In this document: in pieces, positions 1 through 64,000 of the stretch | Layout of the letters: each line of letters begins with the position of its first letter | Position numbering within the stretch: the stretch's first letter is position 1 | Assembly: GCA_964484055.1 (NCBI GenBank) | Contig: CAZAEC010000011.1 | Coordinates: 2,107 to 66,106 of the forward strand | DNA length: 64,000 nucleotides | Source of the DNA: an uncultured Clostridium sp. | GTDB taxonomy: Bacteria; Bacillota; Clostridia; Lachnospirales; Lachnospiraceae | Reading direction: 5' to 3' | Program-made: the position numbers and the translations under genes | Notes under the pieces: model-generated | Database searches by the model: none | Seen by the model: the letters and a program-made list of their open reading frames with translations, nothing else | Told to the model about the DNA's origin: nothing

Positions 1-714
1 ACTTTCACTTGTATACATGTATGCTTCTGTGATTCCCTCTGTAATCTTCTTACCATCCAACATTTTGTGGTATAACGATTCCAGTTCTTCATCTTCCTCT
101 ATTGAAAGATTTGCTTCTACGATTTCATTAATCTCATATTCTGCAAGTGCAATTTCTTTTAACCGTTCTCTTTTATCCATACTGGACTCTTCCAGTTTTT
201 TTGCAAATTCTTTGTATTTTCTATAAGCCTTTGCGAGACTATCTTTTAAATCTTCTACTTCTTCTTTTGCATACAGATCCAAAAACGCAAGATGATTCTT
301 TTTATGCAAAAGCGACTGATGTTCATGCTGTCCATGAATATCGATCAGCATACTCGCAACATCTTTCAGTGTAGACATATTGACTGTCTCACCATTTATC
401 TTACTGACACTTCTTCCTGCCATTAGTTTACGGTTCAGTACAATCCTTCCATCTTCCGGATAAATATCCAGTGCTTCCAGTTGCTTTTCTATCACTGGAT
501 CATCAACAGAAAATGTTAGTTCAACCATACCAAATTTTGCGCCTGTACGCAGCATCTCTGCGTTATAACGACCTCCTAAAGCCAGATTGACCGAATCAAG
601 AAGTATCGACTTTCCTGCTCCGGTCTCTCCTGTCAGTATATTTAATCCTGGGCGAAAATCAACTTCTATCTCATCGATCAGCGCCAGATTTTTAACATAC
701 AGATTTTCTAACAT
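1..714 (-). CDS. recN: DNA repair protein RecN (5' part; runs off the window start)
   Basis: Manual translation from ATG at 714: MLENLYVKNLALIDEIEVDFRPGLNILTGETGAGKS (Walker A); directly downstream of argR, the canonical position. Confidence 0.93.
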   Translation of the reverse strand, partial: MLENLYVKNLALIDEIEVDFRPGLNILTGETGAGKSILLDSVNLALGGRYNAEMLRTGAKFGMVELTFSVDDPVIEKQLEALDIYPEDGRIVLNRKLMAGRSVSKINGETVNMSTLKDVASMLIDIHGQHEHQSLLHKKNHLAFLDLYAKEEVEDLKDSLAKAYRKYKEFAKKLEESSMDKRERLKEIALAEYEINEIVEANLSIEEDEELESLYHKMLDGKKITEGITEAYMYTSES

Positions 715-723
715 ATATTATTC

Positions 724-1182
724 CTATTTTCCTTTTGATACAAGTTTACGGATCTTACTCATCACTTCAACTGTATCTTCTACACTTCGGATCGCACACA
801 TGATCGTATCATCCCCAGCAATACATCCAACGACTTCTTTCCAGTTCATCGCATCGATTGCTGCGGCAACTGCCATTGCCATACCTGCTACCGTCTTGAT
901 CACAAGTATATTTTGTGCCATATCCATAGATACAAAACCATCGCTTAAAATTCGAATGTACTTTTCATTCATACCTTCTTCATCTGGTTTCAGGACTACA
1001 TATTTTTGCTGTTTTCCCTCTACTGCGACTTTTGTAAGTTTCAAGTCTCTGATATCTCTTGAAACAGTCGCCTGAGTCACCTTGAATCCAGCCTGATTTA
1101 AACGTTCTGCCAGTTCTTCCTGTGTCTCAATATCATATTGACGAATCAATTCAATAATTTTTGCGTGACGGCTGACTTTCAT
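724..1182 (-). CDS. argR: Arginine repressor
   Basis: TQEEL..L...GFKVTQATVSRDI wHTH and C-terminal GCIAGDDT motif. Confidence 0.96.
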   Translation of the reverse strand: MKVSRHAKIIELIRQYDIETQEELAERLNQAGFKVTQATVSRDIRDLKLTKVAVEGKQQKYVVLKPDEEGMNEKYIRILSDGFVSMDMAQNILVIKTVAGMAMAVAAAIDAMNWKEVVGCIAGDDTIMCAIRSVEDTVEVMSKIRKLVSKGK

Positions 1183-1186
1183 TTTA

Positions 1187-2020
1187 TCAGATTCCTTTCA
1201 TTTTATTTGACATAATATGCATAAAGCTTTGTTTACTTAATTTGACCAAACGCGTAACTTCTTCTGCTTTTCGAATAACAATTCTTTCCCCACTGAAGAT
1301 TTCAAAATTCTCCGCGCCGTCAAAAGAAACAATTGCTTTTTCTTTTTCTCCATAACGGCTTTCACATACTTCTACTTCTATTGTATCCTTTGATGATAAT
1401 ACAATACTGCTTCCATTTAATGCATGTGGGCAGATTGGCGTTAATACAAACATATCTGCAGTTGGTTCTACAACCGGTCCTCCCGCTGAAAGATTGTATC
1501 CTGTAGAACCTGTTGGTGTTGAGATAATAACACCATCTGCAACATAACTATTGAGTAATGCACCATTCACATATACGTTATAGCGTATCACTCTGAGATT
1601 TCCATCTCTTGCGACTACAACGTCATTTAATGCAATCTCATTCATTTTTCCTTCCACTGTTCCACGCATCATCATACGTTTCTCAATTGTGGGATTCCCG
1701 TTGAACAGAGCATCCAACGCTGTCTGAAATTCGTGAAGCTCCACTTCGGCTAAAAATCCAAGTGTTCCGAGATTCAGCCCGATCAGCGGAATCTCATATC
1801 CTTCCATGTTTCTTGCAGCACGGATCAATGTTCCATCTCCTCCGATCACAATCGCACAATCAACATTTGCAGGCACTGTACCCTTGATGATGTCTCCATT
1901 CCCATCTTTCTGTGCAAGAATACAGGTGTTTCCGCTTTTTTCAATATAATCTTTGATCTGATTTGTAACACGGAAATCACTATCCTTGATCTCATTTGTG
2001 ATCAAATAAAACTTATCCAT
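1187..2020 (-). CDS. nadK: NAD kinase
   Basis: GGDGT, NLGTLGFL, NDVVV and STPTGSTGYNLSAGGP motifs. Confidence 0.96.
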   Translation of the reverse strand: MDKFYLITNEIKDSDFRVTNQIKDYIEKSGNTCILAQKDGNGDIIKGTVPANVDCAIVIGGDGTLIRAARNMEGYEIPLIGLNLGTLGFLAEVELHEFQTALDALFNGNPTIEKRMMMRGTVEGKMNEIALNDVVVARDGNLRVIRYNVYVNGALLNSYVADGVIISTPTGSTGYNLSAGGPVVEPTADMFVLTPICPHALNGSSIVLSSKDTIEVEVCESRYGEKEKAIVSFDGAENFEIFSGERIVIRKAEEVTRLVKLSKQSFMHIMSNKMKGI

Positions 2021-2032
2021 ACTATCTCCTGT

Positions 2033-2836
2033 TTATGCAAGTGCATCAAATGCGAGATCAACAACTGTTTTCAAATCCTGTGTGATCTCTGGCACTTCTC
2101 CCTCCGATACTTTTTTCAAATGGATCAGATATTCAATATTTCCTTCTGGTCCTTTGATCGGTGAGAAATCAAGATTCAATATATCGAATCCGATTGAATG
2201 TGCATAAAGTGCTACTTTTTCTATTACTTCGCGGTGTGTACTCTTTTCTCTTACTACACCTTTTTTTCCTACTTTTTCTCTTCCTGCTTCAAACTGAGGT
2301 TTGATCAGAGCAACAATCTCACCATCTGGTGTCAGATAATTGCGGATTGGTTCCAATACTTTTGTCAATGAAATAAAGGAAACATCAATAGAAGAAAATG
2401 CAACTGGTTCTCCAAGATCTTCTGGTGTCACATAACGGATATTTGTTTTTTCCATACATACGACACGTTCATCCTGACGGAGTTTCCAGTCAAGCTGTCC
2501 TCTTCCAACATCGATCGCAAATACTTTAACTGCTCCATTCTGAAGCATACAATCTGTAAATCCTCCTGTAGAAGAACCAACATCTGTGCAGACCTTTCCT
2601 TCAACAGTCACATCAAAATTTGCAAGTGCCTTTTCCAGTTTCAGTCCACCTCTGCTGACATAAGGAAGTGTTTTCCCTTTGATCTCAATCTGTACTTCAT
2701 CAGAAAATGTAGTTCCGGCTTTGTCTTCTCTCTGCCCTTCTACAAATACATTACCCGACATAATGATTGCTTTTGCTTTTTCTCTTGATTCTGCCAGATT
2801 TCTTTTTACAAGCAGAACATCCAAACGTTCTTTCAT
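2033..2836 (-). CDS. tlyA: TlyA-family rRNA methyltransferase (S4 + FtsJ-like domains)
   Basis: ERLDVLLV S4 domain, YVSRGGLKL, DVGSSTGGFTD, IDVSFIS, ALIKPQFE. Confidence 0.95.
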   Translation of the reverse strand: MKERLDVLLVKRNLAESREKAKAIIMSGNVFVEGQREDKAGTTFSDEVQIEIKGKTLPYVSRGGLKLEKALANFDVTVEGKVCTDVGSSTGGFTDCMLQNGAVKVFAIDVGRGQLDWKLRQDERVVCMEKTNIRYVTPEDLGEPVAFSSIDVSFISLTKVLEPIRNYLTPDGEIVALIKPQFEAGREKVGKKGVVREKSTHREVIEKVALYAHSIGFDILNLDFSPIKGPEGNIEYLIHLKKVSEGEVPEITQDLKTVVDLAFDALA

Positions 2837-4716
2837 ACTCTTCCATCTTTCCTTATCATCAAATACTCTGTTATGATCTTCTGCGTGATCGTTTCTTTAT
2901 CCAAACCGATCGATCTTCGCAAAATATCTACATTTCCATGTTCTATAAATTCATCATCAATTCCAAATGAACAAACCTTAAGCTGTAATTTTTCTCTTGA
3001 AATATAATCCAGTACATGCTGTCCAAACCCACCAGACAACGTACCTTCTTCAATCGTTACGATCAGCGAATGTTCTTTTTCTAATTCACGCACTCGTTTT
3101 TCATCAAAAGGTTTAACAAATCTTGCATTGATTAATGTACAAGAATATCCTTTTTTTGTTAATTCAGAATGTACTGCATCTGCGAGTTCTGCCATGTGTC
3201 CTACTGACAAGATCGCAATATCCTTTTCTTTGTACAACACTTCGCTTTCACCATATCTGATCGGTGCACGGAATTCCTGTAATCCTTCATAAGCTGTCCC
3301 TCTTGGATAACGCAGTGCAACTGGTCCGTCATACTCAATCGCAAAACGTAACATATCTGCCAATTCCCAGCGATTCTTCGGCGTGAGAACTGTCATATTC
3401 GGAATCGTTGAAAGAAATGCCATATCAAGAAGTCCTTGATGTGTCTCTCCATCACTTCCAACAAGACCAGCCCTGTCAATCGCAAATACAACCGGTAGCT
3501 TTTGTATGCAAACATCGTGAACAATCTGATCATATGCTCTTTGTAAAAATGATGAATACAATGCAACCACTGGCTTTAATCCCCCTGCTGCCTGTCCAGC
3601 TGCAAATGTCACTGCATGTTCTTCTGCAATCCCCACGTCAAAAAATCTCTGTGGAAACATTTTTGAAAACCTTGTCAATCCTGTTCCATCTGCCATCGCA
3701 GCAGTGATCGCTGTTACATTTTTATTATTCCGTGCAACATCGCAGAGGACTTTTGAAAATACCTCTGTCCAAGAATCCGCACCAGAAGCTGATTTTGATT
3801 CTCCTGTCTCTATTACAAAAGGACCCGTTCCGTGGAATTTTGATGGATTCTGTTCTGCTGGCTCATATCCTTTTCCTTTATGTGTCAAAACGTGTACGAT
3901 CACTGCATGATTCACACGTTTTGCTTCCATAAATACTTTATAAAGCTGATTCACATCATGACCATCTACAGGTCCAAGATAAGTGATTCCCATATCTTCA
4001 AAAAACATTCCTGGAACTATCAATTGCTTAATCCCACTTTTCGTTTTTTTGATACGGTTTACGATTCTTTCTCCATTCCCTGGAATCCGCATGATCGCAG
4101 TCTCTACTCCACGCTTTAATTCTGTATATGGTTCTGCTGTACGGAGTCCATTTAGATAATTCGACATACCGCCAACATTTTTAGAAATTGACATGTTATT
4201 ATCATTTAACACAATGATAAAATTACTTTTAATCTGTGCCGCATTATTTAATGCCTCATAAGCCATGCCTCCAGTCATAGACCCGTCGCCTATGACTGAA
4301 ACAACATGATAATCCTCTTCTTGAATATCTCTAGCTGCAACCAGACCAAGACCTGCAGAAATTGATGTGGAACTATGTCCAGTATCGAACACATCGCAGT
4401 CGCTTTCTTTTCTCTTTGGAAATCCACTCATTCCACCAAACTTTCGCAGATCGTCAAATCCAGCGCTTCTTCCTGTCAGAAGTTTATGTGTATAAGATTG
4501 ATGTCCAACATCCCAGATGATTTTGTCTTTCGGAAGATCAAACGCAAGATGTAATGCCATTGTAAGTTCTACGACCCCTAGATTAGACGCCAAATGTCCT
4601 CCTGTGACACTTACTTTATCGATCAAAAATTCTCGAATCTCCTGAGCAAGGATCTCTCTTTCCTCTGGTTCAAGATTTTTAATATCGTTCGCTTTTTGAA
4701 TCTTCTCTAAAGCCAT
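2833..4716 (-). CDS. dxs: 1-deoxy-D-xylulose-5-phosphate synthase
   Basis: GGHLASNLG, WDVGHQSY, GDGSMTGGMAYEALN (ThDP motif), DVGIAEEHA, DRAGLVGSDGETH. Confidence 0.97.
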   Translation of the reverse strand: MALEKIQKANDIKNLEPEEREILAQEIREFLIDKVSVTGGHLASNLGVVELTMALHLAFDLPKDKIIWDVGHQSYTHKLLTGRSAGFDDLRKFGGMSGFPKRKESDCDVFDTGHSSTSISAGLGLVAARDIQEEDYHVVSVIGDGSMTGGMAYEALNNAAQIKSNFIIVLNDNNMSISKNVGGMSNYLNGLRTAEPYTELKRGVETAIMRIPGNGERIVNRIKKTKSGIKQLIVPGMFFEDMGITYLGPVDGHDVNQLYKVFMEAKRVNHAVIVHVLTHKGKGYEPAEQNPSKFHGTGPFVIETGESKSASGADSWTEVFSKVLCDVARNNKNVTAITAAMADGTGLTRFSKMFPQRFFDVGIAEEHAVTFAAGQAAGGLKPVVALYSSFLQRAYDQIVHDVCIQKLPVVFAIDRAGLVGSDGETHQGLLDMAFLSTIPNMTVLTPKNRWELADMLRFAIEYDGPVALRYPRGTAYEGLQEFRAPIRYGESEVLYKEKDIAILSVGHMAELADAVHSELTKKGYSCTLINARFVKPFDEKRVRELEKEHSLIVTIEEGTLSGGFGQHVLDYISREKLQLKVCSFGIDDEFIEHGNVDILRRSIGLDKETITQKIITEYLMIRKDGRV

Positions 4717-4729
4717 ATTGATTCCCCTT

Positions 4730-5620
4730 TTATTTTTCTCTGTTAACCATAGACAGAAGCATAAGTTCTAAGAATTCATCTTCTGGTTCCAGAGTTTTTA
4801 AGATCTCGAGTGCTTCATCTACAAGACGTTTTACTTCTTCTTTTGCAGCATCGATTCCTTTTAATGTTACATATGTAACCTTTTTATTCTTTTCATCACT
4901 GTTTGCAGGTTTTCCAAGAACTTCGTCTGTACCTGTTACATCAAGAATATCATCCTGAATCTGGTAAGCTGTACCAACTTTTCTTCCGATGAGCTGAAGT
5001 TTTGTTACCTGTTCTTCTGTTGCTCCTGCAAGGATACCACCAATCATAAGCGCACCTTCGATCAATGCAGCTGTTTTCAGAACGTAAGCAAATTTCAGTT
5101 TTTCTTCTGTCATTTCTTCTTCATCATCCTGTACATCAATCACCTGTCCACCGACCATACCGTAAACACCAGCTTTTTCAGTAAGAACTGCAAATGCTTT
5201 TGCAACTCTGTCTACATCTACACCTGGGAGTGTAAATGCACGACATACTGTTTCGTATGCATAGTTTAAAAGAGCATCTCCTGTAAGGATTCCCATTGCT
5301 TCGCCGTATTCAGCATGTGTAGTTTTCTTTCCTCTTCTATATTCATCATTATCCATTGCTGGAAGATCATCGTGTACAAGAGAATATGTGTGGATCAATT
5401 CGATTGCAGCCATAAACTTTTCAATAACAGGACCTTCTCCTCCGCACAAACGGAATGCTTCATACATAAGGATTGGGCGAATACGCTTTCCACCTGCCAT
5501 AACACTATAATTCATTGCTTCCATGATCTTATGCTGATGTCCGCTCTTTCCTGGAAGTAATAAGAATAATAAGTCATCCATTGCCTCTGTCTTGATTTTC
5601 ATTGCTTCATTAAAATTCAT
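4730..5620 (-). CDS. ispA: Farnesyl/geranylgeranyl diphosphate synthase (polyprenyl synthetase)
   Basis: GGKRIRP, HDDLPAMDNDEYRRG (FARM), QIQDDILD (SARM); likely start ATG 5620. Confidence 0.95.
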   Translation of the reverse strand: MNFNEAMKIKTEAMDDLLFLLLPGKSGHQHKIMEAMNYSVMAGGKRIRPILMYEAFRLCGGEGPVIEKFMAAIELIHTYSLVHDDLPAMDNDEYRRGKKTTHAEYGEAMGILTGDALLNYAYETVCRAFTLPGVDVDRVAKAFAVLTEKAGVYGMVGGQVIDVQDDEEEMTEEKLKFAYVLKTAALIEGALMIGGILAGATEEQVTKLQLIGRKVGTAYQIQDDILDVTGTDEVLGKPANSDEKNKKVTYVTLKGIDAAKEEVKRLVDEALEILKTLEPEDEFLELMLLSMVNREK

Positions 5621-5855
5621 ACAAGTCACCACTTTCATCTAAAATTAATACTTCTTTTTCTACCATATCAATGGTATCATTACATTTTTTTAAAATTGTC
5701 ATTCCCTGTTTGTAAAGTTGAAATGATTCTTCCAGAGAAATCTCTGAATCTTCCATTCTGTCAGCGATCTCATCTAAAACTGTAAACAATTCCTCTAGAG
5801 TCTGCTGTCCCTCTAAAGTCTCTGTTTCCAGATGATCTTGCTTTTTCTCTGTCAT
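5610..5855 (-). CDS. xseB: Exodeoxyribonuclease VII small subunit
   Basis: LEE....LDEI..RME...ISLEESF.LY..G pattern; between xseA and ispA. Confidence 0.94.
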   Translation of the reverse strand: MTEKKQDHLETETLEGQQTLEELFTVLDEIADRMEDSEISLEESFQLYKQGMTILKKCNDTIDMVEKEVLILDESGDLYEF

Positions 5856-7060
5856 TCTCGTTCCTCCTTTTGCATACCGGTAATCTTTGCTTCTATCTGT
5901 CCATCCTTTACATATATACGGATGTTATCACCTTTTTGGGTCTGCTCAATACTTTTTAAAGTCGTTCCGTCTTCTGTCTCAACATATGCATATCCTTGAT
6001 TCAGCTTATTTAACGGAGACAATCCCTTCATTCTTTCAATACGCATTGCCAGCATATGTCTATTTTCGGATAATTTATCCTGCATTGCTCGTCGGATGAT
6101 CGTTTCCAGATCCGCTGATTGCTGACGTTTTTCATTCAACTTTTGCTTTGGATGTGCATACCGAAGCCGCATTGCTAATGTTTCCTGACGCTTTCGCTCA
6201 CGTTCTATACGAACGGATATCTGACGTTTCATCCGGAGGCAACGTTCTTGTAATGCCGCATCTAGATTTCGCACATCATATACCGCCAATTCAGCTGCTG
6301 CCGAAGGTGTCGGTGCACGTAGATCCGCCACATAATCCGAAATCACTGTATCCGTTTCATGTCCGACTGCAGAAATGATCGGAACCGAACACTCGAAGAT
6401 CGCTCTTGCCACAATTTCTTCATTGAATGCCCATAAATCTTCGATCGAACCGCCACCTCTGCCGACAATGATCACATCTGGTTTCTGTGCTTCCATCATC
6501 TGGATTCCCTTTACAATACTCTCCGCTGCACCTTCTCCTTGTACAAGGACTGGATAAAGCAAAAGCTGTACATATGGATTCCTGCGTTTTGAAATATTGA
6601 TGATATCTCGCACTGCTGCACCTGTCGGCGCAGTTACGATTCCTACTTTTTTTGCAAATACTGGGATTGGCTGCTTATATTCTTCCGCAAACATCCCCAT
6701 CTCTTCCAGCTCTTTTTTCAAAGCCTCATACTTTTCATATAAAAGACCCACACCATTCAGAATGATCTCTTTTGCATAAAGCTGATACTTCCCGTCTCTT
6801 TCATAGACGTCTACTGAGCCAAGAACGATCACGCTTTGCCCTTCCCGCATACGAAAAGAAAGCCCCGCCCTTGCTCCTGCGAACATTACGCAGGCAATTG
6901 TGCCGGACTCATCTTTCAGTGAAAAATAAATATGCCCAGAAGTATGATACTTACAGTTCGATACCTCTCCCTTTACATAAATACGGTTCAGCATAAAATC
7001 GTGGGCAAACATGTTCTTGATATATTGATTCACCTGTCTGACTGTATAGACATTACGCAT
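5852..7060 (-). CDS. xseA: Exodeoxyribonuclease VII large subunit
   Basis: GEVSN, SGHIYFSLKD, GRGGGSIEDLWAFNEE, SAVGHETD, RAPTPSAAAE. Confidence 0.97.
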   Translation of the reverse strand: MRNVYTVRQVNQYIKNMFAHDFMLNRIYVKGEVSNCKYHTSGHIYFSLKDESGTIACVMFAGARAGLSFRMREGQSVIVLGSVDVYERDGKYQLYAKEIILNGVGLLYEKYEALKKELEEMGMFAEEYKQPIPVFAKKVGIVTAPTGAAVRDIINISKRRNPYVQLLLYPVLVQGEGAAESIVKGIQMMEAQKPDVIIVGRGGGSIEDLWAFNEEIVARAIFECSVPIISAVGHETDTVISDYVADLRAPTPSAAAELAVYDVRNLDAALQERCLRMKRQISVRIERERKRQETLAMRLRYAHPKQKLNEKRQQSADLETIIRRAMQDKLSENRHMLAMRIERMKGLSPLNKLNQGYAYVETEDGTTLKSIEQTQKGDNIRIYVKDGQIEAKITGMQKEERE

Positions 7061-7086
7061 ATAAACTGCCTCCCACGCTGCAGTGA

Positions 7087-7488
7087 TTATTCTTCAACAA
7101 TCTTTGCTAATACCCCATTGATAAATGCAGGTGCTGATTCACTACTGAACTTCTTCGCAAGTTCTACTGCTTCATTAATTGCAACACCTTTTGGAATATC
7201 TTCATCCCACTTCAGTTCATACACTGCGAGTCGAAGGATCGCAAGATCCACTTTATTCATACGAGTTGTCTTCCAGCCTGAGCTTGTCTCATTCAAGATC
7301 ACATCGATCTCTTCTGATCTGGCTGCGATTGCTTTATATTTATTCTTAATATAATCTATGTCTTTATCCACAGCATTCTGAAGCTCTTCCAGATAAAGGT
7401 CTAACTGTTCCTGCATATCAGCAGCTTCATTGAATTCAATCTGGAACACCATCTTAAAAATATGCTCACGAAGCTCTTTTCTTGTCAT
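7087..7488 (-). CDS. nusB: Transcription antitermination factor NusB
   Basis: DLAILRLAVYEL, VAINEAVELAKKF, FINGVL. Confidence 0.96.
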   Translation of the reverse strand: MTRKELREHIFKMVFQIEFNEAADMQEQLDLYLEELQNAVDKDIDYIKNKYKAIAARSEEIDVILNETSSGWKTTRMNKVDLAILRLAVYELKWDEDIPKGVAINEAVELAKKFSSESAPAFINGVLAKIVEE

Positions 7489-7550
7489 ACTATGTCCTCT
7501 CTTCAGTTTGTTTTGCTTTCTTGATTCCCTTTTCCAATCTGTCTAATGAA

Positions 7551-7574
7551 AAAGGATGTCTTACGACACCCTTT
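7551..7574 (-). terminator. Intrinsic terminator after asp23, overlapped by the nusB promoter
   Basis: Minus strand AAAGGGTGTC-gtaa-GACATCCTTT followed by further T residues. Confidence 0.65.
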
Positions 7575-7604
7575 ATTATACTACACAATATATGTTCTTT
7601 GCAA
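7575..7604 (-). promoter_or_regulatory. SigA-type promoter upstream of nusB
   Basis: TTGCAA-18 bp-TATAAT on the minus strand. Confidence 0.55.
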
Positions 7605-7612
7605 CGAAAAGG

Positions 7613-7996
7613 TTATGCCTCTGGTTCCATTTCTACACCAGCTACTCGGACATTAATATCTGCAACTTCCAGACTTGTCATATTCTCGATTGTAGTTTTT
7701 ACCTTTTCCTGAACACTCTTTGTCACTTCTACGATACTGAAGTCATATTTTACGATCAGAGACATTGATATTGTAACAACACCTTCTAATACATCAACTT
7801 TCACGCCTTTGGAAGGATTCTTCATTCCTCGTTTGTTGATTCTTTCCTTCGCTGTGTTTCCAGCCACAGATGCAACACCTTTTACGTCTGCTGCCGCATA
7901 TGCTGCGATCGTTGCCACAACATCATCTGCGATTTGCACTTCTCCTAAACTGGATTCGTTCTGTATTGTATAAGTGATCTTTTCGTCCTTTGCCAT
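7613..7996 (-). CDS. Asp23/Gls24 family envelope-stress protein
   Basis: GEVQIADDVVATIA..AA..VKGV, KGVKVDV, VQEKVKTTIENMT.LEV..INVRV; AGGAGG RBS before ATG 7996. Confidence 0.92.
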   Translation of the reverse strand: MAKDEKITYTIQNESSLGEVQIADDVVATIAAYAAADVKGVASVAGNTAKERINKRGMKNPSKGVKVDVLEGVVTISMSLIVKYDFSIVEVTKSVQEKVKTTIENMTSLEVADINVRVAGVEMEPEA

Positions 7997-8070
7997 TCTC
8001 AAAACCTCCTGTGGTTGAATCTATATATTGGTATTATATCAAATATCATTTGAATTGCAAACCAAAAACT

Positions 8071-9663
8071 TTATGAACGACCAAATTCTGAAAGAATCAG
8101 ATCTTTATTACGTTCCTGTGTCATACGGATACTCCAATCGTGTACAAACAGAAGAAGTGGTCTTCCTTTCAGATCTTTGATCTTCTTCATATCGGATGTT
8201 CCGATCAATTTATCCATATTGATCTCTTCATTTTCAATCCAACGGATATGTTCGTATGGCAATGTTTCCAAACGGATCTCTACATTGTATTCATTCTCCA
8301 GACGATATTTCAATACATCAAACTGAAGGACACCAACTACACCTACAATGATCTCTTCCATACCAGTATTAAATTCCTGGAAAATCTGGATCGCACCTTC
8401 CTGCGCGATCTGGTTAATTCCTTTTACGAACTGTTTTCTCTTCATTGTGTCCATCTGACGCACTCTTGCAAAATGCTCTGGCGCGAATGTAGGGATTCCT
8501 TCGTATGCAAACTTTTCTTTTGATGTTGTCAGTGTATCCCCGATTGAGAAAATACCCGGATCAAATACACCAATGATATCGCCACCATATGCATTTTCAA
8601 TGATCTTTCTCTCGCTTGCCATCATCTGCTGTGGCTGTGAAAGACGTACGTCTTTTCCACCCTGCACATGATAAACAGACATTCCGGCTTCAAATGCTCC
8701 TGAACAGATACGCATAAATGCAATTCTGTCACGATGTGCTTTGTTCATATTTGCCTGAATCTTAAAGACAAATGCTGAAAAATCTTTTTCTTCCATTGGA
8801 TCAATCAAACCATGATCTGACATTCTTGGCAATGGAGAAGATGTCATCTGTAAAAAGTGCTGCAAAAATGTCTCAACACCAAAGTTTGTAAGCGCTGATC
8901 CGAAGAATACTGGTGAAAGTTCACCTTTGGATACAAGTTCCTGATCAAATTCAGATGCAGCTCCATCCAGAAGTTCAATCTCTTCTTCCAAAAGCATCTT
9001 TGCATCTTCACCAATAATCGCATCAATATCAGCATCTTCAATAGAAACTGTCTGTACTTCACCCATACGAGTTCCTTTTTTTGTATCAGAGAAGAGTTCT
9101 ACTTCTTTTCTCTCTCTATTATATACACCCTTAAATTCCTTACCAGAGCCAATTGGCCAGTTGATCGGACATGTTGGGATACCAAGTTCTTTTTCAATCT
9201 CGTCAAGCAGATCAAATGTATCTCTTGCATCACGGTCCATTTTATTGATAAATGTAAAGATTGGAATATGACGCATTGCACATACTTTAAACAATTTTCT
9301 TGTCTGTGCTTCCACACCCTTTGATCCGTCGATTACCATTACTGCAGAGTCTGCAGCCATCAACGTACGATATGTGTCTTCCGAGAAATCCTGATGTCCC
9401 GGTGTATCCAGGATATTGATACAATATCCGTCATAATTAAACTGCAATACAGAAGAAGTAACGGAAATACCTCTTTCTTTTTCAATCTCCATCCAGTCTG
9501 ACACCGCATGCTTTGCAGTTGCTTTTCCTTTTACAGATCCAGCCTGATTGATCGCACCACCATATAACAGAAATTTTTCTGTCAGTGTTGTCTTACCAGC
9601 ATCCGGATGTGAGATAATTGCAAATGTTCTTCGTTTTTTAATTTCATTTGTAATTTCAGACAT
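8071..9663 (-). CDS. prfC: Peptide chain release factor 3
   Basis: RRTFAIISHPDAGKTTLTEK, SDWMEIEKERGISVTSS, DTPGHQDFSEDTYR, NKMD. Confidence 0.97.
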   Translation of the reverse strand: MSEITNEIKKRRTFAIISHPDAGKTTLTEKFLLYGGAINQAGSVKGKATAKHAVSDWMEIEKERGISVTSSVLQFNYDGYCINILDTPGHQDFSEDTYRTLMAADSAVMVIDGSKGVEAQTRKLFKVCAMRHIPIFTFINKMDRDARDTFDLLDEIEKELGIPTCPINWPIGSGKEFKGVYNRERKEVELFSDTKKGTRMGEVQTVSIEDADIDAIIGEDAKMLLEEEIELLDGAASEFDQELVSKGELSPVFFGSALTNFGVETFLQHFLQMTSSPLPRMSDHGLIDPMEEKDFSAFVFKIQANMNKAHRDRIAFMRICSGAFEAGMSVYHVQGGKDVRLSQPQQMMASERKIIENAYGGDIIGVFDPGIFSIGDTLTTSKEKFAYEGIPTFAPEHFARVRQMDTMKRKQFVKGINQIAQEGAIQIFQEFNTGMEEIIVGVVGVLQFDVLKYRLENEYNVEIRLETLPYEHIRWIENEEINMDKLIGTSDMKKIKDLKGRPLLLFVHDWSIRMTQERNKDLILSEFGRS

Positions 9664-9798
9664 AATAGCTCTCCTATTAATATTTTCTATTTTATCATCC
9701 TATTTTTCAGTTCAACTATGAGATTGCCTGAAACATTCATTACAAAATGTCACAGCTACCCATATTAGTTTATAATATCATATCTAACTTCTATTTGT

Positions 9799-10404
9799 CT
9801 ACTCGTGAATTGCAGTTATCACAATATTTTCTGGTGCAACATCTGTTTTTCTTGTCACAATATCTTCAATCTGCGCACGAGATGCATCTGTTAGTTCCTC
9901 TACTCTGACTACAATATCTGCCGAATCAGATGTAAGACTTACAACTGCATCTGCAAATCCTTTTGATGCCAACAATGTTTCTACTGACATTTCTTGCTCG
10001 GCGATCGTTGTGATCTCAAGCATCTTTGCAACTGCATCTGCCTTTTCTGTATCACTTAAATTTGTATTATCAATGATTCCCTGTAATGTTTCTTTATTCT
10101 GCGCTCTTACTTGTTCTCTCGTCACCTTCGCTTCTGCGATCGTAGACTCTGCTGCTCCACTTGTTAGGACTGCCTCCCCCGGTGTTCCTTCCACTTCAGA
10201 ATCGTTGCTCACAATATCCCCTGTTTCCAAATCTTCTTCTGAAATATCAAGCAATTCTTGATTGACCAAATTTGTATTCGCCTCTGTCGTACCTTTCGCT
10301 GTATCATCAAACAGCGTTCCCGAATAGTTCAGATACCCTGCGATCGCGATCATAACTGCTAATGTTGTAATAATGATCTGATTCTTTTTAAATAAATGTT
10401 TCAC
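9799..10404 (-). CDS. spoIIIAH: Stage III sporulation protein AH
   Basis: KKNQIIITTLAVMIAIAGYLNY N-terminus, REQVRAQNKETL, KGFADAVV; last gene of the spoIIIA operon. Confidence 0.92.
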   Translation of the reverse strand: MKHLFKKNQIIITTLAVMIAIAGYLNYSGTLFDDTAKGTTEANTNLVNQELLDISEEDLETGDIVSNDSEVEGTPGEAVLTSGAAESTIAEAKVTREQVRAQNKETLQGIIDNTNLSDTEKADAVAKMLEITTIAEQEMSVETLLASKGFADAVVSLTSDSADIVVRVEELTDASRAQIEDIVTRKTDVAPENIVITAIHE

Positions 10405-10418
10405 CCAGAACCTCCTTA

Positions 10419-11012
10419 TTATGTATCTGTCCTTTTCATTATTTTTATCTTATGCGCCTCCAGACCAAATAATGCCTGTATCGCCTCTGTGATATTTTTT
10501 ACAACCACGGCATTATCTCCACCTTCTGCGATCACAACAACTCCTTGGATCTCTGGGAGTAATTCTTCTGAAATATAAGGAGTTTGTGATCCATCCGCTT
10601 CTTGAATATAAACACTCGTTCTTTCCGAACTTCTATCTTCTGAATTTCTTGTTCCTCCTGCTGAATCCGCTTCCACCGTTTTTTGAGAATCTGACTGTTG
10701 ATCTTTCTCTACGATCTTCTGTCCATTTGAAGAAAATGTAATGATGATCTCCGTCTTTCCAACCCCGCTCACATGCTCCAACGCTCCTGCGATCTTCCCT
10801 TCCAAATATTCGCTATATTCCGTAATATCTGTTGATGCAACCGCCATTTTTTCATTTACCATCTCATCTTTATCTTGCACTGTCTGTGTTTTCTTTGTTG
10901 GAATTGCGATCACGACCAACAGCAAGCCCGTAAGCAAGACAAGCAACAATTGGCTCTTTTTCGAAATATTTGAATGTTCCTTTATTCTTTTTAACCACAC
11001 TCTCCATTCCAC
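10419..11012 (-). CDS. spoIIIAG: Stage III sporulation protein AG
   Basis: LEHVSGVGKTEIIIT, PEIQGVVVIAEGG, HKIKIMK. Confidence 0.93.
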   Translation of the reverse strand: MEWRVWLKRIKEHSNISKKSQLLLVLLTGLLLVVIAIPTKKTQTVQDKDEMVNEKMAVASTDITEYSEYLEGKIAGALEHVSGVGKTEIIITFSSNGQKIVEKDQQSDSQKTVEADSAGGTRNSEDRSSERTSVYIQEADGSQTPYISEELLPEIQGVVVIAEGGDNAVVVKNITEAIQALFGLEAHKIKIMKRTDT

Positions 11013-11033
11013 AGCTTTCCTCTCTCCCCTCCT

Positions 11034-11405
11034 TTATTCTTCCCCTATCACAACTGGCTCAATCCTCACTGTTTCATTTTCTGGCTGCTCGCCTTGTCCT
11101 TCTCCTTCCTGCAAATATTCTTCCGGAAGGAAATCTAAAATATCCGTATCTGTAAAATAGTTTTCCATCATTTCCATTTCTTCTTTTTTCTGTTCATACG
11201 AATATCCTTCATACAAATCTTTTATCGTCTGCTCTTTTCCTAATACCCTCACAATTGGCAGAAATACAAGCAAGATTAAAACAATCCCCGAAAAGAACTG
11301 AATATATTTCTGATACCCATTCCCCGGCAGAACTTTGAATATCACAGATACTATGATCATGTAAAATGCAATATTTTTTATCCATTCATAAAGCCAATCC
11401 AACAT
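11034..11405 (-). CDS. spoIIIAF: Stage III sporulation protein AF
   Basis: LP...YQKYIQFFSGIVLILLV..PI; operon position. Confidence 0.88.
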   Translation of the reverse strand: MLDWLYEWIKNIAFYMIIVSVIFKVLPGNGYQKYIQFFSGIVLILLVFLPIVRVLGKEQTIKDLYEGYSYEQKKEEMEMMENYFTDTDILDFLPEEYLQEGEGQGEQPENETVRIEPVVIGEE

Positions 11406-11428
11406 ATCGCCTTCCTTCTCTATCTCAT

Positions 11429-12604
11429 TTATGATGTAGACGAAGCTGCAATCGCGATCGTGAGCAAAAACATAAGCAATGTTGTCAACAACACTTTCAT
11501 CATCAGCTCATATCCTTCCCCAACACTGCTGATACATTCTGTGATCCGCTTATCCGATACTGGCTGCACGACCGCTGCCGTCAATTGATATAACAGCACG
11601 AGTAATACCATCTGTATAAGTGGAACTGCACAAACAAGAAGTAAAATAACTGCGCCTGCCATTCCAACCCCATTTTTCAGAAGCACTGCTGTTCCCATTA
11701 CAAGATCTGCTGCTCCACCAAAAACATTTCCAAGCCCTGGTAAAGATTCTATAGTCTTCGTAACAGTATTCCTTTTTACAAGATCAACAGAAGGACCGAT
11801 CAACCCTTGCACAATATTGATTCCAACTACAATTCCCAAAGCAGTTTTCAAAAACCAGCCAATAAATTTTTTCAAAAGTTCTGCCAGCTTTCCCAAAAAT
11901 TCTTCTGGAAACATATGATTCATAATCTGCACAACTATGTAAATGTGAATAACAGGAATTAAAAATCGGAGCAATAACATTTCTGACACATAGATCAAAA
12001 GCAAAACCAGATTATAAAACCAAATAGCACTGCTGCTTCCAACTGCAAGCGCCATAACAAGAAAATATGCCGGACAAAACACACTCATAAAATTTAAGAT
12101 ATTCGATAGATCTTGTTCGATCCCATACATCGCGATGCGAAATGTATTCAGACACAATGTAATAAGTAAAATATAAAGAATATAAAATCCAACCTCAGAT
12201 ATTTGCTTACTCTGCACAACATTTGAAAAATTTGAAAATATCGCCGCAACGATCGCGATCAATAAAATATGGATCAGATTTTGCTTGTTTGTCCGAAATT
12301 CATAAAATATCTGATCCTGTAAGAACTGAAAAAATATTTTTCCAACAGCCTCCCAGTCTCCCTCAATAACTGTAAGGACTACTTCTTTAAATTTTATTTT
12401 TTCATCAGGCAAAAGTCGAGAAATGCTCTCATCCAATTCCGCAAAATCAATACTTTCTAATATTTTATTTTCCGTCTTTTGTTGTATTTCTTCCAATTCC
12501 AACGCTGTTTCCTGTTCAAAATCAGAAGCAGGAGTAGCATAGACCGTTATATTTCCGATAAAAAGCAGGTAAAATAGAACGAAACCAACTTTCAAAAATT
12601 TCAT
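11429..12604 (-). CDS. spoIIIAE: Stage III sporulation protein AE
   Basis: Polytopic membrane protein with LLKNGVGMAG motif; operon position. Confidence 0.9.
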   Translation of the reverse strand: MKFLKVGFVLFYLLFIGNITVYATPASDFEQETALELEEIQQKTENKILESIDFAELDESISRLLPDEKIKFKEVVLTVIEGDWEAVGKIFFQFLQDQIFYEFRTNKQNLIHILLIAIVAAIFSNFSNVVQSKQISEVGFYILYILLITLCLNTFRIAMYGIEQDLSNILNFMSVFCPAYFLVMALAVGSSSAIWFYNLVLLLIYVSEMLLLRFLIPVIHIYIVVQIMNHMFPEEFLGKLAELLKKFIGWFLKTALGIVVGINIVQGLIGPSVDLVKRNTVTKTIESLPGLGNVFGGAADLVMGTAVLLKNGVGMAGAVILLLVCAVPLIQMVLLVLLYQLTAAVVQPVSDKRITECISSVGEGYELMMKVLLTTLLMFLLTIAIAASSTS

Positions 12605-12987
12605 TTTAAAAACTCCTGGATTGTCTGTAACAACGTTAAAAGTGTTGGCATTCCAAGTGCAAGAATCGTCAGCTTACTGAACACTTCAATCTGTACAGCA
12701 ATTGTCTGATGTCCTGCATCTTTACAAATACACGAACAAAATTCCGCTATATATGCAATCCCAACCATTTTCAACATAAGTGCTATATATTCTGCATCGA
12801 CATTGATATACTGCTGAATCTGCTGTATTGCATTAACGAAGATTGCCAACCGATCCACAATACAAGCAAATAAAACGATTCCGACAGCCACACTTATGTA
12901 AATACCATATTCTGCTCTCCCACTTCGGAACTGTACTGCTAAAAGAACTCCGATCAGACCGATCACGCCAATTTGTATCACACCCAT
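12601..12987 (-). CDS. spoIIIAD: Stage III sporulation protein AD
   Basis: KMVGIAYIAEF....CKDAG...IAVQIE...K. Confidence 0.93.
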   Translation of the reverse strand: MGVIQIGVIGLIGVLLAVQFRSGRAEYGIYISVAVGIVLFACIVDRLAIFVNAIQQIQQYINVDAEYIALMLKMVGIAYIAEFCSCICKDAGHQTIAVQIEVFSKLTILALGMPTLLTLLQTIQEFLK

Positions 12988-13002
12988 ATCATCACCTACT
13001 TT

Positions 13003-13197
13003 TTATAGCGAGAACATTCGTTGAACAGAAACAAACAGATCGTAAATGTAAGGCAATACCCATGACAACACAAGGATCAGCCCCGCAAAACTCACAAGAA
13101 ATGCCTGTTCGTCACGCCCACTGTGTTTTAGCACCTGACACAAGATTGTCACTAAAATTCCAACTGCTGCAATTTTAAAAATCAGATTTATCGTCAT
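13003..13197 (-). CDS. spoIIIAC: Stage III sporulation protein AC
   Basis: INLIFKIAAVGILV..LCQVLKHSGRDEQA; AAGGTGA RBS before ATG 13197. Confidence 0.93.
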   Translation of the reverse strand: MTINLIFKIAAVGILVTILCQVLKHSGRDEQAFLVSFAGLILVLSWVLPYIYDLFVSVQRMFSL

Positions 13198-13207
13198 ATC
13201 TTTCACC

Positions 13208-13726
13208 TTAATTAAAAATGATGATCAAAAACAACCCACTCATGACCCCAATACAGTTTCCAATCCTTTTCTTATCCGAAATTTCTGTTCTTGCTTTTTT
13301 TATCCCTAAATCTAGTGTTTCTAAATAAAGCTGCAGATTCTTGCTTTCTGACATTCGATCCATTTTCCCGATACAATCTCCTACTTCTTTCAGCTGTTCC
13401 TTATATTCTTTTTTCAAATGTAATTCTTTTAATCTTCTTTCAATACTGATCCTCCATATTTTTCGAAATTCCTCTTCCTCTCGTTTCTCTGTTTGTCTTT
13501 GCAAACTATGCATCCAAGAACGGTATGGCTCTTTGATCCTCACTGCGATCCTACAAAATATTTCATCCAACGGCGCACTGGAATATTCTAATTCTCCTTT
13601 TAACATATTTATGATATGTCGCAGATAATACATATGTTCTAATTGATTCTGCTGTTCCTTTCCATACAAGATCCCAGCCCATGTAGTTGCTGTCAATATC
13701 ATTGCACTTCCTATAAATCGCTGCAC
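13208..13726 (-). CDS. spoIIIAB: Stage III sporulation protein AB
   Basis: GELEYSSAPL, C-terminal GVMSGLFLIII; operon position. Confidence 0.88.
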   Translation of the reverse strand: MQRFIGSAMILTATTWAGILYGKEQQNQLEHMYYLRHIINMLKGELEYSSAPLDEIFCRIAVRIKEPYRSWMHSLQRQTEKREEEEFRKIWRISIERRLKELHLKKEYKEQLKEVGDCIGKMDRMSESKNLQLYLETLDLGIKKARTEISDKKRIGNCIGVMSGLFLIIIFN

Positions 13727-14676
13727 AAAAGATTCCCCCTTTCTCCATAGATTGCTGCAATCTCACCTGGATGCTCTTTATTTTTCAATACAATATATCT
13801 CTCAAATCGATGACTTTTTATCAAATCTCCCAAAATTGGTTTTTCCCGTACTTCCTGCATATCTGCCCCATGCACGCTCGCGATCATTTTACAGCCACAC
13901 TGCATCGCATACTCCACCGAATGGATTTCCTCGATCGTCCCAATCTCATCCACTGCGATCACCTGTGGTGCCATAGAACGGATCAACATCAGCATTCCCT
14001 GCGATTTTGGACAACAATCCAATATATCTGTGCGGATTCCTAGATCATTTTGCGCAACTCCCATATAACAGCCACCAATCTCCGAACGTTCATCCACCAC
14101 GCCTACCGTACAGCCTTTTACATACTCATTTCCATTGGAAATCTGACGGACAAGATCACGGATCAATGTTGTTTTCCCACTTCTTGGTGGTGAAACGATC
14201 AATGTGTGACACACCTGCCCTTTTTCCGTTACAAACCGCATGATCTTATCCGCACAACCTTTAATCTCATGCGTCATTCGTATATTCAACGAAGAAATAT
14301 ATTCCATATTCTTTACTCTGTCATTTTCCAAGATTACTTTTCCAGAGATTCCCACTCTATGCCCTCCTTCTATCGTTATAAACCCTTGCCGCATTTCTTC
14401 CTCATATGCATAAAGTGAATAGTGACTAATGTAATTCAACGTTTCTCTTAAATCTTCTTGTCGGACACCATACTTTTCCATTGCTTTTCTCGGCAGAAAA
14501 TATTCTTTATTCTTGTAAAATATTGCCAATGGTTTTCCAGTCCGCAAACGGATTTCCTGAAGATTCTTCATTTCCAACTGTTCTGTCTCCACAACACTGC
14601 GGACAGACTTTGCCAAAATATTTAGAATCTGCTTTTCTCTTCTATCTTTTATTTCTAAACTTTTCATCTTGTCCAC
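13711..14676 (-). CDS. spoIIIAA: Stage III sporulation protein AA (ATPase)
   Basis: EIRLR, GFITIEGGHRVG, SPPRSGKTTL (Walker A), DERSEI, VIAVDEIG; start may be ATG 14667. Confidence 0.96.
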   Translation of the reverse strand: MDKMKSLEIKDRREKQILNILAKSVRSVVETEQLEMKNLQEIRLRTGKPLAIFYKNKEYFLPRKAMEKYGVRQEDLRETLNYISHYSLYAYEEEMRQGFITIEGGHRVGISGKVILENDRVKNMEYISSLNIRMTHEIKGCADKIMRFVTEKGQVCHTLIVSPPRSGKTTLIRDLVRQISNGNEYVKGCTVGVVDERSEIGGCYMGVAQNDLGIRTDILDCCPKSQGMLMLIRSMAPQVIAVDEIGTIEEIHSVEYAMQCGCKMIASVHGADMQEVREKPILGDLIKSHRFERYIVLKNKEHPGEIAAIYGERGNLLCSDL

Positions 14677-14688
14677 ACCTCTTAGAAC

Positions 14689-14716
14689 AATATATGAACC
14701 ACCGAGAGATTTATGA
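14689..14716 (-). promoter_or_regulatory. SigE-type promoter of spoIIIA
   Basis: TCATAA-14 bp-CATATATT matches the sigmaE consensus; spoIIIA is a known sigmaE operon. Confidence 0.75.
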
Positions 14717-14789
14717 CTGGAGATTTCTTTGCATGAAATGTTATCTCATGATAAAATAATTAAGAATTTAAAAAGGATTGGAGAAAATT

Positions 14790-15341
14790 ATGGAGAAAAA
14801 AACTTTGATCATCAATGGATCGCCACGAAAAAATGGAGATACCGTGGCACTCATCAATGAATTAAAAAAACATTTAACCGGAGAAGTGATCGAGATTTCC
14901 GCCTATCGTTCGAAGATTTCACCTTGTATCGACTGTAGACAATGCGCAAAAGATAACGTCTGTCATATTCGGGATGACATGGACCTTATCTATCAGGATG
15001 ATTTCGATAATATTGTTCTGGCAAGTCCTGTCTATTATGCAGCCTTTCCAGGACCGGTCCTCTCTCTTTTAAGTCGTTTCCAGAATCAGCATACGCTCAT
15101 TGAAAATGGAAAACGACCAGAACTTCGCTCAAAAAAAGCAGGATTGATCGTAACAGGCGGCGGTGCAAGGAACAATTCCGAACATGCTCTTCGCCATGCA
15201 TGGATCCTTTTCCGCATGACAAATGCTCACGGTTTTGAAGAACACACTGTAAGATCCGTAAAAACTGATACGCTTCCTGCTGCTCAGGATACAAATGCTC
15301 TAAATGACTGTAAAAAATTGGCTGAATGGTTGAATGCTTAA
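14790..15341 (+). CDS. Flavodoxin-fold iron-sulfur flavoprotein (Isf / NADPH-dependent FMN reductase family)
   Basis: IINGSPRKNGDT FMN loop, CIDCRQC.....C cluster motif, LASPVYY; GGAGA RBS before ATG 14790. Confidence 0.85.
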   Translation: MEKKTLIINGSPRKNGDTVALINELKKHLTGEVIEISAYRSKISPCIDCRQCAKDNVCHIRDDMDLIYQDDFDNIVLASPVYYAAFPGPVLSLLSRFQNQHTLIENGKRPELRSKKAGLIVTGGGARNNSEHALRHAWILFRMTNAHGFEEHTVRSVKTDTLPAAQDTNALNDCKKLAEWLNA

Positions 15342-15401
15342 ATCTAGTATTGCATTTATAGAACTTACCATTAGCAGATTCTTTTAAACTACATAGCAAC
15401 A

Positions 15402-15437
15402 AAAACCCACTTTCTGGCGAACCAAAAAGTGGGTTTT
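15402..15437. terminator. Bidirectional intrinsic terminator between the flavoprotein and the Fe-ADH
   Basis: AAAACCCACTTT / AAAGTGGGTTTT inverted repeat between convergent genes. Confidence 0.8.
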
Positions 15438-15485
15438 ATCATTCATATCAATTTATTCTTATGTATTTTAATGATCAAATAGAAA

Positions 15486-16631
15486 TTACATTAATTTACG
15501 GAACAGATCTTTCAGATCTTCTACATTTGTATCTCTTGGATTACCAGGAGCACATGCATCTGCAAAAGCAGATTCTGCAAGGAACTGTAAATCTTCTTCT
15601 TTCAAAGCTTCCAGTTTTGTAGGGATTCCTACATCTACAGAAAGTTTCTGTACAGCATCTACTGCAGCTTTTCTGTATTCTTCAACAGACATTGTATCTA
15701 CACCTTCAACGCCCATTGCTTTTGCGATTTCCTTATATTTCTCGCCTGTGTATTCTGCGTTGTATTCCATTACGATTGGAAGCATCATTGCACAAGCAAC
15801 ACCATGTGGTGTGTCATATACTGCACCGAGTGTGTGTGCCATAGAATGAGCGATTCCAAGACCTACGTTAGAGAATCCCATACCTGCGATATACTGTCCA
15901 AGAGCCATGCCGTCACGACCTTCTTTTTCATTTGCAACAGCACCTCTTAATGATTTTCCGATAATTTCAATAGCTTTGATATGGAACATATCTGTCATTT
16001 CCCATGCAGCTTTTGTTGTATAACCTTCAATTGCATGAGTCAGAGCATCCATGCCTGTTGATGCTGTAAGACCTGCTGGCATAGAAGCCATCATGTCTGG
16101 GTCTACGATTGCTACAACTGGCATATCGTGTGGGTCTACACATACAAATTTTCTCTTCTTTTCAACATCAGTGATAACGTAGTTGATCGTTACTTCTGCT
16201 GCTGTACCTGCTGTTGTTGGCACTGCAAGGATTGGTACACAAGGTTTTGTTGTAGGCGCTACACCTTCCAGACTTCTTACATCTTCAAACTCTGGATTTG
16301 TGATGATGATACCGATTGCTTTTGCTGTGTCCATAGAAGAACCGCCACCGATCGCAACGATATAATCTGCGCCTGCTGCCTTAAATGCAGCAACACCATT
16401 CTGTACGTTTTCAATTGTTGGATTTGCTTTGATATCAGAATATACTTCATAAGCCAATCCTGCTTTATCCATAACATCTGTTACTTTTCCAGCAACTCCA
16501 AATTTGATCAGATCAGGGTCTGTGCATACAAGTGCTTTTTTGAACCCTCTTGCGTTTGCCTCTGTTACGATTTCATTGATCGCACCAGATCCATGATAGG
16601 ATGTTTCATTTAACATAATTCTGTTTGCCAT
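15486..16631 (-). CDS. fucO: Iron-containing alcohol dehydrogenase, lactaldehyde reductase (FucO-like)
   Basis: MANRIMLNETSYHGSGA N-terminus, GGGSSMD, PTTAGTAAE, DALTHAIEGY, HSMAH...AVYDTPHG iron ligands. Confidence 0.85.
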   Translation of the reverse strand: MANRIMLNETSYHGSGAINEIVTEANARGFKKALVCTDPDLIKFGVAGKVTDVMDKAGLAYEVYSDIKANPTIENVQNGVAAFKAAGADYIVAIGGGSSMDTAKAIGIIITNPEFEDVRSLEGVAPTTKPCVPILAVPTTAGTAAEVTINYVITDVEKKRKFVCVDPHDMPVVAIVDPDMMASMPAGLTASTGMDALTHAIEGYTTKAAWEMTDMFHIKAIEIIGKSLRGAVANEKEGRDGMALGQYIAGMGFSNVGLGIAHSMAHTLGAVYDTPHGVACAMMLPIVMEYNAEYTGEKYKEIAKAMGVEGVDTMSVEEYRKAAVDAVQKLSVDVGIPTKLEALKEEDLQFLAESAFADACAPGNPRDTNVEDLKDLFRKLM

Positions 16632-16731
16632 AATTTTCGTCTCCTTTGATCATGTATTTCACTGCCTGTACGATGCAGCCTTTTAACGAATAAGCTGTGG
16701 AAACATTTCTATAAAATATGTTCCGCCCAAT

Positions 16732-16749
16732 ATGCTAATATTTTAACAA
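16732..16749. promoter_or_regulatory. Putative Rex operator upstream of the Fe-ADH
   Basis: ATGCTAA-TATT-TTAACAA, 2 mismatches to the clostridial Rex consensus TTGTTAA-N4-TTAACAA. Confidence 0.6.
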
Positions 16750-16802
16750 ACTTACCAAACAAATGCAACCATATCCCTCAAATTTTGTCATATATTTTAA
16801 AA

Positions 16803-16839
16803 ACCCAGAGAAATCCGCCTTCGGCATCATTCTCTGGGT
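16803..16839 (-). terminator. Terminator after the hydrogenase gene
   Basis: ACCCAGAGAA / TTCTCTGGGT inverted repeat with a T run on the minus strand. Confidence 0.75.
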
Positions 16840-16848
16840 CTATAGAAA

Positions 16849-18273
16849 CTAAAGTTCTAAATTAGAAATTGCATCTGTAATTGTTTTTTCGTTTGCTTCT
16901 TTTCCGTATTTGTCTACTTCCGTCTTATTCTTTGGCCCATGTGTCAGACAGCCCGCTCCACCGATACAACCGCCTACACACGCCATACCTTCTACAAAGT
17001 TAGCTTTCAGAATATTTTTATTCTTCTTTAAAAGCGCCATACGGCTTTCTTCAATTCCATCACACACAACTGCTTGAAGATCAAATTCAATTCCCTGTTC
17101 TTTCAGACTCTCTGCAACTGCATCAGACAAACCGCCGGATCTCGCGAAAATTCTTCCATAATAAGAAGCATCATCAAGAGTTCCTTCCTCTAATGTTGTA
17201 ATATCAAGATCTCTGCTGCTAAATAACGCTTCTAATTCTTCAAATGTAAGAACTACATCCACATATGGTTTTACCTCATCTAACTGTGCTTCTGCTTTTT
17301 TCGCAGTACAAGGTCCGATAAAAATTACTTTTGCATCTTCAACGGTTTCTTTGATATATTTTGCTAATGCAGCCATTGGAGATGGATTATGTGAAATAGT
17401 ATCTTCCAATGCTGGGAATGTTTTTTTCACATATTTTACATAGGCTGGACAACAGGAATTTGTCAAAAAGCCTTTTTCTGCTAATTCTTTTGCCTCTGCA
17501 TATGCAACCATATCAGCTCCAAGTGCCGCTTCTACTACTTTATAGAATCCCAGTTCTTTCAGACCAGTGATCACCTGTCCCATCTTTGCATATGCAAACT
17601 GACTGGAAATTGCAGGTGCGACCAATGCATATACTTTATATTTTGTATTATCTTCACTCTTTTGGATCAGATCAACTGCATTTAAGATATAAGATTTATC
17701 CATGATCGCTCCAAATGGACACTGGTATACACATGCTCCACACTGTATACATTTTTCAACATCGATACACGCAGAACTATTTTCATTGATTGAAATTGCT
17801 TTCACTTTACATGCATTCTGACATGGACGTTTTCGATTCACGATTGCTGAAAATGGGCATACATTTGCACACTGTCCACATTCTACACATTTGGATTTAT
17901 CAATATGTGCTGTATGATTATGATCAAAATAAATTGCACCACGTTTACAGATTTCTTTGCAACGATGTGCAAGACAGCCTCGGCAAGAATCTGTCACTTC
18001 AAATCCCGCAGCAGGACATTCATCACATGCAACCTCCATAACTTCAATGACATTTGGATTCTCTGGATTTCCGCCAAGTGCCATTTTTACACGTTCTGCA
18101 ACAATTGCACGCTCTTTATATACACAACAGCGCATCGTTGGCACTTTTCCTGGAATAATGATCTTTGGAATATCCAACACTTTATCAAACAGTGTTCCAT
18201 TCCATGCAAAACGTGCCACCTCCGTTAATGCTCTTGATTTCAAATACTGTACTTTTGTATCAAATTTTCTCAT
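16849..18273 (-). CDS. Monomeric [FeFe]-hydrogenase, group B-type, with N-terminal Fe-S motifs
   Basis: H-cluster motifs L1 TNSCCPAY, L2 GPCTAKKAEA, L3 EGMACVGGCIGGAG; Cys clusters CRGC...C...C, CVECGQC...CP, CIQCGAC...CP. Confidence 0.92.
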   Translation of the reverse strand: MRKFDTKVQYLKSRALTEVARFAWNGTLFDKVLDIPKIIIPGKVPTMRCCVYKERAIVAERVKMALGGNPENPNVIEVMEVACDECPAAGFEVTDSCRGCLAHRCKEICKRGAIYFDHNHTAHIDKSKCVECGQCANVCPFSAIVNRKRPCQNACKVKAISINENSSACIDVEKCIQCGACVYQCPFGAIMDKSYILNAVDLIQKSEDNTKYKVYALVAPAISSQFAYAKMGQVITGLKELGFYKVVEAALGADMVAYAEAKELAEKGFLTNSCCPAYVKYVKKTFPALEDTISHNPSPMAALAKYIKETVEDAKVIFIGPCTAKKAEAQLDEVKPYVDVVLTFEELEALFSSRDLDITTLEEGTLDDASYYGRIFARSGGLSDAVAESLKEQGIEFDLQAVVCDGIEESRMALLKKNKNILKANFVEGMACVGGCIGGAGCLTHGPKNKTEVDKYGKEANEKTITDAISNLEL

Positions 18274-18294
18274 AGTTCCCCCTAATTCAGCTTC

Positions 18295-19041
18295 TTAATA
18301 CTGTGGATCTTTTACCAAAGAAAGAAGTAACTCTCTTTCTTTTTCATTTCCCTTCACAGATTGTGATGCCGCAACGATTGGCAGCCATTTTAAAACATAC
18401 TCTTTTTCTGTATTTGTTTTTTCGCAGAACATTGTAAGATATTTTTCCGCTGTTTCTTTTTCATCTTTTAAAACGAACAAAAGATAGGTTCTTGCCACAT
18501 CCGCAGCTGCATTCCCCTGTGTCACATGAGACCAATCTATAATATATGGTGTTCCTTCCTCTGTAAGAATTACATTCGATGGATTAAAATCGCCATGACA
18601 TACTTTATTGTGTCTTGAAATATTCTCTAATCTTGCATGGAGATCATATCGTGTCACTGCATCCAGATCCGTCATACTGATCTTCATATCCATTTTGTCA
18701 TTTAAACGATTCAATCTAGGACAAGTTTTTGACTGCACAAGAATCTGAAGGTCTACAAACATCTCAAAATAGAAATCTTTCTTGTCTGGTTCTTCCTCCA
18801 TAAGCTGAGCTAATGTCTTTCCCTCTATAAACTCAGATACGATCGCCCATTTATCACCAATTCTTGTAACCTCAAGAACTTTCGGGATATTCAGTCCAGT
18901 ATGTTCAATTCTTGCCTGATTCAAAGCTTCATTCAAAACATCTTCTTCAGAATATTCATTGTTGAATACTTTGATACATTTTCCATTATCACGATAGATT
19001 GTTTTATCCTTTCTTACCCCTATCACATTGTCGAAATTCAT
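18295..19041 (-). CDS. APH/choline-kinase-like phosphotransferase of unknown substrate
   Basis: CIKVF lysine strand, HGDFNPSNV catalytic loop, IDW metal-binding motif. Confidence 0.85.
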   Translation of the reverse strand: MNFDNVIGVRKDKTIYRDNGKCIKVFNNEYSEEDVLNEALNQARIEHTGLNIPKVLEVTRIGDKWAIVSEFIEGKTLAQLMEEEPDKKDFYFEMFVDLQILVQSKTCPRLNRLNDKMDMKISMTDLDAVTRYDLHARLENISRHNKVCHGDFNPSNVILTEEGTPYIIDWSHVTQGNAAADVARTYLLFVLKDEKETAEKYLTMFCEKTNTEKEYVLKWLPIVAASQSVKGNEKERELLLSLVKDPQY

Positions 19042-19089
19042 TGTTATTTGCTTCCTTTCATCTAAGAATAGGCATTCTACGCCTTTAGA

Positions 19090-19107
19090 TCGTTATTATT
19101 TTAACAC
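19090..19107. promoter_or_regulatory. Putative Rex operator upstream of the kinase-hydrogenase operon
   Basis: TCGTTAT-TATT-TTAACAC, 3 mismatches to consensus; shares TATTTTAACA with the Fe-ADH site. Confidence 0.45.
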
Positions 19108-19177
19108 TATATATTCTATTTGTGAATGTCAAAATTTCCCATTTTTTCTTTAAAAATCTCCAAAAATTTGCACATTT

Positions 19178-20218
19178 TTACTGATTGATCGCATCTCCGC
19201 GTTCTTTTACCATTCGATATCCTACTTTTTCGATCAATCGACCTAAAATTTCTAAGGACTCTGCAGCTTCACCGCCTGTGCTGACCTTGTTATCATAAAG
19301 ATCATATTTTTTTCGATTATCTGTTGGAGAAAGATTCGGCATCACAACATTTGCTCCTGCTTTTAGTCCCTTCTCACGACCATCTTCGCTTGCTGTTGCA
19401 AGTGCTGTTGTTGCTGGAAGCAGTACTTTCGGAAGTATAATTCGAATAATTGAAAGCAAAAATACTGTCAGCTCAACACTTCCAGCCGCTTCCTCTGCAA
19501 ATTTTGTATCATGGTGTGGAATAAATGGACCTATACCAACCATCTGTGGTTCAAATTCTTTCAAAAACACTAAATCTTCTGCAAGATTTTCCAATGTCTG
19601 CGTTGGAGATCCCACCATAAATCCTGCGCCCACCTGATACCCAAGACTTTTCAAATCCTGAAGACATTTCATACGATTTTTAAGACTTAGATTGGATGGG
19701 TGAAGATATCCATACAACTGTTCATTTGCCGTCTCGTGACGAAGCAGGTAACGATCCGCTCCGGCTTCTTTTAAAATTTTATAACTTTCGTAACTTCTTT
19801 CACCGATCGACAGTGTCACTGCACAATCCGGATATTTCTGTTTGATCTCTCTTACGATATCCGCCATCAATTCGTCCGTATAATGCAGATCTTCTCCCCC
19901 TTGAAGCACAAACGTACGGAATCCAAGTTCATAACCATTCTCGCAACAAGACAAAATTTCTTCTTTACTTAAGCGATAACGCATCGCATTCTTATTACCG
20001 CCACGTATTCCACAATAATAACAATTGTTCTTACAATAATTTGTAAACTCGATCAAGCCTCGGATAAATACTTTCTCTCCATAATTTTCTTTACGAAGAC
20101 GTACTGCTTCTTGTGCAAGTCGCTCTGCCACTTCTTTGTTGTCATACTGCTTCAAAAGTTCTACATATTCCTCTTTTGTAAGCTCCTGCTGACGGATCAG
20201 CTTTTCTGCAAGTTCCAT
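19178..20218 (-). CDS. hydE: [FeFe]-hydrogenase maturase HydE (radical SAM)
   Basis: IRGLIEFTNYCKNNCYYCG (CX3CX2C), VLQGGED, YLLRHETA, GIGPFIPH, GANVVMPNLSP. Confidence 0.88.
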   Translation of the reverse strand: MELAEKLIRQQELTKEEYVELLKQYDNKEVAERLAQEAVRLRKENYGEKVFIRGLIEFTNYCKNNCYYCGIRGGNKNAMRYRLSKEEILSCCENGYELGFRTFVLQGGEDLHYTDELMADIVREIKQKYPDCAVTLSIGERSYESYKILKEAGADRYLLRHETANEQLYGYLHPSNLSLKNRMKCLQDLKSLGYQVGAGFMVGSPTQTLENLAEDLVFLKEFEPQMVGIGPFIPHHDTKFAEEAAGSVELTVFLLSIIRIILPKVLLPATTALATASEDGREKGLKAGANVVMPNLSPTDNRKKYDLYDNKVSTGGEAAESLEILGRLIEKVGYRMVKERGDAINQ

Positions 20219-20221
20219 AGA

Positions 20222-21070
20222 CTAACCCCTTTCATCGTAATCATCAAGAAAATTATATACCATCTCATCTTTATGATATCCAATCACTGTATTCAAATTG
20301 ATATCATGAACACTTCGGAAAATATTTTTGTCGATCAGATCACTTTCCTCTCGGAAATGTGCGATCAAGTTCTTCATTTCATCACGTTTTGATGCCTGTT
20401 CGCTGTGCTGATCTGCACACATTTCTGTAAATCGGCACGCACACTGGATAAATCGAAGATCATTATAATTGCTCCATGCAATGATATCTGCCTCTTTGAT
20501 CATATAAAGTGGACGGATCAATTCCATTCCCTCAAAATTCTGACTGTGAAGCTTTGGCATCATTGTCTCAATCTTACCACTATAAAACATTCCCATAAGA
20601 ATCGTTTCGATCATATCATCAAAATGATGTCCAAGTGCGATTTTATTGCATCCCAATGCTTTTGCATGAGAATACAAATATCCTCTTCTCATTCTCGCAC
20701 AAAGATAACATGGGCTCTTCTCAATATCCTCTACAACATTAAAAATATCTGTTTCAAATACTGTGAGTGGAATTCCAAGGATCTTTGCATTTTTCTGGAT
20801 CAATTCCCAGTTTTCTTCGTTATACCCCGGATTCATCACGAGGAAAACAATCTCAAATGGGAACTTCCCATGTCGTTTTAATTCTTGAAATAATTTCGCC
20901 ATCAACATCGAGTCTTTTCCACCAGAAATACAGACTGCAATCTTATCCCCTGGTTTTACAAGTTCATATTCATTAATAGCTTTTGTAAATTTTCTCCAGA
21001 TTGACTTGCGGAATTTTTTTATGATGCTCCGCTCAATCTCCTTTGTTCGTTCTTCTGAAATATAATCCAT
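20222..21070 (-). CDS. TtcA-like PP-loop ATPase (tRNA 2-thiocytidine biosynthesis family)
   Basis: SGGKDS PP-loop, PCYLCARMRRG CXXC, IALGHHFDD, IRPL; GGAGGT RBS before ATG 21070. Confidence 0.85.
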   Translation of the reverse strand: MDYISEERTKEIERSIIKKFRKSIWRKFTKAINEYELVKPGDKIAVCISGGKDSMLMAKLFQELKRHGKFPFEIVFLVMNPGYNEENWELIQKNAKILGIPLTVFETDIFNVVEDIEKSPCYLCARMRRGYLYSHAKALGCNKIALGHHFDDMIETILMGMFYSGKIETMMPKLHSQNFEGMELIRPLYMIKEADIIAWSNYNDLRFIQCACRFTEMCADQHSEQASKRDEMKNLIAHFREESDLIDKNIFRSVHDINLNTVIGYHKDEMVYNFLDDYDERG

Positions 21071-21175
21071 AATACCTCCAGATATGTAAAAGATGTGTTT
21101 CCCCATCTTCTCAGTATATTCAGCAACAAAGGCAGGAAGAAACCATGCGGTATTCTTTCCTGCCTTAATAATCTC

Positions 21176-23263
21176 TTATTCAGCTACATCACGCATGCTG
21201 AAACTGAATCTGCCCATTTTATCTTTTCCAAGACAAACAACTTTGACTACATCGCCAATGCTGAGGACATCTTCTACTTTATTTACTCTTTCTTTGGAAA
21301 TCTTAGAAATGTGTACCATTCCTTCTTTTCCTGGTGCAAATTCAACAAATGCACCGAATTCTTTAATGCTTGTTACAGTTCCTTCAAAAATCTGTCCAGC
21401 TTCGAATTCTGTTACGATTGTAGCGATCATCTTCGCAGCTTTGTTCATCATCTCTGCTTCTGTTCCACAGATAGAAACTGCACCTTCATCTGTAATATCA
21501 ATCTTAACGCCTGTCTGATCGATGATCGCGTTGATTGTCTTACCTCTCTGGCCAACAACATCACCAATCTTCTGTGGATCGATCTGCATCTGAATGATCT
21601 TAGGTGCAAATTCACCAACTTCTGGACGTGCTTCAGCGATTGCTTTGCTCATAACTTCATCTAAGATATAAGTTCTAGCCTGTTTTGTTCTTGCAATTGC
21701 TTCTTCGATGATTGGTCTTGTAAGTCCGTGGATCTTAATATCCATCTGGATTGCTGTGATACCTTTGTGTGTACCAGCTACTTTAAAGTCCATATCTCCA
21801 AAGAAATCTTCCAGTCCCTGAATATCTGTAAGTACAAGATAATCTTCATCTGTTTCTCCTGTTACAAGACCACAAGAGATACCTGCTACTGGTGCTTTGA
21901 TTGGTACACCAGCACTCATAAGTGACATACTTGATGCACAGATACTTGCCTGAGATGTAGAACCATTAGATTCAAATGTCTCAGATACTGTACGGATTGC
22001 ATATGGGAACTCAGCTTCTGTTGGAAGTACTGGAACCAATGCTCTTTCAGCAAGTGCACCATGACCAATTTCACGACGTCCTGGTCCTCTAGATGGTTTT
22101 GTCTCACCTACAGAATAAGATGGGAAATTATAGTGGTGCATATATCTCTTAGATGTCTCTGATTCATCAAGACCATCCAATCTCTGTGCTTCTGAAAGTG
22201 GAGCAAGAGTTGTAACAGTACAAATCTGTGTCTGTCCACGAGTAAACATAGCAGAACCATGTACTCTAGGAATCAGATCAACTTCTGCTGCAAGTGGACG
22301 GATCTGATCGATCGCACGACCATCTGGACGTTTGTGATCTTTCAAGATCATCTTTCTTACTGTCTTCTTCTGGTACTGATATACTGCTTCGCCAAGAAGT
22401 TCTAACCATTCTTCATTATCAGCAAATGCTTCTGTCAGTTTTTCTTTTACTGCTTTGATGTTTTCTTCTCTTACCTGTTTTTCATCTGTGAAAACAGCTT
22501 CTTCCATCTCTGCTGGTGGTACGATCTCTTTGATCGCTTCAAACAATTCTTCTGGAATTGCACAGCTTGCATATTCATGTTTTGGTTTGCCGCATTCAGC
22601 AACGATTGTATCTACAAACTGGATCACTGTCTGGTTCACTTCGTGAGCAGCAAAGATCGCATCGATCATCTGTGCTTCTGGTACTTCATTCGCACCAGCT
22701 TCGATCATGATTACTTTTTCTCTTGTAGATGCAACTGTAAGAGCGAGGTCAGAAACTTCCTTCTGAGCTGCTGTTGGGTTGAATACGAATTCTCCATCAA
22801 CAAGACCAACCTGTGTTGTAGAGATTGGACCATCAAATGGAATATCAGAAATGCTTACTGCAATTGCAGCACCAAGCATAGCTGTAAGTTCAGGACTGCA
22901 ATCCTGATCTACAGACATAACAAGGTTTTCCAATGTTACATCATTTCTATAATCTTTTGGGAAAAGTGGACGCATTGGACGGTCGATTACGCGGTCTGTA
23001 AGAACTGCGTTCTCAGATGCTTTTCCTTCTCTTTTATTAAATCCTCCAGGAATCTTACCTACTGCGTACATTCTTTCATTATATTCTACGCTGAGTGGGA
23101 AGAAATCGATTCCATCTCTAGGCTTGTCAGATGCTGTTGCACAGCAAAGAACAGTTGTATCACCATAATGCATGAGTACTGCACCATTTGCCTGTTTTGC
23201 AACACGACCAACATCAACACGAAGAGGTCTGCCTGCAAGCTCCATCTCAAATGTCTTATACAT
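21176..23263 (-). CDS. pnp: Polyribonucleotide nucleotidyltransferase (PNPase)
   Basis: FFPLSVEY, RVHGSAMFTRGQTQ, RREIGHGALAERAL, ESNGSTSQAS, GDMDFKVAG; KH and S1 domains. Confidence 0.98.
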   Translation of the reverse strand: MYKTFEMELAGRPLRVDVGRVAKQANGAVLMHYGDTTVLCCATASDKPRDGIDFFPLSVEYNERMYAVGKIPGGFNKREGKASENAVLTDRVIDRPMRPLFPKDYRNDVTLENLVMSVDQDCSPELTAMLGAAIAVSISDIPFDGPISTTQVGLVDGEFVFNPTAAQKEVSDLALTVASTREKVIMIEAGANEVPEAQMIDAIFAAHEVNQTVIQFVDTIVAECGKPKHEYASCAIPEELFEAIKEIVPPAEMEEAVFTDEKQVREENIKAVKEKLTEAFADNEEWLELLGEAVYQYQKKTVRKMILKDHKRPDGRAIDQIRPLAAEVDLIPRVHGSAMFTRGQTQICTVTTLAPLSEAQRLDGLDESETSKRYMHHYNFPSYSVGETKPSRGPGRREIGHGALAERALVPVLPTEAEFPYAIRTVSETFESNGSTSQASICASSMSLMSAGVPIKAPVAGISCGLVTGETDEDYLVLTDIQGLEDFFGDMDFKVAGTHKGITAIQMDIKIHGLTRPIIEEAIARTKQARTYILDEVMSKAIAEARPEVGEFAPKIIQMQIDPQKIGDVVGQRGKTINAIIDQTGVKIDITDEGAVSICGTEAEMMNKAAKMIATIVTEFEAGQIFEGTVTSIKEFGAFVEFAPGKEGMVHISKISKERVNKVEDVLSIGDVVKVVCLGKDKMGRFSFSMRDVAE

Positions 23264-23308
23264 AGTATTCTCCTTTAATTTTCAAAAACGCTTTTCATAG
23301 TTATTTTG

Positions 23309-23391
23309 GAACACAAGACTCCGAAACTACTGAAAAATCCACCGCTATGCGATGCACTTTTCAGTGGTCTCGGCATTACTTCCTTGTGCTC
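23309..23391 (-). promoter_or_regulatory. Long imperfect hairpin in the pnp 5' leader (candidate RNase III site)
   Basis: Nested inverted repeats GAGCACAAG/CTTGTGTTC and CCGAGACCACTGAAAA/TTTTCAGTAGTTTCGG. Confidence 0.55.
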
Positions 23392-23473
23392 ACATACTAA
23401 ATCAGTATATCATACAGAATTTCCAAACGCAACCAAAATATTATTCTGCATTTAAAATCATATCCTCCACATA

Positions 23474-23513
23474 CAAAAAGAAGCTTCGTTCCACCACTGT
23501 GGAACAAAGCTTC
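23474..23513 (-). terminator. Terminator after rpsO
   Basis: GAAGCTTTGTTCCAC-agtg-GTGGAACGAAGCTTC followed by TTTTT. Confidence 0.85.
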
Positions 23514-23526
23514 ATTCATTTCATAA

Positions 23527-23793
23527 TTATTTTCTCAGACCAAGTCTTTCGATAAGTGAACGATATCTTTCGATGTCAACTTTTTTAAGGTATGCAAGAA
23601 GACCTCTTCTCTGACCTACCATTTTAAGAAGACCTCTTCTTGAGTGGTGATCCTTTGGATTAGCTTTGAAGTGATCTGTAAGATCGTTGATTCTTGCTGT
23701 AAGGAGAGCTACCTGTACTTCTGGTGAACCTGTATCTCCTTCGCTTCTTCCATATTCTGCAATAATAGCCTGTTTCATTTCGCTTGTAATCAT
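23527..23793 (-). CDS. rpsO: 30S ribosomal protein S15
   Basis: [18 protein letters not shown]...[23 protein letters not shown]. Confidence 0.98.
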
Positions 23794-23805
23794 TGTTTTT
23801 TCCTC

Positions 23806-23888
23806 CTAATAAATCTCTTAAATAATCGCCAAGTATTAAGTAACGGTTGGAGTATCCAATTACCGAACACCGGCTTGACTCAACTTGT
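23806..23888 (-). promoter_or_regulatory. Structured rpsO leader (probable S15 autoregulatory element)
   Basis: Follows TTTACA-17-TATATT promoter; pairings GTCAAG/CTTGGC, GTGTT/AATAC, CGG..TTGGA/TCCAACCG. Confidence 0.5.
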
Positions 23889-23994
23889 TCAATATAACAC
23901 AAGAGTCTCATTCTGTAAAGTATAAATTTTTATTTTTTATGATTTTTTTACTTGACCTTTTTATATAATTCTAATACATAAAAGCTCTAGTGGA

Positions 23995-24906
23995 TCATTT
24001 CAATCCACCAGAGCAATTATTTGCAACATAGCTGCGTCCATACAATATATCCGCATCTACTCTATTTTTTAATTCTTCGATCGAACCGAACTTCATCTCC
24101 GGTCGTACAAATTCAAGAAATTCAACGGTAACTTCTTTTCCGTATGCATTTCCTTCATAATCGAAAACAAAAACTTCTACCAACACTTTTGAACTATCAT
24201 CAACCGTTGGTTTTACACCTACATTTCCAATTCCGTAATACCAGTTTCCATCTACTTCTATCCTGCATACATATACACCAAAGCGTGGCATAATCTTTTT
24301 TTCTTCTGGGACAACATTCATAGTCGGAAAACCAAGTGTTCTTCCAAGCTTTCTTCCATGCTCTACAAATCCTGTCATCTGGTAAGGATACCCAAAAAGT
24401 GCGTTTGCAAGACCAATCTTGCCTTCTTTCATTACTTCTTTTATGTACGTACTACTGATCACAGCACCGTTATATGTCTCTTTTTCGATCACATCCACTT
24501 GATACCCATAGATCGGAGCATATTCTTTGAGCATTTCTGCTGAACCACGTTTATTGTGACCAAACATAAAATCTGTTCCAACAACAATATATGCCGCATG
24601 TAATGTTTCGATCAAAATCTTACGAATAAATTCTTCCGCTTCCATTTCACGAAGTTCTTTTGTAAATGGACAGTCGATCAAATAATCTACAACTCCATCC
24701 AAATGCTTTTCTCGTTCGCTTTTTGTCATCAATGAGTCTTTGCTCATATCAAATGCACACACAACGCTACAGACATCTTCCGATGCGTACTCACGGATCT
24801 TTTTAATCAATTTCTGATGTCCTTTATGAAGTCCGTCAAATTTCCCAAGCGTTACTGCTGCTTTTTTCTTATTTTTATATGCTTCAAACCCTGATAACTC
24901 TTTCAT
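23995..24906 (-). CDS. ribF: Bifunctional riboflavin kinase / FAD synthetase
   Basis: GKFDGLHKGHQ, VGTDFMFG, ISSTYI, GRTLGFPTMN, NVGVKPTV. Confidence 0.96.
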   Translation of the reverse strand: MKELSGFEAYKNKKKAAVTLGKFDGLHKGHQKLIKKIREYASEDVCSVVCAFDMSKDSLMTKSEREKHLDGVVDYLIDCPFTKELREMEAEEFIRKILIETLHAAYIVVGTDFMFGHNKRGSAEMLKEYAPIYGYQVDVIEKETYNGAVISSTYIKEVMKEGKIGLANALFGYPYQMTGFVEHGRKLGRTLGFPTMNVVPEEKKIMPRFGVYVCRIEVDGNWYYGIGNVGVKPTVDDSSKVLVEVFVFDYEGNAYGKEVTVEFLEFVRPEMKFGSIEELKNRVDADILYGRSYVANNCSGGLK

Positions 24907-24927
24907 ATTCTTCCTCTAAATTGTTTC

Positions 24928-25827
24928 TTACAGAAACATTTTTTCTATAGAAAATCTTTTTTCTTCCACCTGGTAACGATAGATTCCTACGAATTGATGC
25001 TTCGTATCGTATACCCTTACCTGTTCTTTTTCTGAAAAATTCAGATGTTCGCCGAGATATTTTTCCGCAAATGGATTTCCATTGTAAATAAGTCTCTCCT
25101 GCACTGGATCGATCGTAATTTCTTTCAACGAAGAAAACATCTCATCAATTGGAATCAATACAGAATCTAACTTCCCCTCTTGCTGCAAGGCATCGATCTC
25201 AGAAAGTCGCAAGCTATCTTTCAACTCAAAACGACTTACTTTTGTTCTAAGAAGTGCTTCCATACAGCCACCACAGCCAAGTGTGTTTCCAATATCATGA
25301 CACAACGTACGGATATAAGTTCCTTTTGAACAATGTACTTGCATGCGCACTCTAGGAAGGTCGATCTCAAGGATCTCAATCTCAAAAATTGTAATCTTAC
25401 GTGCTTTTCTCTCAACCTCAATTCCTTCTCTTGCAAGTTCATACAGTTTTTTCCCATTCACTTTTAAAGCTGAATACATCGGCGGAATCTGCTCTTGTTC
25501 TCCAACAAACTTCTGAATACACGCTCTCACCTGTTCTTCTGTAAGATCTTTCGTTTCTCCTTCTTCAAGAATTGTACCTGTGATGTCCTGTGTATCTGTT
25601 GTCTTTCCAAGTAAAAGTACCGCTTCATACACCTTACTTTTATCTGTCAGCATATCACAAAGTTTTGTTGCTTTCCCAAGACACACAGGAAGTACGCCCT
25701 CCGCATCCGGATCGAGCGTACCTGTATGTCCGATTTTTTTCTGTTTTACAATTCCACGAAGTTTTGCAACAACATCATGCGATGTGAATCCTTTTTCTTT
25801 ATAAATATTCAATACACCATTGATCAT
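24928..25827 (-). CDS. truB: tRNA pseudouridine(55) synthase
   Basis: KIGHTGTLDPDAEGVL, QIPPMYSALK, CSKGTYIRTL. Confidence 0.97.
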   Translation of the reverse strand: MINGVLNIYKEKGFTSHDVVAKLRGIVKQKKIGHTGTLDPDAEGVLPVCLGKATKLCDMLTDKSKVYEAVLLLGKTTDTQDITGTILEEGETKDLTEEQVRACIQKFVGEQEQIPPMYSALKVNGKKLYELAREGIEVERKARKITIFEIEILEIDLPRVRMQVHCSKGTYIRTLCHDIGNTLGCGGCMEALLRTKVSRFELKDSLRLSEIDALQQEGKLDSVLIPIDEMFSSLKEITIDPVQERLIYNGNPFAEKYLGEHLNFSEKEQVRVYDTKHQFVGIYRYQVEEKRFSIEKMFL

Positions 25828-26801
25828 GCTGTTTCTCCATTTCCTTCCAACTGCAATGAAACCTGTTCCGTAATACGATTCACCACATCATATGCGGTTC
25901 CTCGCATTGTAACACCTGCCGCACGTACATGTCCGCCGCCGCCAAATCGCTGTGCGATCTGGCTAACATTGACTTTTCCTTTTGAACGAAGACTAACTTT
26001 ATAAGTGTTTGCTTCCAATTCATATAAAAAGACTGCTACTTCTGTACCTTTTGTTTCTCTTAAAACACTGACAATTCCATCAAGATCACTTGGTTTTGCT
26101 CCAAAAAAGTCCAAATCCTTCTGACTGATCCAAGAAACAATACATTTCTCATCAAGCATCAAAAAGCTTTCAAGAAGTGCTTTCCCTAAAATCTGTGTCT
26201 GCACGTAACTCTTTTCATAGTAAGTTTTGTCAATAATCTCGTTGCCATCAATTCCTTTTCTGAGAAGATCTGCTGCTGCTTCCATTGTCTCAGGCGCTGT
26301 ACAAGAGTACTGAAAAACACCGGTATCATGCGCAATTCCCATATACAGAGCTTCTGCACATTCTTTACTGATCTTATCTGTATCAAGCAGATTATAGACA
26401 AGTTCTGATGTAGAACTTGCTTCTGGCACAATGTAATTTTTTTCTGCAAATGCATGATTGCTGATATGATGATCAATACATGCTGTGTGTACAGCATTTT
26501 CAAATAAGACACCTGAAAATCCTAAGCGATCTACATCACCACAATCCAAGCAGATAAACAGATCGTATTTCTTTGGTTCAGCCACTTCATTCTTGATCAT
26601 TTCCGTTTTATGGATCATTTCAAAACAATCTGCAATTGGTTCCAAATACACATCTACGCATATTTCTGGAAAATGTTCTATTAAATACAAATAGAGCCCC
26701 ATACAAGAGCCCACGCAGTCGCCGTCTGGACGGATATGTCCGCCCAGCGCCACTGTTTTATTTCCTTCCAGAATTTCAGACAATTTAAAATTCATCTTCA
26801 T
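25824..26801 (-). CDS. nrnA: DHH/DHHA1 phosphoesterase (NrnA-like)
   Basis: HIRPDGDC, IDHH, GIAHDTG, GGGGHVRAAG. Confidence 0.9.
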   Translation of the reverse strand: MKMNFKLSEILEGNKTVALGGHIRPDGDCVGSCMGLYLYLIEHFPEICVDVYLEPIADCFEMIHKTEMIKNEVAEPKKYDLFICLDCGDVDRLGFSGVLFENAVHTACIDHHISNHAFAEKNYIVPEASSTSELVYNLLDTDKISKECAEALYMGIAHDTGVFQYSCTAPETMEAAADLLRKGIDGNEIIDKTYYEKSYVQTQILGKALLESFLMLDEKCIVSWISQKDLDFFGAKPSDLDGIVSVLRETKGTEVAVFLYELEANTYKVSLRSKGKVNVSQIAQRFGGGGHVRAAGVTMRGTAYDVVNRITEQVSLQLEGNGETA

Positions 26802-27165
26802 CCCTGTCTTTCAAATCTTTTGTCACTTCATCGATCATATGGCTCATATTTACACCATATTCAATAGACTGATCCAGAACAAATGTAAGCTCTGGTGTAT
26901 TTCTCATGTTCAGTTTTCTTGCAAGCTCACGGCGGATAAATCCTGCTGCACTATTCAGACCTTTTAATGTATCTGCCTGTGATGCTTCGTCACCGAGCAC
27001 GCTGATATAAACTTTACTTGTTTTTAAGTCAGGTGCAACTTCTACAGCAACAACAGAAGTCATTGGATTGACTCTTGGATCTTTGATGCCGCCGCGCAGT
27101 ATATTACTGAGCTCACGCTGTACTTCAGCATTTACTCTTGTATTTTTAATACTATTTTTTCTCAT
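26785..27165 (-). CDS. rbfA: Ribosome-binding factor A
   Basis: IKDPRV, VEVAPDLK..KVYIS, MRNTPELTFVLDQSIEYG. Confidence 0.97.
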   Translation of the reverse strand: MRKNSIKNTRVNAEVQRELSNILRGGIKDPRVNPMTSVVAVEVAPDLKTSKVYISVLGDEASQADTLKGLNSAAGFIRRELARKLNMRNTPELTFVLDQSIEYGVNMSHMIDEVTKDLKDRDEDEF

Positions 27166-27174
27166 AACTGCCTG

Positions 27175-29790
27175 TTACTTCCTTTCTACTTCTACCATCT
27201 TGTATGCTTCTACAAGGTCGCCTTCCTGAATATCGTTATGATTTTCAAATACGAAACCACATTCATATCCTGCTCTTACTTCTTTCACGTCATCTTTGAA
27301 ACGCTTCAGAGATGCAAGAGGACCATCGAAGATTACGATACCGTCACGTGTCAAACGAACAGAACATCCTCTTTCGAAGATACCATCCTGAACATAAGAA
27401 CCTGCAATCGTACCAACACCAGATGCTTTGAATGTCTGGCGTACTTCTGCATGACCAAGTACTTTTTCTTCGAATACTGGATCGAGCATTCCCTTCATAG
27501 CAGCTTCTACATCTTCGATCGCACTGTAGATTACTCGATATAATCTCAAGTCTACGCCTTCACGCTCTGCAATATCTTTTGCAGTTGCATCTGGACGAAC
27601 GTTAAATCCGATAATGATCGCATTGGATGCAGATGCAAGGTTTACGTCAGATTCGTTGATTGCACCAACACCAGCATGGATAACTTTGATCACAACTTCT
27701 TCGTTAGAAAGTTTCAAAAGACTCTGTTTCATAGCCTCTACAGAACCCTGTACGTCTGCTTTTACGATCAGTTTCAGTTCTTTCAAGTTACCTTCCTGAA
27801 TCTGGTTAAACAGATCATCCAGAGACATCTTAGATTTTGTTTCTTCAAGCATTTTCACTCTGTTCTGTGCAATAAATGTTTCTGCAAAGCTTCTTGCATC
27901 TTTTTCATTCTTGCAGCCTACGAATACTTCACCTGCGTTTGGAACATCATTCAATCCAAGGATCTCTACTGGCTGAGAAGGACCTGCTTCTTTTACACGA
28001 CGACCCTTATCATCCATCATCGCTCTTACACGACCATGAGCTGAACCTGCTGCGATCGCATCTCCAACGTGAAGTACACCTTTCTGTACAAGTACTGTTG
28101 CAACAGAACCTTTTCCTTTATCCAACTGTGCTTCGATAACAAGACCTCTTGCTGTACGGTTTGGATTAGCTTTGAGTTCCATTACTTCTGCTGTCAGAAG
28201 TACCATTTCCAGAAGTTCCTGAACACCTTCTCCTGTTTTTGCAGAAACAGGTACGAAAATTGTGCTTCCACCCCAATCTTCAGCGATCAGTTCATATTCT
28301 GTAAGTTCCTGTTTTACACGTTCGATATTTGCACTTGGTTTATCAATCTTATTTACTGCTACAATGATCTCAATTCCTGCTGCTTTTGCATGGTTGATCG
28401 CTTCTACAGTCTGTGGCATAACACCATCATCTGCAGCAACAACAAGGATAGCGATATCTGTTGAGCTTGCACCACGCATACGCATAGCTGTAAATGCTTC
28501 ATGACCTGGAGTATCAAGGAAAGTAATAGACTCTCCGTTAATCTCTACTACAGATGCACCGATATGCTGTGTGATACCACCAGCCTCACGACTGATCACA
28601 CTTGTGTGACGGATTGCATCAAGAAGAGATGTTTTACCGTGGTCAACGTGACCCATTACACATACTACAGGTGGACGTTTTACCATCTGGCTTTCATCTT
28701 CTTCATCTTCTTTCAGAAGTTCTTCAATTACGTCTACAACTACTTCTTTTTCACAGAGAACATCAAATTCCATTGCGATTTCTTCTGCAGTTTCATAATC
28801 AATCTCCTGATTTACTGTTACGATCTTGCCCTGCATGAATAATTTTTTAATGATCACAGACGGTGCAATCTTCATTGCATCTGCAAGTTCCTGAATTGTT
28901 AATGTTTCAGGAATTGTGATCTGGTTTACTTCTTCCACAACTGGTTCTGGTTTTGACTGTGGTTTCTGTGGCTTTTTAGCAGGTTCCGTGATCTGTTTCT
29001 GTTTTCTGCCTTTTTTGCCTTTATTTTCAAATTCCTGATCACGAAGTTCTTTCTTCTTGTTATCTTTTTCTTTATCTTTTGATTTATTTCTCTGAGATTT
29101 CTGCTGTTCTACCAATGGTGTTGGGATAGAATCTCTGTCATCTCTTCTGTTATTCTGTCTTCCCTGAGAACGCTGTCCATTACCACGTTCATTGTTATAG
29201 GAATCTTTATCTCCACCGAATTTTCCACCACGATCATTTCTATCAAACTTGTTATCTCTGCGATCGTTGCGGTCAAATTTATTATCTCTATGGTCATTTC
29301 TTGGACCTCTGCCTTCCTGACCATTATTGTTCTGGAAACGTCCTTCCTGATTGTTATTCTGGAAACGTCCTCCTCTGTTATTTCTTGGACCTCTACCTTC
29401 CTGACCATTATTGTTCTGGAAACGCTGTCCCTGTGGACGACCCTGACGTGTCTGTTCCTGACCATTTCTATTTTCCTGTGGTCTCGTATTTCTTGGAGCT
29501 TCTGAAGCTGCTCCATTCTGTGCTGGACGCTGTCCCTGTGGACGTGTACTCTGTGGTCTTGACTGTCCTGCTGGACGCTGTCCCTGTGAACGACCACCCT
29601 GGCCGTTCTGACGGCTATTACCGCCCTGTGGACGGTTTACATTTTTCGCATTCTGTGGGCGTACCACACGAACGATATTTTTTTTCTTTGGTGCAGCATT
29701 GTCTGCTTTTTCTTCTGCAGCAATCTCGGCAGCTTTACCTGCAGCAGATTTGCCAAATTCATTGTCTTCCTGTACTCTCATTTCTGTCAT
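27175..29790 (-). CDS. infB: Translation initiation factor IF-2
   Basis: [39 protein letters not shown]; AAAGGAGG RBS before ATG 29790. Confidence 0.98.
29232..29640 (-). repeat. Low-complexity internal repeats in the IF-2 N-terminal region (Q/R/N/G-rich)
   Basis: 45-bp direct repeat at 29296-29340 and 29380-29424 (one mismatch; [15 protein letters not shown] x2); RDNKFDRND x2; several PQGQR units. Confidence 0.85.
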
Positions 29791-29808
29791 ATATACTTAC
29801 TGCCTCCT

Positions 29809-30132
29809 TTATGCAATTGTCTCGTCTTTCGTATCTATCTGTTTGCAGATCCCATCTGCAAACCCTTGATCCAAAACAGCCAGAGAAGCTCTAAACTGTT
29901 TTCCCATCGCGTGTCCAAGAGAATCTTTATCTCCATAAAAACGAATTGGAACCTTATAAAATTCGCACATATTACGGAAATTCTTTTTTGTATTCTCCGA
30001 TGAATCTTCTGCAACGATCACCAATGTAGCCTTTCCGCTCTTGACTTCACGTTCCGTCATGAATTCACCGCTCACTGTCTTTCCTGCTTTTGTTGCAAGA
30101 CCGATCAATGAGAAAATTCTATTTGGTTTCAA
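29809..30132 (-). CDS. ylxQ: L7Ae/L30e family RNA-binding protein (YlxQ-like)
   Basis: SLIGLATKAGKTVSGE, LVIVAEDSSENT; likely TTG start at 30132. Confidence 0.9.
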   Translation of the reverse strand: MKPNRIFSLIGLATKAGKTVSGEFMTEREVKSGKATLVIVAEDSSENTKKNFRNMCEFYKVPIRFYGDKDSLGHAMGKQFRASLAVLDQGFADGICKQIDTKDETIA

Positions 30133-30397
30133 TCTCACCCATCTCCTTTTCCAGGCGCTCATATACTTCCGAAGGGATTGCCTGTTTAAAAGAGCGCTCC
30201 AATCCTCTACTCTTTACCGCTTTTTTGAAGCACTCCTGTGACTGACAAAGATATGCTCCTCGCCCATTCATCTTTCCTGTTCTATCTAGAACAAATTCTC
30301 CTTCTTGCGTACGAAGCACCCGAAGTAAATCTTTCTTCGGTATCATTTCCCCACAACCTACACATTTACGCTGTGGTATCTTACGCTGCATTGTCAA
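30119..30397 (-). CDS. ylxR: YlxR / RnpM family protein
   Basis: PQRKCVGC, KKDLLRV, GRGAYLC....C. Confidence 0.93.
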   Translation of the reverse strand: MTMQRKIPQRKCVGCGEMIPKKDLLRVLRTQEGEFVLDRTGKMNGRGAYLCQSQECFKKAVKSRGLERSFKQAIPSEVYERLEKEMGEIETK

Positions 30398-30420
30398 TTG
30401 AACTCACCTCTTTATATGGA

Positions 30421-31593
30421 TTATTCTTCTGTTTCGACAAATTCGTATTCTTCTGTTTCTTCTGGACACTCTTCATCATATGATTCATATTCTTCAACAT
30501 ATCCATCATCTTCCATCATTGCCATCTGATCCATATAATCTTCTGCCAATTCACCTGATGCAATTGCCTGTGATTCGCTCTTGATATCAATCTTATAACC
30601 TGTCAAGCGTGCCGCAAGTCTTGCATTCTGTCCTTCTTTACCAATTGCAAGAGAAAGCTGATAATCAGGAACGATTACACTTGCCATCTTTTCATCTGGA
30701 TCAGCTGCTACTGAGATAACCTTTGCTGGACTGAGTGCATTTTCAATAAGAAGTGCTGGATTTTCATCCCAATTGATGATGTCAATCTTTTCACCACGAA
30801 GCTCATTTACAACTGCACCTACACGTGCTCCATTCATACCTACGCATGCTCCAACTGGATCTACGTTAGGATCGTTTGACCATACAGCCATCTTTGTACG
30901 AGAACCTGCTTCACGCGCAATGCTCTTGATCTCTACGATTCCTTCTTTTACTTCTGCAACTTCTGCTTCAAACAGACGTTTTACAAGTTCTGGATGTGTA
31001 CGAGATACAAGGATCTTTGGTCCCTTAGGAGCATTTTTAACTTCTACAATATAAAGTTTGATACGTTCTGTTGGTTTGAAAACTTCACCTTTTACCTGCT
31101 CATTTTCTGTAAGCATCGCATCTGCTCTTCCGAGGTTGATGCTGATATTTTTGCCAACATAACGCTGTACGATACCTGTTACAATGTCTTTCTCTTTTTC
31201 AAAATACTGATCAAATACAATCTTTCTTTCTTCTTCGCGGATTTTCTGAAGAATCAGGTTCTTTGCATTCTGTGTTGCAATACGTCCAAATGCTTTTGAT
31301 TCTACAGGAACCTGTGCAATATCACCAAGGTGAAGTGAAGAATTCAGCTTTTCTGCATCTTCAAGGCTGATCTCTAACGCTGGATCAAATACTTCTTCTA
31401 CAACTTCTTTTTCTGCATATACAGAATAATCACATGTTTCTCTATCCATGATGATTTTAATATTATCAGATGTACCGAAATGGTTCTTGCATGCACTGAT
31501 CAAAGAATTTTCAATTGCATCCATCATTGTTTCTTTACTGATATTTTTTTCTTCTTCCAGAATCGTCAATGCTTCCAATAATTCAGTATTCAT
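30421..31593 (-). CDS. nusA: Transcription termination/antitermination factor NusA
   Basis: FGRIATQNAK, SRTHPELV, IAREAGSRTK, GACVGMNGARV, LSLAIGKEGQNARLAARLTG; acidic C-terminal tail. Confidence 0.98.
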   Translation of the reverse strand: MNTELLEALTILEEEKNISKETMMDAIENSLISACKNHFGTSDNIKIIMDRETCDYSVYAEKEVVEEVFDPALEISLEDAEKLNSSLHLGDIAQVPVESKAFGRIATQNAKNLILQKIREEERKIVFDQYFEKEKDIVTGIVQRYVGKNISINLGRADAMLTENEQVKGEVFKPTERIKLYIVEVKNAPKGPKILVSRTHPELVKRLFEAEVAEVKEGIVEIKSIAREAGSRTKMAVWSNDPNVDPVGACVGMNGARVGAVVNELRGEKIDIINWDENPALLIENALSPAKVISVAADPDEKMASVIVPDYQLSLAIGKEGQNARLAARLTGYKIDIKSESQAIASGELAEDYMDQMAMMEDDGYVEEYESYDEECPEETEEYEFVETEE

Positions 31594-31613
31594 TTTATCT
31601 TCCTCCTAAAAAA

Positions 31614-32081
31614 TTAAAAATCAAGCGCCAATCGAATCAGCGCAATATCACTTCTATCAAAGACCTGTTCTGTGTCATCTTCATATGCAATCGTCACTGT
31701 ATCTTTATCATAAGCTTTTAATACTCCGATAAATTCTTTCTGTCTATCAATTGCACGGTAAGTTCTTATCTCGACTTCTTCTCCAAGACTTCTTTTAAAA
31801 TCTTTTTCTTTTTTCAGCGGTCTTCCAAGTCCTGGTGAACTCACCTCAAAAATATAAGAATCTTCGATATAATCCTTCTCATCTAAAATATCTGAAAACT
31901 GTCTGCTCACTACTTCGCAGTCATCTACTGTAATTCCACCTGGTTTATCAATGTATGCTCTCAGATACCAGTTACCGGCCTCTTTTACATATTCTACATC
32001 TACCAGTTCAAATCCATGTTCTGTTACGATTGGTTCCAGAAGTTCTTCTGTGTGTTTTTCGTATTCTTCTCTTCTTGACAC
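31614..32081 (-). CDS. rimP: Ribosome maturation factor RimP
   Basis: GFELVDVEY, LRAYIDKPGGITVDDC, EVSSPGLGRPLK. Confidence 0.97.
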   Translation of the reverse strand: MSRREEYEKHTEELLEPIVTEHGFELVDVEYVKEAGNWYLRAYIDKPGGITVDDCEVVSRQFSDILDEKDYIEDSYIFEVSSPGLGRPLKKEKDFKRSLGEEVEIRTYRAIDRQKEFIGVLKAYDKDTVTIAYEDDTEQVFDRSDIALIRLALDF

Positions 32082-32193
32082 AATAACATTCCTTCCTTCA
32101 TTATTATTCGCTTAGTCCTAATCGGCCTTATATCCCTTGTCCACTCTTGGAGACATGCCTTTATACATGGAAACAATTCTTTTTCCAATATAT

Positions 32194-32222
32194 AAAGAAG
32201 AGTGGAACTATGTCCACTCTTC
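32194..32222 (-). promoter_or_regulatory. rimP (ylxS)-type leader terminator
   Basis: GAAGAGTGGAC-atag-TTCCACTCTTC-TTTA, downstream of a TTGATT-17-TATACT promoter (~32250-32278); resembles the AGAGTGG..CCACTCT hairpin known upstream of ylxS/rimP. Confidence 0.75.
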
Positions 32223-32289
32223 CGCCGATTTCTTTATGTAACTGCATGTAGTATAGCACCCTTTTTTTATAAAATCAAGGGATTTTCTC

Positions 32290-34533
32290 TTATTTTCGCA
32301 TTTTTGTACCAGTTCCATCTCGTTTTGCAAGCTTCAAACGATTCAAAGTTATCTCTTTCTCATTATAAATGATCTTGGCTTCTCTACCCTCTTCAAACAG
32401 ATAGATCCCTTCTAGTTCATCTTTTCTTTGAAGTTTGATCCCTCGTACCCCAACTGCTGCCTTTTTCTTTTCCGGAATATCTGCTACTGGGAATCGAAGA
32501 AAATATTCATTCTTTGTCCGTAGTACAATGTGCTGATTCTCCATCACAACCAGTACATCTAAAAGTTCATCTTCCTCCTGAAGCTTTGTAGCCGCAACAC
32601 TTCGTTTTGCGACAAGGAACTCACTTCCATCAACCACTTTGATCATTCCCTGTTTTGTAACAAAAATATATTTACTATAAAGTAACTGACCCGAATCTAC
32701 TATTTTTATGATTCGTTCTTCTGTACTGACAAAATTGCTAACATTATCGATCGGTGTTCCTTTGTCACGGAACTTTCCATATGGAAGGTCTAATACCTTC
32801 ACTTGATGCATCTTACCAGCTTCAGTAAAAATACATAACTTGCCTGTATTCATGCAACGAATGATATATTTATTTTCCGCATCCGCTGCTTCTTTATTTC
32901 TTTCATATACAGATACGTCCACACATTTCGTATATCCAAAACGATCCATCAGAACAACAACTTCTTGTTCTTCAATCTTCTTCTCTTCAAATACAGCTTC
33001 CTCTGCATTTTCAATTGCTGTACGTCGCGCTCTTCCGTATTCTTTCTTAAATCGATCCAGTTCTTCGATGATAACATTTGCCATAGAATCATAATGATTC
33101 AAGATATCTTCATATCGTTCAATATTCTTCAATGTCTCTTCATGTTCTTTCTGCAATGCCTGAATTTCAAGTCCTATCAATTTATATAAACGCATCTCTA
33201 AGATTGCTGTTGCCTGTCGTTCTGTAAAACGAAGCATAGATGCCATCTTTTCGGATCTCTTAGTCTTAAACTTGATATTCTCTGTGATTCCGTTAACCAA
33301 ACAAGCCTTCGCATCTTTTACATTAGAACTACCTCGAAGAATCTCGATGATCAGATCAATTACGTCACACGCTTTAATAAGACCTTCCTGAATCTCCTTC
33401 TTTTCAAGTTCTTTTGCAAGCAGTGTTTTATACTTTCTTGTTGTCAGTTCAAACTGAAAATCCACATGATGTTCAATGATCTGTTTGAGACTCAATGTTT
33501 CTGGTCTTCCATTTGCGACCGCAAGCATATTTACACCAAATGTATCTTCCAAACGGGTCTTTTTATAGAGCATATTTTTCAAGTTCTCTACATCTGCTCC
33601 ACGTTTCAATTCTAATACAATACGGATCCCTTCTTTGGATGACTGGTTTGAAATATCTGTGATGTCAGTTGTCTTTTTTGTTTCAACCAGATTCGCCACA
33701 TCATTTAAGAATTTTCCAATCCCACTTCCGATCATTGTATAAGGGATTTCTGAGATCACAAGCAGCTTCTTACCGCCCTTCTGATCTTCTACTTCTACTT
33801 TTCCTCGAAGCTTGATCTTTCCTTGTCCTGTTTCGTAAATATTCAGAAGTTCATCCTGATTGACTACGATACCTCCTGTTGGGAAATCTGGTCCTTTGAT
33901 ATACTGCATCAACTGCTCTGTCGTAATATTTTGATCTTTCATATATGCTTTAACAGCATCAATGACTTCCCCAAGATTGTGAGTCGGAATACTTGTCGCC
34001 ATACCAACAGCGATTCCCTCTGCCCCGTTCACAAGCAGATTAGGAACTCTTGCAGGCAATACAAGTGGTTCTTTTTCTGTTTCATCAAAGTTCGGACCAA
34101 AATCAATCACATTCTTATCAAGATCCGATAAATATACTTCCTGCGTAAACTTTGTAAGTCTCGCTTCTGTATATCGCATGGCCGCAGCCCCATCACCTTC
34201 AATAGAGCCAAAGTTACCATGTCCATCAACAAGGATCATTCCTTTTTTGAAATCCTGTGCCATAACAACCAGAGATTCATAAATAGAGCTGTCGCCGTGC
34301 GGATGATATTTACCCATCGTATCTCCTACGATACGTGCACACTTACGATATGGCTTATCATATCGAATCCCCAATTCATGCATGTCATAAAGCGTTCTTC
34401 TCTGTACCGGTTTCAACCCATCTCGCACATCTGGAAGTGCACGGGAAATGATAACGCTCATGGCATAATCTATATATGATTTTTTCATCAAATCCGAATA
34501 TTCTGTCCGGATGATCTGTGATTCGTTATTCAT
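32290..34533 (-). CDS. parC: Type IIA topoisomerase A subunit, ParC-like
   Basis: [34 protein letters not shown] (catalytic Tyr); no QRRGGKG GyrA-box visible. Confidence 0.85.
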
Positions 34534-34563
34534 CTATTTCTCCTTCTATCGCCAATCCCTGTT

Positions 34564-36486
34564 TTAAATATCCAGTTCAGCTTCTGTTGCATTTTCATAA
34601 ATAAATGCTCGTCTTGGAGGAACTTCTGTTCCCATCAGCATCTCTGTCACACTAGATGCCATTCTCGCATCTTCAATCTCGATCCTGCGCATCATTCGTG
34701 TCTCCGGATTCAACGTTGTCTCCCAAAGCTGCTGTGCATCCATCTCACCAAGACCTTTGTATCTCTGCAATGTAAATGGGCCATCGTGTGTCTTACGATA
34801 ACGTTCCAATGCAGCATCATCGTACAAATACTCTTCTTCCCCTTTTTTCGGCATTGCTTTATACAATGGAGGCATTGCTACATAAACATGTCCTTCATAG
34901 ATCAATTCTGGCATAAAACGATAGAACAATGTAAGTAATAATGTAGAAATATGCGCACCATCCACATCGGCATCAGCCATGATGATGATCTTGTCATAAC
35001 GCAATTTACTAATATCAAAATCATTACCATAACCTTCAGAAAATCCACAACCAAAGGCATTGATCATTGTCTTGATCTCAGCATTCGCAAGCACTTTATC
35101 AATACTTGCCTTTTCAACATTCAAGATCTTACCACGGATCGGAAGGATTGCCTGAAAACTTCTGTCACGTGCTGTCTTAGCAGAACCGCCAGCAGAATCT
35201 CCTTCGACGATAAAGATCTCACATTTTTTTGGATCTCTGCTCTCACAGTTTGCAAGTTTTCCATTACTATCGAAAGAATATTTCTGCTTTGTCAGGAGAT
35301 TTGTCTTTGCCTTCTCTTCTGTCTTACGGATCTTCGCCGCTTTTTCCGCACTGGCAAGAACCGTCTTCAACACTTCCAAATTACGGTCAAAGAATAAGAC
35401 CATCTCATCGCCAGTCACCTTTCCAGCTGCTTTCGAAGCATCTGGATTATCCAGTTTTGTCTTTGTCTGTCCTTCAAAACGTGGATCTGGATGCTTGATC
35501 GACACGATTGCTGTCATTCCATTACGAATATCTGCTCCTGTAAAATTCGCATCCTTTTCTTTCAACACACCGATTTCTCTAGCATACTGATTCATCACTG
35601 TTGTAAATGTTGTCTTAAATCCAGTCAGATGTGTCCCACCTTCTGAATTGTAGATATTATTACAAAATCCAAGAATATTCTCATGGAATTCATTCACATA
35701 CTGAAACGCTACCTCTACTTCGATCCCTTCTGCTTCCCCTTTAAAATATACTGGTTCGTGAAGCACTTCTTCTTTAGCATTCAGATCTTTTATAAAACCA
35801 ATGATTCCGTCTGGCTCATGAAATTCTACATGCTCTGCCGTCTCTGGTCTCTTATCATCAAATATGATCGTCAGGTTCGGATTCAGATATGCGGTTTCAT
35901 GCATTCTGCTCTTTACCTCTTCTGCACGGAACTTTGTCTTTTCAAAAATCGTATCATCTGGCAAAAAATTTACTTTTGTTCCCGTCTTTCTTGTCTTTCC
36001 AACGATTGGAAGAAGACCATCCTCCAATTCTACAACAGGAATCCCACGTTCATAACTATCATGATGGATCGCACCTTCTCTGCTGATCCATACGTCCATA
36101 TGAGTAGAAAGCGCATTTACAACCGAGGAACCAACCCCATGAAGTCCACCGCTTGTCTTATAAGCAGAATCATCAAACTTTCCACCCGCATGTAAAGTTG
36201 TATATACAAGTCGTGCAGCAGACACTCCTTTCTGATGCATTCCAACTGGAACACCTCGTCCGTTATCCTCTACTGTTGCAGACCCATCTTTTTCCAATGT
36301 CACATGAATCTCTGTACAAAATCCAGCCAAATGCTCATCCACAGCGTTATCTACGATCTCATAGATCAAATGATTCAAACCTTTTGTTGAAACACTTCCG
36401 ATATACATACCTGGACGCTTGCGTACCGCTTCAAGTCCTTCTAATACAGCAATGCTGTCTGCATCATATGTAGTCTTTTTACTCAT
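34564..36486 (-). CDS. parE: Type IIA topoisomerase B subunit, ParE-like
   Basis: EGLEAVRKRPGMYIG, DNGRGVP, GGLHGVGSS, EGDSAGG (TOPRIM), RYKGLGEM. Confidence 0.85.
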   Translation of the reverse strand: MSKKTTYDADSIAVLEGLEAVRKRPGMYIGSVSTKGLNHLIYEIVDNAVDEHLAGFCTEIHVTLEKDGSATVEDNGRGVPVGMHQKGVSAARLVYTTLHAGGKFDDSAYKTSGGLHGVGSSVVNALSTHMDVWISREGAIHHDSYERGIPVVELEDGLLPIVGKTRKTGTKVNFLPDDTIFEKTKFRAEEVKSRMHETAYLNPNLTIIFDDKRPETAEHVEFHEPDGIIGFIKDLNAKEEVLHEPVYFKGEAEGIEVEVAFQYVNEFHENILGFCNNIYNSEGGTHLTGFKTTFTTVMNQYAREIGVLKEKDANFTGADIRNGMTAIVSIKHPDPRFEGQTKTKLDNPDASKAAGKVTGDEMVLFFDRNLEVLKTVLASAEKAAKIRKTEEKAKTNLLTKQKYSFDSNGKLANCESRDPKKCEIFIVEGDSAGGSAKTARDRSFQAILPIRGKILNVEKASIDKVLANAEIKTMINAFGCGFSEGYGNDFDISKLRYDKIIIMADADVDGAHISTLLLTLFYRFMPELIYEGHVYVAMPPLYKAMPKKGEEEYLYDDAALERYRKTHDGPFTLQRYKGLGEMDAQQLWETTLNPETRMMRRIEIEDARMASSVTEMLMGTEVPPRRAFIYENATEAELDI

Positions 36487-36595
36487 AATACCTCTCCTTC
36501 TTTACAATCAGTTAATCATAGCATGAAACGCAAGTTTTTTGCAACACCCAAAACATATGTTCGTCATTTTGTATAAATTTTCATATTTTTTTGTA

Positions 36596-37843
36596 CTATT
36601 TTTCCAACAGTACTGAATGCAATACTTCCGCAAGCACCTCCATCGCATTACGCATTTCTTGAACTGTATTCGTCTGTGCCCCTGCTTCAATCAACAATGA
36701 CTTCGGCATCATATGTAAACTATAACGATACCCTCTCAAATAGGTCTTTCTTGCAAATCCTGCATACATTTGCTCACAGGCAAGTTTCATTTGAAACGAA
36801 AACGCCAAATTATCTGGGATATAAGGATTATATAAATATTCCAATTCCCCATTCGTCCTCGTCCTGCTCAACCCATTAAAAAACATTACCTGCGCCGTCG
36901 GCTTGCCATCAATCTCCGTCACCAAATGTGTTGTCTCTGCAACACCATCTCTATGCAGATCAATCACCACCTCTATCGACGGATTCTGCGCAAGAATATT
37001 TCTCACGGAAGCCTCCGCGTATTCATAAGCATTACTCCGATCCAATTGACCATTGATAATATCGTAAACTCCCGTGTCGTGTATCGTTGGGATTCCCTTC
37101 GCATTCAACAACTGGGTCAAATATTCCCCGACCCCTACGATCGTCGTACTCACATCACCTTCAACCGAATCTGCAAATCCTTCCTGCGAATGCGTATGAA
37201 AGATCAACACTTTTGGAGTATTATCTTTCACTTCAACCTTCATACTTTTTCCCAAGAGTTCATCTACATTCAGATCACTCTCATATACGATCGTTGAACT
37301 ATCCACTGTATAAAACTGCCCCAACAAATATTCAAAATCTCTTAATCTTTCCAACGACAGATCCATGACTGGCTCATTCACAGCCGGCACTATATTCTCG
37401 ACCGCTTCTACTTCTCCTACCAAATTTCCATTTTCATCAACCATCACTTCTTCATTTGCCTGACATTCTAAGATTTTTCTAACCGTATCTTCATCATCAT
37501 CCCTTGTTTCATATTTCTTTATGCTATCCAAATATCCTGTAAACGGAACAGCCATTTTCATCTGTTTCATCAACCACTGATTCACTGTAAACTCTTCTTC
37601 TTTCAAATACAATAATCCAGGAACATAAGATTCACCTGCTACTCTTTCGATTATTTGATTCCATTGATAAACCAGTCCCATTCCTGTATTCATAATATAC
37701 GATTTCACTTGATAAACAAGAAACAAAAGCATCATCACACAAATGATTCTTCCATGTAATTTTCTTCTATTTTGAAAATGAACTTTCGCAAATTCTTTTT
37801 CTTTCATATTAGTTTCATAAATATACTGTTTCATACTTTCCAC
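36596..37843 (-). CDS. spoIIP: Stage II sporulation protein P (amidase/endopeptidase)
   Basis: VLIFHTHSQE, VIDLHRDG, SLLIEAGAQTN; follows gpr. Confidence 0.93.
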   Translation of the reverse strand: MESMKQYIYETNMKEKEFAKVHFQNRRKLHGRIICVMMLLFLVYQVKSYIMNTGMGLVYQWNQIIERVAGESYVPGLLYLKEEEFTVNQWLMKQMKMAVPFTGYLDSIKKYETRDDDEDTVRKILECQANEEVMVDENGNLVGEVEAVENIVPAVNEPVMDLSLERLRDFEYLLGQFYTVDSSTIVYESDLNVDELLGKSMKVEVKDNTPKVLIFHTHSQEGFADSVEGDVSTTIVGVGEYLTQLLNAKGIPTIHDTGVYDIINGQLDRSNAYEYAEASVRNILAQNPSIEVVIDLHRDGVAETTHLVTEIDGKPTAQVMFFNGLSRTRTNGELEYLYNPYIPDNLAFSFQMKLACEQMYAGFARKTYLRGYRYSLHMMPKSLLIEAGAQTNTVQEMRNAMEVLAEVLHSVLLEK

Positions 37844-37877
37844 TTATCTATTCTTCAATTACAGCTCCATATATCCA

Positions 37878-37906
37878 AATATATTCTCACCCAACAAATT
37901 CTATGC
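37878..37906 (-). promoter_or_regulatory. Possible SigE-type promoter for spoIIP
   Basis: GCATAG-15 bp-AATATATT on the minus strand. Confidence 0.45.
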
Positions 37907-37909
37907 TTT

Positions 37910-38872
37910 TTATATAAACAAGAAATTCAAAGCTTCTGAAATTGTATAACTCATCTGTTCGATCAACTCATCCTCTTCCTTCAAAGTCACATACATTCCA
38001 TTCATCTGTGGTGCGATCACTTCTTTGATTAATTCATATTTTTCTGATTCTGTATACGAATGCAAAATATTCCCTGTTCTCTTTAATGTCTTTGAAGACT
38101 CTAAAATATGAAGCAGATTTTCCATTGTATCATTCACAATCGTTGCTGCATTAACGACTGTTGGTACGCCAATCCCAAGCACAGGGACACCTAATAATTT
38201 CTGATTTAATCCTCTTCGATGATTTCCCACTCCTGACCCCGGATGGATCCCTGCATCCGAAATCTGAATTGTACGATTTAATCGTTTACAATTTCTCGCT
38301 GCTAATGCATCCACCGCAATCACTAGATCCGGCCTCGTCTCTTGTACGATTCCTTTTATGATTTCTGACGTTTCCATTCCTGTTTGCCCCATAACACCAG
38401 GTGCGATCGCACTGATATATTTTCGTTCTTCATTTTCTAATGCATATTTTCCATACTCTTTTACAATATGTCTCGTCACATATAAATGATCCACCACATA
38501 TGGCCCCAATGCATCTGGTGTCACATTTCTATTTCCTAAACCTACGATCAAAATAGAAATATCATTCTCTTTCTCCACCTTTTCTTGGATCAGATCTTCG
38601 ATATGTTCTGCCAATTTTTCTGAAATTTCTTTATGATAATCTTCGTCCTTCATCCCTAGATTCGGAGCTTCCAAAGTAAGATAAACGCCTACCGGTTTTC
38701 CCATTATTTTCGCTCCCTTTTCAGTTTCTATCTTCACCCGTGTCACGCGAAGTTCCGATTTCTCATCATACTCTTCTTCCAAAACCACTCCTGGTATCTC
38801 CACATTATCACTTTCAAATCGTTCCTTCTCCTCCAAAGCAAGATCTGTGCGAACACTATCCCTTTCTATCAT
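37910..38872 (-). CDS. gpr: Germination protease GPR
   Basis: RTDLALE, GLGNRNVTPDALGP, APGVMGQTGMET, VDALAAR, HPGSGVGNHR, GVPTVV; likely start ATG 38872. Confidence 0.96.
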   Translation of the reverse strand: MIERDSVRTDLALEEKERFESDNVEIPGVVLEEEYDEKSELRVTRVKIETEKGAKIMGKPVGVYLTLEAPNLGMKDEDYHKEISEKLAEHIEDLIQEKVEKENDISILIVGLGNRNVTPDALGPYVVDHLYVTRHIVKEYGKYALENEERKYISAIAPGVMGQTGMETSEIIKGIVQETRPDLVIAVDALAARNCKRLNRTIQISDAGIHPGSGVGNHRRGLNQKLLGVPVLGIGVPTVVNAATIVNDTMENLLHILESSKTLKRTGNILHSYTESEKYELIKEVIAPQMNGMYVTLKEEDELIEQMSYTISEALNFLFI

Positions 38873-38955
38873 GCCCTTATTTTCCTCCCTTTTTCTGCAA
38901 TCATTCTGTTTTTTCAAATTATGAATATTTTTTACAACTTTTTTCAAAATATGTA

Positions 38956-38984
38956 TTGACAACCATTACCAATTGGAATAAAAT
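38956..38984 (+). promoter_or_regulatory. SigA promoter of rpsT
   Basis: TTGACA-17 bp-TAAAAT. Confidence 0.8.
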
Positions 38985-39097
38985 AAATGCGTATGTTTGG
39001 TCGGAACGTCCGTGTCCGAGTCTGATCAGACCAAAACAAGCGGTTCTTTACATACCGCGTATACATTTGAAAGTCTTAATGTTTGGAGGTGTACAAA

Positions 39098-39361
39098 TTG
39101 GCTAACATTAAATCTGCTAAAAAAAGAATTTTAGTAACAGAAACAAAAACTGCTAGAAATAAAGCAATCAAGTCTAAAGTTAAAACTGCTGTTAAAAAAG
39201 TAGAAGTTGCAGTTGCTAACAAAGACGTTGAAACAGCTAAAGCTGCTCTCAGAGCTGCTGTAACAGAGATTACAAAAGCAGGAACAAAGGGTGTTTATCA
39301 CAAAAACACAGTTTCCAGAAAGATCGCTCGTTTATCTAAAGCTGTTGACAGCATTGCATAA
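39098..39361 (+). CDS. rpsT: 30S ribosomal protein S20
   Basis: ANIKSAKKR, KGVYHKN..SRKIARL; TTG start after GGAGGT. Confidence 0.98.
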   Translation: MANIKSAKKRILVTETKTARNKAIKSKVKTAVKKVEVAVANKDVETAKAALRAAVTEITKAGTKGVYHKNTVSRKIARLSKAVDSIA

Positions 39362-39381
39362 TTAGGATATACAGAACATTC

Positions 39382-39419
39382 AGGACATCCACTACCGTCA
39401 TGGTGGATGTCCTTTTTCT
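39382..39419 (+). terminator. Terminator after rpsT
   Basis: AGGACATCCAC / GTGGATGTCCT plus TTTTCTT. Confidence 0.88.
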
Positions 39420-39510
39420 TTGCCTTTTTATCTCTGCATTTGTCGAATCTTCTCCAATGTCATTAAATTATGATATACAGCAATAACTATCAAAGCTTCC
39501 ACAAAATTTC

Positions 39511-39550
39511 ACAAAAAGACAGGACACACAACTCCTGCATGTCCTGTCTT
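39511..39550 (-). terminator. Terminator after ilvC
   Basis: AAGACAGGACA / TGTCCTGTCTT with a T run on the minus strand. Confidence 0.75.
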
Positions 39551-39635
39551 GAAAAGTTCTCGCATCACAATGCCTTAATTTTTGACATTACCTCTCTGCT
39601 CGCCTTTATACTTTTATATTATGATCCAACTAATC

Positions 39636-40715
<1,080 letters not shown>

Positions 40716-40751
40716 TTATACAGTTAAAGGGATGTTTACCCCTTAGCTTTC

Positions 40752-41255
40752 TCACTCATCAAAATATGTAACGTTCTGTGATCCTCTTAACAATGCTGTG
40801 ATTCCTGTTCGAGCAATTTCAAGAATCTCAAATCCATCCATCAGATTCAAAAATCCATCAAGCTTGTTCTGTGTTCCAGTAAGCTCTATGATAAGAGAAT
40901 CTTTTTCCACATCTACAATTTTGGCTCTGAAAATCTCTGCAATCGAGATGATCTCCGCTCTCTGCTTCGCATTTGCCGCAACTTTTATCATGATCAATTC
41001 TCTGCATACCGAATCATTATCATGAAGAAGTTTAATCTCTCTTACATCTACCAGCTTGCGTACCTGCTTTTCAATCTGCTCCAAAATCTGCTCATCTCCT
41101 GAAGCAACAACTGTGATCCTTGTAAATCTTGGATCTGCTGTTGTCCCTGCCGAAATACTGTCAATACTGTATCCTCTTCGACTGAACAATCCTGAAATCC
41201 TGCTCAATACACCTGGATTATTATCTACCAATAATGAATATATCTGTTTTCTCAT
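40752..41255 (-). CDS. ilvN: Acetolactate synthase small (regulatory) subunit
   Basis: LVDNNPGVLSRISGLFSRRGYSIDSI ACT domain, RELIMIKV, EIARTG. Confidence 0.96.
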   Translation of the reverse strand: MRKQIYSLLVDNNPGVLSRISGLFSRRGYSIDSISAGTTADPRFTRITVVASGDEQILEQIEKQVRKLVDVREIKLLHDNDSVCRELIMIKVAANAKQRAEIISIAEIFRAKIVDVEKDSLIIELTGTQNKLDGFLNLMDGFEILEIARTGITALLRGSQNVTYFDE

Positions 41256-41318
41256 ATAATCTCCTATCTGATAAAAATAAATCCTTATTTTCCAAAACAG
41301 AGTGCGTTCTGTTTTATT

Positions 41319-41347
41319 ATAATAACAACTTTTTATATCATTGTCAA
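41319..41347 (-). promoter_or_regulatory. SigA promoter of ilvN-ilvC
   Basis: TTGACA-17 bp-TATTAT on the minus strand. Confidence 0.7.
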
Positions 41348-41362
41348 CACTTTATTCACGCA

Positions 41363-41391
41363 TTGATTAAAATATCGCAATATACTATAAT
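41363..41391 (+). promoter_or_regulatory. SigA promoter, back-to-back with the ilvN promoter
   Basis: TTGATT-17 bp-TATAAT. Confidence 0.7.
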
Positions 41392-41397
41392 ATATTC

Positions 41398-41570
41398 TAA
41401 GGGGCGACTCTGTACTTCATTGGCGTGCAGACAGAGTTTCTTTTACATGAACCACATTCATACAAAAGCGGGTACCCCTTTCGATTTAATAACCAGCAAG
41501 ACTCGTATACCCTTCTTTGGATGCTCTTGCAAATACAATTATACGGATTTCCTCTAATCTGTCCCCCCTA
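41398..41570 (+). ncRNA. Candidate structured ncRNA or long 5' leader (family not recognised)
   Basis: Begins at the expected start site of the 41363 promoter; several hairpins visible by eye; no convincing ORF. Confidence 0.35.
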
Positions 41571-41677
41571 AAAACCCAAAAATTGATAGGATACAACAAA
41601 AAATTATTGCATTTTTTCATTTTTTGACATTATAGCGAAAACAGACAGGATGTCCAAAACAACACCAAGGAGGAACT

Positions 41678-43006
41678 ATGAAAAGAATCACAACAACATT
41701 TTTAACCGGACTGCTTTTGCTGTCGCTACTTATCGGGTGTTCCAAAAAATCAAATTTAGACCCCGAAAATCCAGTCACATTAACGATGTGGCATGTATAC
41801 GGCGAACAAGCAGATTCCCCAATGAATCGTTTGGTAGAAGAATTTAACCGTACTACTGGTAAAGAAAAAGGAATCATTATTAATGTCTCCTTAATGTCCT
41901 CTACTTCACAAATCGGAGAAAAGCTCCTTGCTGCGCAAAACAGCGAAGCTGGTGCTATGAAAATGCCCGATTTATTTTTCTGTCATAACAATAATGTCCA
42001 AGAATTAGGCTCTGACATTTTACTCAATTGGCAGGATATCTTCACAGAAGAAGAGCTTGAAAATTATGTTCCTGAATTTTTAGAAGATGGTATGGTAGAT
42101 GATAATTTATCATTATTTCCTATTTCAAAATCTACCCACTTACTCTTTATTGCAGGAACCCAGTTTGATCGTTTTTCAAACGCGACTGGCGTAACCTACG
42201 ATTCGCTCTCTACATGGGATGGATTCTTTGACGCAGCTGAAAAGTATTATGAATATTCGAACGGAAAACCATTTTGTGCATTGGACTATTTAATCCGTGC
42301 AGTTGAACTAAATGCAATTGAAAAGGGAGGTCACGACTTCTACACAGAAGACGGGTGGTATGACTTTGAAAACGAAGTCTTCAAAGCGTCTTGGTTAGAA
42401 TTTGCCGAAGCCATTGCCAAAGGACATATCATTGTTTCCGATCTCTACTCCAACACACAGGTAATGACAGGTGAGGTCATAGCAGGACTTGGTTCATCCG
42501 CATCTATCCTTTATTATAATGATACAGTAACCTACCCTGACAACACCTCAGAACCAATGGATTTACAGATCTTACCACCACCTTCAGCCAATAATGCCGA
42601 TCTACTGATTACACAAGCAGGACCAGGGCTTTGTGCCTTAAAAACCACCGATCAAAATGCCGAAGCTGCTGCTGTATTCGCACGTTGGCTGACTGAAGCT
42701 GAACGCAACCTTGCATTTTGCGTTGAAACAGGTTATATGCCTGTAAATAAAGACTCCTTTGATAAAATACATGATTATGAATTCGAATCGGATGCATATA
42801 AAAATTTGTTTCATGCTATTAACACAGTTAATGAAACAGCAACTGCTGTTCGCGAGCCTTGTTTCGCAGGATATTACACTAAAATCTATTCTTTGTATGA
42901 CTCTCTGCGCGAGGTGCAAAAGACCATGCCAAATCGTTATAAAAACGGAGAAAATGCAGACATTTTATCAAATGAGCTTTGGAAACTATTCAAGAACATT
43001 GAATAA
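41678..43006 (+). CDS. Extracellular solute-binding lipoprotein (ABC sugar-binding/CUT1-like fold)
   Basis: Lipobox LLIGC (Cys21), VTLTMWH..G, LVEEFN, PDLF, TWDGFFDAAEK, TGYMPV motifs typical of this family. Confidence 0.85.
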   Translation: MKRITTTFLTGLLLLSLLIGCSKKSNLDPENPVTLTMWHVYGEQADSPMNRLVEEFNRTTGKEKGIIINVSLMSSTSQIGEKLLAAQNSEAGAMKMPDLFFCHNNNVQELGSDILLNWQDIFTEEELENYVPEFLEDGMVDDNLSLFPISKSTHLLFIAGTQFDRFSNATGVTYDSLSTWDGFFDAAEKYYEYSNGKPFCALDYLIRAVELNAIEKGGHDFYTEDGWYDFENEVFKASWLEFAEAIAKGHIIVSDLYSNTQVMTGEVIAGLGSSASILYYNDTVTYPDNTSEPMDLQILPPPSANNADLLITQAGPGLCALKTTDQNAEAAAVFARWLTEAERNLAFCVETGYMPVNKDSFDKIHDYEFESDAYKNLFHAINTVNETATAVREPCFAGYYTKIYSLYDSLREVQKTMPNRYKNGENADILSNELWKLFKNIE

Positions 43007-43020
43007 GGCGGTGACGGACA

Positions 43021-44661
43021 ATGAAGAGATCTAACGCTAGTAATAAGCAAACCTTAAAACGAAGACTCTTCTGTTATATGTGTATTTTAGCATTGCTGTT
43101 ATGTGCGCTATTAGTTGCCGGACTATTTCTTATAGGCAGCTTTACCGGCACCAAACAGCGCGTAGCCGAAACGCTTGAATTTCAGACTGAACTATTTGAA
43201 AAACAAATAGACTCTTATTACGAAAGTCTTGCTGTAATGAGTGTTCAACTCTCATATAATACGATTGAAGTCTTAGAAAATTATCTTGACACTAACCAGC
43301 TTGCTTTTGAGGATTTAAATAATTCAGAAACGTACATTGAAAATTTACAAGAACAATTAATCGAACCCCTACAGCACAAGCTGTGGGAGGCAGATTGTAC
43401 TGGTGCATTTCTCATGTTGGAAGCACAGGTTAATTCAAATATAGAAAATGCAAAGACTTCTCGCACTGGTATTTATCTTCAGCGTAATAGTTTAGAAGTT
43501 ACCGATACTCGTGTTCTTCTTTATCGAGGACTTTCCAAAGTCGGTAAAAACCATAACTGTATGCCACACCGAAAATGGAGATTGGAATTCAGCACGGATT
43601 TATTTCCGAATTATGATGACTTAAAAGCCGAGGCAGCTTTTCCTCTGAACCAAAGCTATCGCATTTCGGATGTAGTACTTCTTCCCGGTACTGATCAGCA
43701 TGTTATGCTGATGACTGTTCCAATCCTATCGGAGGACGGAACATTTTATGGACTTTGCGGTTTTGAACTAAACGAAGGATATTTTAAACAGATTTTTGCA
43801 CAGCCTTCCGAATTAGATCATGTCATTTTCTGTATTTCCACAAACAGTGATGAACCAAACCTATCAGAATCTACAACACTCTGTGCCGGTGTTTTAAATG
43901 AATATTATTTAGAACCATACGATAATTTTACTACAAAATCTTTTGGTAGCGGACTTACCGAATACCAAGGTGAAAATGAAGCCTATGTCGGTATCACAAA
44001 AGATATTTGGCTCTGTCCCTGCGAACACGCCTCTGCAATGAGTGTGCTGATACCTAAACATGATTACGAACGCATGTTATCTACTGATACATTGCGTGTA
44101 ATTCTACTGATCATTGCATTTTCAATTTCTGCTATTGGACTTTCCCTGTTCTTTGCAAGACAATATATAAAACCCATAAAGAACGCACTTGACAGTATCC
44201 ACAAAAAAGAATATATATACAACATTGCAGATACTGCAGAGATTAAAGATTTGTTTGCATTTCTAGCTGAACAAGATCGTATCAACGAAGAAGAATTAAA
44301 TCGACTTCGTCGCGAAAAAGCAGATGCTGTGACTGCTACAAATGAACTTCAAAGCAAATTCAATGAAACTGAAATGCAAAACAAACGCCTTGCATATTCC
44401 CGCAAAACAGAAATTGATCCTTATGATTATGAAAATTTCAAAAACAACCTTTCTATGTTAACCGCAAAGGAACAAGAAGTTTTCAACTTTTATATGCAAG
44501 GAAAAACAGTAAAAGAAATTATTGCCGCTTTAGGATTAAAAGAATCTACTGTTCGTTTTCACAACAAAAATATTTATTCAAAATTAGGAGTACACTCACT
44601 CAAACAACTGCTTAGATATGCGGCCGTCTTAAAGCAAGAAGAAGACGATACATCAGAATAA
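43021..44661 (+). CDS. Membrane-spanning sensor with a C-terminal LuxR-type HTH (one-component regulator)
   Basis: Two hydrophobic helices flanking a ~320-aa segment; C-terminal LTAKEQEVF....QGKTVKEIIAALGLKESTVRFHNKNIYSKLGV. Confidence 0.85.
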   Translation: MKRSNASNKQTLKRRLFCYMCILALLLCALLVAGLFLIGSFTGTKQRVAETLEFQTELFEKQIDSYYESLAVMSVQLSYNTIEVLENYLDTNQLAFEDLNNSETYIENLQEQLIEPLQHKLWEADCTGAFLMLEAQVNSNIENAKTSRTGIYLQRNSLEVTDTRVLLYRGLSKVGKNHNCMPHRKWRLEFSTDLFPNYDDLKAEAAFPLNQSYRISDVVLLPGTDQHVMLMTVPILSEDGTFYGLCGFELNEGYFKQIFAQPSELDHVIFCISTNSDEPNLSESTTLCAGVLNEYYLEPYDNFTTKSFGSGLTEYQGENEAYVGITKDIWLCPCEHASAMSVLIPKHDYERMLSTDTLRVILLIIAFSISAIGLSLFFARQYIKPIKNALDSIHKKEYIYNIADTAEIKDLFAFLAEQDRINEEELNRLRREKADAVTATNELQSKFNETEMQNKRLAYSRKTEIDPYDYENFKNNLSMLTAKEQEVFNFYMQGKTVKEIIAALGLKESTVRFHNKNIYSKLGVHSLKQLLRYAAVLKQEEDDTSE

Positions 44662-44662
44662 C

Positions 44663-44722
44663 AAAAAGGGAGTATCACTCTGCAACGAATAATTTTCATT
44701 CATCACAGCATGATACTCCCTT
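44663..44722. repeat. Palindromic ~60-bp element, copy 1 (probable bidirectional terminator)
   Basis: AAGGGAGTATCA ... TGATACTCCCTT arms; similar to 61281-61340. Confidence 0.75.
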
Positions 44723-44772
44723 AAAATATTATGTAATATATTTATTTAAGAAACTTTGTGTATCATCTATAT

Positions 44773-46581
44773 CTAAAGCCCCATCTTTTCAGCAATATCA
44801 TTCAGATAGACCCATCGATCCATCTTTTCTTCTAATTCTGCCTCTTTTTTCGCCTTTTCCTCGATCAATTCGGATAACTTTTTAGAGTTTGTTGAATTTT
44901 TTATCATATCTTCATCTAATTTCTCAATTGCAGATTCTAATTTAGCGATCACTTCATCAATCGTGTCATACTCTCTTTGTTCGTTAAATGTAAACTTCAA
45001 TTTTTGTGTATTATTTTGTTTCCAATCCTTTTTCCCGGACTTTTCTTTAACAGCTACTGTCTGTACTTGTGACATAGGCTTCTTCTGTGTTGCAGCAAGA
45101 TAATCACTATATCCCCCTTCGTACTGACGAAGCTTTCCATTTTCTTCAAACGCAAAAATACGATCCACCACATTATCCAAGAAATATCGGTCATGAGATA
45201 CTGTGATCACAATACCTACAAAAGAATTCAAATAATCTTCTAAGATCGTTAGTGTTGGAATATCCAGATCATTCCCCGGTTCGTCAAAGATCAAACAGTT
45301 CGGAGCCTGTGCCAAAACACTAAGAAGATAAAGTCTCTTTTTCTCTCCGCCAGATAATTTTTCAATCGGTGCATACTGCATCTCTGGTGTAAAAAGAAAA
45401 CGTTCCAACATCTTGGATGCCGAAATCTTTCCATCTCTTGTCGGAATATATTCTGCCACATCTTTTACATAATCAATCACTCTTTGATTACTGTTCATTC
45501 CCGGTACTTCCTGCGCAAAATACGCCACTTTTACAGTTTCTCCAATTTCTACACTTCCACTATCCGGTTCGATCAGACCTGCAATGATCTTCATCAATGT
45601 TGATTTACCACATCCATTTGGCCCAATAAATCCCACTCTTTGATTTTTCAATACAATATAATCAAAATCATCGATCAGTTTTTTCTCTCCATACCCTTTA
45701 CTAATATGGTGAAGCTCAACTGTTTTTTTACCCATACGTGTTTCTATCGATTCTGCCTGTACAACCTGATCAGACTGCGGAGCTGACGCATTTTTCAAAT
45801 CTTCTAATCTTTCCAAACGCGCTTTTTGCTTTGTCGTTCTTGCACGACATCCTCTCTTCGCCCACTCAATTTCCATACGCAGGATACTCTGTCTTTTTCT
45901 TTCAGAGGCTAATTCCATCTCTTCACGCTGTGCTTTTAACTCAAGAAATCCTGAATAATTCGACTCATAACTATACATATTTCCACGACTGATTTCTAAA
46001 ATCTTATTCGTTACTTTATCAAGGAAATATCGGTCATGTGTTACCATGATCACAACGCCTCTATAACGCTTCAGGTAATCTTCCAGCCATTCCAACATTG
46101 CATTATCCAAATGGTTTGTTGGTTCGTCCAAAAGCAACACATCAGAAGAAGATACCAATATCTTTGCCAAGGCAACTTTTTTCTTTTGTCCACCTGAAAG
46201 ATGTTCGATCAGACTCTCCTGCTCTGTGATCCCAAGCTCATTTAAGATTGTCTTTGCCTCACTTTCAGCGCTCCAATCTGTATCATCAATTCCTTCCATC
46301 ATATAAGAAAGAATTGTACGTTCTTTCTCCAAACCTTTTTCTTCCGTTTCCGTAATCCCTTCTTGTGAAAGATATGCAATCTTCAATCCATTCTGTCGAA
46401 TGATCTGTCCCTCATCTGGTTCCTCAATTCCTGCAATCATTTTTAACAATGTACTCTTTCCTGTACCATTGATTCCAACAATCCCTATCTTGTCATTCTC
46501 CTGTATTCCAAATGATGCATCATCGAATATCTTTTTTTCTCCATATATTTTACTGATATGTTCTATATTTAAAATGTTCAT
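44773..46581 (-). CDS. ABC-F family ATPase (Uup/YfmR-like)
   Basis: Two ABC domains (GINGTGKS, LSGGQ, LLLDE; GPNGCGKS, LSGGE, FDEP), no TM helices, C-terminal coiled coil. Confidence 0.92.
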   Translation of the reverse strand: MNILNIEHISKIYGEKKIFDDASFGIQENDKIGIVGINGTGKSTLLKMIAGIEEPDEGQIIRQNGLKIAYLSQEGITETEEKGLEKERTILSYMMEGIDDTDWSAESEAKTILNELGITEQESLIEHLSGGQKKKVALAKILVSSSDVLLLDEPTNHLDNAMLEWLEDYLKRYRGVVIMVTHDRYFLDKVTNKILEISRGNMYSYESNYSGFLELKAQREEMELASERKRQSILRMEIEWAKRGCRARTTKQKARLERLEDLKNASAPQSDQVVQAESIETRMGKKTVELHHISKGYGEKKLIDDFDYIVLKNQRVGFIGPNGCGKSTLMKIIAGLIEPDSGSVEIGETVKVAYFAQEVPGMNSNQRVIDYVKDVAEYIPTRDGKISASKMLERFLFTPEMQYAPIEKLSGGEKKRLYLLSVLAQAPNCLIFDEPGNDLDIPTLTILEDYLNSFVGIVITVSHDRYFLDNVVDRIFAFEENGKLRQYEGGYSDYLAATQKKPMSQVQTVAVKEKSGKKDWKQNNTQKLKFTFNEQREYDTIDEVIAKLESAIEKLDEDMIKNSTNSKKLSELIEEKAKKEAELEEKMDRWVYLNDIAEKMGL

Positions 46582-46755
46582 CCTAGTCACCTCATCTTAC
46601 ATCATATTTTAATATGATCTCTCTGATAATTCATAATGATATAAGATTTTTATACTGCTGTCAAAGGATTCTTAAATTTCTCTAACTTCACTTGTCTTCT
46701 CTCCGAAAATGTTATACTATATAAGGCATTAATAAAATTTTTAAAGGAGATTTTC

Positions 46756-47586
46756 ATGAGTCCAAAAAAGAAAAAATCAATAGATCTCATCGATCATTTC
46801 GGAAATGATTTCGAAGTTTCATATGAAGATGAAATACCTCTTACATATAAGATAGAACCAGACCCTCGTCGTAAAAAGAAGAAAAAGGATGGTGGTCCCA
46901 ACGTAATGAATGTCAGTTCTGACACAATTTACGCCTCTCGATCTAAACACCAAATAACAAAACAAAGTTTTAAACCATCCTTTGAAGAGGAATCATATGA
47001 CGATGAGGATAACGATTATTATGATGAGGACTATGATCAATCATACCGTTCTTCCCAAAAACGAAAACATAAAAAAATGACTCCAATCGCTGCACCGATC
47101 AAAAAAAGCACAAAAGCTGCTTATAGCTTGATTCAAACACTACTCAGAAATCTTTCCCTTGTTTTGATCCTGGCGATCATCGTATATATGGCACTTAATT
47201 TTATAAAAGGAAGCATCCCATACGGTAATATCGAAGAAGAACTCCACACGCAAGATTTCTCCTACAAACTTGTCGGATATTTCACGGTTGTTGCCAGCTT
47301 AATCCTTTATGAACTTTTATCAGCTCTTTGGACAATGTCCAAAGCACGTGTAAGAGATCAATATGGTCGACACAAGGAAGATGTTGGAAGAGGTTTATTT
47401 TCTTTCATTCTCATTTATCTCTGCTCGTACGCATCCTTTTTACTAAGCAGTTATATTCCAGAGACACATGATGTAGTACTTGGCATTCAAGGAGCTTTAA
47501 CTGTATTTGGCGCAATGCACAACGGTTTGTTTGGCATATGCATCGCAGGTGTCATCTCCTGTCTGCTAAGAAAATATCATTTATAA
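46756..47586 (+). CDS. Hypothetical membrane protein with a charged N-terminal half and 3-4 C-terminal hydrophobic helices
   Basis: AAGGAGA RBS, strong downstream terminator, hydrophobic segments; no family recognised. Confidence 0.75.
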   Translation: MSPKKKKSIDLIDHFGNDFEVSYEDEIPLTYKIEPDPRRKKKKKDGGPNVMNVSSDTIYASRSKHQITKQSFKPSFEEESYDDEDNDYYDEDYDQSYRSSQKRKHKKMTPIAAPIKKSTKAAYSLIQTLLRNLSLVLILAIIVYMALNFIKGSIPYGNIEEELHTQDFSYKLVGYFTVVASLILYELLSALWTMSKARVRDQYGRHKEDVGRGLFSFILIYLCSYASFLLSSYIPETHDVVLGIQGALTVFGAMHNGLFGICIAGVISCLLRKYHL

Positions 47587-47603
47587 CAAAACTACATAAA
47601 ATC

Positions 47604-47660
47604 AAAAGCTGTAACTTTCATAGGCCTCATACACCACCACTTGAAAGTTACAGCTTTTTT
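47604..47660 (+). terminator. Terminator, 17-bp perfect inverted repeat
   Basis: AAAAGCTGTAACTTTCA / TGAAAGTTACAGCTTTT with a 21-nt loop. Confidence 0.8.
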
Positions 47661-47724
47661 ATATTTCTCATATCACCAAACAGTTTAACACTTCATTCTA
47701 AGAAAGCGATAATCCCCCCAAAAA

Positions 47725-47766
47725 CAAAAAAAGCATCTCAAGTCATTTCCGACTCAAGATACTCTT
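47725..47766 (-). terminator. Terminator after rplT
   Basis: AGTATCTTGAGTC-ggaaat-GACTTGAGATGCT followed by a T run (G-U pairs in stem). Confidence 0.7.
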
Positions 47767-47782
47767 TCATTCCAACTTTTAA

Positions 47783-48139
47783 TTAAGCAAGTTTAGCTTT
47801 TGCAACTTCTGCAAGTGTAGCAAATGCTTCTTTATCGTTTACTGCTAATTCTGCAAGCATTTTTCTGTTCATGTCAACATTAGCAAGTTTAAGACCATAC
47901 ATGAATTTGCTGTATGAAAGTCCGTTCATTCTTGCTGCAGCGTTGATACGAGCGATCCAAAGCTGACGCATCTGACGTTTGCGCTGTTTTCTTCCTGCGT
48001 ATGCAGATGTGAGTGCTCTCATAACAGACTGTTTTGCAACTCTATACTGTTTAGAACGAGCTCCTCTATAACCTTTAGCTAATTTTAATGTTCTATTATG
48101 TTTTTTCTTTGCGTTTAATCCGCCTTTAATTCTTGCCAT
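47783..48139 (-). CDS. rplT: 50S ribosomal protein L20
   Basis: [40 protein letters not shown]. Confidence 0.98.
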
Positions 48140-48178
48140 TTCTTAATCCTCCTAAATACTATAACCAACTACCAAATC

Positions 48179-48376
48179 TTACAGATATGGTAATACTTTC
48201 TTCATGCTCTTTACATTTGTTGAATCGATGATTGCTGATTTTCTAAGATTTCTTTTTCTCTTAGTGCTTTTCTTTGTTAAGATATGGCTCTTGTAAGCTT
48301 TATTTCTTTTCAGTAATCCTGTACCTGTTTTTTTGAAGCGCTTTGCTGCTGCTCTATTTGTTTTAATTTTTGGCAT
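48179..48376 (-). CDS. rpmI: 50S ribosomal protein L35
   Basis: [33 protein letters not shown]. Confidence 0.98.
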
Positions 48377-48436
48377 GATAATTTCCTCCTTTAATATGCT
48401 TGTGCCAATACTGAACTAAATGTCCGTATTATATTT

Positions 48437-48943
48437 TTAACGTTTTACAGTTAAAACCATACTCATGTTGCGGCCTTCCATCTTAGCCGGTTTTTCAACT
48501 GCTGCTACATCTTTCAGCAAATCTGCGAAATCATCAAGAATATGTTTGCTCTGCTGAACGTGTGCCATTTCTCTTCCACGGAAACGAAGTGTAACTTTTA
48601 CTTTATTTCCTTTTTCGATAAATTTCTTCGCATTATTGACCTTTGTATTCAAATCATTTGTATCAATATTCGGTGATAAGCGAACTTCTTTTACCTCAAC
48701 GGTTTTCTGCTTTTTCTTTGCTTCTTTTTCTTTTCTAGTTAATTCATACTTATATTTTCCGTAATCGATGATCTTGCATACCGGCGGTTTTGCTGTCGGT
48801 GCGATCTTAACCAGATCAAGCTCTGCTTCCTGAGCCAGCTTGTATGCTTCTCTAGCAGACATAATTCCTAACTGTTCCCCACTCTCGCTGATCAGACGAA
48901 CTTCTTTATCTCTGATCTGCTCGTTAATCATTAATTCGCTAAT
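48437..48943 (-). CDS. infC: Translation initiation factor IF-3 (non-canonical ATT start)
   Basis: INEQIR..EVRLI, PPVCKIIDYGKYKYE, VKVTLRFRGRE; GGAGGT RBS 8 nt before an in-frame ATT at 48943. Confidence 0.96.
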   Translation of the reverse strand: MSELMINEQIRDKEVRLISESGEQLGIMSAREAYKLAQEAELDLVKIAPTAKPPVCKIIDYGKYKYELTRKEKEAKKKQKTVEVKEVRLSPNIDTNDLNTKVNNAKKFIEKGNKVKVTLRFRGREMAHVQQSKHILDDFADLLKDVAAVEKPAKMEGRNMSMVLTVKR

Positions 48944-49022
48944 TGTTGTATACCTCCATCAAATGAATTTCCTTTAGGTCTCGTTCCTATCATTCTGAAA
49001 AATCAAACCGATTCTTCTCACG

Positions 49023-49163
49023 CAAAAAGCGGGCAGATAATCATTATCCACCCGCTAAACATCATACGCATGCAATCATACGCTATCTGTCAATATCAAA
49101 CCAATAGTCACTCTTTTGTGCTATGGTGAGAGTGGATACTCTTCTTTCTTTTCGCCTCACGCA
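49023..49163 (-). promoter_or_regulatory. L20 leader (infC-rpmI-rplT attenuator)
   Basis: AAGAAG..TATCCACTCTCACC 5' motif and AGCGGGTGGATAA..TTATCTGCCCGCT-TTTT terminator, after a TTGACA-17-TATAGT promoter. Confidence 0.8.
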
Positions 49164-49216
49164 ATGACTACTATAACGCATCCGCATTAAAATGTCAATA
49201 CTATTTTTCTACTTTT

Positions 49217-50086
49217 TTATCTTTTTTCTCCCATACAAAATACAGAGAGTACACCAGGGCCTGTATGACCACCGATTACTGTTCCAATGTTATTAATAAA
49301 TATATTATCAATTCCCATTTTTTTACGAACGATCTCCGCTAATGCTTCCGCATCTTCAATACAATCACCATGAGTGATCATTACAATATCATTCACATCT
49401 TCCCAACCTTTTGACTGTTCCACTGCCATATCAACGATTCGGTTCATCGCTTTTTTACGTCCACGTTCTTTTGCTATAACTTCAAGTTTTCCTTCATCAT
49501 TCATAACAATGATCGGTTTAATCTTCACAATTGATCCCAATACTGCACTTGTCTTAGAAAGACGTCCACCTCGATGTAAGTGATCAAGACTATCGATCGT
49601 TACATTATGCATAACGTGAAGTTTATTCTCTTCTGCCCACTGTGCTGCTTCTTCGATCGTCTTACCAGCAGCTTTCTGTTTCAATACATGGTGAAGTAAA
49701 ACTGCCTCTCCTAGGCAAGCACAAAGCGTATCTACGATTATAATCTTCGCCTCTGGATATTCTTCTCTCAGCTCTTCTGCTGCAAGTCGCATACTATTGT
49801 ATGTTCCGCTAAGCGCTGACGAAAATGCAAGATGCAGGATATCTTTTCCTTCTTTCAAAATTGGTTCCATCATTTCTCTTGCACCTTCTGGGTTCACCTG
49901 ACTTGTAACCGCCATTTTTCCTTCACGCAGTTTTTCAAAAAATTCTTTGCTTGAAAGCCCCTGCATATCCACATAAGTTTCATTATCAATTGTATATTTT
50001 AATGGTGCAACTTTTACACCACGTTCTTCCAACCACTCCATTGGCACATCAACCGTGCTATTTACTGTAACCACATAATCTCTCAT
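49217..50086 (-). CDS. DegV family fatty-acid-binding protein
   Basis: NSTVD, TSQVNP, FSSALSGTYNS, VDTLCACLGE, HRGGRLS, IGGHTGPG. Confidence 0.93.
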   Translation of the reverse strand: MRDYVVTVNSTVDVPMEWLEERGVKVAPLKYTIDNETYVDMQGLSSKEFFEKLREGKMAVTSQVNPEGAREMMEPILKEGKDILHLAFSSALSGTYNSMRLAAEELREEYPEAKIIIVDTLCACLGEAVLLHHVLKQKAAGKTIEEAAQWAEENKLHVMHNVTIDSLDHLHRGGRLSKTSAVLGSIVKIKPIIVMNDEGKLEVIAKERGRKKAMNRIVDMAVEQSKGWEDVNDIVMITHGDCIEDAEALAEIVRKKMGIDNIFINNIGTVIGGHTGPGVLSVFCMGEKR

Positions 50087-50248
50087 TTATAGTTCTCCTC
50101 CCGTTATAGAAACATATAATTCATACTATTTTGCGTTACATCGTTTTTTTAACTACATGTCGTTTTATCCGCATTACTTATATATCATATCATTGTTTCC
50201 ACATTTATGCAAAACCTTTTTCTTCTATTTCTATAACAACAAAAGAGA

Positions 50249-51616
50249 TTATTTCAATCGAACCTTCAAATAATTTCTTCCCGTCAAAGTCTTATTAAAT
50301 ACAATCATCATAGTCACGATCACACATCCAACAACAAATCCCACAACATTAAATAACGCTGTTAAGACCAACAACAGTAACCGCATAAATTTCAACGCAT
50401 ATCCTAATTCAAAATTTGGCTGTGTATAATTAGCTACAGCGACAATCGCCATCCCAAGCATCACCTCCGAATTAAACCATCCAGATGACACTGCAAATTC
50501 TCCCATCACCAAACCTGCGATCACACTAAGTGGGGTACTAAGAACATTTGGTGTATTCAATGCTGCCAGCCGCATTCCATCAATCGCTATTTCTAAGATT
50601 AAATACTGTGCAACTAATGGAACATTCACAACTTCATGTACGATTGAAAACTCAAATATTCCCGGTACCCATTGTAGATTCTGCATAAATAATAAATATA
50701 CTGGTGTAAGAAAGATCGTTGCCACAGTGATCAACATTCTTGAAATCTTCAAATATAGCGCTGTGATCGTTGGAAAATAGTAATCATTTGCTTCTTCAAT
50801 CATATCAAACACTGAAGTCGGCAATATCATTGCTGACGGTGAATTATCAACAAGAATGACCAATTTTCCTTCCAACAAACAAGCTGCTGCCGTATCTGGT
50901 CGTTCTGTATATTTAAATTTAGGAAAAGGATTCATCCATTTCTTTTTATACAAAGCATTTGCCAAACTCTGTTGATTCATCCGAAGATCATCGATTTTCA
51001 ACTGTTGTATTTCTTTTTTTATATGTTTGAGCATCTGTTGATCCACCCGATCAGCCATATAGCAGATTGCAATATCCGTCCTTGTCACCTGTCCCGCTTC
51101 TGTCATTTCCATAACAAGATGAGGATCCCTAATGCGCCTACGGATCAAAGCTGTATTAAACACGATCGTCTCTACAAATCCATCCCTAGATCCCCTTATT
51201 GACTTATCTTTACTTGGTTCATCTACACTTCGCGCTGGATATGTGCGACAATCGATTGCAAAACAAACACTATATTTTTCTATAACCAAGATTGGAACAC
51301 CTGATAGCAGATTCCGAAATACCTTATCAAAATTTCCAATCACATCCACCTCAGCATACGGAATATATTTCTCTGAAAATTGTGTCCCTGTTTCCGGCAT
51401 ATCCGTTTCTTTTATTTTCGACATTGATTCCATCAGTTTTGTCATTGTATCATCTTTTGTAAAGCCGTCAATAAAATAAAATATAGCCTTTCTTCCTCCA
51501 ATCTCCATATTTCTCCGAAGGATATCAAAACTTGTTTTTACCGGAAGCACCTGTTCTATATATGTTATATTTTCCTCAAAAGACGCACTTAACTTTTTTT
51601 GATTCATTTCTATCAT
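50249..51616 (-). CDS. GerA-family A-subunit spore germination protein (SpoVAF-like)
   Basis: IRGSRDGFVETIVFNTALIRRRIRD, TERPD, GKLVILVDNSP, LAALNTP; no B or C subunits adjacent. Confidence 0.85.
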   Translation of the reverse strand: MIEMNQKKLSASFEENITYIEQVLPVKTSFDILRRNMEIGGRKAIFYFIDGFTKDDTMTKLMESMSKIKETDMPETGTQFSEKYIPYAEVDVIGNFDKVFRNLLSGVPILVIEKYSVCFAIDCRTYPARSVDEPSKDKSIRGSRDGFVETIVFNTALIRRRIRDPHLVMEMTEAGQVTRTDIAICYMADRVDQQMLKHIKKEIQQLKIDDLRMNQQSLANALYKKKWMNPFPKFKYTERPDTAAACLLEGKLVILVDNSPSAMILPTSVFDMIEEANDYYFPTITALYLKISRMLITVATIFLTPVYLLFMQNLQWVPGIFEFSIVHEVVNVPLVAQYLILEIAIDGMRLAALNTPNVLSTPLSVIAGLVMGEFAVSSGWFNSEVMLGMAIVAVANYTQPNFELGYALKFMRLLLLVLTALFNVVGFVVGCVIVTMMIVFNKTLTGRNYLKVRLK

Positions 51617-51820
51617 TTTCAAGATTCGCCCTTTCCACTTATAACTTTTTCTCAAATTATAGTAAAAGCGTTTCCCGTCTTTTCTCAGATTATTCCTCTT
51701 AATTCGTAGAAACTACTACTTTCCTCTCCTACAGAACATATTTATTTTCTAAAATCTGCACCATTTCCTAGTAAACAAAAAAGACACATATCATTCAGAT
51801 ACATGCCTTTCCCTATCTCT

Positions 51821-52339
51821 TTAATTTTTCTTTGTTGTACTTCCCAAACCACCATTACGCACTGTAGTCACATCATCATCCACTGTAATTCCATATTCTA
51901 CAAAGATTCCTTGCATAAAGCCTTCTCCTGCTGTCAATTCAACAATTTTTCCTTCATTAGAATCATTTGTTATTTTCGAAAAAATATGTCCTTCATTGTC
52001 AGAATAAAAATAATCACTGTCAATGATCCCTACTGTATTGTTTAACTGCAAACGGTATTTGAATCCAAGTCCACTTCGTGGATAACATTTCAATACCCAA
52101 TCTTGTTCCATCTCTACCCTGATTCCAGTAGGAACTTTTACCGTTTCTCCCGGACAGATCGTCAATGTGATCGGCATATAAAAATCATATCCAGCAGAAC
52201 CTGCTGTTGCACGTTTTGGTAATTTAATCTCATCATAAATCTTTTTTGCAGATGCATCTGCTCCCTCACCAAATGTATCGATCCAATCTTTTTTAAACTG
52301 TTCTTCACTTACTTTGTGAAACTTTGCAATTCTTCGCAT
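51821..52339 (-). CDS. dut: Trimeric dUTPase
   Basis: AGSAGYDF, PRSGLG, GIIDSDY, RNGGLGST motifs. Confidence 0.93.
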   Translation of the reverse strand: MRRIAKFHKVSEEQFKKDWIDTFGEGADASAKKIYDEIKLPKRATAGSAGYDFYMPITLTICPGETVKVPTGIRVEMEQDWVLKCYPRSGLGFKYRLQLNNTVGIIDSDYFYSDNEGHIFSKITNDSNEGKIVELTAGEGFMQGIFVEYGITVDDDVTTVRNGGLGSTTKKN

Positions 52340-52370
52340 ATTATAAATTCCTTTTATTCCTTTTCGTTAT

Positions 52371-53297
52371 CTAATTAAAATCTGGTGCTCCATACAGATC
52401 ATAAGGTGTCACCTGATATACATAGTAATTCAACCAATTCGAATAGAGACTATTTGCATGTGATCTCCACATCAGCAACGGCTTCTGCTCTGCATCGTTA
52501 TTTGGATAATAATTAACAGGCATCTGAATATCCAAACCCTTACCGAGATCTCTTTTGTATTCTTTATCCAATGTGATTCTATCATACTCTGGATGTCCCA
52601 TAACAAAGATCTGACGACCTTCTTCTGCCATACACAAGAAAACACCCGCTTCATCAGAGTCCGCTAAGATCATCAAACGATCTTCTGCTTCAATCGCCGC
52701 CTGCGGAACCTCTGTATGTCTAGAATGTGGAGCATAAAATATATCATCAAATCCTCTTACCAATGGTATTTTACGATTGCGTACTTTATGAGGAAATACA
52801 CCAAACTGTTTGTGTGGAAGCTGTTTTTTATCAATTCCATAATGATAATAAATTCCAGCCTGTGCTCCCCAACAAAGATGAAGTGTTGAAGTTACATTTG
52901 TTTTCGTCCACTCCATGATTTCTTTTAGCTCTTCCCAATAATCCACCTCTTCAAAAGGCATCTGTTCTACTGGTGCTCCAGTAATGATAAATCCATCAAA
53001 TTTTCTGTTTTTGATCGACTCAAATGATTCATAGAATTTCTGAATATGACTCGTAGATGTATTCTTAGAAACATGACTAGATACTCTCACAAATGTTACA
53101 TCTATCTGCAACGGTGTATTTGACAAAGAACGTAAAATCTGTAATTCTGTATCTTCTTTTAGTGGCATCAAATTCAAAAGTCCAATACTGATCGGACGGA
53201 TATCCTGCATTTCTGCACGATATTCATCCATCACAAAAATATTTTCCTGCTCTAAAATTTCTTTTACCGGTAAATCATTCTGTACTCGAATCGGCAT
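52371..53297 (-). CDS. metA: Homoserine O-acyltransferase (MetA family, probably acetyl-CoA specific)
   Basis: [43 protein letters not shown]. Confidence 0.95.
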
Positions 53298-54700
53298 TAT
53301 TCTTCCCCTTTACCTTTCTCATTCTTATTCTCTTTTATGTTTTCAGGCACATATTCATTTTTTCTTTCAGAATGAACATATATACCTTCATTCGTTACAT
53401 AACTTAATTCGTCATAACAATCGGTCTCTGTCGGCAACTTTTTATCTTCTAATCGTTGTTCTACTGTAATCTTCACGATATAATATATCATCGCAAATGT
53501 CGGAACCCCCAAGATCATACCCAGAACACCAAACATTCCTCCACCGACAAGAATCGCAAACATAACCCAAAAGGCAGACAGCCCTGTAGAATCCCCCAAG
53601 ATCGTAGGTCCGATAACATTGCCATCCAATTGCTGAAGTATGATAATAAATATAATAAAATACAACCCCATCTTCGGATCTGACAGTAAAATCAAGATTG
53701 CACTTGGAATTGCTCCAATATATGGTCCAAAAAACGGAATTACATTTGTAACACCAACAACCACACTAACAAGCAATGTATAAGGCATATCTATGATCGA
53801 TAATCCAATAAAACAAAGCACACCAATAATCGCAGAATCTATGATCTTCCCGATGATAAAACCACCAAAAAAACCATTGCTTTTACTCGTCATATGAAGT
53901 AGCATATTTGCTTTCTTCGGTTTCCAAACGGCATATACGATCTTTTTGCATTGCTTTGAAAATGTTTCTTTACTATATAACAAATACACCGATACACAGA
54001 TTCCGATCAATAAGTTAAACAATTCTTGAAAAACATTGAATACTCCAACAGTAACGTTAGACATCAAAACATTCAGTTGGTCCATAAGATCTGTCCTCAT
54101 CCAATTTGACAGATACTGTGTCCCTTCTTCTAAGATCTTTGTAAGTGCCACACCTAACATTGTATCACTTGTAAACATTTCAGAAATCTGTCTAACTGCA
54201 CGATTCAACTGTGAAGGCAGTGTTATGATCATACTTTTGATACTCTGAACCAATTCAGGGATCATCATATTAAACAGTGCTACGATCACTGCAAACAAAA
54301 AGGCTAGTGCCACAAATATCCCAATGATCCTACCCGTTTTTTCTTTTTTCTGTAAATCCGGAAAATATTTTTGTAAAAACTTTATCACGTAACCCTCTAC
54401 AAATTTCATGATAGGATTTAAAAGATATGCAATCGCAAGACCATATGTAATTGGCTTTAAAATATCAATAAATGTACCAATTGCTGATGCTATATTTTTT
54501 ATTCTGAGCAACAAAAAATACAACAGTATTACACTAACAAGCACTATGAATAAACTCATTCCCTGTACAAACTGCTGTTTCAGCATAGAGGGCTCTTTTC
54601 TCTGCATCTCTGGCCTTTCTGCATAATATTCATTCTTTGGTGCAAAACTCTTTTGTCCAAATTGAATTTTCTTTCCTTCTTCTTTCTTTTCTTGTTCCAT
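53297..54700 (-). CDS. AI-2E (PerM/TqsA) family transporter
   Basis: [44 protein letters not shown]. Confidence 0.92.
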
Positions 54701-54737
54701 GAAAAACGCCCTTTTCACCCTTCATCATAATATCTAA

Positions 54738-54767
54738 ATTATAACAATAGAACCTTCTATTCGTCAA
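54738..54767 (-). promoter_or_regulatory. SigA promoter with a palindromic spacer upstream of the AI-2E transporter
   Basis: TTGACG-18 bp-TATAAT; the spacer contains AATAGAA-gg-TTCTATT. Confidence 0.65.
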
Positions 54768-54882
54768 CAGCGAACCACCCAAGCCAAACTTGATTGCAAA
54801 ACAATATTTTCCATACACCATTCTACTCATTCTCGCAAATCATTTTTATTTACTAAGAAAAACTTTTTTCTGATAAACAAGA

Positions 54883-54910
54883 AAAAATCCAGGCCGAAAC
54901 CTGGATTTTT
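54883..54910 (-). terminator. Terminator after the DUF1540 gene
   Basis: AAAAATCCAGG / CCTGGATTTTT. Confidence 0.85.
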
Positions 54911-54921
54911 GTAAATCAAAT

Positions 54922-55239
54922 TTAACATCTACACTGGAATGTTGCACACTCTGTATTCTCTGCTTTGCAAGCATTGCTGCCTTCTACACTGATCTTACCA
55001 GCATGACATTTACATTCTTTATTGTACATACATTCTTTTGCTTCACACATAATATTTGTAATATCAGATGCTTTGCCAGCCATATTGGAATAGCTGTCAT
55101 TTTTGCGTTCTTTAAAGCTATCACAGCATGTCTCGCATGCAGATTTTGCTTTATTTCCTCCAACTTGAATTTTTTCAAGATCACACAAAAACTGTTTGTT
55201 GTGTACACATGTCTGTACTGTACATTTTAATTCTGGCAT
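54922..55239 (-). CDS. DUF1540 Cys-rich protein (two repeats)
   Basis: C.V.TCVHN....C....I.V.G.......T.C.SF pattern occurs twice. Confidence 0.85.
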   Translation of the reverse strand: MPELKCTVQTCVHNKQFLCDLEKIQVGGNKAKSACETCCDSFKERKNDSYSNMAGKASDITNIMCEAKECMYNKECKCHAGKISVEGSNACKAENTECATFQCRC

Positions 55240-55270
55240 ACTAATCTCTCCTTTTTATTAAATTCAATCT

Positions 55271-55299
55271 TAGTATGCTCATTCCGCAACTTTCTATTC
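55271..55299 (-). promoter_or_regulatory. SigG-type promoter of the DUF1540 gene
   Basis: GAATA-17 bp-CATACTA matches the sigmaG consensus. Confidence 0.72.
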
Positions 55300-55341
55300 A
55301 CAATTGCTATAATATTTATCTACATCTGTATTATTACTTGA

Positions 55342-55857
55342 TTATGCGTTTTTACCACAGCATTTTTTGTACTTTTTACCACTTCCGCATGGGCATGGAT
55401 CATTTCTTCCAATTTTCTTTTCTTTACGGATTGTTCCAGACTGTTTCTGTTCACGATATAAACGTTTTTTTGTTTCTTCATCGAAGATCTTATCCCACTG
55501 TGGAAGTTCATAAAGCCATTCTGCTTTTGCATCCACCATGTTCTTGTAAAGTTTTTCTTTATCATATACAAGATTTACAACAGTATCTTCTGTCATTGTT
55601 TCGATTGGATTTGCTTCTTTCAAGCTATCATTGATACCATCTAAAAATCCTACCATTGTAAGAACTTCCTGACCATATTTTTCAGCCAATTCTTTTAATG
55701 TTCCTCTAACTTCTACGTCTGGTTCTTCAAGAAGCTGTTCATAAATTCCTTTTTCAATATTAAAATATGTTCCCCAGAATGCCTGTAATTTTGCTCTATC
55801 GGCTTCCTGATCATATGCAACCTGACGCCACTGTTCTAATAATGTCTTATCGCTCAT
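55342..55857 (-). CDS. SEC-C metal-binding motif protein
   Basis: C-terminal [21 protein letters not shown] on an uncharacterised acidic domain. Confidence 0.9.
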
Positions 55858-56005
55858 TGTATTTAACTCCTTTTTTCATAAATATACATTCTTTATTATA
55901 TAATATTTTTCCAGCTCCGTAAACCTAATTTTTCCATCATTGATTTTTTCTTTTAAATTCTATATAATATTTTCCAAGAAAATTTAACATAGAAAGGAGA
56001 ACACT

Positions 56006-56224
56006 ATGAAAAAGATTCGACGTATCCTAGCGATCATTGGGGTTATTGCACTTATTTCATTATATGTCAGCACACTTATATTTGCCCTTATGGATTCTGC
56101 GCAATCCACAAATCTTCTTATGGCTTCTATTGCTGCAACGATTCTTATTCCTGTTCTTATTTATGGATTTACACTTTTTACCAAGCTTTCCAAAAACGAG
56201 TCGGATGACAACTCAAAAGAGTAG
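56006..56224 (+). CDS. Small two-helix membrane protein, hypothetical
   Basis: AAAGGAGA RBS; two hydrophobic segments. Confidence 0.75.
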   Translation: MKKIRRILAIIGVIALISLYVSTLIFALMDSAQSTNLLMASIAATILIPVLIYGFTLFTKLSKNESDDNSKE

Positions 56225-56328
56225 ACTTCCGGCTCTCTTTTATTTTCCTTCCAAAAAACCCTACATTTTCTCAAATATTCTTCCATCGACAATACATTGC
56301 ACATTACCTGCTTTTTTTTGTCACACAT
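56161..56328 (-). CDS. Candidate unannotated 55-aa small protein
   Basis: Manual translation MCDKKKQVMCNVLSMEEYLRKCRVFWKENKREPEVYSFELSSDSFLESLVKSVNP; GGAGGT RBS 6 nt upstream; sigmaE-like promoter. Confidence 0.5.
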   Translation of the reverse strand: MCDKKKQVMCNVLSMEEYLRKCRVFWKENKREPEVYSFELSSDSFLESLVKSVNP

Positions 56329-56361
56329 TAAACCACCTCCGATTTTTGTCTCAGCCTTATT

Positions 56362-56390
56362 ATTCTATTCACAGTGAGTTATAAATATGA
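56362..56390 (-). promoter_or_regulatory. SigE-like promoter for the small ORF
   Basis: TCATATT-14 bp-AATAGAAT. Confidence 0.5.
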
Positions 56391-56400
56391 CAAAACAAAG

Positions 56401-56429
56401 AAAAAAGTCTGTTAAAATGTAACAGACTT
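56401..56429 (-). terminator. Terminator after cls
   Basis: AAGTCTGTTA / TAACAGACTT with a T run on the minus strand. Confidence 0.75.
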
Positions 56430-56441
56430 CTTCTCATATAA

Positions 56442-57998
56442 TTACATAAGCGGTGCAATCAAACGCAATGTTTTACCAGCAAGCATCATGAATGGATTGA
56501 TCTTATTCAGATCTGCCATTGTAATCTTCGAACATTTCTTCAATGTCTTGTTAAAATCCATTTCAATATCTCTGATCACTGGATTATTGTAAATAAACAC
56601 ACCATTTTCAAAATGAAGATATAAACTTCGATAATCTAGATTGATCGTTCCTACTGTTGCAGTATCACCATCGGATACAAACACTTTTGCATGTACAAAC
56701 CCCGGCAGGTATTCATACACTTTCACCCCAGATGCGATCAATTCTTTATAAAATGTTTTAGCCACCGCAAACGCATACCATTTGTCCGGTATAAACGGCA
56801 AGATAAGCCGCACATCAATACCACTTTTTGCAGTTCTTGTCAACGCTGTAACCATCTCGCGATCAAGGATCAAATATGGCGTCATAATATATACATATTT
56901 CTTTGCATGATTCAAAATATGATAATACACTTCTTTTCCAACATCCTCTTGATCAAACGGGCTGTCCCCATATGGAATTACAAATCCTAATTCTCTTCTC
57001 AATTCACTTGACATTGTCGTTACATATCTATCAAATGTTTCTGATCTTGTTTCAGTTACATTCCACATTTGTAAAAAAAGCATCGTCAAGCTCTGGACCG
57101 CATCGCCTTTCAACATGATAGCTGTATCTTTCCAGTATCCAAATCTTTCTATTTTATTAATGTATTCGTCCGCCAGATTTAACCCACCAGTAAATCCAAC
57201 TTTTCCATCGATCACACAAATTTTTCTATGATCTCTATTATTATGTGATGTCGAAAGAATCGGAACGATCGGACTAAACAACTTGCATTGTATTCCATAT
57301 TTTTTTAACATTTTAGGATATTCATTCGGAAGCCTTGAAATGCTGTTCATTCCATCATACATCAAACGGATCTCTACTCCTGCTTGTGCCTTTTTCTTTA
57401 AAATATTTAGGATCATTTCCCACATATATCCTTCATCAATAATAAAATATTCTAAAAAGATATACTTTTCTGCTTTTTCTAATTCTCTAAGCATTACAGG
57501 AAAAAAGGCCTCACCATTTTCAAAATACTCTACCTCTGTATTTCTATATGTCGGAAAATGTAATCTATTTAAAAATCGAGATAAATTCACATTTGCTGGT
57601 TTACTTACCTCTAGTTCTTTCGTAACACTCTTCTTTTGTTTTAAGTACTCCTTTGTTTCCAGATCAAGTGTACACAATCGTTCTCTGATATACTTTGTAC
57701 CAAATTCCATTTTTGCATAGATATAAAATAAACATCCAAATACCGGAAATACAAGAATTAATATGATCCATGTACACATAAATTCCGGATTTCCTTTTTC
57801 GTTTACAATATAGATCACAACACACGCCTGCACAAGGGTCATCGTACCATAGTAGTAGATTGCATGTTCTTTCAATACTGTTGCAACAGAAAACAAAACG
57901 CCAATCTGCAGCAGCACCAATACCAATACCAGTGCTGTTCGACTGAACACAACGCCCAGAATACCACCCTTCGCTTTTTTTGCCGCATTATTTTTCAT
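56442..57998 (-). CDS. cls: Cardiolipin synthase
   Basis: Two HKD motifs (HRKICVID, HAKVFVSD), N-terminal TM helices, TPYLILD; start at 57998 or 58010. Confidence 0.94.
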   Translation of the reverse strand: MKNNAAKKAKGGILGVVFSRTALVLVLVLLQIGVLFSVATVLKEHAIYYYGTMTLVQACVVIYIVNEKGNPEFMCTWIILILVFPVFGCLFYIYAKMEFGTKYIRERLCTLDLETKEYLKQKKSVTKELEVSKPANVNLSRFLNRLHFPTYRNTEVEYFENGEAFFPVMLRELEKAEKYIFLEYFIIDEGYMWEMILNILKKKAQAGVEIRLMYDGMNSISRLPNEYPKMLKKYGIQCKLFSPIVPILSTSHNNRDHRKICVIDGKVGFTGGLNLADEYINKIERFGYWKDTAIMLKGDAVQSLTMLFLQMWNVTETRSETFDRYVTTMSSELRRELGFVIPYGDSPFDQEDVGKEVYYHILNHAKKYVYIMTPYLILDREMVTALTRTAKSGIDVRLILPFIPDKWYAFAVAKTFYKELIASGVKVYEYLPGFVHAKVFVSDGDTATVGTINLDYRSLYLHFENGVFIYNNPVIRDIEMDFNKTLKKCSKITMADLNKINPFMMLAGKTLRLIAPLM

Positions 57999-58142
57999 AT
58001 AATATTGCATCTCCGTTTCATAAAATTTATGTATAAGTCTAGCACAATTTCGGAACCATAACAATAAAACCGTTGTTTTTTTTTACAAAAAGTATTAGAA
58101 TAAAATTGGCTATATAATTTCCCAGGAAAGGAGTGTTATACA

Positions 58143-58415
58143 TTGAAAAAGTATTGGAAATGGATACTGGCGCTTGTTGCCACAGGAACTGCAGTTGGTC
58201 TGATCATCGCTTATTTCTGCAAGAAAAATAATGAATTTGATGAATTGGACGAATTCGCAGAAGATGATTTCGACCTGGATGTTGATCTTCAGCCAGTTTC
58301 TGAACGTGAATATGTTTCTTTAAAAAAGGCAGCAACTGAAACAGTTGCAGAAGAAGCTGAAAAAACAACCGAAGAAACAGAAGAAGCTGAAGTAACTGAA
58401 AATCCAGAAGAATAA
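58143..58415 (+). CDS. Small membrane-anchored acidic protein, hypothetical
   Basis: AAAGGAG RBS, TTG start; N-terminal TM helix followed by a D/E-rich tail. Confidence 0.75.
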   Translation: MKKYWKWILALVATGTAVGLIIAYFCKKNNEFDELDEFAEDDFDLDVDLQPVSEREYVSLKKAATETVAEEAEKTTEETEEAEVTENPEE

Positions 58416-58450
58416 AAACTGACAGTTCATCCTTGACTGGTTAGAATACG

Positions 58451-58485
58451 AAAAAAAGATTGCGCATCAAGCGCAATCTTTTTCT
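58451..58485. terminator. Bidirectional terminator before the 3' end of glnS
   Basis: AAAAGATTGCGC / GCGCAATCTTTT. Confidence 0.85.
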
Positions 58486-58490
58486 TTTCT

Positions 58491-60161
58491 TTATTTCTTC
58501 GGAAGCTTAAATGAACTCTTCAAAGATACAATTCTATTAAATACTAATGCATCTGGTGTTGAATCTTTTGCATCAATACAGAAAAATCCTGTTCTTACAA
58601 ACTGGAAACTATCATATGCTTTTGCATCAGCAAAACTTGGCTCTACATAACAGTTTTTCAAGATTACCAATGAATTTGGATTCAAGTTCAATGAACCGTC
58701 TTCTTTATTATAAACACCTTTTTCTTCATCTACAAGATTTTCATAGAGACGAACTTCTGCTTTCTGTGCAGTTGGTGCAGCAACCCAGTGGATTGTTCCT
58801 TTTACTTTTCTTCCAGTAAATCCGCTTCCGCTCTTTGTTTCTGGATCATAAGTACAATGTACAACTGTCACATTGCCCGCTTCATCTTTTTCATAACTTA
58901 CACATTTCACAAAATATGCAGACATCAAACGAACTTCATTACCTGGGAAAAGACGGAAATATTTCTTCGGTGGTTCTTCCATAAAGTCATCTCTTTCGAT
59001 ATATAATTCTTTACAGAACGGAACCTTTCTTGTTCCCAATTCTTCGTTTTCAAGATTGTTTGGTACATCCAAATATTCAACCTGACCTTCTGGATAGTTG
59101 TCAATCACAAGTTTGATCGGATCAAGCACTGCCATCATACGTGCTTTTTTAAGTTTAAGGTCTTCACGGATGCAATATTCAAGCATTGCATAATCAACGG
59201 AACTCTGTGCTTTTGAAACACCACACATCTCGATAAACATTTTAAGAGATTCTGGAGTAAATCCTCTTCTTCTTAAAGCTGCGATTGTTACAAGACGTGG
59301 ATCATCCCATCCATCTACAATACCATCTTCTACAAGTCTCTTAATATAACGTTTACCTGTTACTACATTTGTCAAATACATCTTCGCAAATTCAATCTGT
59401 CTTGGTTTGTTCTCAAATTCACATTCACGAACTACCCAATCATACAAAGGTCTGTGGTCTTCAAATTCCAGTGTACAGATAGAGTGTGTGATTCCTTCTA
59501 CTGCATCTTCAATTGGATGAGCGAAATCATACATTGGATAGATACACCATTTATCTCCTGTATTATGATGATGCATTCTCGCTACACGATAAATAACTGG
59601 ATCACGCATGTTGATATTAGGTGATGCCATATCAATCTTTGCACGAAGTACCTTCTGTCCATCCTCAAACTTACCATCTTTCATTGCTTCAAAAAGTTCA
59701 AGGTTTTCTTCTACGCTTCGATCTCTATATGGGCTTTCCTTACCAGGTTCTGTTAAAGTCCCTCTATATTCACGGATTTCTTCTGCTGTAAGATCGCAGA
59801 CATATGCTTTTCCTTTTTTGATCAACTTGATCGCACACTCATACATTACTTCAAAATAATCAGATGCAAAATACAGATGATCCTTCCAGTCTGCTCCAAG
59901 CCACTGAATATCAGCCTTAATAGAATCTACAAATTCTGTTTTCTCCTTTGTAGGGTTTGTATCATCAAAACGCATATGGAAAGTTCCATTATACTTCTGT
60001 GCAAGCCCATAATTTAAAAGAATAGACTTTGCATGTCCAATATGCAAATATCCATTAGGTTCTGGTGGAAAACGTGTACATACATGATCATAAACGCCTT
60101 CTGCCAAATCTTTATCTATTTCCTGCTCAATAAAATTTTTTGAAACGATTTCGTTTTCCAT
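58491..60161 (-). CDS. glnS: Glutamine--tRNA ligase
   Basis: [49 protein letters not shown]; GAGGAGG RBS before ATG 60161. Confidence 0.95.
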
Positions 60162-60261
60162 AAATTTCCTCCTCAGAAAGTTCAATTCTATAAGTAATCT
60201 TATCACAATTCAAATACGACAGCAAGGCAAACTTTCACATCACCACTAGTAAGAATCTCTT

Positions 60262-60612
60262 TTACAAAATATTTTTCGCTTGTGCAACAAAATAATCCGC
60301 CACTTCTTGCACCAAACGTGCATACTGATGATACAACTCTATACTTTCTTCGCATACTTTATTAGAAATTTCAAATGTCGCAATTCCATATATCATATGA
60401 TTTGCTTCATACCAATCTCTATATAATACCTCCTCTAAGCCAATCAGATCTTCACTTTGAATCATCAAATAGATTTCTATATTATTCTTCATATAATCCA
60501 GCATACGATAAAAATACGGGAGATCTCCGCCTGAAAAATAATATACAAACTTCTGCAGATCATCCAATGCATTTCTCAGTTTCTCAAGTTTTTTCACTTC
60601 ATCTCGTCTCAT
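60262..60612 (-). CDS. Hypothetical 116-aa helical protein
   Basis: AAGGAGA RBS, intact ORF; no recognised motif. Confidence 0.65.
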   Translation of the reverse strand: MRRDEVKKLEKLRNALDDLQKFVYYFSGGDLPYFYRMLDYMKNNIEIYLMIQSEDLIGLEEVLYRDWYEANHMIYGIATFEISNKVCEESIELYHQYARLVQEVADYFVAQAKNIL

Positions 60613-60784
60613 TTTTTCTCCTTCTATGTAATCCGCCTAGATTTTCCCGAAAAATGTATCCCTTTTGATTATAAACCTCGTCCTTCAATTAAATATAAAC
60701 TCATTTCTAAAAAACTAACTAGACTTTCCGCTCTTATACCATTAGAATAAAAACAATATAGTTTAGGAGGACTTATAAAAAATT

Positions 60785-61231
60785 ATGAAATTTGTAATTC
60801 AAAGAGTATTAGAGGCCGCAGTAAAAGTAGATGATACCACTATCGGGCAGATTAACAAAGGATTTCTGGTCTTGATCGGTGTATCCAATACAGATACAAA
60901 AGAAATTGCAGATAAAATGATGCGAAAAATGATCGGACTACGAATTTTTGAAGATGAAAATGGAAAGACAAATCTTTCTCTTTCCGATGTACAAGGCAGT
61001 CTGCTCCTTGTTTCTCAATTCACATTATACGCAAACTGCAAAAGAGGAAACCGACCAAGTTTTACAGATGCCGGTTCCCCAGATCACGCAAATGCTATGT
61101 ATGAATATATTATTGAAAAATGCAAAGAATCTGTACCTATTGTAGAAACCGGAAGTTTTGGTGCTGATATGAAAGTCAGTTTAATCAACGATGGTCCATT
61201 CACAATCGTATTAGATTCAGATAATTTGTAA
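60785..61231 (+). CDS. dtd: D-aminoacyl-tRNA deacylase
   Basis: [38 protein letters not shown]. Confidence 0.97.
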
Positions 61232-61280
61232 TTTTATACAGAATCTGTCATCGACAGCTTCTTTCTAGTTCATAAAATCA

Positions 61281-61340
61281 AAAAAGGAGTATCACTCTAC
61301 AACTGATGATTTATTCAGTAATAAAGTGATACTCCCTTTT
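61281..61340. repeat. Palindromic ~60-bp element, copy 2 (terminator between dtd and tRNA-Thr)
   Basis: AAGGAGTATCACT ... AGTGATACTCCCTT arms; similar to 44663-44722. Confidence 0.75.
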
Positions 61341-61341
61341 A

Positions 61342-61414
<73 letters not shown>

Positions 61415-61447
61415 TTACTCGTTGTCATTCTTTTCAACAACGGTTTA

Positions 61448-61476
61448 AATATACACTAAAAGCTATCGAATGTCAA
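61448..61476 (-). promoter_or_regulatory. SigA promoter of tRNA-Thr, overlapping the sigH stop codon
   Basis: TTGACA-17 bp-TATATT. Confidence 0.75.
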
Positions 61477-62099
61477 CGCTTTTCAAATTCGTCCAATAGC
61501 TTTCCTGCCTTTGTTCTTATTCTTTGAATGGCATTATCTATTGTTTTTGGACTTTTTTCTAAAAGTTCTGCAATCTTCCGATAATCTGTCCCCATCAAAT
61601 GTAAATACAATACATTATTTTCTAATGTACTCAAATTATGCTTTAACCGTTCCGCAAACTCTTCTGTATATTCTTTGCCAAAATAAAGTGCTTCCGGATC
61701 ATTCTCCACTTGTGGTTCGATCATGTCGATCAGTGGTAATGATTTTCCATCTTCCGGATACTCCCCCTCTTCGTACAACGATACATAAGAATTCAACGGC
61801 ATATGCTTTTTTCTTTTTGAAGCTTCAATTGCAGTATACATCTGTCTTGAAACACATAATTCTGCAAAACTTGAAAACAATGTCCCTTGCGATGGATCAT
61901 AATCTCTTACCGCCTTGATCAGGCCGATCATCCCTTCCTGGATCAAATCTTCATTTTCTCCCCCCATCAGATACATTGCTCTTGCTTTCTGCCGAACCAT
62001 ATATTTATACTTCACCATCAGATAATCCATTACTCCTGTATCTCCATTGCGAAGATCTGCAATAAGCTGTTCATCCGCGATTCGAGAATAATCTTTCAT
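61473..62099 (-). CDS. sigH: RNA polymerase sigma-H factor
   Basis: EDLIQEGMIGLIKAVRDY, FAELCVSRQMYTAI, KTIDNAIQRIR; downstream of rlmB as in other Firmicutes. Confidence 0.9.
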   Translation of the reverse strand: MKDYSRIADEQLIADLRNGDTGVMDYLMVKYKYMVRQKARAMYLMGGENEDLIQEGMIGLIKAVRDYDPSQGTLFSSFAELCVSRQMYTAIEASKRKKHMPLNSYVSLYEEGEYPEDGKSLPLIDMIEPQVENDPEALYFGKEYTEEFAERLKHNLSTLENNVLYLHLMGTDYRKIAELLEKSPKTIDNAIQRIRTKAGKLLDEFEKR

Positions 62100-62115
62100 G
62101 AATTTCGACTCCTCG

Positions 62116-62883
62116 TTACTGCAATCTCTGTCTTACGATCTCATAAGCAAGAACACCTGCTGCCACAGATGCATTCAGAGAATCAATTTCTCCTTTCATC
62201 GGAATTCCTGCTATAAAATCACATTTTTCTTTTACAAGACGTCCTACGCCTTCTCCTTCGTTTCCAATAACAAGGCCGATCGGTCCTTTCAAATTCAGGC
62301 GATACATAGATTCGCCATCCATATCTGCACATACAAACCAGATACCACGTTCTTTCAGTTCTTCCATTGTCTTTGCAAGATTTGTAACTTTTGCTACTGG
62401 AGTATAATTCAATGCACCTGCAGAAGTTTTTGCTACTGTCGCAGTCAGTCCTACTGCTCTTCTTTTTGGAATGATCACACCGTGTGCTCCTGCAAGATTA
62501 GCTGTTCGAATGATCGCTCCAAGATTATGTGGATCTTCAATATTATCAAGAAGGATCAAAAATGGATCTTCTCCTCTTTCCTCTGCCAGTGCAAACATAT
62601 CTTCAATCTTAGCATACTCATATGCTGCTGCATATGCGATCACGCCCTGATGTCTTCCAGTTTCTGAAAGCTGTGCAAGACGCTCTTTTGCTACAAAATT
62701 AATGATCGTATCATGTTTTTTTGCTTCTCTGATGATCGTACGTACAGGACCATCCTGACAGCCATCTAATACAAACAGTTTATCAATTGGTTTCCCAGAA
62801 CGAAATGCTTCTAATACTGCATTACGTCCTTCGATGATAAGCGTATGCTCTTTATTAATAAAATCTTTCTCTTTTTCCTGCAT
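62116..62883 (-). CDS. rlmB: 23S rRNA Gm2251 methyltransferase (SpoU/TrmH family)
   Basis: EGRNAVLEA, DPHNLGAIIRTA, GNEGEG, SLNASVA; likely start ATG 62883. Confidence 0.95.
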   Translation of the reverse strand: MQEKEKDFINKEHTLIIEGRNAVLEAFRSGKPIDKLFVLDGCQDGPVRTIIREAKKHDTIINFVAKERLAQLSETGRHQGVIAYAAAYEYAKIEDMFALAEERGEDPFLILLDNIEDPHNLGAIIRTANLAGAHGVIIPKRRAVGLTATVAKTSAGALNYTPVAKVTNLAKTMEELKERGIWFVCADMDGESMYRLNLKGPIGLVIGNEGEGVGRLVKEKCDFIAGIPMKGEIDSLNASVAAGVLAYEIVRQRLQ

Positions 62884-62896
62884 GTTCTTTCCCCTA

Positions 62897-63346
62897 TTAT
62901 TCCTGCTCATTTTCCAGACTGTCTAGTCCTATTTTTACCAATTCCATAAGGCGGGCATATTCTTTTTCCAAATACAGATATCCGATCAGTGCCTCAAAAC
63001 CTGTTGCTCTACGATAATCCGTGATTGACTGGTTCTTTGCTGGTGAAACGGATTTCGCATTACGCCCTCTCTTGTATATTGCATGCTCCTTCTCTGTCAA
63101 ACACGGCTGCATCGCACGCATCATCGCGGACTGTGTAGATGCCTGTACATAACTGCTTGTTTCTTTATGAAGCTTCTGTACTGCCTTATTTCCTTTACTT
63201 ATGACCATAGATTTAATGATAAGATCATAAACACAATCGCCGATATATGCCAGCACAAGAGGTGAATAGCTATTTATATCCACCTCTTCTAACTGGAGCA
63301 CTGTTTCTATATAGTCATGAAACTCTAACTTTACGCTCTCGTCCAT
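62897..63346 (-). CDS. mrnC: Mini-ribonuclease III
   Basis: LAYIGDCVY, KRGRNAK, YRRATGFEALIGYLY. Confidence 0.95.
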   Translation of the reverse strand: MDESVKLEFHDYIETVLQLEEVDINSYSPLVLAYIGDCVYDLIIKSMVISKGNKAVQKLHKETSSYVQASTQSAMMRAMQPCLTEKEHAIYKRGRNAKSVSPAKNQSITDYRRATGFEALIGYLYLEKEYARLMELVKIGLDSLENEQE

Positions 63347-64000
63347 TTTACTCCTTCACGTGTATCTTTCAAAATAATTCCTTTCGCAAGAAGTTCTTCA
63401 CGGATTTCATCTGCTCGAGCAAAATCACGTGCTTTTCTTGCATCCTGTCTTTCCTGGATCAACGCTTCAATATCAGCATCCAAAAGTTCTTCTTTTTTCT
63501 CAACGATGATTCCAAGAACATCCGTTAATTTCACGATCAGATCATATAATTTCCCAAGATATTCTTTTGATGATTCTCCATCAGCAGTTTTATTTGCATA
63601 TTTTACAAGTTCAAATACTGCTGAGATTGCATCTGCTGTATTAAAATCATCGTCCATTGCTTTTTCAAATGAAGCAACATATTCTTCTGTTTTTGCAAAT
63701 GCTTCTGATTCTTCTGCTGTCATGCTGTCAGCTTTTGCATTTGCAGAAAGGAATTTCAGATTTTCTGTTGCTGTTACAATACGATCAAGACCACTCTTTG
63801 CAGCTTCCATAAGATCTGCACTAAAGTTCAGCGGACTTCTGTAGTGTGCACTTAACATAAAGAAACGTAACACCTGAAGATCGTATTTTTCACTTATCTC
63901 ACGAACTGTGAAGAAGTTACCAAGAGATTTTGACATTTTCTTATTATCAATGTTAAGGAATGCATTATGAATCCAATATTTTGCAAATTCTTTTCCGTTC
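63331..64000 (-). CDS. cysS: Cysteine--tRNA ligase (3' part; runs off the window end)
   Basis: [22 protein letters not shown] (KMSKS), [22 protein letters not shown].L...GI.L.D. Confidence 0.96.
   Translation of the reverse strand, partial: [222 protein letters not shown]

Follow-up and report, generated by a model that had tools for sequence, protein, structure and literature searches.

A solute-binding lipoprotein paired with a transmembrane LuxR-type regulator behind a conserved leader RNA: a candidate kinase-free module for sensing extracellular signals in gut Clostridia

In a contig from an uncultured Clostridium sp. of the Lachnospiraceae, the gene for a solute-binding lipoprotein (SBP) is followed directly by the gene for a membrane-spanning regulator with a LuxR-type helix-turn-helix (HTH), which raises the question of what an SBP is doing beside a regulator and away from any transporter. 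A first-pass annotation of this stretch of DNA (64,000 nucleotides, here called the window) had proposed that the SBP drives a membrane-tethered DNA-binding domain without a phosphorelay. Our analysis favors, at a probability of roughly 0.6, a three-part module for extracellular signals that would comprise a leader RNA, the lipoprotein SBP, and a regulator of TM-double-Cache-TM-helix-LuxR HTH layout, autoregulating without phosphotransfer. The features on which the argument draws are as follows.

41363-41391, + strand: sigma-70-like promoter TTGATT-17-TATAAT, shortly before the leader RNA (consensus scan 10/12; a consensus match only)
41396-41562, + strand: structured 5' leader RNA of about 165 nt (covariance model R1, 140 bits, E 4e-28)
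41561-41590, + strand: candidate operator, GTCCCCCC anchor and an imperfect inverted repeat with the word TTGATAGG at its end (41583-41590)
41624-41649, + strand: degenerate downstream words TTGACATT (41624-41631) and CAGACAGG (41642-41649), counterpart of the direct repeats of relatives
41667-41673, + strand: Shine-Dalgarno sequence AAGGAGG of the SBP gene, read off the sequence
41678-43006, + strand: SBP lipoprotein gene, 442 aa, CUT1/MalE-like fold
43021-44661, + strand: transmembrane LuxR-type regulator gene, 546 aa
43078-43134, + strand: regulator TM1, hydrophobic segment (aa 20-38)
43150-44055, + strand: regulator double-Cache domain, predicted fold (aa ~44-345)
44098-44154, + strand: regulator TM2, hydrophobic segment (aa 360-378)
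44236-44394, + strand: regulator long helix joining TM2 to the HTH in the AF2 model (aa 406-458)
44455-44622, + strand: regulator GerE HTH (aa 479-534; Pfam GerE, 6e-16)
44666-44722, no strand assigned: long hairpin in the gap that separates the regulator gene from the convergent ABC-F gene (RNA fold -26 kcal/mol, z = -4.0)

The open reading frames lie exactly as first annotated, with a 14-nt gap (43007-43020) between the lipoprotein and regulator genes. The SBP begins with MKRITTTFLTGLLLLSLLIGC, an export signal and lipid anchor with the lipobox LLIGC and its Cys21; across an alignment of 53 SBP homologues this cysteine is invariant, Gly20 is nearly so, and mean column identity is 67%. The Pfam family SBP_bac_8 (PF13416) matched at E 1.3e-20 (74.8 bits against a cut-off of 27), which together with the invariant cysteine upholds the annotated lipobox and sugar-SBP character. 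The AF2 model (pLDDT 90) has the two-lobed alpha/beta fold of periplasmic binding proteins, and Foldseek matched it to oligosaccharide, UgpB and dinucleotide SBPs at E values near 1e-19 and identities of 13-18%, with TM-scores of 0.70-0.76 against MalE-, UgpB- and CbpB-type SBPs. A sequence search of the PDB with the SBP returned no homologue at E<=0.01.

The regulator carries a net charge of +6 at its N-terminus, +3 after TM2 and -2 in the outer flanks, a positive-inside pattern that, with hydropathy, indicates a topology of N-terminus in, loop out, and C-terminus in. The HTH scored 58.2 bits against a cut-off of 23.5 for PF00196, and a profile of the regulator family matched the GerE, RhlR, NarL and VraR structures over aa 475-540, its PDB matches being confined to HTH domains. 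Hydropathy, charge, the helix of the AF2 model (pLDDT 83) and the GerE match agree with the earlier description of a first membrane segment, an extracytoplasmic region, a second membrane segment, a linker, and a LuxR HTH. The annotation had seen no kinase, REC, GGDEF or EAL motif, and profile searches agreed, with no HisKA, HATPase, REC, GGDEF, EAL or HAMP domain in the regulator at E<=1; Response_reg and Autoind_bind were likewise not found in it, and its NCBIfam matches lie within the HTH. Profile searches of the two proteins, which had been suggested as a check that might reveal a HAMP domain, recovered GerE and SBP_bac_8 and no HAMP. Two transmembrane segments and a GerE HTH in one polypeptide lacking a phosphotransfer domain make this a transmembrane one-component regulator; membership in a two-component system is ruled out, as kinase and receiver domain are both absent.

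The sensor segment had been described as possibly Cache-like, and this stands on the side of structure prediction. Almost all of the top 50 Foldseek matches were Cache-type domains, mostly the dCache ligand-binding domains of chemoreceptors (E 5e-7 to 2e-4, probability 1.0, TM-score on the target 0.31-0.63), and the order of secondary structure, a long N-terminal helix and two PAS-like modules between two TMs, fits dCache. The Pfam dCache_1 profile did not follow, reaching 14.4 bits against a threshold of 45 (E 0.028) over aa 205-265 only, and the domain is accordingly called Cache on its predicted fold. Residues that are invariant in the regulator concentrate in the membrane-distal Cache module (MPHRKWRLEF, YLQ, LLYRGL, GLCGFE).

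Both open reading frames have full-length homologues in the hundreds, far beyond chance. Relatives of the regulator were found in 551 stretches of species-representative genomes. Of 80 loci, essentially every one that has upstream DNA places an SBP homologue immediately 5' of the regulator gene and in the same orientation, a pairing retained even where sensor identity has fallen to 26%. Across loci the SBP is the more conserved partner (orthologue identity 50-84% vs 37-75% for the regulator). One lineage, L060, has lost the SBP and kept the leader and regulator. The sensor domain family comprises 614 clusters at the 50% identity level, and its full-length matches are nearly all 510-590 aa long; the domain was seen in no architecture but this LuxR one of ~530-590 aa. 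GerE was found in 9 of 10 distant members, and a kinase, receiver or cyclase domain in none. Metatranscriptome contigs from chicken gut, from shallow data that may include some carried-over DNA, speak for co-transcription: one, from a relative of Butyricicoccus pullicaecorum, crosses the junction of the SBP and regulator genes, and another runs from the leader into the SBP gene. For the window's own organism no RNA-seq was found, the sequence being present in DNA metagenomes only. A 706-aa apparent SBP-regulator fusion (P0104) on a single 2.4-kb contig was left out as a probable assembly or deletion artefact. The module is real, widespread and uncharacterised, and carries no functional annotation.

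Could the pair be what is left of a sugar ABC-transporter operon that has lost its permeases, with the regulator adjacent by chance? The CUT1-type fold of the SBP is typical of ABC importers. In the window, the upstream flank holds ilvN (ALS_ss_C) and ilvC on the minus strand, and downstream lies a convergent ABC-F gene made up of two ABC_tran domains, ABC_tran_Xtn and a CTD, with no membrane domain; as annotated, neither ABC permease nor importer ATPase genes occur in the flanks of the pair. The hairpin that separates the convergent genes is bordered by an A-run and a U-rich tract and probably serves as a bidirectional terminator at the close of the operon. A decayed operon accords poorly with the recurrence of the same two-gene arrangement, with intact full-length genes, in the 551 stretches, with the strong sequence conservation of the SBP, and with a leader specific to these SBP genes. 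There is also no recurring permease family: no permease cluster surrounds the homologous loci, and BPD_transp_1 is absent from the families matched by at least 2 of 148 neighboring ORFs in 49 loci, although a transporter encoded at a distance may exist. We reject the remnant reading on this conservation evidence and regard it as effectively refuted. The survey, covering hundreds of genomes, bore out the proposal that the pair is conserved apart from permeases, and the three observations that the first-pass annotation had named as fatal to its idea (permease neighbors, a sensor region that is not extracytoplasmic, genes that do not co-occur) were each checked and none was made. Its remark that no effector gene lies beside the pair holds for this window and fails for the family, in which a zinc-ribbon/SPFH/TPM cluster adjoins the pair in 27 of 40 well-flanked loci; a search of the 64-kb window for SPFH, zinc-ribbon, TPM, DUF4428, DUF5067 and DUF6935 neighbor proteins found none.

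The 420-bp upstream region contains both a structured leader and operator-like words. At many homologous loci a TTGAC-like/TATAAT pair occupies the position equivalent to the promoter, before the GGGGCGG start of the leader. The RNA is drawn with a P1 stem pairing GGGG with CCCC, a P2 hairpin capped by the conserved loop ACTTCRTTGGCGYGCAG, a P3 hairpin that varies, a long-range pseudoknot of GGGTA with TACCC, a P4 hairpin (GCAAGA/TCTTGC) whose loop TATACCCTYCTT is anti-Shine-Dalgarno-like and suggests translational control, and, in its 3' part, an ATTATAC box followed by a short hairpin. Many members, though not all, have a short hairpin and U-run before GTCCCC. RNAalifold on the raw MAFFT alignment recovered the pseudoknot helix only; because the hairpins were misaligned there, a hand-drawn structure and covariance model were used. 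With these, 77.6% of cells in a 21-sequence alignment were paired vs 39-52% with slid partners, and 17 pairs showed compensatory changes, the observed values being reached in 0 of 500 shuffles; among 28 distinct sequences compensatory changes occurred in 21 of 28 pairs, and pairing was 75.5% vs 40-49% in slid controls. The G-U pairs fit the + strand only. Rfam 15, run on the upstream regions of the window and of 14 homologous loci at gathering and lenient settings (E<=1-10), gave nothing credible, chance snoRNA- and miRNA-like matches being dismissed. The covariance model matched once per locus, always on the SBP strand and just upstream of the SBP gene. When metagenome contigs were scanned for the leader pattern, an SBP gene lay downstream in 21 of 21 informative matches, with no leader before other gene types among them. 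Judged by its covariation, the RNA is a conserved, undescribed structured 5' leader that belongs to the operon. The first-pass annotation had offered the upstream RNA as a possible regulon target, an idea that gives way here to a leader of the operon's own.

Between the leader and the SBP gene lie the words that the regulator most likely binds, to judge from how they vary among loci. In almost all loci the operator architecture sits at -135 to -75 from the SBP start codon, and relatives carry two direct repeats, 11-12 bp apart, with downstream words such as TTGATAGGAAAACAGATAGG (locus L021), TTGATAGGAAAATTGATAGG (L084) and GGTGGGGAAATGGGTTGGG (L050); the window's own downstream repeats are degenerate, the first being poorly preserved. 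In 51 of 51 loci the class of the word equals that of the HTH recognition helix. By parsimony on a tree that used only the sensor domain, the agreement spans 8 switches, and two more independent metagenome loci follow the rule. A match held across 8 independent switches points to autoregulation, although joint recombination of the HTH and upstream region could account for part of it. Within the 64-kb window, 41561-41590 is the sole composite site, and in the 17-kb homologous loci as in the window the words cluster mainly, in most loci exclusively, before the SBP gene; additional clusters were few, scattered, found in GC-rich loci, and look like chance. The earlier suggestion that the regulon lies elsewhere is amended here: the repeated words before the pair's own operon are the likeliest site, and a regulon search by operator-like word clusters found no second target in the 17-kb loci or the 64-kb window. 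A consensus scan found no clear sigma-70 promoter between leader and SBP gene, and the GC-rich inverted repeat was discarded as an intrinsic terminator, as no U-run follows it on either strand.

The same stretch might instead work as RNA, with G-rich words and inverted repeat acting as elements of the 5' UTR through alternative pairings with the C-rich or anti-SD-like segments of the leader, control of the operon being RNA-based and the HTH acting on other promoters. The words do lie downstream of a promoter-proximal structured RNA, inside a putative 5' UTR, and a metatranscriptome contig spans the stretch in which they sit. The two inverted-repeat arms complement each other and co-change between lineages, the P4 loop CCCUCCUU has the complement of the ribosome-binding site AAGGAGG, and a short covarying hairpin stands directly 5' of that site. 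Pairing of the arms is nonetheless broken by uncompensated mid-arm mismatches in several lineages (L066, L069, L076, L077 and L014), and the direct-repeat spacing fits binding on one face of a DNA helix. That the word class tracks the recognition helix in every one of the 51 loci, while the leader loop sequence is identical across loci of differing word class, also argues for DNA, and we consider control by RNA alone improbable.

Under the favored three-part reading, the SBP, tethered at the outer face of the membrane, would bind a ligand from outside the cell that most likely resembles an oligosaccharide or a phosphodiester, and, by analogy with LuxP-LuxQ, NspS-MbaA and CBP-ChiS, would dock on the double-Cache domain of the regulator. 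A conformational change could then pass through TM2 and the long cytoplasmic helix to re-orient a pair of LuxR HTH domains, which would bind the G-rich TTGATAGG-type words that stand, as an inverted repeat plus direct repeats, in the interval from the leader to the SBP start codon. The module would in this way autoregulate with no phosphotransfer step and presumably also control promoters elsewhere in the genome, the leader RNA forming a second, cis-acting layer of control.

The most serious competitor keeps the regulator and demotes the SBP: the double-Cache domain would sense the ligand itself, and the SBP would be the operon's regulated product rather than a co-sensor, serving as a surface scavenger or retention protein or as receptor for an ABC importer encoded elsewhere. 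Most studied dCache domains do bind small ligands in the membrane-distal module (PMC8050422), which is where the invariant residues of this regulator cluster; the SBP gene leads an operon that is apparently autoregulated, and some signaling SBPs, CBP and ChvE among them, work for transporters as well (PMC8050422). Against direct sensing, SBP and regulator stay adjacent down to a sensor identity of 26% with no permease nearby, a signature of signaling-only SBPs such as NspS, LuxP and XylFII, and the greater conservation of the SBP relative to the sensor is expected if the SBP is the ligand-defining component. We therefore prefer SBP-dependent sensing and regard direct sensing as unlikely, though a better candidate than control by RNA alone.

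The concept has precedents in CBP-ChiS, NspS-MbaA, LuxPQ, and transmembrane LuxR regulators such as DadR and BguR, and SBP-dependent transmembrane one-component signaling with a LuxR output would, on the architecture predicted here, be a new combination. Outputs of known SBP-stimulated receptors are chemoreceptors, kinases, c-di-GMP enzymes and Ser/Thr kinases (PMC8050422). Closest in concept is CBP-ChiS of Vibrio cholerae, where a periplasmic SBP controls a dCache-like membrane protein that binds DNA directly while embedded in the membrane (PMC12704726; PMC8050422). ChiS, however, is a hybrid histidine kinase in which phosphorylation gates DNA binding, and CBP also serves a chitobiose ABC transporter, whereas the module here has no kinase, receiver or nearby transporter, and its DNA-binding domain is a LuxR/GerE HTH. 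In LuxP-LuxQ, NspS-MbaA and XylFII-LytS a dedicated SBP gene likewise adjoins the membrane receptor gene, NspS being an SBP_bac_8 protein and LuxQ and MbaA having dCache-like sensors (PMC8050422), but their outputs are a histidine kinase or GGDEF/EAL enzymes, which work through further steps, while the output here is the transcription factor itself.

DadR, CadR and HcdR of Eggerthella lenta, BguR of marine Bacteroidota, and SusR share the membrane-anchored C-terminal GerE HTH and the lack of a phosphorelay, and regulators of the DadR/BguR type activate genes from the membrane (PMC9734109; bioRxiv 10.64898/2026.01.10.698779). They differ in sensor, DadR-type proteins having 10-12 TM helices and no extracytoplasmic domain and BguR a tandem beta-propeller and one TM helix, and all of them, SusR included, lack a partner SBP or structured RNA leader and adjoin their target catabolic genes. 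ToxR/ToxS and VtrA/VtrC also join a membrane-tethered transcription factor to an extracytoplasmic protein of the same operon (PMC9214523), but there the DNA-binding domain is an N-terminal winged helix, the membrane is crossed by one TM helix, and the partner is small and lipocalin-like. With a DNA-binding domain of another type, the opposite orientation and unrelated folds, membership in a ToxR-like family was rejected. The neighbor cluster of other loci, with its Band_7_1 SPFH and zinc-ribbon proteins (cf. YdjI, YdjG), can be likened by protein type to pspA-ydjGHI of Bacillus subtilis (PMC9239133, PMC8581546), although no PspA homologue was seen in it and the window lacks the cluster.

A more speculative extension, which we put forward tentatively and as a whole, is that the leader is a new riboswitch-class aptamer, a P1-closed junction with a pseudoknot tying up the anti-Shine-Dalgarno-like loop, so that the module would take two inputs: an extracellular ligand read at the DNA words by the SBP/double-Cache/LuxR arm, and an intracellular metabolite, or an imported or processed form of the same signal, read by the RNA. 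If this were true, aptamer and protein arm would form a self-contained, kinase-free two-input switch, widespread in gut Clostridia, that possibly governs the zinc-ribbon/SPFH envelope-stress cluster.

The family is large, counting the 551 stretches and 614 sensor clusters, and its carriers are gut Clostridia, Oscillospiraceae and Ruminococcaceae, which are abundant and poorly studied. Some are in culture, and the whole model is open to testing in these strains (Butyricicoccus pullicaecorum DSM 23266, Massiliimalia massiliensis, Murdochiella). Interchangeable classes of predicted operator words matched to the recognition helix, together with small size, make the module an attractive orthogonal sensor chassis for anaerobes. 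With a plain transmembrane LuxR-type transcription factor as receiver, the signal of an external ligand bound by an SBP would reach a promoter by the shortest route known.

The lipoprotein solute-binding protein (SBP) and the transmembrane LuxR-type regulator encoded in the window, which the first-pass annotation had read as a one-component sensing module, form a unit that is real and conserved. Both reading frames lie on the forward strand, separated by 14 nt as described, and domain searches identified SBP_bac_8 (Pfam, 1.3e-20) in the first and a GerE/LuxR HTH at aa 479-534 (6e-16) in the second.

Features of the SBP-regulator module (coordinates, strand, feature, basis)
41396-41562, +, structured leader RNA of ~165 nt behind a sigma-70-like promoter; alignment and covariance model
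41561-41590, +, composite operator-like site; unique within 64 kb
41624-41649, +, downstream direct repeats, degenerate in the window; comparison with relatives
41678-43006, +, SBP reading frame, 442 aa; ORF list
43021-44661, +, regulator reading frame, 546 aa; ORF list
44666-44722, strong hairpin, probably closing the operon; RNA fold

The module is flanked upstream by ilvN and ilvC on the minus strand and downstream by a convergent ABC-F ATPase without membrane domains. Chicken-gut metatranscriptome contigs mapped on the Butyricicoccus pullicaecorum locus included one that spans the SBP/regulator junction and another that reaches from 168 nt upstream into the SBP gene. Together they fit a single transcript with a long 5' UTR, at a depth that is low and with DNA carry-over possible.

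The surrounding DNA held other signals. On the minus strand, the interval 41256-41350 carries a near-consensus extended -10 promoter (TTGACA-17-TATTAT, 41347-41319), and just before ilvN a hairpin, AACAGAACGCACTCTGTT, with a U-rich tract could be an attenuator-like leader of ilvNC; this interval gave no T-box or other Rfam match. A divergent L20 leader probably precedes infC-rpmI-rplT, where the interval 49017-49152 (minus) matches the ribosomal protein L20 leader family RF00558 below threshold, with 34.4 bits (gathering score 58.7, E 0.0012). Between ABC-F and rplT, a 276-aa ORF (46756-47586, plus) had no Pfam match; its N-terminal half is rich in Lys and Asp, and it contains several hydrophobic segments.

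A word-indexed search returned 747 regulator homologues, full-length down to at least 51% identity, and a scan of one genome per species confirmed at least 551 stretches, nearly all from animal-gut Clostridia, among them Oscillospiraceae and Ruminococcaceae. Some carriers are cultured, such as B. pullicaecorum, Massiliimalia massiliensis, Murdochiella and a Lachnoclostridium; annotations of the proteins use generic names only. Of the 80 loci retained, all that include DNA upstream of the regulator have an SBP homologue as the immediately preceding gene in the same orientation, apart from L060 and L039 with a lost or truncated SBP; the SBP is consistently the better conserved of the two proteins. 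Even a relative with just 26% sensor identity keeps an SBP_bac_8 gene ahead of the regulator, and three zinc-ribbon genes lie divergently upstream. A Pfam census took in 148 ORFs lying up to three genes away from the pair at 49 loci. Zinc ribbons, Band_7_1 and DUF4428 led the list, and BPD_transp_1, the sugar-permease family, was absent from the families with at least two matching ORFs. Rather than a remnant, the pair is a conserved unit, and the core of the first-pass annotation survives its own refutation tests, which concerned permeases beside the pair, the placement of the sensor segment and the co-occurrence of the two genes.

Several loci depart from this arrangement. L060 (2593-4695) keeps the leader (43.6 bits) and the regulator with an SBP gene reduced to a ~50-aa remnant, and looks like a natural SBP-loss variant. 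B. pullicaecorum and a relative (L044, 2768-5754; L051, 2645-4228) carry a second, divergent module copy head-to-head with the first and a zinc-ribbon gene between the two. Both genes of the second copy were called in L044, its SBP being 35% identical to that of the window; in L051 the regulator alone was called as an ORF and the SBP is marked by a tblastn match. The covariance model matched a leader at the first copy only in both loci. One 706-aa protein match from a single 2.4-kb contig (P0104) combines SBP_bac_8 and GerE; its length points to an internal deletion joining the two genes, and we rejected it as a natural fusion in favor of an assembly or deletion artefact, which is more probable.

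At E<=1, domain-profile searches of the regulator detected neither a kinase or receiver domain nor GGDEF/EAL or HAMP. Hydropathy places two transmembrane segments at aa 20-38 and 360-378, and charge is +6 at the N-terminus, +3 in the stretch after TM2 and net negative in the outer flanks; on both grounds the ~320-aa middle part is predicted to be extracellular, as had been proposed, and the HTH intracellular. An AF2 model built on a 72-sequence alignment (pLDDT 83) runs from TM1 through a long helix and two alpha/beta modules to TM2, which lies within a continuous helix, and on through a 50-residue helix to a four-helix HTH. Foldseek matches in the PDB were almost only Cache-type sensor domains (E 5e-7 to 2e-4, all probability 1.0), most of them double-Cache ligand-binding domains of chemoreceptors (MkcA, PctA/B/C, Tlp3, Mlp24/37, TlpQ), with DctB and RsbU also represented. 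The Pfam dCache_1 score is below threshold despite these matches, which marks the modelled sensor as a divergent Cache domain, in line with the earlier suggestion. Searched alone against 1.84 billion representatives, the sensor part (aa 1-400) returned 614 clusters with full-length matches nearly all of 510-590 aa; nine of ten distant relatives carried GerE and none of the ten a phosphorelay domain. Judged by these lengths and domain contents, the sensor domain appears to exist only in a TM-Cache-TM-LuxR architecture. Two cysteines in the extracytoplasmic domain (aa 126 and 246; window ~43396 and ~43756) are invariant in 72 homologues, as is the motif MPHRKWRLEF (aa 181-190), and these could mark a disulphide, a metal site or a docking surface.

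The SBP N-terminus, MKRITTTFLTGLLLLSLLIGC, is closed by a lipobox whose cysteine is invariant in 53 homologues. For the predicted structure of the whole SBP (pLDDT 90), Foldseek recognised similarity to UgpB, a dinucleotide-binding protein and oligosaccharide SBPs of the CUT1 type (E ~1e-19). Since these matches are only 13-18% identical and a sequence search of the PDB found no homologue, the model constrains the ligand class only loosely.

The RNA upstream, which had been suggested as a possible regulon, does exist and is instead a conserved leader preceding the SBP gene. About half of the loci, the window included, carry this ~165-nt element behind a sigma-70-like promoter. It comprises a GGGG/CCCC stem (P1), a P2 hairpin with conserved loop ACTTCRTTGGCGYGCAG and covarying stem, a variable P3 hairpin and a P4 hairpin with loop TATACCCTCCTT, the TACCC of which pairs with an upstream GGGTA as a pseudoknot. 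On the raw alignment 77.6% of cells pair, versus 39-52% with slid partners, and 17 pairs show compensatory changes, values reached by 0 of 500 shuffles; the model-based alignment of 28 distinct sequences shows such changes in 21 of 28 pairs. Frequent G-U pairs are compatible with the plus strand only. By covariance model, 28-30 of 81 sources have the leader, never more than a single copy per locus and in every case immediately 5' of the SBP gene. Metagenome contigs, scanned independently by pattern, gave 23 matches, with the SBP gene downstream in all 21 informative cases and the regulator too where the contig reaches. These include pairs only 37-42% and 25-32% identical to the window proteins. 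No Rfam 15 family matched the leader, which is an additional candidate new RNA motif. A CCUCCUU loop complementary to the AAGGAGG ribosome-binding site, together with a short hairpin and U-run that follow in many members, makes translational control or attenuation conceivable. In four metagenome loci (L084, L093, L098, L102) the leader scores 142-144 bits, as high as in the window, although identity to the window's proteins is only 42% for the adjacent SBP and 25-32% for the regulator, so that conservation is higher in the RNA than in the proteins.

Between leader and start codon, almost every locus carries G-rich, operator-like words: TTGTCCCC leads into an inverted repeat; beyond an A/T-rich spacer, the right-arm word recurs as two or three direct repeats spaced 11-12 bp apart, and a small hairpin comes last before the ribosome-binding site. 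The word varies by lineage (TTGATAGG/TTGAGGGG, GGTGGGG/GGTTGGG, or GGGTAGG), and the recognition helix of the regulator falls into the classes STVRFHN[RK]NIY..SLKQLL, STLK[YF]HNHN.L..SRKQML and NGLKYHNKNIY..SRKELL. Word class equals helix class in 51 of 51 loci, two further metagenome loci follow the rule, and on a tree of the sensor domain alone both require the same 8 changes. Because mismatches in the repeat arms are often uncompensated and word class is independent of the leader's loop sequence, the better reading of the words is as a candidate DNA operator for the LuxR HTH, which would imply autoregulation. A strong promoter-like site (TGGACA-16-TATAAT, 11/12; 41656-41629, minus) lies inside the word region, directed antisense into the leader and overlapping the palindrome GACAT...ATGTC. 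In most loci a short hairpin immediately upstream of the SBP Shine-Dalgarno keeps its pairing while its stem sequence varies (L021, GGTGGCATCCCCACC; L050, GACGGTTAAACCGTC; weak in the window, 41642-41656); it could serve to stabilise the mRNA 5' end or act in translation, or be another palindromic site.

That no effector gene adjoins the pair holds for the window only: of 40 loci with 4 kb or more of DNA upstream, 27 have beside the pair a recurring gene set, usually divergent from it, that encodes small zinc-ribbon proteins, DUF6935, a Band_7_1 SPFH protein with zinc ribbon, DUF4428, a DUF5067 lipoprotein, a zinc-ribbon membrane protein and a TPM-domain protein. Murdochiella-like loci have the SPFH and zinc-ribbon genes downstream of the regulator and in its orientation. 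A scan of the loci saw no word array at these genes and none of them was found in the 64 kb, so the set is only a candidate regulon or functional partner. Its composition resembles the pspA-ydjGHI envelope-stress operon (PMC9239133, PMC8581546), a lead only. The first-pass expectation on the regulon and the upstream RNA thus needed correction; candidate operator words precede the module's own operon.

The main rival explanation, in which the ligand is sensed by the Cache domain directly, with the SBP as cargo, seems rather unlikely to us. Precedent exists for each element of the module: SBPs stimulate dCache-type receptors in LuxP-LuxQ and NspS-MbaA (PMC8050422), ChiS is a DNA-binding membrane protein under control of the SBP CBP (PMC12704726), and DadR/CadR/HcdR (PMC9734109) and BguR and SusR (bioRxiv 10.64898/2026.01.10.698779) are transmembrane LuxR/GerE regulators without phosphorelay, transmembrane regulators being widespread in general (PMC10269533). 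We did not find the combination of dedicated SBP, double-Cache sensor, direct LuxR output and private structured leader described in the literature. The best-supported model, to which we assign a probability of roughly 60%, is an SBP-dependent transmembrane one-component regulator: the lipoprotein would capture an external ligand and dock on the double-Cache domain, and TM2 and the long helix would relay the signal to the LuxR HTH, which would bind the repeated words before its own operon and presumably elsewhere too.
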